NCBI GenBank assembly: GCA_943704415.1
Contig: CALSCO010000263.1
Location: forward strand, 1 to 46,033
Direction: 5' to 3'
Origin: Parvularia atlantis
Taxonomy: Eukaryota
DNA length: 46,033 nt
Within the stretch, counting starts at the first letter, position 1. Each line of letters begins with the position of its first letter. The notes beneath the pieces were generated by a model. It searched no databases, was not told the origin of the DNA, and worked only from the letters and a program-made list of their open reading frames with translations. The translations under genes were made by a program, and so were the position numbers. This document shows, in pieces, positions 1-46,033 of the stretch.

Positions 1-93
1 AGGGACGTCAACGCTGCGCGCAACATCGCCTACCTGTGGAAGTGCTACATGGCCGGCCTTGAGCGACCCGCCGCCTTCCGCCGTGGCAAGTAA
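1..93 (+). CDS. C-terminal end (5' partial) of a Fanzor/TnpB-family RNA-guided endonuclease, probably Fanzor1
   Basis: Frame 1 reads RDVNAARNIAYLWKCYMAGLERPAAFRRGK-TAA. RDxNAAxNI is the RuvC-III motif of TnpB/Fanzor, and the following G-x-x-RP-x-x-F-x-R tail is typical of Fanzor1 C-termini. Missed by the ORF track because it has no start codon and is short. Confidence 0.8.
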   Translation, partial: RDVNAARNIAYLWKCYMAGLERPAAFRRGK

Positions 94-355
94 GGTCTGT
101 CTGGCGCGCCGGCATGCCCGGCGATCGCGCGCTGACCATTCGTGCCGGCAGCCTTCCCTCACTCACTAGATCACCGGCAAGGAACACATTGCACACCGTG
201 TCCGACCCGGATCGGGCTCTGAACCAGGGCTTATACCCCGAAGCAATGGTGCGCTCCTTTTGAAACACGGACAGGTACTGACTCCTTTCCTGTGGGTGTT
301 GAATGAACGTGAATGAACTGAATGTTGTTTCTCATCCATTTTGCACTCAGGGGTA
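1..355 (+). mobile_element. Right end of a Fanzor-carrying DNA transposon, containing the candidate omegaRNA region
   Basis: Lower GC than the host genes. Hairpins at 107-115/141-149, 200-205/212-217, 196-201/265-270 and 271-275/289-293. Subterminal TGAATGAAC direct repeats at 300-324. Ends ...CACTCAGGGG followed by TATA (354-357), then the 3' flank of the convergent sHSP gene. The exact boundary is inferred. Confidence 0.55.
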
Positions 356-401
356 TATAGAAAAAGACGTGTCCCGTACACAAACATGCATGCTCAGCAC
401 C

Positions 402-1921
402 TCACGTGCGGCGGTTCTCCGTGGCGGCGTACGGCGCCGCGCCCTGCTGGTTCGTCAGCGCGCCCTGGTGGCCAAAGCCGCCGAGACCCTGCTGGCCGAT
501 GATGCCCTGCTGGCCGAGTGCACCCTGCTGGCCGAGCGCGCCCTGCTGGCCGAGCGCGCCCTGGTTGTAGATGCCCTGCTGACCCGTCATGCCCTGCTGG
601 CCCATCATGACCTGCGTGCCGAGCGAGCCCTGGCCGAGCGTGCTCGACTGGCCGCCGAGGCCCTGCTGGAGACTCTGCTGGCCGATCACGCCCTGCTGGA
701 GACTCTGCTGGCCGATCACGCCCTGCTGGCCCTGCTGCACGACGAAGCCCTGCTGGCCCTGGCCCTGGCCGAGGACGATCGGCTGGCTCGGCAGCACGGC
801 CTGGTACGTCGTCACGGCCTGCATCGTCGTCCGCGGCTCGTACGTCGTCTTGGCCTCGTACGTGGTCTTGGGCTGGTAGATCGTCTTGGGCTGGTACGTC
901 AGCTGCTGCTGGTACGTCGTCACGGGCTGAACGGGCACGGTCACGGTGGCCATGAGCTGCGGCGGCGGCGCCTGCTTGAGCGGGAGGTAGATCGTGAGAA
1001 GGCCGTTGCAGTAGTCGGTCTTGATACCCTCGAGCATGACGTTCTCTACGCGCGCGCACGCTCTTGTCGGCCACGCGCTTCACGGGGTGTGCAGCACGCA
1101 CCAGGCAGCACAAACTCGCGTGAGAAGTGGCCGATGTAGCGCTCGTGGATCACGGCCCTGTGCGCGCGGCATGTCAGCCGCCGTGCCGAGGCGACACCGC
1201 GCACGCACTTCTCGTTGCGGTTGCGGTAGTCGGGCGCAAAGCCTGCGCAGCGCGGGGCGTCAGCAGCAAGCAGCATTTCATGCGGGCGGGCCGCGACGCA
1301 CCGTAGATGTGCAGGTTGTGCTCCTTGAGGTCGATGCGAATGCCGTCCTTAGGGACGCCGGCGAGCTCGATGAAGATCGTGTGGGCCTACGTGCCTGCTC
1401 AGCGGCCGTGCGAGCGAGCAAGCGCACACACGAGTGCGCACCTGCATACCCTCGACGACGTCGCACTTGGGCCGGAAGTAAATGTGGTCGGCCGGGTTGC
1501 GATCCTTGCCGTGCAGCTGCACCATCGGCGTCGACGACTTCTGGTACTCGAAGCCCTTGGAGTAGCCCGCGACGGAGGTGGTCGTCTGCGCGGGAAGCAT
1601 CGTGCCGGCCGTCGCCGCGGGCACGGCCGCGTACTGCGCCGGGCCGACTTGCGCAGGCACGTAGGTGACGGGGCTGGTGTTGTTGCGGTAGGCCGACGCC
1701 GCGCCGCCGCTCGTGATCATCGCGCCGCTCATCGCGCTCGTCGTCGCCACCGCGCCCGGATCGCGCGTCTTGCTGAGCTCGACCGACGACTCGGACGACG
1801 ACGGCGAAACGTCGCGCTGCTTGTACACGCCCTCCTTCTCGAGCGCGCGGGTGTGCGTGGACGTGCCCTCCATGCCCGGCTCGCGCTCCTTGTTGAACAT
1901 CTTGTCCCAGACGTGCGGCAT
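402..1921 (-). CDS. Small heat-shock (alpha-crystallin/HSP20) protein with long N-terminal extension and Gln/Gly-rich repeat tail; 5 exons
   Basis: Spliced: ...YFRPKCDVVEGMQ|AHTIFIELAGVPKDGIRIDLKEHNLHIY|GFAPDYRNRNEK|AVIHERYIGHFSREFVLP|ENVMLEGIKTDYCNGLLTIYLP, matching the ACD motifs (ERxxGxFxRxFxLP, NGLLTI). Four GTGCG...AG introns. Confidence 0.88.
480..925 (-). repeat. Coding tandem repeats: 18-bp GQQGxx units, a perfect 30-bp duplication (661-720) and TTYxPK hexapeptide repeats
   Basis: CCCTGCTGGCC recurs with 18-nt periodicity. 661-690 is identical to 691-720. Peptide QPVTTYQQQLTYQPKTIYQPKTTYEAKTTYEPRTT. Confidence 0.9.
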
Positions 1922-2475
1922 GGCTGCTGGTGCGGCGAGTTAAAGGAGGGTGAAGGCGAAGACGCTGACGCTGACTGGGCGCGCGGATGGGGTGTTAGCA
2001 TCGGCAGCGACAAACGCGAAAGGGGGGCAGCAGCGAGGCAGCCCCCGTGCACGTCCGCCGAGCGCGCAGAGAGCTGAGCGAGCGCGACGACGCGGGCTGC
2101 GAGCGCGCACGCACGCGCACAGACTGCCACTGGGGAAGACGGAAAGTGGCGGGGGCCCGACGCCGTCTGCGTTTTAGTACGGAGCCGTTGTAGCGCGTCG
2201 GAGTGTCCACGGTGATCGAGCCGAGTCGTCAGCGCGCCGTCATCCGCCTCGGTCGCGCACGCTGCGGGGCGCGACAGTCAGTCCCACCCGCACCCGTGCG
2301 CGCGTCATTGCGCGGTCGTGCTCCAGCGCCGGGCCCTGGAGCGCCGCGCGCGCTCCCACTGCTCGCGTTGATGCACCTTGCACATGTGAGCCGAAAGGGA
2401 AAAGATGGGCACACGGCGAGGGGGGCGGACGAGCCGCGCTAGACGGGAGGGCGGGCATGGAGGGTCACCTCACGC

Positions 2476-4496
2476 TCACAGCTCGAGCAGGCTGTTCGCG
2501 CGCCGGTGGCGGATGATGTCGGCGATGGTGATCATCTTAAAGCCGTGGTGCCGAGAGAACGCGCGCAGGTAGTCGCGGCGCGCCATGGTGCCGTCGTCGA
2601 GTGCGATCTCACACAGCACGCCGCACGGGTACACCTTGGCCATCTTGCAAAGGTCTTCGCCGGCGCAACGGGGTCAGCCTCGTGCACCCCCCCCTTGTAT
2701 CACCCGGAGAGCGCGCACCGATGGTCGCCTCGGTGTGCCCCATGCGCGTGAGCGTTCCACCGTTCGCGTATCGCAGCGGGAACATGTGGCCCGGACGTGC
2801 AAAGTCCTGCGCGCGCGTCAGCACGCGTGCGCGCGCGAGTGGTGACGCGACCATGCACCTGCGGCTTGACGTTCGGGTCGGTCACGGCGCGCGCGGTGGC
2901 GGCACGGTCGGCGGCCGAGATACCCGTCGTCGTGCCTGGCCAGTCACGCTCAGTCGCACACCAGGCCGCACGCACGCGCGCACGCACCGTGCTTGTAGTC
3001 GATCGAGACCGTGAACGCCGTCTGGAACGTCTCATCGTTGGCGGTGACCATGAGCGGCAGCTGGAGCTCCTCGAGCCGACCCGGCAAAACCGACATGCAG
3101 ATCAGCCCGCTGCAGAAGCGGATCATGAACGCCATCTTCTCGGCCGTCATGAACTCAGCCGCGATGATTAGATCGCCCTCGTTCTCGCGGTCCTCATTGT
3201 CCACAACGACCACAAACTTGCCCGCGGCTGCGACTCCCGTCACACAACATGCCTGCAGCAGGCCGCGTGCGCGCACCGATGTCGGCGAGCGCGTCCTCGA
3301 CCGTGTCAAACTCGCAGCTGTCCGACCGCTCAGCCTCCTGCGGCACGTCTGCGGGCGCCTTGCTGGAGCTCTTGTGTGCGCTGCACGCCTGCTATCAGCG
3401 ACACATAGGAGAGTCCGGCGCATGAGCGCGCACGCACCCAGCCTCAGCACCGTGCGTGTGCGTCGCCGGGTTGACCGTGAACACGCGCTCGGCGAGCGCC
3501 TGCTTCGTGTACTCGAGCCGGCCGTTCACAAGGACACCGCACACGTCGCTGTCCTGCACGCGCATGAGCACGTCGCGCAGGTCTGGTGTGCGTGCGGGCC
3601 AGGTCAGCAACAGAGCAAGGAGCGCTGCGCAGACGCACCGTAGTCGTCGAGCGCGGCCCACGTGTCGTCGGCGTAGATCACGACCAGGTCGCCTGGCCTC
3701 GTCGCACTCGCGGCAGCGAGCGCGGCCTGTTCATCAAGCCGTCTGGAGTGTGCACACGCGGTCAGCCTCGGGGTGCGCACGAACGGGTGTGCACATACCC
3801 GGCCACCAGCAGCGCCCGCAGCTCGTCCCACACGCTCGGCGAGGCCTTGGCCGTGCTGCCGGTGCCAATCAGGCCTGCTGCTGTTGCTGCTGTGCCGTGC
3901 GCGTGATCAGCAACGCCCACGCAGCAGCAGCAGCGCGCACCGGCAGCCGCGCGATCGGCGCGCAAGCACACGACGTCGGCCGGGCGCTTGTTGACGGCGC
4001 GCACGACGACTGCAGGGACCACGCCCGCCACCTCGCCCTCCACCTCGGCCGCCGACAGCGCGGGCGCATCCACGTGCACCTCCGTCACGCCGGCGCGCAG
4101 GCTCGCGGCTAGCAGCGCGCGCAGTGCGACGGCCGACGCGCGGTGCTGCACGAGGCGGCGCCGTTCGTCAGCGGGCACGCACGGGACGCGCCGTGCGCCG
4201 CGCACCGCGTCGTGCTGGCCGTGGCCATTGACCACGCCCGCCGCGGCCGTCGGCGCCGACGCGCCGCCCGACGACGGCGGCACGTGCAGGTACGCGTTGC
4301 GCAGCGCCGGGAGGACGACGAGGCGCCCCTCGCCGCGCACCTCGAGCAGCGGCGCGCCCTCGTCACGACCGTCGCGGCCGTCAGCAGCAGCACGCCACAC
4401 GACGTGCCCGTCCGCGCCCACGACGACGGCGCCGCGCACGAGCCCCGCGCCCGCCGGGAAGAAGAAGACGTCGCGCAGCAGCAGCGCGGCGGCCAT
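2476..4496 (-). CDS. RIB3: 3,4-dihydroxy-2-butanone-4-phosphate synthase (RIB3/RibB) fused at its N-terminus to a degenerate amidohydrolase-like domain
   Basis: C-terminal part [30 protein letters not shown]...[24 protein letters not shown]...[12 protein letters not shown]...[15 protein letters not shown]...GVLCEI...DDGTMARRD is canonical RIB3. N-terminal part has [18 protein letters not shown] and RPGDLVVI...[12 protein letters not shown]. Removing GT-AG introns keeps one frame from ATG 4496 (alternative 4514) to TGA 2476. Confidence 0.85.
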
Positions 4497-4520
4497 GTGG
4501 CGCTCGGCGGTCATGCAAAG

Positions 4521-4647
4521 GTCACGTGGGGTGACGTCACGCGTTTCATCCACCCTGGTTGCCGAGGACGCGCCCGCCGTGGAAGGGCCGCGAACGTTCC
4601 CGCGGGTCACGGCGGCGTCAGCCGCGCGCGGCGGGCGCCGTATAAGA
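4521..4647 (+). promoter_or_regulatory. Divergent promoter: heat-shock element and TATA box for HSP20, plus CRE and E-box palindromes
   Basis: gGAAg-N5-cGAAc-gTTCc (4581-4600, gap-type HSE). TATAAG at 4641-4646, ~115 nt upstream of the HSP20 ATG. GTGACGTCAC at 4531-4540. CACGTG at 4523-4528. Confidence 0.65.
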
Positions 4648-4758
4648 GCGCGGCCCTGTGGCGTGCGGCCGGCCCGATTCCTCCTCGCGTCCGCGAAGCA
4701 CACACCGAGACGAACCGCAGCCACGCCGCCCATCCTCGAAGGCACCGGCACCGCTAGC

Positions 4759-5348
4759 ATGGCCCTCGCCCCGCGCCGCCTCGCGTCGCTCTTTGACGAC
4801 TTTTTCGGTGTGTCGCCGTGCGCGCGTCGTGCTCAGTTGGGGGGTGGCGTGCTGACACCCGGTGGCGTTCGACCGCGAGCACGCGCAGAGCCCCGCATGT
4901 TTTCGCTCATGCCGCGCGCCGACAACGACGTCGCGAGCGCGATGATGCAGTGGCGCCCCTCGTGCGACGTGCGCGAGACCGATAACGCGTACCTCATCCA
5001 CGCCGAGATCCCCGGCGCCCAGAAGGAGGACGTCAAGGTCGAGCTCGAGGGCCAGCGCCTCAAGATCTCGGGCTCGGTCAAGGAGGAGAAGAAGACCGAG
5101 AACGACCGCTACCACTCGCAGGAGCGCTCCTTCGGCAAGTTCATGCGCGTCTTCTCGCTGCCGCAGAACGCGCAGGTGGACCAGATCTCGGCCAAGCACG
5201 AGAACGGCGTGCTCGAGCTGACCATCCCGAAGCAGCCGATGGAGGTGCGTCTGACCGTGGTTTGCTTTGGCGGCTGACCCGCGTGCACGGCTCGCGTGCA
5301 TCGCCGCGCCCGCAGCAGACCAAGGCGCGCCAGATCAAGGTCCAGTGA
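4759..5348 (+). CDS. Small heat-shock protein HSP20; 3 exons
   Basis: MALAPRRLASLFDDFF|EPRMF...WRPSCDVRETDNAYLIHAEIPGAQKEDVKVEL...QERSFGKFMRVFSLP...AKHENGVLELTIPKQPME|TKARQIKVQ*, including the C-terminal IxV motif. Confidence 0.95.
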
Positions 5349-5881
5349 GACTGTGCGCATCCCATCCGCGGCGGCCCCCTCCCGACAAACTCCTGTCCTC
5401 GCTGCCCCTGCCGCCCCCCTCCGCCCCCGCTTTGCCTGGCGCCGCCGCCGCCCGCTGTGTCGCTCCGAAGTTAGTATATGTAGCCAGCACGTGTGTGCAT
5501 CCACTGTTATCGTTGCTTATAGGGACGGATCGTCACCGCGCGCCTCTCGCGCTGCCCGCCCCGCTGCCCTCTCGGCCACTGCGCGCGCACCGCGGGCCGA
5601 CACCGTGCGCGCCCCGTGTGTGACGCGCGCAGTCGTGCTGCCCGCAGTGCCGTCGTGGCCGATGCCGCCGCGCCGCGCGGTTCAGCCCTCGTTGTCGCGT
5701 CACTTTCCGCCCCCCCTGTGTCGTTCCCGTCTCGCGGCTCCCCCTTCGCCGTCGCGCTGCCGTGTCGCTGCCGTGTCGCTGCCGTCCGCGGTGTCCTCGT
5801 CGCTCACCTCCCTCGCGCAGGGCGCCCTTGCCGTCGGCGCATCCCGCCCCGTCCAGCCCGGTTCGATAAAGCGAGCACGCG

Positions 5882-8800
5882 ATGCCGCGGCGGCGCTACA
5901 AGGTCGTCGTCATGATCGGCTCGGGCGGCGGCGGGCACATGGCGACAGGACGCGCGCTGCGCGACGCGTGCAACGTGCGTCGCGGCCGCGGCCATCCCGC
6001 ACGCCGCGCACCACGTGCTGACGTCGGCACGCGGCGCATCCCGCGCAGGCCGCCAAGCTCCCGTTCGACTTCCAGATGCTCGACGTGTCGGAGATCCTCG
6101 GGCTGTCGGTGACGCTGGGCGACGGCGTGTACAACTGGCTGATGTCGTCCGGGCGAGCGCGGTGGATCCCGACCTGGCACAACTTTGGCAAGGTCCTCTC
6201 GAGCATGAACGAGCGCTCGCTCACCGAGGCCTTCCGCGTGTACCTGGCCAAGCTCGAGTTCGACATGCTCATCTCGTGCATCCCCTTCGTCAACAACCAC
6301 ATTGCCGAGTCCATCTCCACGTGCGTCGCGCCGGGTGATCGCTCCCGTGCGCGCGGCCCCGCTCACGCACGCCATTGCGTAGCTTCAAGCCCGCGCGGCC
6401 CATGGTCACGCTCCTGTCCGACTTTGAGAACACGTCCGACCACCCGTGGATGCAGGTGCGCCGCCACTGGTCCGTGCCGCCCGCGTGCTCACGCCGCGCC
6501 GCTGCCAGGACCACCGCCAGATCCTCATCTGCGGCACGCAGAACGCGATCAGGCAAGCCGAGGTGCGTGCGCGCTCATGCCGCGTGTGCTGCGTGTGCCG
6601 CTGCTGCTGCTCACGCTCCGCGCACGCCGAGGCCCTCGGCCACCCGACCAACTGCATCTACGGCACGTCGGGCATGATCGTCCACCCGTCGTTCTACGAG
6701 GTCCCGTTCAAGGATAGGGTGCGCGTGATGCCGGAGCCGCGAGCGCGGTGCACTCAACCGGCGCGCTCGCAGAGTGAAGAGCGCATCAAGCTCGGCCTGC
6801 ACCCGGAGTGGCGCACCGTCTGCGTGCTCTTCGGTGGCTTCGCACCCGTGTTTCTCCCGCAGGTCGTCCAGATCCTGTTTGGCATCGATGTGCGTGCGCC
6901 GATGCGCTCGCCTGGCGGGGTGCTGACTGCGCCGCGTCGTGCGCAGGAGCCGCTTAACCTGATCCTCATGTGCGGCAAGAACAAGGACGCGATCCAGGAC
7001 TCGCTCAAGCCGTTCCTGCAGCCGGCCTACGTGCGCCCCAGCGGGCCAGCGAGTGACGCCGCTGCGGTGACGACGGCGAACGGCACACCGGCCGACCCTG
7101 CGCCCAACGGTGCTGCGCACGCCGACGGCAGCACCGCACCCACCGATCCGGGAACTACGGTGCGGTGTACTGCAGGTGTTGCGGATTGACGCTGACGCGG
7201 CGGCCAGACCAACGGCATGCACGACGACGCGGCTGCACCGACCGACGCGAACGGAAGCACGGCCTCGCTGTCACAGCCGACGGCGACCGACGCGATGACG
7301 TATCCGCACGCGCCGCACGCGCCCAACGGCAAGGAGCAGCACAACTACGTCGCGCTTATCGGCTTCACAGACCAGGTCGCCTACTACATGCGCCTGAGTG
7401 ACGTCCTCGTGGGCAAGCCGGGCCCCGGCGTCGTGTCGGAGGGTGCGCGCCGGTCTGTGTGCGCTCGCTGCTGCTCACGCCCGCCGCGGCGCAGCCCTCG
7501 TATCGGGCCTGCCCGTCATTGTCGAGCTCAACGAGGAGCACACGCCGCCGCAGGAGCAGGCCGTCGCGCGGTGGATCAACGAGCACAGCGTGGGCGTGGT
7601 CATCGAGAGGTCCGTCCGTGTGTGTGCTTGATGCTCCGTGCGTGCTGATGCGTACGCGCGCCTGCAGCTTCCAGGACCTGCCGTACGCGATCACGCAGGA
7701 GCGCATGGCAGCGTGCAAGATCAACGTAGACAAGATCAAGAACAATGCCGTGTTTGAGGTGCGCGCCGGCGCAGTGCGGTCGCAGCCGCGCTCAGTCGTC
7801 GCTGCAGGTGCCGCACATCCTCGCGGGCGTGATGAAGGACACCGAGCGCCGACACAAACGCATCCTCTCTGCGACCAGCCCGCAGGATATGCACATCATG
7901 ATCGCGCAGGGTGCGTCGACGCGCCGTTTGCCGCCGATCGCTAACGTCCCCGGCAGCGCCCGCGACGCAGCAGTCGGGCGGCAGCACCACGCCGACGGGC
8001 CACTCGCCGCTGTTGAGCGCGCCCGGCTCGCTGATTACGACGACGCTCAACGACCAGGCCGACGGGTGCGCGAGCGCAGCCCTTCCTCCGCTCAAATGTC
8101 TGACGCGCTGCGTTCGCGTGCAGCTCACGCGACCGCACCGAGTCGATCAACTCGGGCTCGTCGACCAACGCCGTAATAAACATGCGCGGTGTGCCGCCGC
8201 TGCGTGGCTGGGTGGGCGACTGGCTGACTGCGGCGCTGCGCGCCAGCGGACGACGGATCGTCGGACAACAACTCAGGCGTCGTGACGACCGAGCCGTCGA
8301 CGGTCACAACGGTCACGGTCGTGCAGCGCATCGACTCGCTCTCGGTCAACTCGCCCTCGTACTCGGGTGTGCCCGCCTGCTCGAGCATGTATGTGCCCAG
8401 CTAATGCCGCCTGCAGACGCCATCAACGACTTCCAGGAGCCGCTGCGGCTGGATGAGGAGCACGTGCCCGAGTTCCGCATGCTCATCAACGCGTCGGGGT
8501 GCCGTGCCGCCCGCATCGGCAGCGTGCGACGTGCTGATCGCGTGCTCTCAGCCGCTGGGGCCACGACGTGATCAAGTTTGGCGTGTCAAAGTTCCACGAC
8601 CCCGAGTCGTTTGAGATCACACTGTCGTCGGGCTACTACGTGACGTGGGTCAAGGTGCGCCGCTCTGGCTTGTGCACGCGCTTGGCCATGCGCTGATCGG
8701 CCCCGCGCCCCTCCATCGCAGGAGCTTGTGATCGTCAGCGGCTCGAAGGAGAAAGCGCGCCTCGTGACCAAGAACGAGGACCATGGCCCCAAGACGGTCG

Positions 8801-9036
8801 TGTTCCGGGTGCGTGGCTGCCCATGCGTGCGCGTACGAGTGACGGCGCTGAGCGGGGCCCTGCAGCGCGACGAATTCCCCGGCGGCACGCTGCGGCTCAA
8901 CTTTGCCAAGGCGGGCTTCCTCGGGGTGAAGACGCACTCGTACACGCGCTACCTCGACGTGCACTGGTGCTGCGGCCGAGTGATTCACTTCATCTGGACA
9001 CGGGAGAAGTTCTCGAGCAACCAGCGAGACGGGTAA
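5882..9036 (+). CDS. GT28 / MGDG-synthase-like diacylglycerol glycosyltransferase with a Ser/Thr linker and an uncharacterised C-terminal domain; multi-exon
   Basis: KVVVMIGSGGGGHMATGRALRDA, GMIVHPSFY, LFGGFAP, MCGKN, IGFTDQVAYYMRLSDVLVGKPGPGVVSEALVSGLPVIV and PQEQAVARWI. Frame stays open through successive introns to TAA 9036. Confidence 0.82.
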
Positions 9037-9137
9037 CGCACGGCACCTCCTCGTTCGTCCCCCATCTCCCCGTCTCCTTCCCCGCGCGGTTGTGCCGATA
9101 GTGCGTCGTATGACAGAACAAGAAGAGGGGCGCCGAG

Positions 9138-10228
9138 TCACGGGAACGCGCCCGAACTGAAGATGGGGTGCGCGTCGACCAACGTGCGGCGCGCCCGCTC
9201 CTGCAGCAGGCTCGGGTGCGACGGCGCAAACAGCACGTCCGACGTCGGGCTGAGCGTGCGCGGCGACGGGGAGGCGGTGGCCGGGCAGCTGCCGTGCACC
9301 GGCGAGGTCGGCAGCCCGGGCGGGCTCGCGCGGCTGGCGTTGCTGCCGCTGCCGACTAGCGGGAAGGCGCGACTGCGAGTGCTCGACATGAGTGGGTGGG
9401 TGCGCATAGGCGCCACGCACATGTTGCCGAAGTCGACGAGCGAGGGCGTGGCGCCGCCCGCGGGCACGTCCCACGAAAACGGCTCGTGGGTGCCGGCGGC
9501 CACGGGCGGCCGCGCGAGGATCTGGACGGCGGCCGCAGGCGGCGGCGTGGACGAGGCGCTGCGCCGGCACCGTGCCTTGTTGCGGCCGGCGTGGGCGGGC
9601 GAGGCGAGCAGCTTGGACGCGCGCAGCAGCGTGGCGACTGCAGGGCGCGGGCAGATCAGCGCTCCTAGATCGGCGGCGAATGTCCGCCGCACCGCCGCCG
9701 CGATCGCTGCCGTCGAGCGCGGGCGGGCGGGCGGCCTTGGCGCCCTCGCGCCGCCGCCGATGCGGCCGCGCCCCGCTTGTCCCGTGCGCCGACCGCGCGC
9801 ACGGCAGCGCGTCCATCTTCCCGGCCCCGTCGTCGTCGTCGTCATCGTCGTCGTCGTCGCTGACTGTGAGAGGGGCGAAGCTGCCGCGGACGGGCGTGAG
9901 GCCACTCAAAGCCCAGCAACGGGGTGAGGAAAAGGCGGGCAGCGCACCCGAGCGGCAGCGTCGGCGTGAGCAGCCGCGGCGTTGCGTCGTCGTCGTCGTC
10001 GCTGCCCGGCCGCGGGGCGCGCGCGCGGGCGCGGGGCAGCAGCGGCGGCGCGTGGAGCGCAGCGCAGCCGATGAGCAGCTGGGCGGCCGTGAGGCGGCTG
10101 TTCTGGTTGTTGGTTGACGACGGCGCGGCCGAGGACGACGAGCCCGATGACGAGCTCGACGAGTGCGACGCCGTGGACGACGCCGAGAGTGACGAGGGCG
10201 AGCGCGGGTCGTAGTGCGTGAGCACCAT
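9138..10228 (-). CDS. Hypothetical Ser/Pro/Asp-rich disordered protein; internal exon structure uncertain
   Basis: ATG 10228 with poly-Ser. Intron 9881-9947 joins to FAPLTVSDDDDDDDDDD. In-frame intron near 9372-9419. Ends ...HPIFSSGAFP-TGA. One frame change could not be resolved. Confidence 0.5.
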
Positions 10229-10594
10229 TGGCCTATATCTCGCCGTCCTGACAACAAGTGGAAATTGTCCTGTTGTGCGCCGCGTTGTGCGCCGCGTTGC
10301 GCGCCGCGTAGGCAGGTGGGCTCAAAAGAAGGGGGGGGCGGGAAGCGGTGACGCACACGGCAACAGGAAAATTAGGGCAAATGTCGCCGCGGCAACGGCG
10401 ACCGGCGCGACCGTCGTCACCGGGTGAATCACCGGACGAAATCATTCGCGCGGCAACTATCACCGATGGAGCCCCCGCTCCCCAGATCAGACCGGGCGCC
10501 GTTGCCAGGCGCGATCGGGACGATCGGATCCGACATGTCTCGTGTTGGCCAGCGCTAGTGGTCAGTTGTGCGTCAAACGGCATCCAGCACCGCG

Positions 10595-12495
10595 ATGGCC
10601 GGCGTACTGACCACCGCGGACCTGTCGCCCAACGCGGCGCGCCTCTACGCGACGCTCAAGACGTTCTGCGAGGTGCCGCACGTCCTGCGCCTCCCGTGCA
10701 TGGCCGTGCTCACGATGTGCGTGCACAGACCGACTGCAAGGACGCCGAGGCCGTGTTCCTGCAGCAGCACGCGGCGCAGGCCGACCGCTGGCAGGTGCGG
10801 CGCGCGTCGTTCCCTCCGGGGGTGGTTGCCCGCGACTGACGGCGCGCCGGGGCCACGCAGACGCCGCGCGTGGTCGAGGACCTCAAGCGCAAGGCCAAGC
10901 AGCTCGGCCTGTGGAACCTGTTCCTGCCCAAGGGCTACAAGGAGAGCCCCGGTGCGCCGTCCGTCGAGCGTGTGAACGGCACTGACCTTCACCGCCAGGC
11001 CTCACAAACCTCGAGTACGCGCACATGGCCGAGGTCATGGGCAAGTACCCGCTCGCATCCGAGGCATGCAACTGCTCCGCGCCCGACACGGGCAACATGG
11101 AGGTGCGCCGTGCGCCTCGGACGCGACCGTCAGCAACAACGACGGCGCGCGCGCGCGTAGGTCATCGCCAAGTACGGCACAGACGAGCAGAAGGCCAGGT
11201 GGCTCGTGCCGCTCATGAGCGGCGAGATCCGCTCCGTGTTCTTCATGACCGAGCCCGCAGTGGCCTCGTCCGACGCGACCAACATCGAGTCGCGCATCTC
11301 CAAGGTGGTGCTTGCAGTTGATCGCGCAGCCTCTCACGTGCGTGTGCGCACGTGGCCAGGACGGCGACTACTACGTGATCAACGGCCGCAAGTGGTGGTC
11401 GTCGGGCGTGATGGACCACCGCTGCAAGATCGGTGCGCTCGCAGTCGCGCCCGCTCGCACGCTGCTCACCGCGCCCGCACAGGCATCTTCATGGGCAAGA
11501 CTGCGCCCGATAGCTCGGACGTGCACCGGCAGCAGTCAATGATCCTCGTGCCGCTCGGTGCGCCCGCGCTGGACCCCGCGCTTGCCAGGCGCTCATGATG
11601 GACGGGCAGACACCCCCGGCGTCAAGATCGTGCGCGCCCTCACCGTCTTCGGCTTTGACGACGCGCCGCACGGCCACGGCGAGGTCGAGTTTGTCAACGT
11701 GCGCGTGCACAAGTCCAACCTGCTGCTCGGCGAGGGCCGCGGCTTCGAGATTGCGCAGGGCCGCCTCGGTCCCGGTGCGCACGCACCGCGCAGCCTGACC
11801 GCAGCGGCTCACGCGTGCGTGCTCAGGCCGCATCCACCACTGCATGCGCTCGATCGGCGTGGGGGAGCGCGCCATCGAGGCCATGGTCGCGCGCGCCGTC
11901 TCGCGCAAGGGTGCGCCGCCGCCGGCACCGTGTCTCCTTCGACGCGTGACTGACCTGCGCGCGCTGCCAGCCTTCGGCCGCCTGCTGATCGAGCAGGGCA
12001 CGGTGCAGCGCGACCTTGCCGACTCGCGCATCGAGCTCGACGCCGCACGCCTGCTCGTGCTCCACGCTGCAGACATGATCGACCGCCAGGGCGCCAAGGC
12101 CGCGCGCGCCGAGATCAGCATGATCAAGGTGCCTCGTCTGTGCGTCGCGGCGCACGGCTGACACGCGTGCCGCGCCAGGTGCTCGTGCCCAACGTCGTGC
12201 TCAAGGTGCTCGACCGGGCGATCCAGGTGCACGGGGGCGCGGGCGTGTCGCAGGACTTTTTCCTGGCGCGGGCGTGGTCCGGGTGCGTTGCGTGCGCACA
12301 CGCGGTGCTGTGTACGTACCGCCCACTGACAAGTGCTGCGCGACGGGCAGCATGCGCACGCTGCGCCTTGCCGACGGCCCGGACGAGGTGCATGCGCGCC
12401 TCGTGGCGATGATGGAGGTGCGCAAGCAGCTCAAGAAGGCCGGCGTCGAGCTGCCGCGCGCCGACGACGCGCGCAAGACCTTCGCGCGCCTGTGA
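10595..12495 (+). CDS. Acyl-CoA dehydrogenase (ACAD10/11/IBR3-type, dehydrogenase domain only), peroxisomal
   Basis: [80 protein letters not shown] and [13 protein letters not shown]. Ends in PTS1-like -ARL. Confidence 0.95.
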
Positions 12496-12579
12496 AGGGT
12501 GGATGGATCGTTGTCAGGTCGCGTGGTGGCGCTGGTGAAGCGGAGCCACGTGCATTTTTGCTTTGTCGCCACCCACACG

Positions 12580-13142
12580 ATGCGCGGCGGACCGGGCGCA
12601 GGTGCGCGGCGCACGCGCGTCACCCGGTGCGCACCCACACCGCCCGCGGACCTCGTCCGCGCAGGTCGCGACGTGCTCGTGGGCGCGCCCTTCTGGGGCG
12701 AGATCACGGCGACGATCGACTGGTGTGCCGCGTGCGCGCGCCCGCGTGGCGGTTGCGCACTGACGCCGCGCGCCGTCGCCGCAGGTGCGAGCAGAACTAC
12801 GTGCGTCGCGGGCTGGGGCCGTGCGCACGCACGACGTGGCTGACGGGAGGGAGGGGAGGGGATCCCGCGCAGGTCTTCGAGTACGTCGCGGAGCTGTACA
12901 ACACGCTGACCAACGCGTCGATGGCGCTGCTGGCGCTGTACGGGCTGTACCAGATGCGCCAGGTGCCGCTGCTCGCCGTGTCGCGCGCGTCGTGGACGTC
13001 GTCGTGCTGACGGACGTGCGGCGCGAAAGATCCCCGGCGGCATCGAGAAGCGCTACCTGCTTAGCTGGCTCGGCGTGCTCCTCGTCGCCCTCGGCTCGAC
13101 CGCGTTCCACGGCACGCTGCGCTACGACATGCAGGCGCGTGC

Positions 13143-13177
<35 letters not shown>

Positions 13178-14065
13178 CCCTCGCCGCGATCCGCCTCGTT
13201 GGACTGACGTGCACACGTCGCAGCTGCTCGACGAGCTGCCGATGCTCTACTCGGCCGCGAGCGTCATCTACTGGTGCGTCTTGCGTGTGCGGCTCGCCAT
13301 CGCGCGCGCTCAGCGGTGCCTCCGCAGCCTGTACGAGGACGAGCCGAAGGACAAGCACAAGAGCTGGCTGCCGCTGTTCCTCACGGCGCTTTGCGGGGTG
13401 CGTGCGCGCTGCTCCGCCCGCTATCGGCCGATGCTGAGCAAGCGCGCAGGGCGTGACGTACGTCTACCTGTTCGTGTTCAAGAACCCGATGCTGCACGAG
13501 ATCGTGTACGGCATCATGGTCGTCGTGCTCACGAGCAAGTGCTTCCTGCTGGCGCGGCAGCACGGCAACGTGCGTCCTTGTGCTCGTGCCGCTCGCCGTG
13601 GCTGAACGGTGCGTGCCGCGAGCAGAAGGACCCGATCTTCCTGCGCATATTCTTCCTCTCGTCGGGCATGTTCGTCGTCGCCTGGATCCTCTGGAACATC
13701 GACAACCAGGTGCGCGGTCACATGGGCTTGGCGCTGGCGCGCACTGATGCGCGCCGCTAGTTCTGCACAGAGCTCCGCGAGCTGCGCGTTCAGGTCGGCC
13801 CGCTGTGGGCACCGCTGCTTGAGCTGCATGGGTGCGCGCGTGTGCACCTCAGCAGGCGTGGAACAAGCGTGCTAACACGTGCGGGCGTAGCTGGTGGCAC
13901 CTGGGCACGGGCTACTCGTCGTACATCCTCGTCCTGTTCTCGGTCATCATGCGCCAGCGCATCCTCGGCCGCGACGCCACGTTTGGCTTCAGCTTCGGCG
14001 GCATCATCCCCTACATCGTGCTGAACGACGGCAGCATCGGCCGCACCAGCCGCAAAGCGTACTGA
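12580..14065 (+). CDS. Alkaline (phyto)ceramidase, ACER3/YPC1 family
   Basis: FWGEITATIDWCEQNY...YVAELYNTLTN, GSTAFHGTLRYDMQLLDELPMLY, WNIDNQFC and LELHGWWHLGTG. Includes a 16-nt microexon and a GC-AG intron. Confidence 0.95.
13145..13174 (+). repeat. (CT)15 microsatellite inside a GC-AG intron of the ceramidase gene
   Basis: Read directly from the sequence. Confidence 0.95.
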
Positions 14066-14132
14066 GTGCGCACACACCCTCCTCGTGTACAGCTCCCGTC
14101 GCTCATTTGGGCATCCAAGTGAAAGAGTGCCA

Positions 14133-16035
14133 TCACTCGTCGACGTGCTCCTCCGGCCCATGCACGTCACCGTCGCTCTCCTCGCTCTCCTTCCCGTCCT
14201 CGTCCTCCTGTTCGCTCTCGTCGTCGTTGCCGAGCACCGCGCCCTCGAACAGGTACCGGTTCGGCGGCACAAAGGTGAACGGCTCTTCCTCAGCTTCGCT
14301 GCTCGCCGTCGCCTCTTTGCCCGACCAGGCTGTGTCTGCCGGCGGCGGCAGCACCCTCGCCTCGCACGGCTGCCGTGCGGGCTGCAGCGGCGATCCGATC
14401 AGCCGCTCGAGCTTGTCCTGCCACCCGAGACGCTAGTGCACGCACGCATGGACGCTCAGCAATTGCACCAGCAAAAGCGCGCAGACGCACGCGGCACAGC
14501 TCGCCGATGACCACGTCGCAGTCGCCGAGCAGCTCGACGTCAAACTGCATGTGCCGGATGGGCTCGCGGTTGATCAGCACCTGCGGCACGTCCGGCGAAA
14601 GGTAGCCTGGACCGCGGGCTGCCTGTGAGCGGCCGCGGCACATCGAGCGAGCACGCGCACCCATGATACCCGCGACGGGCTCGACCTTGAGCGACGAGCC
14701 GATGACAACGAGCAGGTCGACCTGGTCGCGGTCCTCCATCAGCAGGCGCTCAAAGTCGTCCGACTGCGCGCGTGTGAGCTGGGTGCGGACAGGCCGTGCA
14801 CGCACGCGCACTAGCTTCTGGCCGAAGAAGACGATGTCCGGCTTGAGCACGTACGGCGGCTTGCGCTCGGCGTCATCGTCCTCGTCATCCTCGCCGTCCT
14901 CGTCACCCGCTTTGCGCTTCCGCCGCACGTACGCCTCACGCACTTGCTGCTCGCGCGCCGTGCACAGCGGGCAGTACGGCACGCGCTGCGCCATCACGTC
15001 GGCGCGGATGGCCTCGCCGTCGACCTTGTGCTGGCAGCGCATGCACGTCGCGGTGCTGAACGAGCCTGCGTCGCGCTGTCAGGACAGCGGAAAGCGACGA
15101 GAGCGCACGTCACCGTGGCACTGGAACACGCGGGTCACACCGGCCACGTTCTCGAGCGTGTCGATGTTCTGCGTGTAGTTGCGCAGCAGCTGCCCGCGCT
15201 CCTCAAGCAGGCGGATGAAGTAGTGGCTGGGCGACGGGCGGAAGTTGCCCGGGAACAGCTCCTTGGCGAACGAGAAGAAGGGCTCGGGCTTGTCCCTGCG
15301 GTGCGTGCGTCAGCGCGACGAATGTGGTGATGGCGGCGCACAGAAAGTAGACGATGTCAAACATGTCCTCAGGCTGCTCCATGCGATACTCGTCACGCAG
15401 CCGCCGGTAGATGCCGTTGCGCGAGCGGAAGTCAGGAATGCCGCAGCTGTGGTGGCGCGCGCGCATCAGTGAGTCGTGCTCGTCGGCAGCGTCGGCAGCG
15501 ACGGCAGCGCACCTCACCGACACGCCCGCGCCCGTCAAGACCATGATGCGGCGGCTCCTGCGCGCGGTCAGCACCTAGGCGGCTGTGCACACGGCCAACG
15601 CACCGCCGCAGCAGGTCGAGCACGTCGTCGAGCGTGTTGACGTGTGCGAGCTTGGATCGGACGCGCAGGTACGACACGGCGACGCGGTGAAAGTGCACCA
15701 GCAGCCTCTGCGCACGGCGCCGTCAGCACGCAGACAGCAGCATCGGGCACTAGAGAACGCACGTCCGGCAGCGCGAGACCCGCCAGCTCCGCCTGCGGCA
15801 CGCCGAGCACGAGCGCGATCAGCCGGTCGACGGCCATCGGCGGCTCGCGCAGCAGCAGCTCGGCCATCCACCGCCGCCGCCCGACCTCGCTCAGCCGCAT
15901 CTGGTGCGCCGCAATCTCCTCGTCCGTGAGCAGCTCGCTCGCTCCGCCCCGCGCCGCCGTCGCGCCCAGCACCAGCGCGCGCAGCCGCGCCTCGGCCGTG
16001 TCCAGAACAACGGTGACAGAGCCAGCGGCCGTCAT
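14133..16035 (-). CDS. SIR2: NAD-dependent deacetylase, Sir2/SIRT1 class Ia
   Basis: VLTGAGVSVSCGIPDFRS, LRNYTQNIDTLE, QCHGSFSTATCMRC, CPLC...KPDIVFFG, DLLVVIGSSLKVEPV, INREP, FDVELLGDCD and the C-terminal FVPPNRYLFEGA motif. Confidence 0.95.
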
Positions 16036-16055
16036 CGTTTCGAGGCTCGAACAGG

Positions 16056-17811
16056 ATGCGCCGCATGGCCGTGGCCGTCGTCGCGATCGCCGCGCTCGTC
16101 GTGCTGCTGCGCGCGGCGACGGCGGCGCCCGTCGACGTGGACGACGGTGGCCGCGGGACGATTGCGAGACGGTGGCCGATCGCGTGCGTCACGGGCGTGC
16201 GCGCGCCGCGGCTGGCGGACGAGCCGCACGTGGCCGTGTACGAGAACGAGTGGGCGGCGCGGCCGTGGGACGAGTGCCACCACCGCCTCGTGCGCATGCC
16301 CGGTGGCGGGCTCGACAAGACAGACGCGCACGTCGACGTGGCGCACGAGTGGCTGCTGCTGCAGGGCGCCATCCGCTCCGAGTCGCCCTCGGCCCAGGCG
16401 CGCACGCTCGTCCCGTTCTGGTGCGTGTTTGACACGGGCGAGACGACCTCGTCCACGCCGCGCGAGGCGATCGACCACCGCGACCACAAGCACTCGTCCG
16501 TGCGCACCTGCCCCGTGCCGCGGCGCGCACAGCGCGTGCTCGACGACCTGCAGCCGGTGCACGTGCGCGTCGGTGCGCGACGAGCCGATCATGTGCGCTG
16601 CCTCGCCGTAGTCTCACGCGTGGCGCACGCGGCAGTCGCGCCCTTCTCGCGCATCCCCGAGGACGTACCGGGGGCACGGCTCAACGTGGGCGCCGAGCCC
16701 GAGGCTGGCTGGATACGCATCTGCCCGCACACGCACCGCTGTTCGCCCGAGCGCCGCGCCGAGCTGCGCCTGCCGCACAACCTGCCCGTGTTCTTCTTGC
16801 CGCGCGAGCCGCTACCCGCGCGCCTCTTTGGTGACGGCCGAGTGCCGGCGACGATGCGCCCGCGGCTGCGACGCCGCGAGCTGGCCGCGATGACGCCCGC
16901 CCAGCTGCAGGGCCTCGGGCGCCCGTACGTGTACAAGCTCGTCGGCTGCACAATGACCGAGTCGACCGCCGCCCTCACCGACTGGATCGAGTACCACCAC
17001 CTCGTCGGCTTCGACCGCCTCGTCGTGTATGACCACCACCGGGGCCAGCCGGGCAGCACGCCGCCACTGCTGGACGCGCTGCGGCCGCAGATCGAGCGCG
17101 GCTACGTCGAGCACGCACCTTGGCGCTACTTTGGCCCGAACGACGGTGAGCCGTTCGCGGCTGACGACTGGATTCTGCAGCAGGTGCGCAATCCCGCGCA
17201 GCACCGTGCGCTTTGTCGAACACCTGGCGCAGGTGCTTTCCAACAACCACTGCATTGTGCGCTACGCGGGGCTGGCCAAGTGGATTGGCATGTTTGACCG
17301 CGACGAGTACATGCACGCGCGTGGCAACTACAGCTCCGTGCCCGAGGTGCTGGACGACGTCGAGCACACGCAGCCGCCCCATTTCGTTGCGGCGCACGCC
17401 TACTCCTGGTGCGCGCACACAGCCATGCTGCGCGCACGCGGGCTCACTCCAGCGGCAGGTTCTTCCGCGAGAAGGAGGGGTCGCGCGCGCGGCTGTTCAA
17501 TGGTGCGCTGGCCGGCGCCGCGTTCGCTGAAGCTGACCGACGCCTCAGCCCGCAACACCCTCGCCGACACGCAGCCCTTCCGCGATGGGCGGCAGAAGAC
17601 GTTCCTCCTCGCCGACCGCGCGCTGTACCATGCCGTGCACCAGCTCACGCAGCCGCACGTCACATGCTCGGCATCGCTCGACGGCTTCACCGTCATGCGC
17701 ATGGCGCACATGAAGCCGGGCTGGAGCGACTCGACATGGAAGCCGGACCTGACCTTCACGTATTACGAGCCCGAGCTGCTGCGGCGCCTCGCACGGCTGA
17801 AAACGCAATGA
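16056..17811 (+). CDS. Type II membrane glycosyltransferase, GT92/DUF23-like (GT-A fold)
   Basis: N-terminal signal/anchor MAVAVVAIAALVVLL. YKLVGCTM...DWIEYHHLVGFDRLVVYD and NHCIVRYAGLAKWIGMFDRDEY (DxD motif). Confidence 0.8.
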
Positions 17812-17858
17812 CGGCCGCCCCATTGTATTCATTGACTTGCGCAGCACAGAACAGCGGC

Positions 17859-20800
17859 TCACGGCAGCGCCTCGAGCAGCGCGTTGACATTCCTGCGCGC
17901 ACGCGCGTCTCAGACGAGCGCGCATGATGCATGTCATGACGCACCACACGTTCGACTGGGGCGCCGCAGCATCCGCGCCCTGGTAGCGCTGCACACACGA
18001 CGCGAGCACGGCGATGTCCGCCGACAGGCCCTCCTGCGCGCGGCCCAGGTCAGTGTGCAGCTGCAACGGGCGAGCCGGAAAAGCCGGCCACCTTGCGCGG
18101 CCGCTGCACCACTGTGTGCAGAACGCGCTCGAGGGAGCGGTGCTCGTCAGTAAGGAACGGCAGCGCCTGCGCGGTCTCGTGATCAGCGCGAACGACAGCA
18201 CAGGGCTGTACGTGTACCCGAAGCAGCGAGCGCCAGCGCGCGAGGTCGGCGTTCGGCGCGGCGACAACGTGGCGGATGAGCAGCTCGGTCTCGCGGTCCC
18301 ACTGGCCAGCGTTGAGAAGGCTCAGCAGAAACTCTGTGCGCAGCATGAGCGCATGGGATCGCTCAGACGCGGACGCACCGCTGATTGTCTGCTCGTAGCC
18401 GTCGCCGAAGACCGCCAGCAGCTCAGCGCATGCCGTGCGCAGCACGTGGTCGTCAGCCGCGTCGCTCGTGTCCTCGTGCGACCACGCCAGCAGCGCTGCC
18501 TTGCTTTTGGAGAAGCGTCCGGAGCGCGGTGCCGCACCAAGTAGCTCGGCGACGCCGGGCACGCTCGGACGTCGCAGCAGCGCAGCCAGGCCGTACAGCC
18601 ACAGGAAGCTGCGGCGCGCAGACCGTGAGCGTCAGCACCATCGCGCACATGCCAGCGACAGACGCACAGTTCTGCCGTCTCGCTCGGATCCACGAGTGCG
18701 CCGGGCAGCACGGCCCACGCGCGCAGCAAGAGCTCGACCGCGTGCAGACCGAGCCGCTCATGGTGCACAAAGAGCGCCTGGACGAGCAGCGGCTGCAGGC
18801 CGCCAAAGACTTCGCGCTGCAGCTGCGCCCACGGCTCCGCGGCCTTTGCGGGAAGCGTCTGGCCTGCACGACGCGCGGGGCCTTAGACGCGACGCCTCGC
18901 ACACGCACGGTTGGCGCACCGGCGTCGGCGAGGCGCCGCACATACGCCGCACAGTTGGCCAGCGCCTGCGCGTGGATGGTCGGGTGCGTCTCGACGGCTG
19001 TGTTGAGGTACGCCAGCGACGCGAGCAGCAGCGTCGGCTGTGCGACCACGTCCGTCGCACGGTCGGCAATCAGCAGCTGCGAGGCACACAGGTGAGCGCT
19101 CGGCAGGCGAGGCGCACAAGCACTCACCGCAAACGACTGCAGAATGCCGAGCGTCTTGACCTGCGACTCGCTCTGCAGCAGCGTCAGTGCGGCCTCGCGC
19201 AGGTGGTTCTGCAGCGCGTGTGAGTCGACAGTTCGAGAACGGCCGGCAACAGCACCTTGAGCGGGGCGACGTCGCGCGTCGTGACAGGCGAGAGGATCAG
19301 GCAGTGCGCGTGCAGCAGCGCCGCGCGGCTCGTCAGCTCAGAGGGCTGCAAAGTGGTCAACGAAAGCGCCACAGCACGGCTGCCTGCAGCACGCACAAGC
19401 GACGGCGACGCTGCCCAAAATAGCGTCTCGCGAGCCAGGCCGTCCAGCAGCCCGGCCCAGCCAAACGTCTCCTGCAGGCGCGGGAGTAGCTCGGCGACCG
19501 ATAGCGTCAGCTGGCTTTGGCCCGGTTTCTTGACATCGTCGTCGTCGGTCGACCTAGGCAGCTTGCGGTTAGACGGTCGACGTCGTCGTCGGCGACGCGC
19601 GCCACGCACCACAACAACCGGTGCGGCCAGGCGGGATCGAGCAGTGACGCCACAAAAGACGCGGTGCTGTGCGCTGCTGCAGTCGCGCCGTCGACGGCCG
19701 CGCCCGCGGTTGCGACGTGGATCGCGCCACGCACGAGCGACAGCAGGCAGAACGACGCGATGCTCGGCCTGTCCACCGGCAGGCAGACGTCAGCACGGCC
19801 CGCTGGTCATCACGACTGCATGTGCGCACACACCCGTATGGGTCCGGCAGGTGCAGCAGCACGTGCGAGACGACCGTCGGCAGGTGGCGCACAAGCGGTT
19901 TGATGTCGGTCACGCCCAGCTCGCCGACCAGCTGACGAAGCGCGATCAGCGAGTGGCGTGCAGCGACAGACAGCCATATAGCGCGCGCACGAGCATGCAG
20001 ATGGCCGAGCGGTGGCCGTAGTCGCATGCAGCGTGCAGCGCGGACGCAAACACGTCCGGCTCGGCCTGCGGCAGATGCGCGCATCATCAACTGCCGCAGT
20101 CGATGCTTGCCGTATGCACCGCAAACATCTTGCCGGCGACCTCGATCGCCGCGTCTGTCTCGTTCACTCGCACTCCGCCACCGCGCGACGTCTGTGACGA
20201 CGTGGACGGACCCGAGCCGATGGACGACGTCGACGCCGTGGACTGCGGGCACGTGCAGATCAGCGGCAGACGTCACACCGAGCGGGCTGAGTACGTACGG
20301 CCTTGCGCATGCGACCGACGCTTGGTGCGAGCGGCGCCCACGTCACAGCGACGTTTTGTCCGTACGTGGCGGCCTGACGCGCGGCCGTCAGTGGGCGAGC
20401 CAGCAGCATGCAATAATTGCGACGAGACGCACGCGCAGCTGGCTGAGTAGCGATGTGAGGGCCGTCTGCGGGTGCTGCGCGTACACCTCGGCCAGGAACG
20501 ACACGCTCAGCGGCAGCGGCGCCTTGTGCGCGAGCGCATTGAGCGCGGCCGTGGACGCGTGTGCTGCGCGCGCTGATTGTCAGTGTCACGTCTGGCGCAG
20601 CCGCGAGCAGTCACCGCCGCTCATGCCGCTCATTGTTGAGCGCTCGTCCGCGTGCAAGAACGTCCTTGCGCCGCATTCAGCAACCCGGCCGGGCAGCCAC
20701 CCCCCATGCACGCGTGCGCACTCGTTCAGCGTCGTCGACGACGTGCTCATGGCCACGACCCAGACAAACACTGACGACAGGATGCGCGCGTTGCGCGTGC

Positions 20801-23800
20801 CAACGCTGTCACTGCAATACGGCGTCAGCAGTGCGCACATACCAACAATAGCGCGTCGCACCTGTCGGGCTCGGTGGCGCTCGAGAGCAGGCTGCTGATC
20901 GCCGCGCACGACCGCTCCGAAAGCGTCGGATAGGCGTACGCAAAGGTCACCAAGTCGGTCTGCGCACGGTGTCACGCCATGCACCAACACAGCAGATATG
21001 CGCACCAGCACGCGCCGCTCAGGAGAGGCGTCGTCGCCGAGGTTGGCCGAGAGGTCAATGTGCGCGAGCATGGGCACAACGAGCTCATAGACAAAGCTGC
21101 GTGTGCCCATCATGAGCCGTGAACGGTAGCAGGCAGGCAGCGCACCGGCGGCGATCGGTCAGGTGCGCGGTCGGGCCGGGCCGCTCGAGCAGTGTCAGGC
21201 AGCGGAAGGCCTCCGTCACGAATGCGAGCGCGATCGGGCCCAGCGCGGGCGCCACGGCCTCGATCAGCTGCACCGCTGCGGCGACGAGCGCGGCCGGTCG
21301 CGTAGCCGCAAAGGCCTGGCGGAACGGCGCGAGCACGACGACTGGGTCTGTGGCAACAGCGATCAGCGGCAGCGGGGACAGGGCGCGTGCGCACCGAGCG
21401 CGCCGTCGGGCTTGACGCGGTTCGCCCACAGGGCAGACAAGAGGCGCTCGACGAGTGCGGCGGCGCGCTGGCGAACGCTTCCGTCGCCGTGCGTTAGGTG
21501 GTACAGGCCTGCACGACAGCAACGATCAGCCGCAGCCACCGCTGCCTCGCGCGGCGCACCGAGGAGCAGCAGCGGGCCGGCGTGGTCGAGCAGCTTGTTG
21601 ACGAGCTGCGCGGCTGCCGGCGAGGGTCCCGCGGCACCGCCTGATCGTTGCGCGTGTGAGACGGACAGCGATCGACCTAGCGTGGACACGCACTGGGCGA
21701 GATCTCGAGCTGGCTCATCTGCCACTCATTGTCCAGGCGCGCCAGCAGCCGGGCAAAGCCCTCGAGACGGTCAGTCGGGCCAAAGTCATCCTCGCCCTGT
21801 GCCCCGAGCGCGCGGCCGAGGTGCGCACTGCGCCCGGCACGGCGGCGCGACGGCACGGCGAGGTCGCACAGCGCATGGAAGCTCGCGACGGCCTCGACGG
21901 GCTCGGCGCTGGGCAGCGTGAGTACATGTTTTCGGCTGCATTCGCACCGCTACGCACGTGTAGATCGACGTGAGCAGCGGCTCAAAGACTGACGTGAAGG
22001 CGAACGCAGTCACGGGCGCGAGCACCTCGGCGCCGCGGCTCTCGATGCGCGTGAGCCACTGTAGGTCGGCCGGGCCGCAGCCAGCGAGGTCGAACGGCGA
22101 GCCGAGCAGGACGAGCATCTGCACAGGCGCCGCTGAGAGGGCACAAGGTCGAACACCGACGCGCACCTCGATCGCGCGCACGGTGCCGTCGCGCAGCAGC
22201 AGCAGCGGATCGTCCGCGGGCGGCTTGGTCTTGGTCGTCGTCACCTGTGCATTGCCGCCAGTCAGCCACGACCCAAGCCTTCAGCGTGCAGCGCGCCGAT
22301 CGGTCGAGCAGCGCAAGTTGCGCCCAGTCGTGCGTGGCGCGCAGCGTCGTGAAGATGCGACGACGCTCGGCATCCGGCCAGTTGGCCTGCCGCGGCCCGA
22401 GCCAGCGCGTGGCAAAGAGCGTGCTGCCGTGCGGCACGAGCGCGTGGCGCAGCAGCTGATCGTTGCCGAGCGTGTCGGCGAGGGCCGCGACCGCCTGGCT
22501 GTATGCGAGCGCGAGGCCGAGCGGAAAGGCGGCGACGGCGGCGGCGTTGACCGGGGTGGCCGCTGCGCCAGCAGCACCAGGGCCAGAGGAGGCAAAAGAG
22601 GTCGACGACAGGCCGAGGGCAGTCAGGTGCGACTCGATGTCGAGCACGATCTTGCTGACGTAGGGCAGCAGCGGCTTATCGGTGCCCGGCTGCTGCAGCT
22701 GGTTCGCAAAGTACGGGTTCATGCACACGAACCTACGCGCACAAGCACCGTCAGATCAGGCACTCGCGTGCACACCTGGCCACGCACGCAACAAAGGCCG
22801 CTGCGTTGTCCTTGTACTTGGACTTGCGCTTCATCGTCGCCTTGCCCTCGTCGGCCTCCAGCAGCCTGCGCGCGGCATCAGTCATGCGTAGGGCCGACAC
22901 GCAAAAAAAAAAAAAAAAGTAAACGCACCAGCTTGCGTACGAGCTCAGCAGCACGCCGAGCGCGTTCTCGCTCGCAAAGTACGCCGCGCTCGACATTGCG
23001 CGCCGCACCCACGCCGATTCGCCGATCATGTGCTGCGCCCGCGGCGCCTCAGTCCGCGAGCGACACCCGTGCACGCCGTGTCACACCGTCCAGTAGAACT
23101 CCTCAAAGGCCTCGAACAGCAGGCCGGTCTTGGCCGCGCGGCGGGTGCGCACGTCGATGCTCGTCACGGCGTCCTGAAAAGAGGCCGGGAGTGAGCCGCG
23201 GGCGCTCAACAAGCAGCGCACGAGCACAGACCGCAACGCCGCACATGGCCATCGTCAGCATCACGATCGCGGGGAACGCGTCTGTGAGTAAGAACAGGTG
23301 AGCTGCACGGCGTGCCAATGGGCCGGCGAGCGCACTGTCGCTGTCGATCGGCGCAAAGTACACCGGCGCGTCGCGTGCGGGCGCCGTCTCGACCGCAGCC
23401 GGCGGGATGAGCAACCGCAGCAGCTGCGTGCACCGGAACACGCTCTGCTTGCGTCCTGTACAGCCCGATCAGCACGCTTGCGGGCTCAGACGGTCTCAGC
23501 ACACCGTTGCGTGCAAACAGCCGCGCCGCCTCGGCCAGGTAGAACGCCGACAGCCCCGCGTACTCGCTGCAGACGACGGTCGCGAACGGCAGCTGCTCCA
23601 TGCCTGCGTACTGCAAGCTCTTCCTGCAACGACGAGCTAGCTGTCTCAGCTGCCCCGCTCACGCAGCAGGCGCGACTGCCGCACCAGCGGCAGCCACGGC
23701 AGGCGCTGAGCAGGAAGGCGGTGCGGGCGCGCGCGACGATCGTTGCTCTGGCACAGCGTGAGCTCGCCCGACCGTCCAGCACGCCAGCGCTGCGCACTCG

Positions 23801-26800
23801 TTGGCGACGACGACCGAGTACAGGTCCGTCTGCAGGCCACCCTCAACGCCCGACAGCGCCAGCTGGATTGGCCGGAACTCCTGCAGCACCTGCGCAACGG
23901 CCATCAGCGCGCAGGCAACGGGCAACACTCGCACGCACCCGCCACACGAGCCGTCGCACGAGCGGGTGCGCACGCGTGCCCAGCACAAGCGCGGCGCCGT
24001 CAATCTCGGCGGCGAGGTGGCCCAGGCCCGGGTCGGCCTGTGGCACGCCCTTGTTTGTGCGCAGCTGCCGCGCGTCGTAAGCAGCACATCCCGGAAAAGG
24101 GGGGCATTGCACGCACCTGGTCGCTCCAGATGCGCAGGAGTGTGAGCACCTGGCCCAGCACCGTCAGCGTGCTCGTGTCGCTCTGCGCGTCCTCGCCAAA
24201 CATGAGCAGCAAGAAGCTCGCGACGATGCGGCAGCGAAAGTCAGGCTGTTGCGCCGTCAGCAACCTTGTGCGCGTGCAGCACAGTCGTCACACCTGCTCC
24301 ACGAAGACGCGCTGGATCGAACGAGCGACCTCGGCCGCGAGGGCTTCCACGCCGTGCAGCGTGAGCGCGCCCGCGACGATGTTGAGCTCGGGCACGCGCA
24401 CGATTGGCAACGTCGCCAGCACCTCTTTGTAGAGCGACAGCACGGCGGTCTGCGCTTCCCGTCAGCGCTGCAGACAGCATGCAACGCTCGCTGCACACCT
24501 GGTCAGCCTGGATACCCACGGCGCGCTTCTTCTTCGTCGGCCGCGTGAGCTGCGTCGACGCGACGAGCGCGCCGATCGACGCTAGCGAGCCGTCGACGTC
24601 GCAGCCGGTCTGCAACGACGTGTAAGGCAATAAGATTGACGGGTACGCGCTCACCAGCCACTTGGAGACCGTCGTGCCCACGCTCGGTGCCGCGCGGTGA
24701 GTCTCGCCAGCAACGACCTCGCTCTGTGGCTCGGCCGGCGCCATCAGCGGCGCAACCTCGACCGATGACGAGCGCACGCTGCGTGTGCGGCATGGGCTCG
24801 GTGGTCACGTCAAGCGGGCAGGCACGAGCGCACTGCTGCATGGGTGCACTGCCGCTGGTCGCTGGCGTCGAGAAAACCGTCTCAGGCGCCTCGACGCTGG
24901 GCATCTTGGAGCTGCATGCAGCACGGCACGTCAGCAGTTGACTGCCGCGGCAGGCGCGGCTCACCTGCGCATGAGCCGGCCAAGACCGCCCGAGACCGAG
25001 CGGATAAAGCTGCGTCGCGGGCCGCGCTCGTCGGCCGGGGAGAGCGCGGCGGCCTCGCCGGCCTCGCTCGCGTGGAAGATCTGCGGCTCGCTGTCACACG
25101 CGATTAGCGGTGCGCGCACGAAAACAGAGGGTCGGCCGGCACCTCGCAAAGTCGTCCGGGTGGACGACGTGCGGCACCGAGACGTCCAGCACCTGCGTCG
25201 CAAAACCGAGCGTGGCCGTGCCGACCTGCATGTCGCACAGCTGGTGCAGGTACGAGATGCTCGGGCCAAACTTGGCGCCCGCCTGCGCGAGGAATAAGCC
25301 GAGCGGCTCCGCGACTGCGCACGCAGCGAGCCGTTAGAGCAAAAGGCAGCAGCAGCGGCGTGCGACGAGGCGCACCGTGCTCGGGCACGCCGTCTGCAAA
25401 GCCCGACAGCGGGTCCAGCAGGATGCGCAGCACGCGCACGCCGAGCAGGTACAGCTCGGGCGGCTTGCCGTCCTCGGAGTGCATGAGCAGGCCCGGCAGG
25501 ACCTTGTCGAGCACGAAGATCGGGCTGGCGGCGAGCATCTGCAGCACGATCGCCACACCCGTGCCAACGCAGTCCGTCGCGAGCGGCAGCGTGCGCTTGC
25601 TGAAGAGCGCGTCGTCGACCGCCTGCAGCCGGTCCTGCACCACCTTCCGTGCCACGAGCGTCATCATCGGCGCCAGCGGTGCAGCACAGGCACGGCAATG
25701 TGCACCTTGGCCTGCTCCTCCCCGGCCGGGCGCACGCCAAAAGCGAGAGGCCGTGCCAGCGCGTGCTTGCCGTACAGCTCATCCTGAGCGTGCGCGAGGC
25801 ACTGCCGCTGCTGGCCGCGGAGCAGGCGCAGCAGGGCGCGCAGCTGCGCGAGGGGCGACTTTTTCTTGTCCTGCCCCGGCGCATGCGCATGTGTGTGAGG
25901 ACAGTCGATGCGTTTCGGGGCGCGCGCACCTTGGCCGCCTTAAGCAGCTCCTTCGTCAGCAGGTCGCCCACGTTGGCCTCGAAGAACGACTGCGAGGCAC
26001 GTGCGATCGCCACAACCGCCAGATGCAGCGCGGCCGCACGCAGCTCATCCACGCCGAGCCACTTTTGCGCACGCTTGTACGTCTCGGCGATCTGTTTCGC
26101 GCGATGTGCAATGTCAGCGCAACGAGCACGGGGAAGCGCGCCCGCTACCTCGCGCGCGCCGTCCTCGCTCGCCGTGCCGTTGAGCTGGTCGACGATGCGC
26201 TCGATCCCGTGCACGCAGCTGAGGCGCACGTACGTCTTCTTCTGCTTGTCGACCGCGTCCGCGAGCGTGCGCAGCAGCTGCAGCGCGTCGTCGACCTCGC
26301 CCGGCTGACGCACAACAGGCTGGTCAGCAACGGACGATGCAGAGGCAGCGACGCACGCCAAAGACGAGAAACTGGAGCCCACGCACAGTCGCCTGCACCT
26401 CGTCCGCGCCTAGCTTTGCCCACGACACGAGCGCCTCGGCTGTGATGCGCGCGCGGCTGCCGCGCAGCGCTCGCGTGAGCCTGCGCACGACCAGAGCGGG
26501 CGGCGTGCGCACTGCTTGTGCGAAAGGGCGCCGAGCACGACGGCGACGCGGTGTGAGATCGCGAGCGAAAACTGCCCAAACGTCTCGCCGCTCAGCTTCC
26601 TGCACCGCCGATCAGTCTCGCAGACGCACAAGCGGAGCTCCTAGGCGCACCGCGGCAGCAGCGCACGCAGCGCTGCAAGACACGCGCGGATCAGTTGCTC
26701 CTGTGTCTCGGGGCGCAGCGCGGCCATCAGCGCGGTCGCATCGCGGGTGGCCGGCGCGGACACGAGCGCAGCGAGAGCGTCAGCGACGAGTGCGGCCCAC

Positions 26801-27572
26801 GAGAGCGCCTGCGTCTCCCGTCAGGAACGAAAAAGCCAGGGCGCGCAAGGCAGGCGAGGGACACACGCAGGCCTCGGCCACCTTGCTCTCGGGCGCGACG
26901 GTGCCGCCAGCGATGCGCAGCATCAGCGTGTCGACAAACGCGGTCGCATCGGGGCCGCTTCCCGGCAGCAGCTTGCGGGTGTCGTTAGCCGCGTGCAGCA
27001 ATGCAGCGCGGCCCACGCACCGTCACCAGGCTGCCCACGAGGCCGTCGATCACGCTCAATGGCGCGGCCTGCAGCAGCGCGACAAACGCGCCGTGCGCGT
27101 CGCTCTCGATGGCTAGCGCGAGCACGTGTTCGTCCTGCGCGACCGTGAGCAGCGGTCCGATGCGGATGCACAGGCGCGCGCGCGGCTACCTTGCGCGGCC
27201 CCGTCGCCCACGCTGTCAGGTGCGCTGCCGTGGCGTGCTGCCACTGCGCTGTCGCGGCTGCAAAGACGTCGGCATCGGGCTGCGGCGACGTCTGCGCGGC
27301 GCCCGTCATCAGCAGGCCATTTGCATCCGCGTGCCACACAGCACCTGGCGCAGCGCTGCGACGTCGCGCGCGAGCTGCTCGGCCAGCGCGGGCTGGTTCT
27401 CGCGCTGCGCGAGCGCGCGCCGCTGCTCCCTGTCGCGCACGGCGTCGCCGATCTGTGCACGTGTCGCGTGAGCGGGGCAGGGTGCGTGCTCCACGAGATG
27501 CGCACGCACCTTCTGCGCGTATTTGGCGTCCTGCGGCGCGTCGGCGCCCGTGCGGCGCGTCGCGGCGTGCAT
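17859..27572 (-). CDS. Furry/Tao3/Mor2-Pag1 family HEAT/ARM scaffold, highly divergent, several dozen small introns
   Basis: Exon translations follow the Furry block order as I recall it: VRGLQFLVFG-PGEVDDALQLL; VQDRLQAVDDALFSK...PPELYLLGVRVLRILLD; LYKEVLATLP; AEIDGAALVLGT; LGLYHLTHGDGSVRQRAAALV; LVVPMLAHIDL; RHLPTVVSHV; LARETLFWAAS; FGGLQPLLVQAL. Last exon WNVNALLEALP-TGA at 17859. Confidence 0.78.
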
Positions 27573-27614
27573 GAGACGCGCTCGCGACGTGCCGTTTCGA
27601 GTCTGTCACCAAAC

Positions 27615-28738
27615 ATGACCGCCGCCATGACTCGCGCCGCATCGGCCGCGCTCGTTCATGTGCGTTGCACGCGCCGCAGTCGCACCTTCGCGCCGCTCAC
27701 TGCGCCGCCGCCCGCGCAGGTCGAGAAGAAGGGCTTCGTGACGACCGTGACGATCACGCGCCCCAAGGAGCGCAACGCTGTCGACGGCGCGACGGCCGAG
27801 GCGCTGCACGCCGCGTTCACCGCGTTCGACGCTGATCAGGAGGCGCGGCTCACGCATCGGCTTGTGCGGCGTTGTTGCTGAAGCAGAGCGCAGGCGCGCG
27901 TCGCCGTCCTCTGCGGCACCGGCGGCACGTTCTGCGCCGGGGCCGACCTCAAGGGCTTCTCGAACCCGATCAACGTCGAGATGGACCGGATGGGCCCGAT
28001 GGTTCGCGAGCGCTCGCGGTGCAGCCCCGGCCTGGCTGAGCGCGTTGCGCAGGGCATCTCGCGCCTGCGCCTCAGCAAGCCCGTGGTCGCGGCCGTCGCG
28101 GGCTATGCCGTCGCCGGCGGGCTCGAGCTCGCGCTCTGGTGCGACCTGCGCGTCGCGGAGGAGTCGGCCACCTTTGGCGTCTTCTGCCGGCGCTGGGGCG
28201 TGCCGGTGCGCGCTGCCGCCCCTGGCTGCGTGCGAGCGACTGACTGCGCACACAGCTGATCGACGGCGGCACCGTGCGCCTCGCGCGGCTCATCGGCCAG
28301 TCGCGCGCGATGGACATGGTGCTCACCGGTCGTCCGGTCGCGGCCTCAGAGGCGCTCTCGTTCGGTGCGGCTGCACTGGCGGCCGCGCGCATCACTGCTG
28401 ACTGCTCGTGCCGCAGGGCTTGCCAACCGCGTCGTGCCCAACGGCAAGGCGATGGAGGCGGCCGAGGCGCTCGCGCGCGAGATTGCCCAGTTCCCGCAGC
28501 TGTGCATGCGCAACGACCGCCAGTCGATGCTCGACAGCCACGGCCTGAACGAGCACGACGCGCTGGCAGTCGAGTTCAAGTACGGCCTGCAGACGCTTGC
28601 GAGCGGCGAGGTGTGCGCTTGCGCTTTCGCGAGGGTACAATGTCCCTGACGCCGGGTCCGCAGGCGCAGCAGGGCGCCGCGCGCTTCGCTGCTGGCGCTG
28701 GCCGCCACGGTGCGTTCGGCAAGGACTCGAAGCTCTGA
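27615..28738 (+). CDS. Enoyl-CoA hydratase/isomerase (crotonase family), peroxisomal
   Basis: RPKERNAVD, FCAGADLK, GPMGISRL, GYAVAGGLELALWCDLRV and FCRRWGVPLIDGGTVRL. Ends in -SKL (PTS1). Confidence 0.95.
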
Positions 28739-28792
28739 CGGCATCTCGCACCAGTGCAAATCGCTTTCGCTGTTCCACGCTTACAGGTCCCA

Positions 28793-29636
28793 TCAGTGCT
28801 CCACCGCAAACTGCGCCGAGGCCTCGGGGCCCGCGACGGTGCGGTAGACGTAGGCGCGCGCGCGTACCGTCGCGCTCGAGTGCAGCGTAAACGGCCCGCG
28901 CACGTCGTACTTGATGCTGTTCTTGTTGGGTTCGACGCCATTAAGCCTGCGCGCCGCGCGTGAGCCCCACGCAGCGGTGCACTTGCCAGAGCGCACGTGT
29001 AGTAGATGTGCGCACCCGGCGTGCGGCACGTGAGCGAGATCGCGACCTGCGTGTGGAACTGGCCGCCGCTGGGCTTGATCTCGACCGACTCGACCTGCGG
29101 CGCCGCTCAGCGACACATGCCATCAGCGTGCACATGCGCACCTTGATCTCGTCGAGATTGTCCGGCGGCTGCTCGATCACCGCGCCACGCCACGGGTACC
29201 GCCGCGGCGCCGTCGTCGACGCGCCCGCCGCGGCCAGCGCGGCAACATCGCCGCCGTCCGCCTCGGCCTCAGCCTCGCGGCGCCGGGACACGGTGCCCTG
29301 CTCGCACTCGCAAGTAAGCCATCGCACACGAACACGATCGCATCGGTACGGTGCGCGCGCCTTCTTCTTCTTGGGCTTGGACTCGTCGCCGGCCGCGGCC
29401 GCGGCCTTGCGCGTCCCGGCCTTGCGCAGTGTGCCGCTCTTGGGCGTGTCGGCCGCGCCGGGCGTGGCGGGTGTCATCGGCGTAACCGGCGTCATCTCGA
29501 CGTCGGCACCACGCGCGGCGCTCGCCGTGCTCGTCGACACGCTCAGCGCCGTCTGCAGGCGCCGCGCCGCACCGCGCGGTCGCGATGAGCCGCACAGCGC
29601 CGCGCCAGCGCGGGCGTGTCACGGTACCACGGACAT
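28793..29636 (-). CDS. Protein with disordered basic N-terminus and a C-terminal CHB_HEX_C_1/Fn3_assoc-like domain
   Basis: VEIKPSGGQFHTQVAISLTCRTPGAHIYYT|LNGVEPNKNSIKYDVRGPFTLHSSATVRARAY matches the IYYTLDGSEP...Y..PF.L...TVKA pattern. KPKKKK is a candidate NLS. Confidence 0.75.
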
Positions 29637-29666
29637 GCTGCCGATTCGCGTGAAAAAAACAGCACG

Positions 29667-29994
29667 ATGTCCGAAGCGGCGCGCGAGCAGCTCGAGGCGG
29701 TTCGTGGCGTCGTCGGCTTCGCGCGCGCGCGCGATCGCTCACGGGTGCGCACAGGTCACGGTGTCGCTCACGCGGCTGTTCCAGACGCTGACGCAGCACG
29801 TGGCGACGGTGCGCGTGCGTGCGATCGCCGACGATTTGCTGACGGCGGCCGTTGCGACCAAGGTCAACGAGCTCGCGGTCGAGGCCGAGGTCCACGGCAA
29901 GTTCCTCGGCGCGTGGGACGAGTTCCTGCGGCGCGGCGCGCAGACGTTCGCGGGGCGTGACGGCGGCGGCGCAAATGACGCGATGCGGACGTGA
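29667..29994 (+). CDS. Small coiled-coil protein resembling a DASH/Dam1 complex subunit (Dad1/Dad2/Duo1-like); 3 exons
   Basis: Introns 29700-29754 and 29809-29862 give MSEAAREQLEAVTVSLTRLFQTLTQHVATVNELAVEAEVHGKFLGAWDEFLRRG..., a single amphipathic helix ending in WxxF/L. Confidence 0.45.
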
Positions 29995-30039
29995 TCGCAG
30001 CAGCTTTTGTACCGATAGGCCCACAGACGGACAAGACTA

Positions 30040-30350
30040 GGCCCGCCGCCGCCCCCAGCCGCGCGCCCACGTTTATCAGCGGCTTCTCGACGGCGAGGTA
30101 GACGACGAGCGCGCCGGCCAGCGACACGACGAGGAAGAACGGCGTACGGCAGGTACAGGAACACGTGCACGGCGACCACCCACGTCACGGCCAGCGCCCG
30201 CGACGCGTCCAGTGGCGCCGTCTGCGTGTGCCCGCGCGTCCGCACGAGCGACCGCGTATTCGCCACAAGATCCCACGCGCCCATTGGATTCACGTCACGA
30301 CCAATGAGCGCGCTCGCCACTTTTGCCCATTGATCTACAACCGCGCGCAT
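30040..30350 (-). pseudogene. Internally deleted acyltransferase-3 (NRF-6/OafA-like) relic
   Basis: N-terminal motif AWDLVANTRSL...PLDASRALAVTWVVAVHVF abuts, in another frame, the family's C-terminal motif VVSLAGALVVYLAVEKPLINV. The central TM helices are absent. Confidence 0.6.
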
Positions 30351-30591
30351 GTAGCTGCTGCTATCTGCTTCGCCGCCTCGCGCGTTGCCGCGCTGCATCC
30401 GCCGCGCGCTGCATCTGCCGCCTGCGCGCCGCTCAGGGTGGGCGCGCGGATTGTCGGATGGATCGGGGTGCCGCCGCGTCGTGCGCGTCCTGTGCGCGTG
30501 CGGTCAACGTCTGCCTCGCCGCCCTTCACCGAATTCGGTGTCTCAATTCCGCGCCCCCCGTCGCGCGCACGCGCAGCAGCGGCCTGCGAAG

Positions 30592-30754
30592 ATGGCGAAT
30601 CCGTTCGCTGTCCTCACGATCGAGGACGACGACGAGCCCGAGGCGCCTGTGGCAGCCCCGGCGCCCGCGGCGGCGGCCAAGGGCGGCGCGGCGGTCAAGA
30701 AGGACTCGCCCAAGCAGCCGGCGGCGGCGCAGCAGGGCTCGGGCCAGGGCCAAG

Positions 30755-30785
<31 letters not shown>

Positions 30786-32358
30786 CAGCAGCGGCCCGCG
30801 TGAGCCCCGTGGCGACCGCCAGCCGCGCGGCGACCGTCCGCCGCGTGCCGATCGGCCCCCGCGTGAGGGCGGCGGTGCGTGACGCGCGCTCTCTCCCCTC
30901 TCGGGTCACGTGCGGAGGGGGACGCAGGGTGCGGGGGCGCGGGGGCGCGGGGGCGTACACGCCTGATGAGACACATTCAACATTCTCGTACTAAGTTTCA
31001 GAGCGGGTTGTGGCGCATCTTTCCGCCCGTCCCGCAGTGCTCGAGACCTTGAATCACTCCACTCTGACCATCCGCCCGCCCCCCTCCGCCCTCTGCCCTG
31101 CACACCCCCCTCGCGCTGCTGCTGCTGCTGCTGCTGCTGCTGCATTGCCCGTCTCGGCGCATCGGCTCACTCGAGCGCACACCGCACCGCACCCGATCGC
31201 GATGCGCGCAAAAGATCGCCCACCGCGCACCGAGCCGCGCGAGCCCCGTGGCGACCGCCCGCCGCGTGGTGACCGTCCGCCGCGCTACGCGCGTGCGCAG
31301 GGCGAGCAGCCGGCCGGTGCGTTGCCGCGAGCGCACTGGCGCTGCGTCTGTGGCCTGACCGATCGCCGCAGCCGGTGGCGAGGGCGAGGGCGCTGCCGAG
31401 GTGCAGGACTACAACCCGAGCGAGGCGAGCTTCGACCGCCGCCCGTACGAGGGCTCGACCCGCGGCCGCTACGGCGGGCGCGGCCGTGGCGATGGCCGCA
31501 AGCGCGAGTTTGACCGCCGCGGCGCGCCGCACCACTCCGACGGCGCCAAGCACGAGACGCACGGCAAGGGCAACTGGGGCGCTGAGGGTGCTGCCGACGC
31601 GAGTGCGGAGCCCGCGGCGACCGAGGGTGCGTTTGGCGCTCGCTGCTGCCGCGGGCGTCTGACGCGAGGCGCACCTGGCGCAGACGGCGCTGCCGCCGCC
31701 ACCGGCACCGAGGAGGGCGCGCCGGCCGCCGACGCGACGCCCGCTGCGGCGCCCGCGGAGCGCCGCGAGGACCCTGATGACAACGTGCGCCGCCGTGACG
31801 CGGCCGCTTGCGCCGGCTGACGCGGTTGGGTGGCGCAGCTCAAGACGCTCGACGAGTGGAAGAAGCTCCAGAGCAAGCCCTCGATCGAGCTGCCCCCGGC
31901 GCGCAAGGCGAACGAGGGTGCCAACGAGGAGGAGTGGAAGGAGGCCGTCGTGCTCGACAAGACGGCCGAGGAGTTTTACTCCGGCAAGGTGCGCGGCACG
32001 CGATGCGCGCTGGTGCCAACTGCTGACACACGAGCCGCGCTCGCAGGGCGTCACCAAGGCGTCCAAGACCAAGGAGCCCAAGCCCGTCGTGCGTATCGAG
32101 GTGGAGATGAAGCGCTACCAGCCCGAGCGCTTCGACCGCGGCGGCGACCGCGGCGGCGACCGCGGCGGCGACCGCGGTGGCCGTGGTGGCGGCCGTGGCG
32201 GCGCGCCTCGCGGTGGCGGCCGGGGAGGCCGTGGCGGAGGCCGCGGCGGCTACTCGTCGGACCGCCCGCCGCGCGCGGACGCGCCCGCCAAGGGGCCCAA
32301 CGCGCCCGCCCTCAAGCTCGACGAGGCCAACTTCCCTGCGCTCGGCGCGGCGAAGTGA
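30592..32358 (+). CDS. SERBP1: SERBP1/HABP4 (Stm1-like) RGG ribosome-binding protein
   Basis: MANPFAVL, RKREFDRR, GKGNWG, KTLDEWKK, RGG box and C-terminal DEANFPALG. Confidence 0.9.
30959..31070 (+). ncRNA. Intronic box C/D snoRNA with two rRNA guides
   Basis: Lies in the only long (~340 nt, 30875-31213) intron. C box TGATGA at 30964-30969, D' CAGA at 30999-31002, D box CTGA at 31064-31067. Guide 30983-30998 is complementary to LSU GAACUUAGUACGAGAG. Guide 31051-31063 is complementary to SSU GGUGGAGUGAUUU. G-rich 30911-30956 and C-rich 31073-31115 flanks can form an external stem. Confidence 0.85.
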
Positions 32359-32655
32359 GGGTCCGAGTGCCGACCGCGCGCCCGCACGAGCGTTTTCAGC
32401 AGCATGCCTCTCCTCTCCCAGGGGTGTGTGCGGGCACGGTGCCCGTTCCAAAACTCGTTGTCTTTGCCATGTTCCATGGTCTTGAAAGGAAACAGGTGAA
32501 AGAAAACAGGTGGGACGATGCTGAGGGGGGGTCGGGGGTGAGGGCTGTGCGCGGGCCGAGTGCCGTGGTCGTGGGCAGCCGGCTGTTTGCGGTGTGCAAC
32601 CGAAGAGGATGCTCTAATGTTACTGCGGTGCGGGGTGATCGTGCTATTTTTTGCG

Positions 32656-35600
32656 TCACGCCACGCTGTGCTCGATGATGCGCGCCAAGCGCGGGTGCGA
32701 CAGGGTCCCGCCGTTGCTTGCCTTATTGGCCGCCGCCGCCTGCGCCGCCGCCAGCTTCTCGGCAAACTCGCGCGCGTACTGCCGCTCGTAGTCGAACTGG
32801 CGCTGCTCGAGCCGCGTGAGCACGGGGAACACAGCGCGCAGGTTGTCGTCCTGCGCGCGGCATGTCAGCATGAGCACGAACTGTAACCAGGCTGTGCCGC
32901 ACAGTGCTCTGGTCCGAGATCGTCTTGAGCTCTGCAAACTTCTCCACGCACAGGCGCTGCAGCGCTGACAGTTCGCGGCTCAGGTCCCGGTCGTCCAGCG
33001 CCGTGTTGATGTGGTGCTGCTCAAACGTGTCGTTTGGCGCGGGCATCTGCGGACGAGACGCGGCGGCGCTCAACGGCTCGCCGTGCCAACGCGGCGCGGC
33101 GCGGCGCGGCGACGGACCGAAAACTGCGCGATGAGTTGGCGCATGGCCTCTTGCCGCTCCTCCATGAACGGCAGCATCGCCGCCATGTACGGCTCCTTGT
33201 CGATCACGGGCACGAGGTTGGCCAGGCACTGGATCACCTTGGCGACGAGCGTGAGCGAGCGCGCCGGGCGGGTTGTCAGCGGCTCTGTCGCGCGGCAGGC
33301 GTGTAAGTCTGTGCGACAGCGAGGCTGCGGGCGGCGTGCCGTTCACGAGGCCGAACAGCGCCGGGTTGAGGATCGCGGGGCAGAAGAAGCGCAGGAAGAT
33401 AAACCCGCTGGCGCGCGGCGCTCAGTTTTCGGCGGTGCGGCAAGGCGGCCACCGCGCGCGCACCTCACGGCCGTGTACTGCTCGTCGCCCGTCTTGAACT
33501 TGCGGATGACCTCCTCGCGGATGTTGGCGAAGACGCGCTTGATCTCACTGCGTCGCACATGCTGCAATCAGCCGCACGTCGCGTGCGCACGCGGCCGGCG
33601 CACGGCGGGCAGTTGTCGACCGAGTACTGGATCGCCTTGAAGCACGAATCGCAGTACTGGTACAACCTCTTCTGGTTCTTCTTTGCGTCCTCGCCCTTCT
33701 CCAGCCGCGTCGGGTCGATCTGCCAGCCGGTGAGACGTCGCTTATGCGCGCGTGTCGACGGCGCACCTCGAGGCTGTCGCGCTCGACCGCGACCGAGCGC
33801 ACAAAGCTGGCCAGCGTCTCGTGCAGGTACTCGAGCCCGACCATCTTCATATACATGTCAATTACCTTTGTGCCGAGTGTGTTGCCGCGGAAGATGATGG
33901 CGGCGCGGTCTGCGAGAGGGTGCATCAGCAGACAGGCAGACAGCAGAGCAGCGTCGGGCGCACCCGTCTTGCGGATCTCAAGCGTCGTGAGCGTGCGCAC
34001 AAAGTTGGTCACGCGGTTGTTGAGCGCAAAGATGTTGACGAGTGTCCCTGTGAGCGACGGCGCAGTGAGCAGCGGCGGCGGCAGTGCACAGAAGCGCACG
34101 CACCGGCGGCCTCATCGAGTTGCGCGATAGCTACCTTCGCGATGGCCTCGGCGACGGTGAGCTCCGGGTCGATGATGATCTACCGGGGTGCACGCGGTGT
34201 CAGGGTGTCGTGTGCGCGCGCGTGCATGCTAAAAAAAAAACGCACGTCGAGCAGCTGGCGGTACTCGCTGAACGGCATAATCTTCTCAAGCTGCGTTCGC
34301 GCGGTGTCAGCTCAAGGTCACAGTGTCGATGTGTGCGCGCACCGTCAGCGTTAGCTTGAGCCGCAGCAGGCCAAAGCCCTCGTCCACGGCCGTCGAGACG
34401 TTTCCCTCGACCGTCGTGCTGCGCGACTTACCGATGGACCCGTCACCGTGGCTGCTGTTGAGCTTACGCTTGAGCATGCTCCTGCGCGCACACGTCAGGC
34501 TCCGATGCACAGCGGAGGTGCAGCGCGCGCACCGGTTCGGCTGCAGACGCTCGTGCGCGCGCACGACGAACCACTGGTCGATCGCGCGCCCGTGCCGGAA
34601 CATGTTGAGGTCGACCTCGACGACGCCTGCACACCGTACACGCGTCAGCGGGGGGGGCCAGCACGCACGCGCGCACGCGCGCCGCACCGAGCCTGCAGTC
34701 GGTGTCGCGCTTGTTCTTGCGGTCGCTGACGTTGTTGATGAGCAGCACGAGCGACGAGGTCTCGTGTGTGATCTCGGAGCTGTGGGGCGTGTGTGAGCGC
34801 TGCCTCAGTGGATGGGCCGGCGGACGCACTCGAAGAAGAACTCGTGCGCCCAGAACGGGTTGGTCGAGGCGTGCTTGGGCAGCGTCGTGGCGCGGTTGAT
34901 GCCGTCCACGAGGATCACGGCGTACGGCGACGGCTTGGTGCTCGCGTTCAGACCGATGTTGCTCCCTGCCCGCACAGCATCAGCACAGGGTACTGACGGG
35001 CAGCCGCAGCCGCGCGCACCCTCCATCACGTGCACGCGCAGCGTCGCGATGACCTTGAACGGCTCGTCGCGGCGCACGGCTGATGCACGCCTGGCGGTGC
35101 GTTGCGGCCAAATCAGTTGCGCATCGCTGCAGCGGCACTCAGCGGGACGCACGCAGCCCGCGACTCTTGCATCGCCGCGGCGTCCTTGCTGCCCTTGCGC
35201 GGGAGCGACATGGACGTGTGACGCCTGCGGATGGGTGCGATGAGCGCGGCGGGGAAGCTCGGCGTGGTGTCGACCTGCGACGGGCGGCGGGATCGTGTCG
35301 GCACCAAGGCACCGAGGGTGGGCCAGTAGGGCACGCACGTCGTCCTCGCCCGGGTGGATCGTCCGCAGCACCGTCACCCACCGGTTGCGCTCGGCCACGG
35401 TCGGCGCGAGCAGGCGCAGCTCCTCGCCGTTGATGAAGCGCATGCAAAACTCCTCGTTGGCGCAGTTTTCCTTGTTGATGATGATCGCGTGGGTGAGGTC
35501 GCGCACGGCCAGCGGTACCGCGCCCGCGCCCTTGTCGCGCTCGTTGTACTCCTCCAGGTAGAAGCCGCGCTTGGCGTAGAGGAACGCCTTCCACTTGGAA

Positions 35601-46033: not shown

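Follow-up and report, generated by a model that had tools for sequence, protein, structure and literature searches.

A putative intronic box C/D snoRNA of Parvularia atlantis with a guide antisense to the sarcin-ricin loop

We analyzed a 46,033-nt stretch of Parvularia atlantis DNA (contig CALSCO010000263.1), referred to here as the window, a eukaryotic contig of high GC content whose introns are short. The putative snoRNA described below lies in the first intron of a SERBP1/Stm1-like gene, the exons of which join into one open frame.

30592..32358, plus strand: SERBP1/Stm1-like host gene with six coding exons and an open frame of 400 aa
30592-30874, 31215-31316, 31372-31626, 31684-31784, 31839-31988 and 32047-32358, plus strand: coding exons of the host gene
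30875..31214, plus strand: host intron 1, 340 nt, GTGCGT...AG; its joint is absent from the RNA contigs

The sequence-only reading of this DNA had named SERBP1/Stm1 as the host, and our searches agree with it. A PDB search with exon 5 retrieved SERBP1 chains (best E 4.9e-5), exon 3 gives a weak Pfam match to HABP4_PAI-RBP1 just under the cut-off (E 4.2e-4, 21.5 bits against 21.8), and exon 6 encodes RGG repeats; together, these features place the host in the SERBP1/Stm1 family. Exon 3 alone as a query gave no match in three other searches. RNA contigs were inspected from four of the nine listed runs. In run X2, a contig that starts at 31214, the edge of exon 2, shows introns 2-5 (55, 57, 54 and 58 nt) spliced; intron 1 is six times as long as these. 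No contig of run X2 crosses 30635-31156, a gap that spans the snoRNA and most of exon 1, and because most of exon 1 is missing too, the gap says nothing about snoRNA expression. Run X1, from which the window itself may derive and which is therefore no independent evidence, has a contig over the snoRNA (30798-31104) with a depth of 64 compared with 230-260 in the flanking contigs, and allelic variation, repeat-related breaks or bias may account for this low depth. A CTG repeat lies in intron 1 downstream of the snoRNA (31105-31145), and exon 1 contains a CAG (polyQ) run (30759-30784). A candidate 5′-UTR intron of the host gene (30438-30577, with GT after CAGG and ending in CGCAG) was not seen spliced.

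Elsewhere in the window, a PH-C2-RasGAP gene (32726-35692, minus strand) is convergent with the host gene. A fragment of DHBP synthase from the riboflavin pathway (2953-3525, minus strand, E 5e-31) is present, as are fragments of ceramidase, Sir2, glycosyltransferase 92, MFS, UPF0515 and UCH. An HSP20 frame (4966-5274, plus strand) has mostly unnamed matches, and its only named relative is gammaproteobacterial and 46% identical. Two similar, adjacent membrane-protein-like frames (42922-44256 and 44498-45583, minus strand), with similar stretches at 43317 and 44890, are apparently a tandem duplication.

Within intron 1, we assigned the following elements.

30959..31070, plus strand: box C/D snoRNA of ~112 nt, with ends placed where trimming relative to boxes C and D normally occurs
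30964..30969, plus strand: box C, TGATGA, with C instead of a purine as its 5′ neighbour
30983..30998, plus strand: D′ guide, antisense to LSU helix 95 (the sarcin-ricin loop, SRL), covering its 5′ strand, bulged-G motif and tetraloop
30999..31002, plus strand: box D′, CAGA (CTGA in the homologues L107 and L114)
31003..31035, plus strand: internal GC-rich hairpin (z -3.7, for a region picked after the fold was seen)
~31036-31044, plus strand: degenerate C′-like stretch 3′ of the hairpin, assigned as C′ by eye
31051..31063, plus strand: D guide, antisense to SSU helix 34
31064..31067, plus strand: box D, CTGA, a motif read in the sequence
30941..31084, plus strand: predicted external closing stem (30941-30951 with 31075-31084), G/C-rich and of low complexity

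Boxes C and D are 94 nt apart, and boxes D′ and C′ are both degenerate. The GC content of the snoRNA is 0.54, compared with 0.68 for the entire host intron. Folding of the whole snoRNA is unremarkable (z -0.44, and z 0.48 for the homologue L107), as expected for C/D RNAs. At the gathering score, Rfam returned no match anywhere in the window, and a relaxed search up to E 10 returned no snoRNA at this locus; neither the U14 family nor SNORD91 matched. Both guides end directly at a D-type box, which is the register required for methylation.

Pairing was computed on rDNA of other eukaryotes from public contigs, rather than on that of P. atlantis itself; three of the sequences (L086, L101 and L103) were verified with Rfam. 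The 16-nt pairing with the SRL that had been proposed stands on fungal-type LSU, where the D′ guide forms 14 Watson-Crick and two terminal G-U pairs; on other LSU types, it is reduced to 14 plus one, so that the conserved core is 14 bp and the 16-nt length varies with rRNA type. As had been claimed, SSU helix 34 is the complement of the D guide, and the pairing comprises 11 Watson-Crick pairs and flanking G-U. Duplex energies are about -21 to -22 kcal/mol for the LSU and about -20 kcal/mol for the SSU. Counting to position 5 of each guide gives the same two nucleotides that the sequence-only reading had named: a U 8 nt 5′ of the tetraloop A targeted by ricin, and a G 15 nt 3′ of the CCG cytidine in helix 34. 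These are presumably U3019 (LSU) and G1295 (SSU) in yeast numbering. To our knowledge, neither site is on the methylation lists of yeast or human.

As a chance control, every CTGA/CAGA box of the window, 571 in total over the two strands, was compared with a partial rRNA panel of 2,728 nt. The two guides ranked first and second, with perfect rRNA matches of 14 and 11 nt, and the next best box reached 10 nt. The intronic dual-guide C/D snoRNA first read at this locus is thus upheld in its boxes and guides. We ruled out an inserted rDNA fragment as the source of the guides because there are two short antisense pieces, from different subunits, each of which ends at a box. Among 59 fetched LSU pieces, a set whose rRNA types were restricted by the scan pattern, a perfect 14-nt complement of the guide was found in 27 and a mismatch in the core in 32; we take 31 of these 32 to be of a plant-like type. 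The eukaryote-type LSU motif also occurs in 56 contigs (L047-L102) of prokaryote genome records, three of which were checked with Rfam, and this is apparently contamination.

A metagenome scan with a pattern of 14 guide bases followed by a D-like box yielded 14 loci, two of which are complete C/D snoRNAs. The test for boxes C and D has a background of 0.7% per site, which gives P ~0.005 for two of 14. The other 12 matches are without box C and were treated as chance.

L107, about 1545-1470, minus strand: snoRNA with the same 15-nt guide, in an ARP3 intron
L114, about 1103-1185: snoRNA with the same 15-nt guide, in an ARP3 intron

The window sequence at 30984-30998 (15 nt) is identical in both loci, where it likewise lies between boxes C and D′ of an intronic snoRNA, and the spacing from guide to D′ is equal in all three. 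Both homologues have box C 18-19 nt upstream, a D′ box CTGA, a C′-like TGAAGA, box D and terminal stems of 7-10 bp. They differ from the window snoRNA in being ~75 nt long and AT-rich, in their canonical D′/C′ boxes, in their ARP3 host and in their lack of the SSU guide. Neither matched an Rfam snoRNA at E up to 1. The search pattern itself dictated all but one of the 15 guide bases in common, so that the independent evidence consists of the boxes, the stems, the intron position and that single base. The two snoRNAs occupy the same intron of orthologous ARP3 genes and therefore count as one lineage. The ARP3 proteins are 95% identical, 46 of 72 fourfold-degenerate sites are identical, and within the host intron the snoRNA is the sole aligned island; the preceding intron aligns on a T-run only. 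In a quick tree built from one 152-residue exon, both ARP3 sequences group with Lithocolla globosa, which NCBI places under Rotosphaerida, in a clade of 14 rows (SH-aLRT 96), and the organisms that carry them are likely nucleariids, fungus-related amoebae. Scans of viral contigs gave 18 matches to the D′ guide, none of which was rRNA or snoRNA by context, and 36 matches to the D guide, none with box C upstream. Judged from the comparison of these loci, the SRL guide is under selection beyond P. atlantis, with neither the partner guide nor the host gene in common.

ARP3 is a host unrelated to translation. The sequence-only reading had linked the snoRNA functionally to its eEF2-binding host, and the strongest form of this idea is that the two are a functional unit in which SERBP1 clamps eEF2 on dormant ribosomes while the guide tunes the loop on which eEF2 docks. 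The host is indeed SERBP1-like, the target is the SRL, and Stm1 has been seen with eEF2 on idle ribosomes (PMC8789840, in part). However, both homologues are hosted by ARP3 instead of SERBP1, translation-related hosts are established as the norm for intronic snoRNAs (see also parts of PMC3273799), and the guide would work on nucleolar pre-rRNA whereas SERBP1 works on mature ribosomes. We therefore found no support for the link and consider such a unit highly improbable; most likely, the host gene would merely supply coexpression with the translation machinery.

The preferred reading is a plainer one. By its sequence features, the RNA is a canonical methylation guide of a known kind and an uncatalogued family, conserved, with one well-placed and possibly unreported target. 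We consider it to be probably an ordinary intron-encoded dual C/D guide, predicted to methylate the U on the 5′ strand of the SRL and the G in SSU helix 34. Following established snoRNP biology, the SERBP1 intron would be spliced, debranched and trimmed to an RNA of ~112 nt, and Snu13, Nop56, Nop58 and fibrillarin would bind its C/D and C′/D′ motifs. Each guide would pair with unfolded pre-rRNA, and fibrillarin would 2′-O-methylate whichever nucleotide faces position 5. With both the bulged-G motif and the tetraloop covered by its pairing, the D′ guide would act only in the nucleolus before helix 95 folds and would then have to be released.

The same coverage of the loop raises another explanation, in which the snoRNP is real and its SSU guide methylates, while the D′ guide serves as a chaperone that keeps helix 95 open in early assembly of the large subunit. 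The pairing is long (14-16 bp) and spans the entire loop, the ARP3-hosted homologues retain the SRL guide alone, and Leishmania LM32Cs1C1 is reported to have a chaperone role alongside methylation. A precedent for SRL-proximal pairing without methylation is Tetrahymena TtnuCD32 (PMC6315972, in part), which shares with the window snoRNA its box C/D type and an extended complement that overlaps the sarcin-ricin stem at its base. According to the same excerpts, TtnuCD32 pairs over 15 of 16 nt at the stem base, and the predicted U is unmethylated. In contrast to the window snoRNA, TtnuCD32 is U14-like and independently transcribed, its noncanonical pairing runs across box D, and no methylation was found (PMC6315972, in part); its target is described there as mostly the adjacent stem, and its register therefore probably differs from that of the loop-spanning guide in the window. 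In addition, 14 bp is within the ordinary guide range, which is 10-17 bp in Neurospora (PMC2780460, in part), and the homologues have a canonical D′ box, CTGA, with the C′-like TGAAGA. The guide stops exactly at D′ in all three loci, which favors methylation over a pure chaperone. We consider the chaperone explanation unlikely.

We also considered that the SRL half is vestigial or has another target in P. atlantis, either because the D′ motif is degenerate or because the organism's own rRNA no longer matches. The D′ box is CAGA, a canonical C′ is not visible, the pairing was read on rRNA of other eukaryotes, and RNA contigs lack coverage of the snoRNA, although this gap is uninformative. Decay is difficult to reconcile with a 15-nt guide that is identical in distant loci of very different base composition, and degenerate C′/D′ boxes are common in working guides (parts of PMC2780460 and PMC8817022). 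We regard this possibility as quite improbable and retain the dual methylation guide as our working model.

The two predicted sites of this guide differ in their standing in the literature, and we discuss the SSU site first. Guides of trypanosomatids are not known to be intron-hosted. The window sequence at 31052-31067, comprising 12 nt of guide plus box D, is identical to the 3′ end of Leishmania LM36Cs-1′C2 and LD36Cs-1′C2. In the portions of the Leishmania and T. brucei material that were available, LM36Cs-1′C2, LD36Cs-1′C2 and LA36Cs-1pC2 have the same target G, the same D position and the 16-nt identity including box D, and the guide of T. brucei TB10Cs2″C1 is as in the window except for one change beside the box. 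Unlike the window snoRNA, the trypanosomatid Gm1647 guides have 5′ halves without an SRL guide. By eye, no similarity to the window is apparent beyond the guide, which is compatible with both descent and convergence.

The SSU site had been presented as one not known to be methylated in yeast or human, and its novelty is not supported. Gm at this position is positive by MS, cryo-EM and RibOxi-seq as SSU_1647 in L. donovani and L. major, 1648 in L. amazonensis and 1700 in T. brucei (PMC13487219 supplementary file 11, in part). Excerpts of supplementary file 9 give values of 0.34-0.54 for SSU Gm1647, and supplementary file 12 contains, in part, a (Gm)AG fragment, which other sites than Gm1647 can yield as well (PMC13487219). 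The corresponding site is missing from the Dictyostelium table in the excerpts of PMC8817022 and from a part of the Neurospora table text in PMC2780460; Arabidopsis G1299, equated with the site via neighbouring rows, is scored unmethylated in part of the PMC8053127 supplement. The SSU target is thus not new, since Gm has already been mapped experimentally in Leishmania and T. brucei. With the SSU guide of the window, the range of this site widens from Discoba to a further eukaryote, which points to a modification that is ancient or was acquired more than once; it is missing from the lists for Arabidopsis, Dictyostelium and Neurospora.

For the LSU site, a full-text literature search, whose reach excluded the Euglena supplement (PMC7672448) and the trypanosomatid small-rRNA lists, either of which may include the site, as well as the Babesia positions, found no report of the predicted Um. 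In Leishmania, the SRL lies on a small rRNA. The parts examined of Leishmania supplementary files 11 and 12 contain no small-rRNA rows (PMC13487219). Nothing on the LSU site appears in the available parts of PMC7758197 and PMC8789840, and the portion of the Ostreococcus supplement consulted holds no matching guide (PMC7671301). Arabidopsis C3019, the homologous base by its spacing to A3029, is unmethylated, and a review states in part that the plant SRL is not 2′-O-methylated (PMC11542601). The last LSU site of Dictyostelium corresponds to yeast 2959 (PMC8817022, in part). Domain VI is described as nearly bare in yeast and plants and is predicted to be modified in Tetrahymena (both in parts of PMC3273799). 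Modification of helix 95 is not as rare as the sequence-only reading had suggested: human H95 bears Gm4618 (PMC12288042, in part) and is termed highly modified (PMC8351944, in part), and Nm is also present in H95 of Babesia, where a figure alone shows the position (PMC13542104, in part). Nm on helix 95 itself is already known, and it is the predicted Um on the 5′ strand that is possibly unreported.

Two known guides come close to the predicted LSU site. Human Gm4618 is presumably a G on the 3′ side of the loop, unlike the U on the 5′ strand in the window. Its guide, SNORD91, is also a C/D RNA for 2′-O-methylation of helix 95 (PMC12288042, in part). Neurospora Nc CD45 (26S-Um3021) likewise guides a U in LSU domain VI, in a fungus (PMC2780460, in part). 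It differs from the window snoRNA in being intergenic and in using a D-position guide, and its target would lie ~44 nt 3′ of the window site, as calculated from an offset of -42 at the nearest common site in the part of the table available.

The mechanism proposed here is itself ordinary, and the loss of a single Nm is reported to be usually of little effect. Elongation factors dock at the sarcin-ricin loop, and effects on eEF2 binding or ribotoxin sensitivity are speculation. Among the three loci, guides have been shuffled and the host gene has changed. Tentatively, and with rather limited confidence, we propose that an uncatalogued, host-switching snoRNA family, retained among unicellular lineages near the fungal root, melts the whole SRL in pre-rRNA and places a 2′-O-methyl on the 5′ strand, 8 nt away from the A that ricin attacks. 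This would be the first guided modification of that strand and would yield a chemically distinct factor-docking loop in these protists, which may alter eEF2 binding or resistance to loop-cutting nucleases. A conserved guide that would have to open the entire loop pinpoints one nucleotide for testing and provides a natural handle for asking whether ribose methylation of the SRL 5′ strand changes factor binding or the folding of helix 95.
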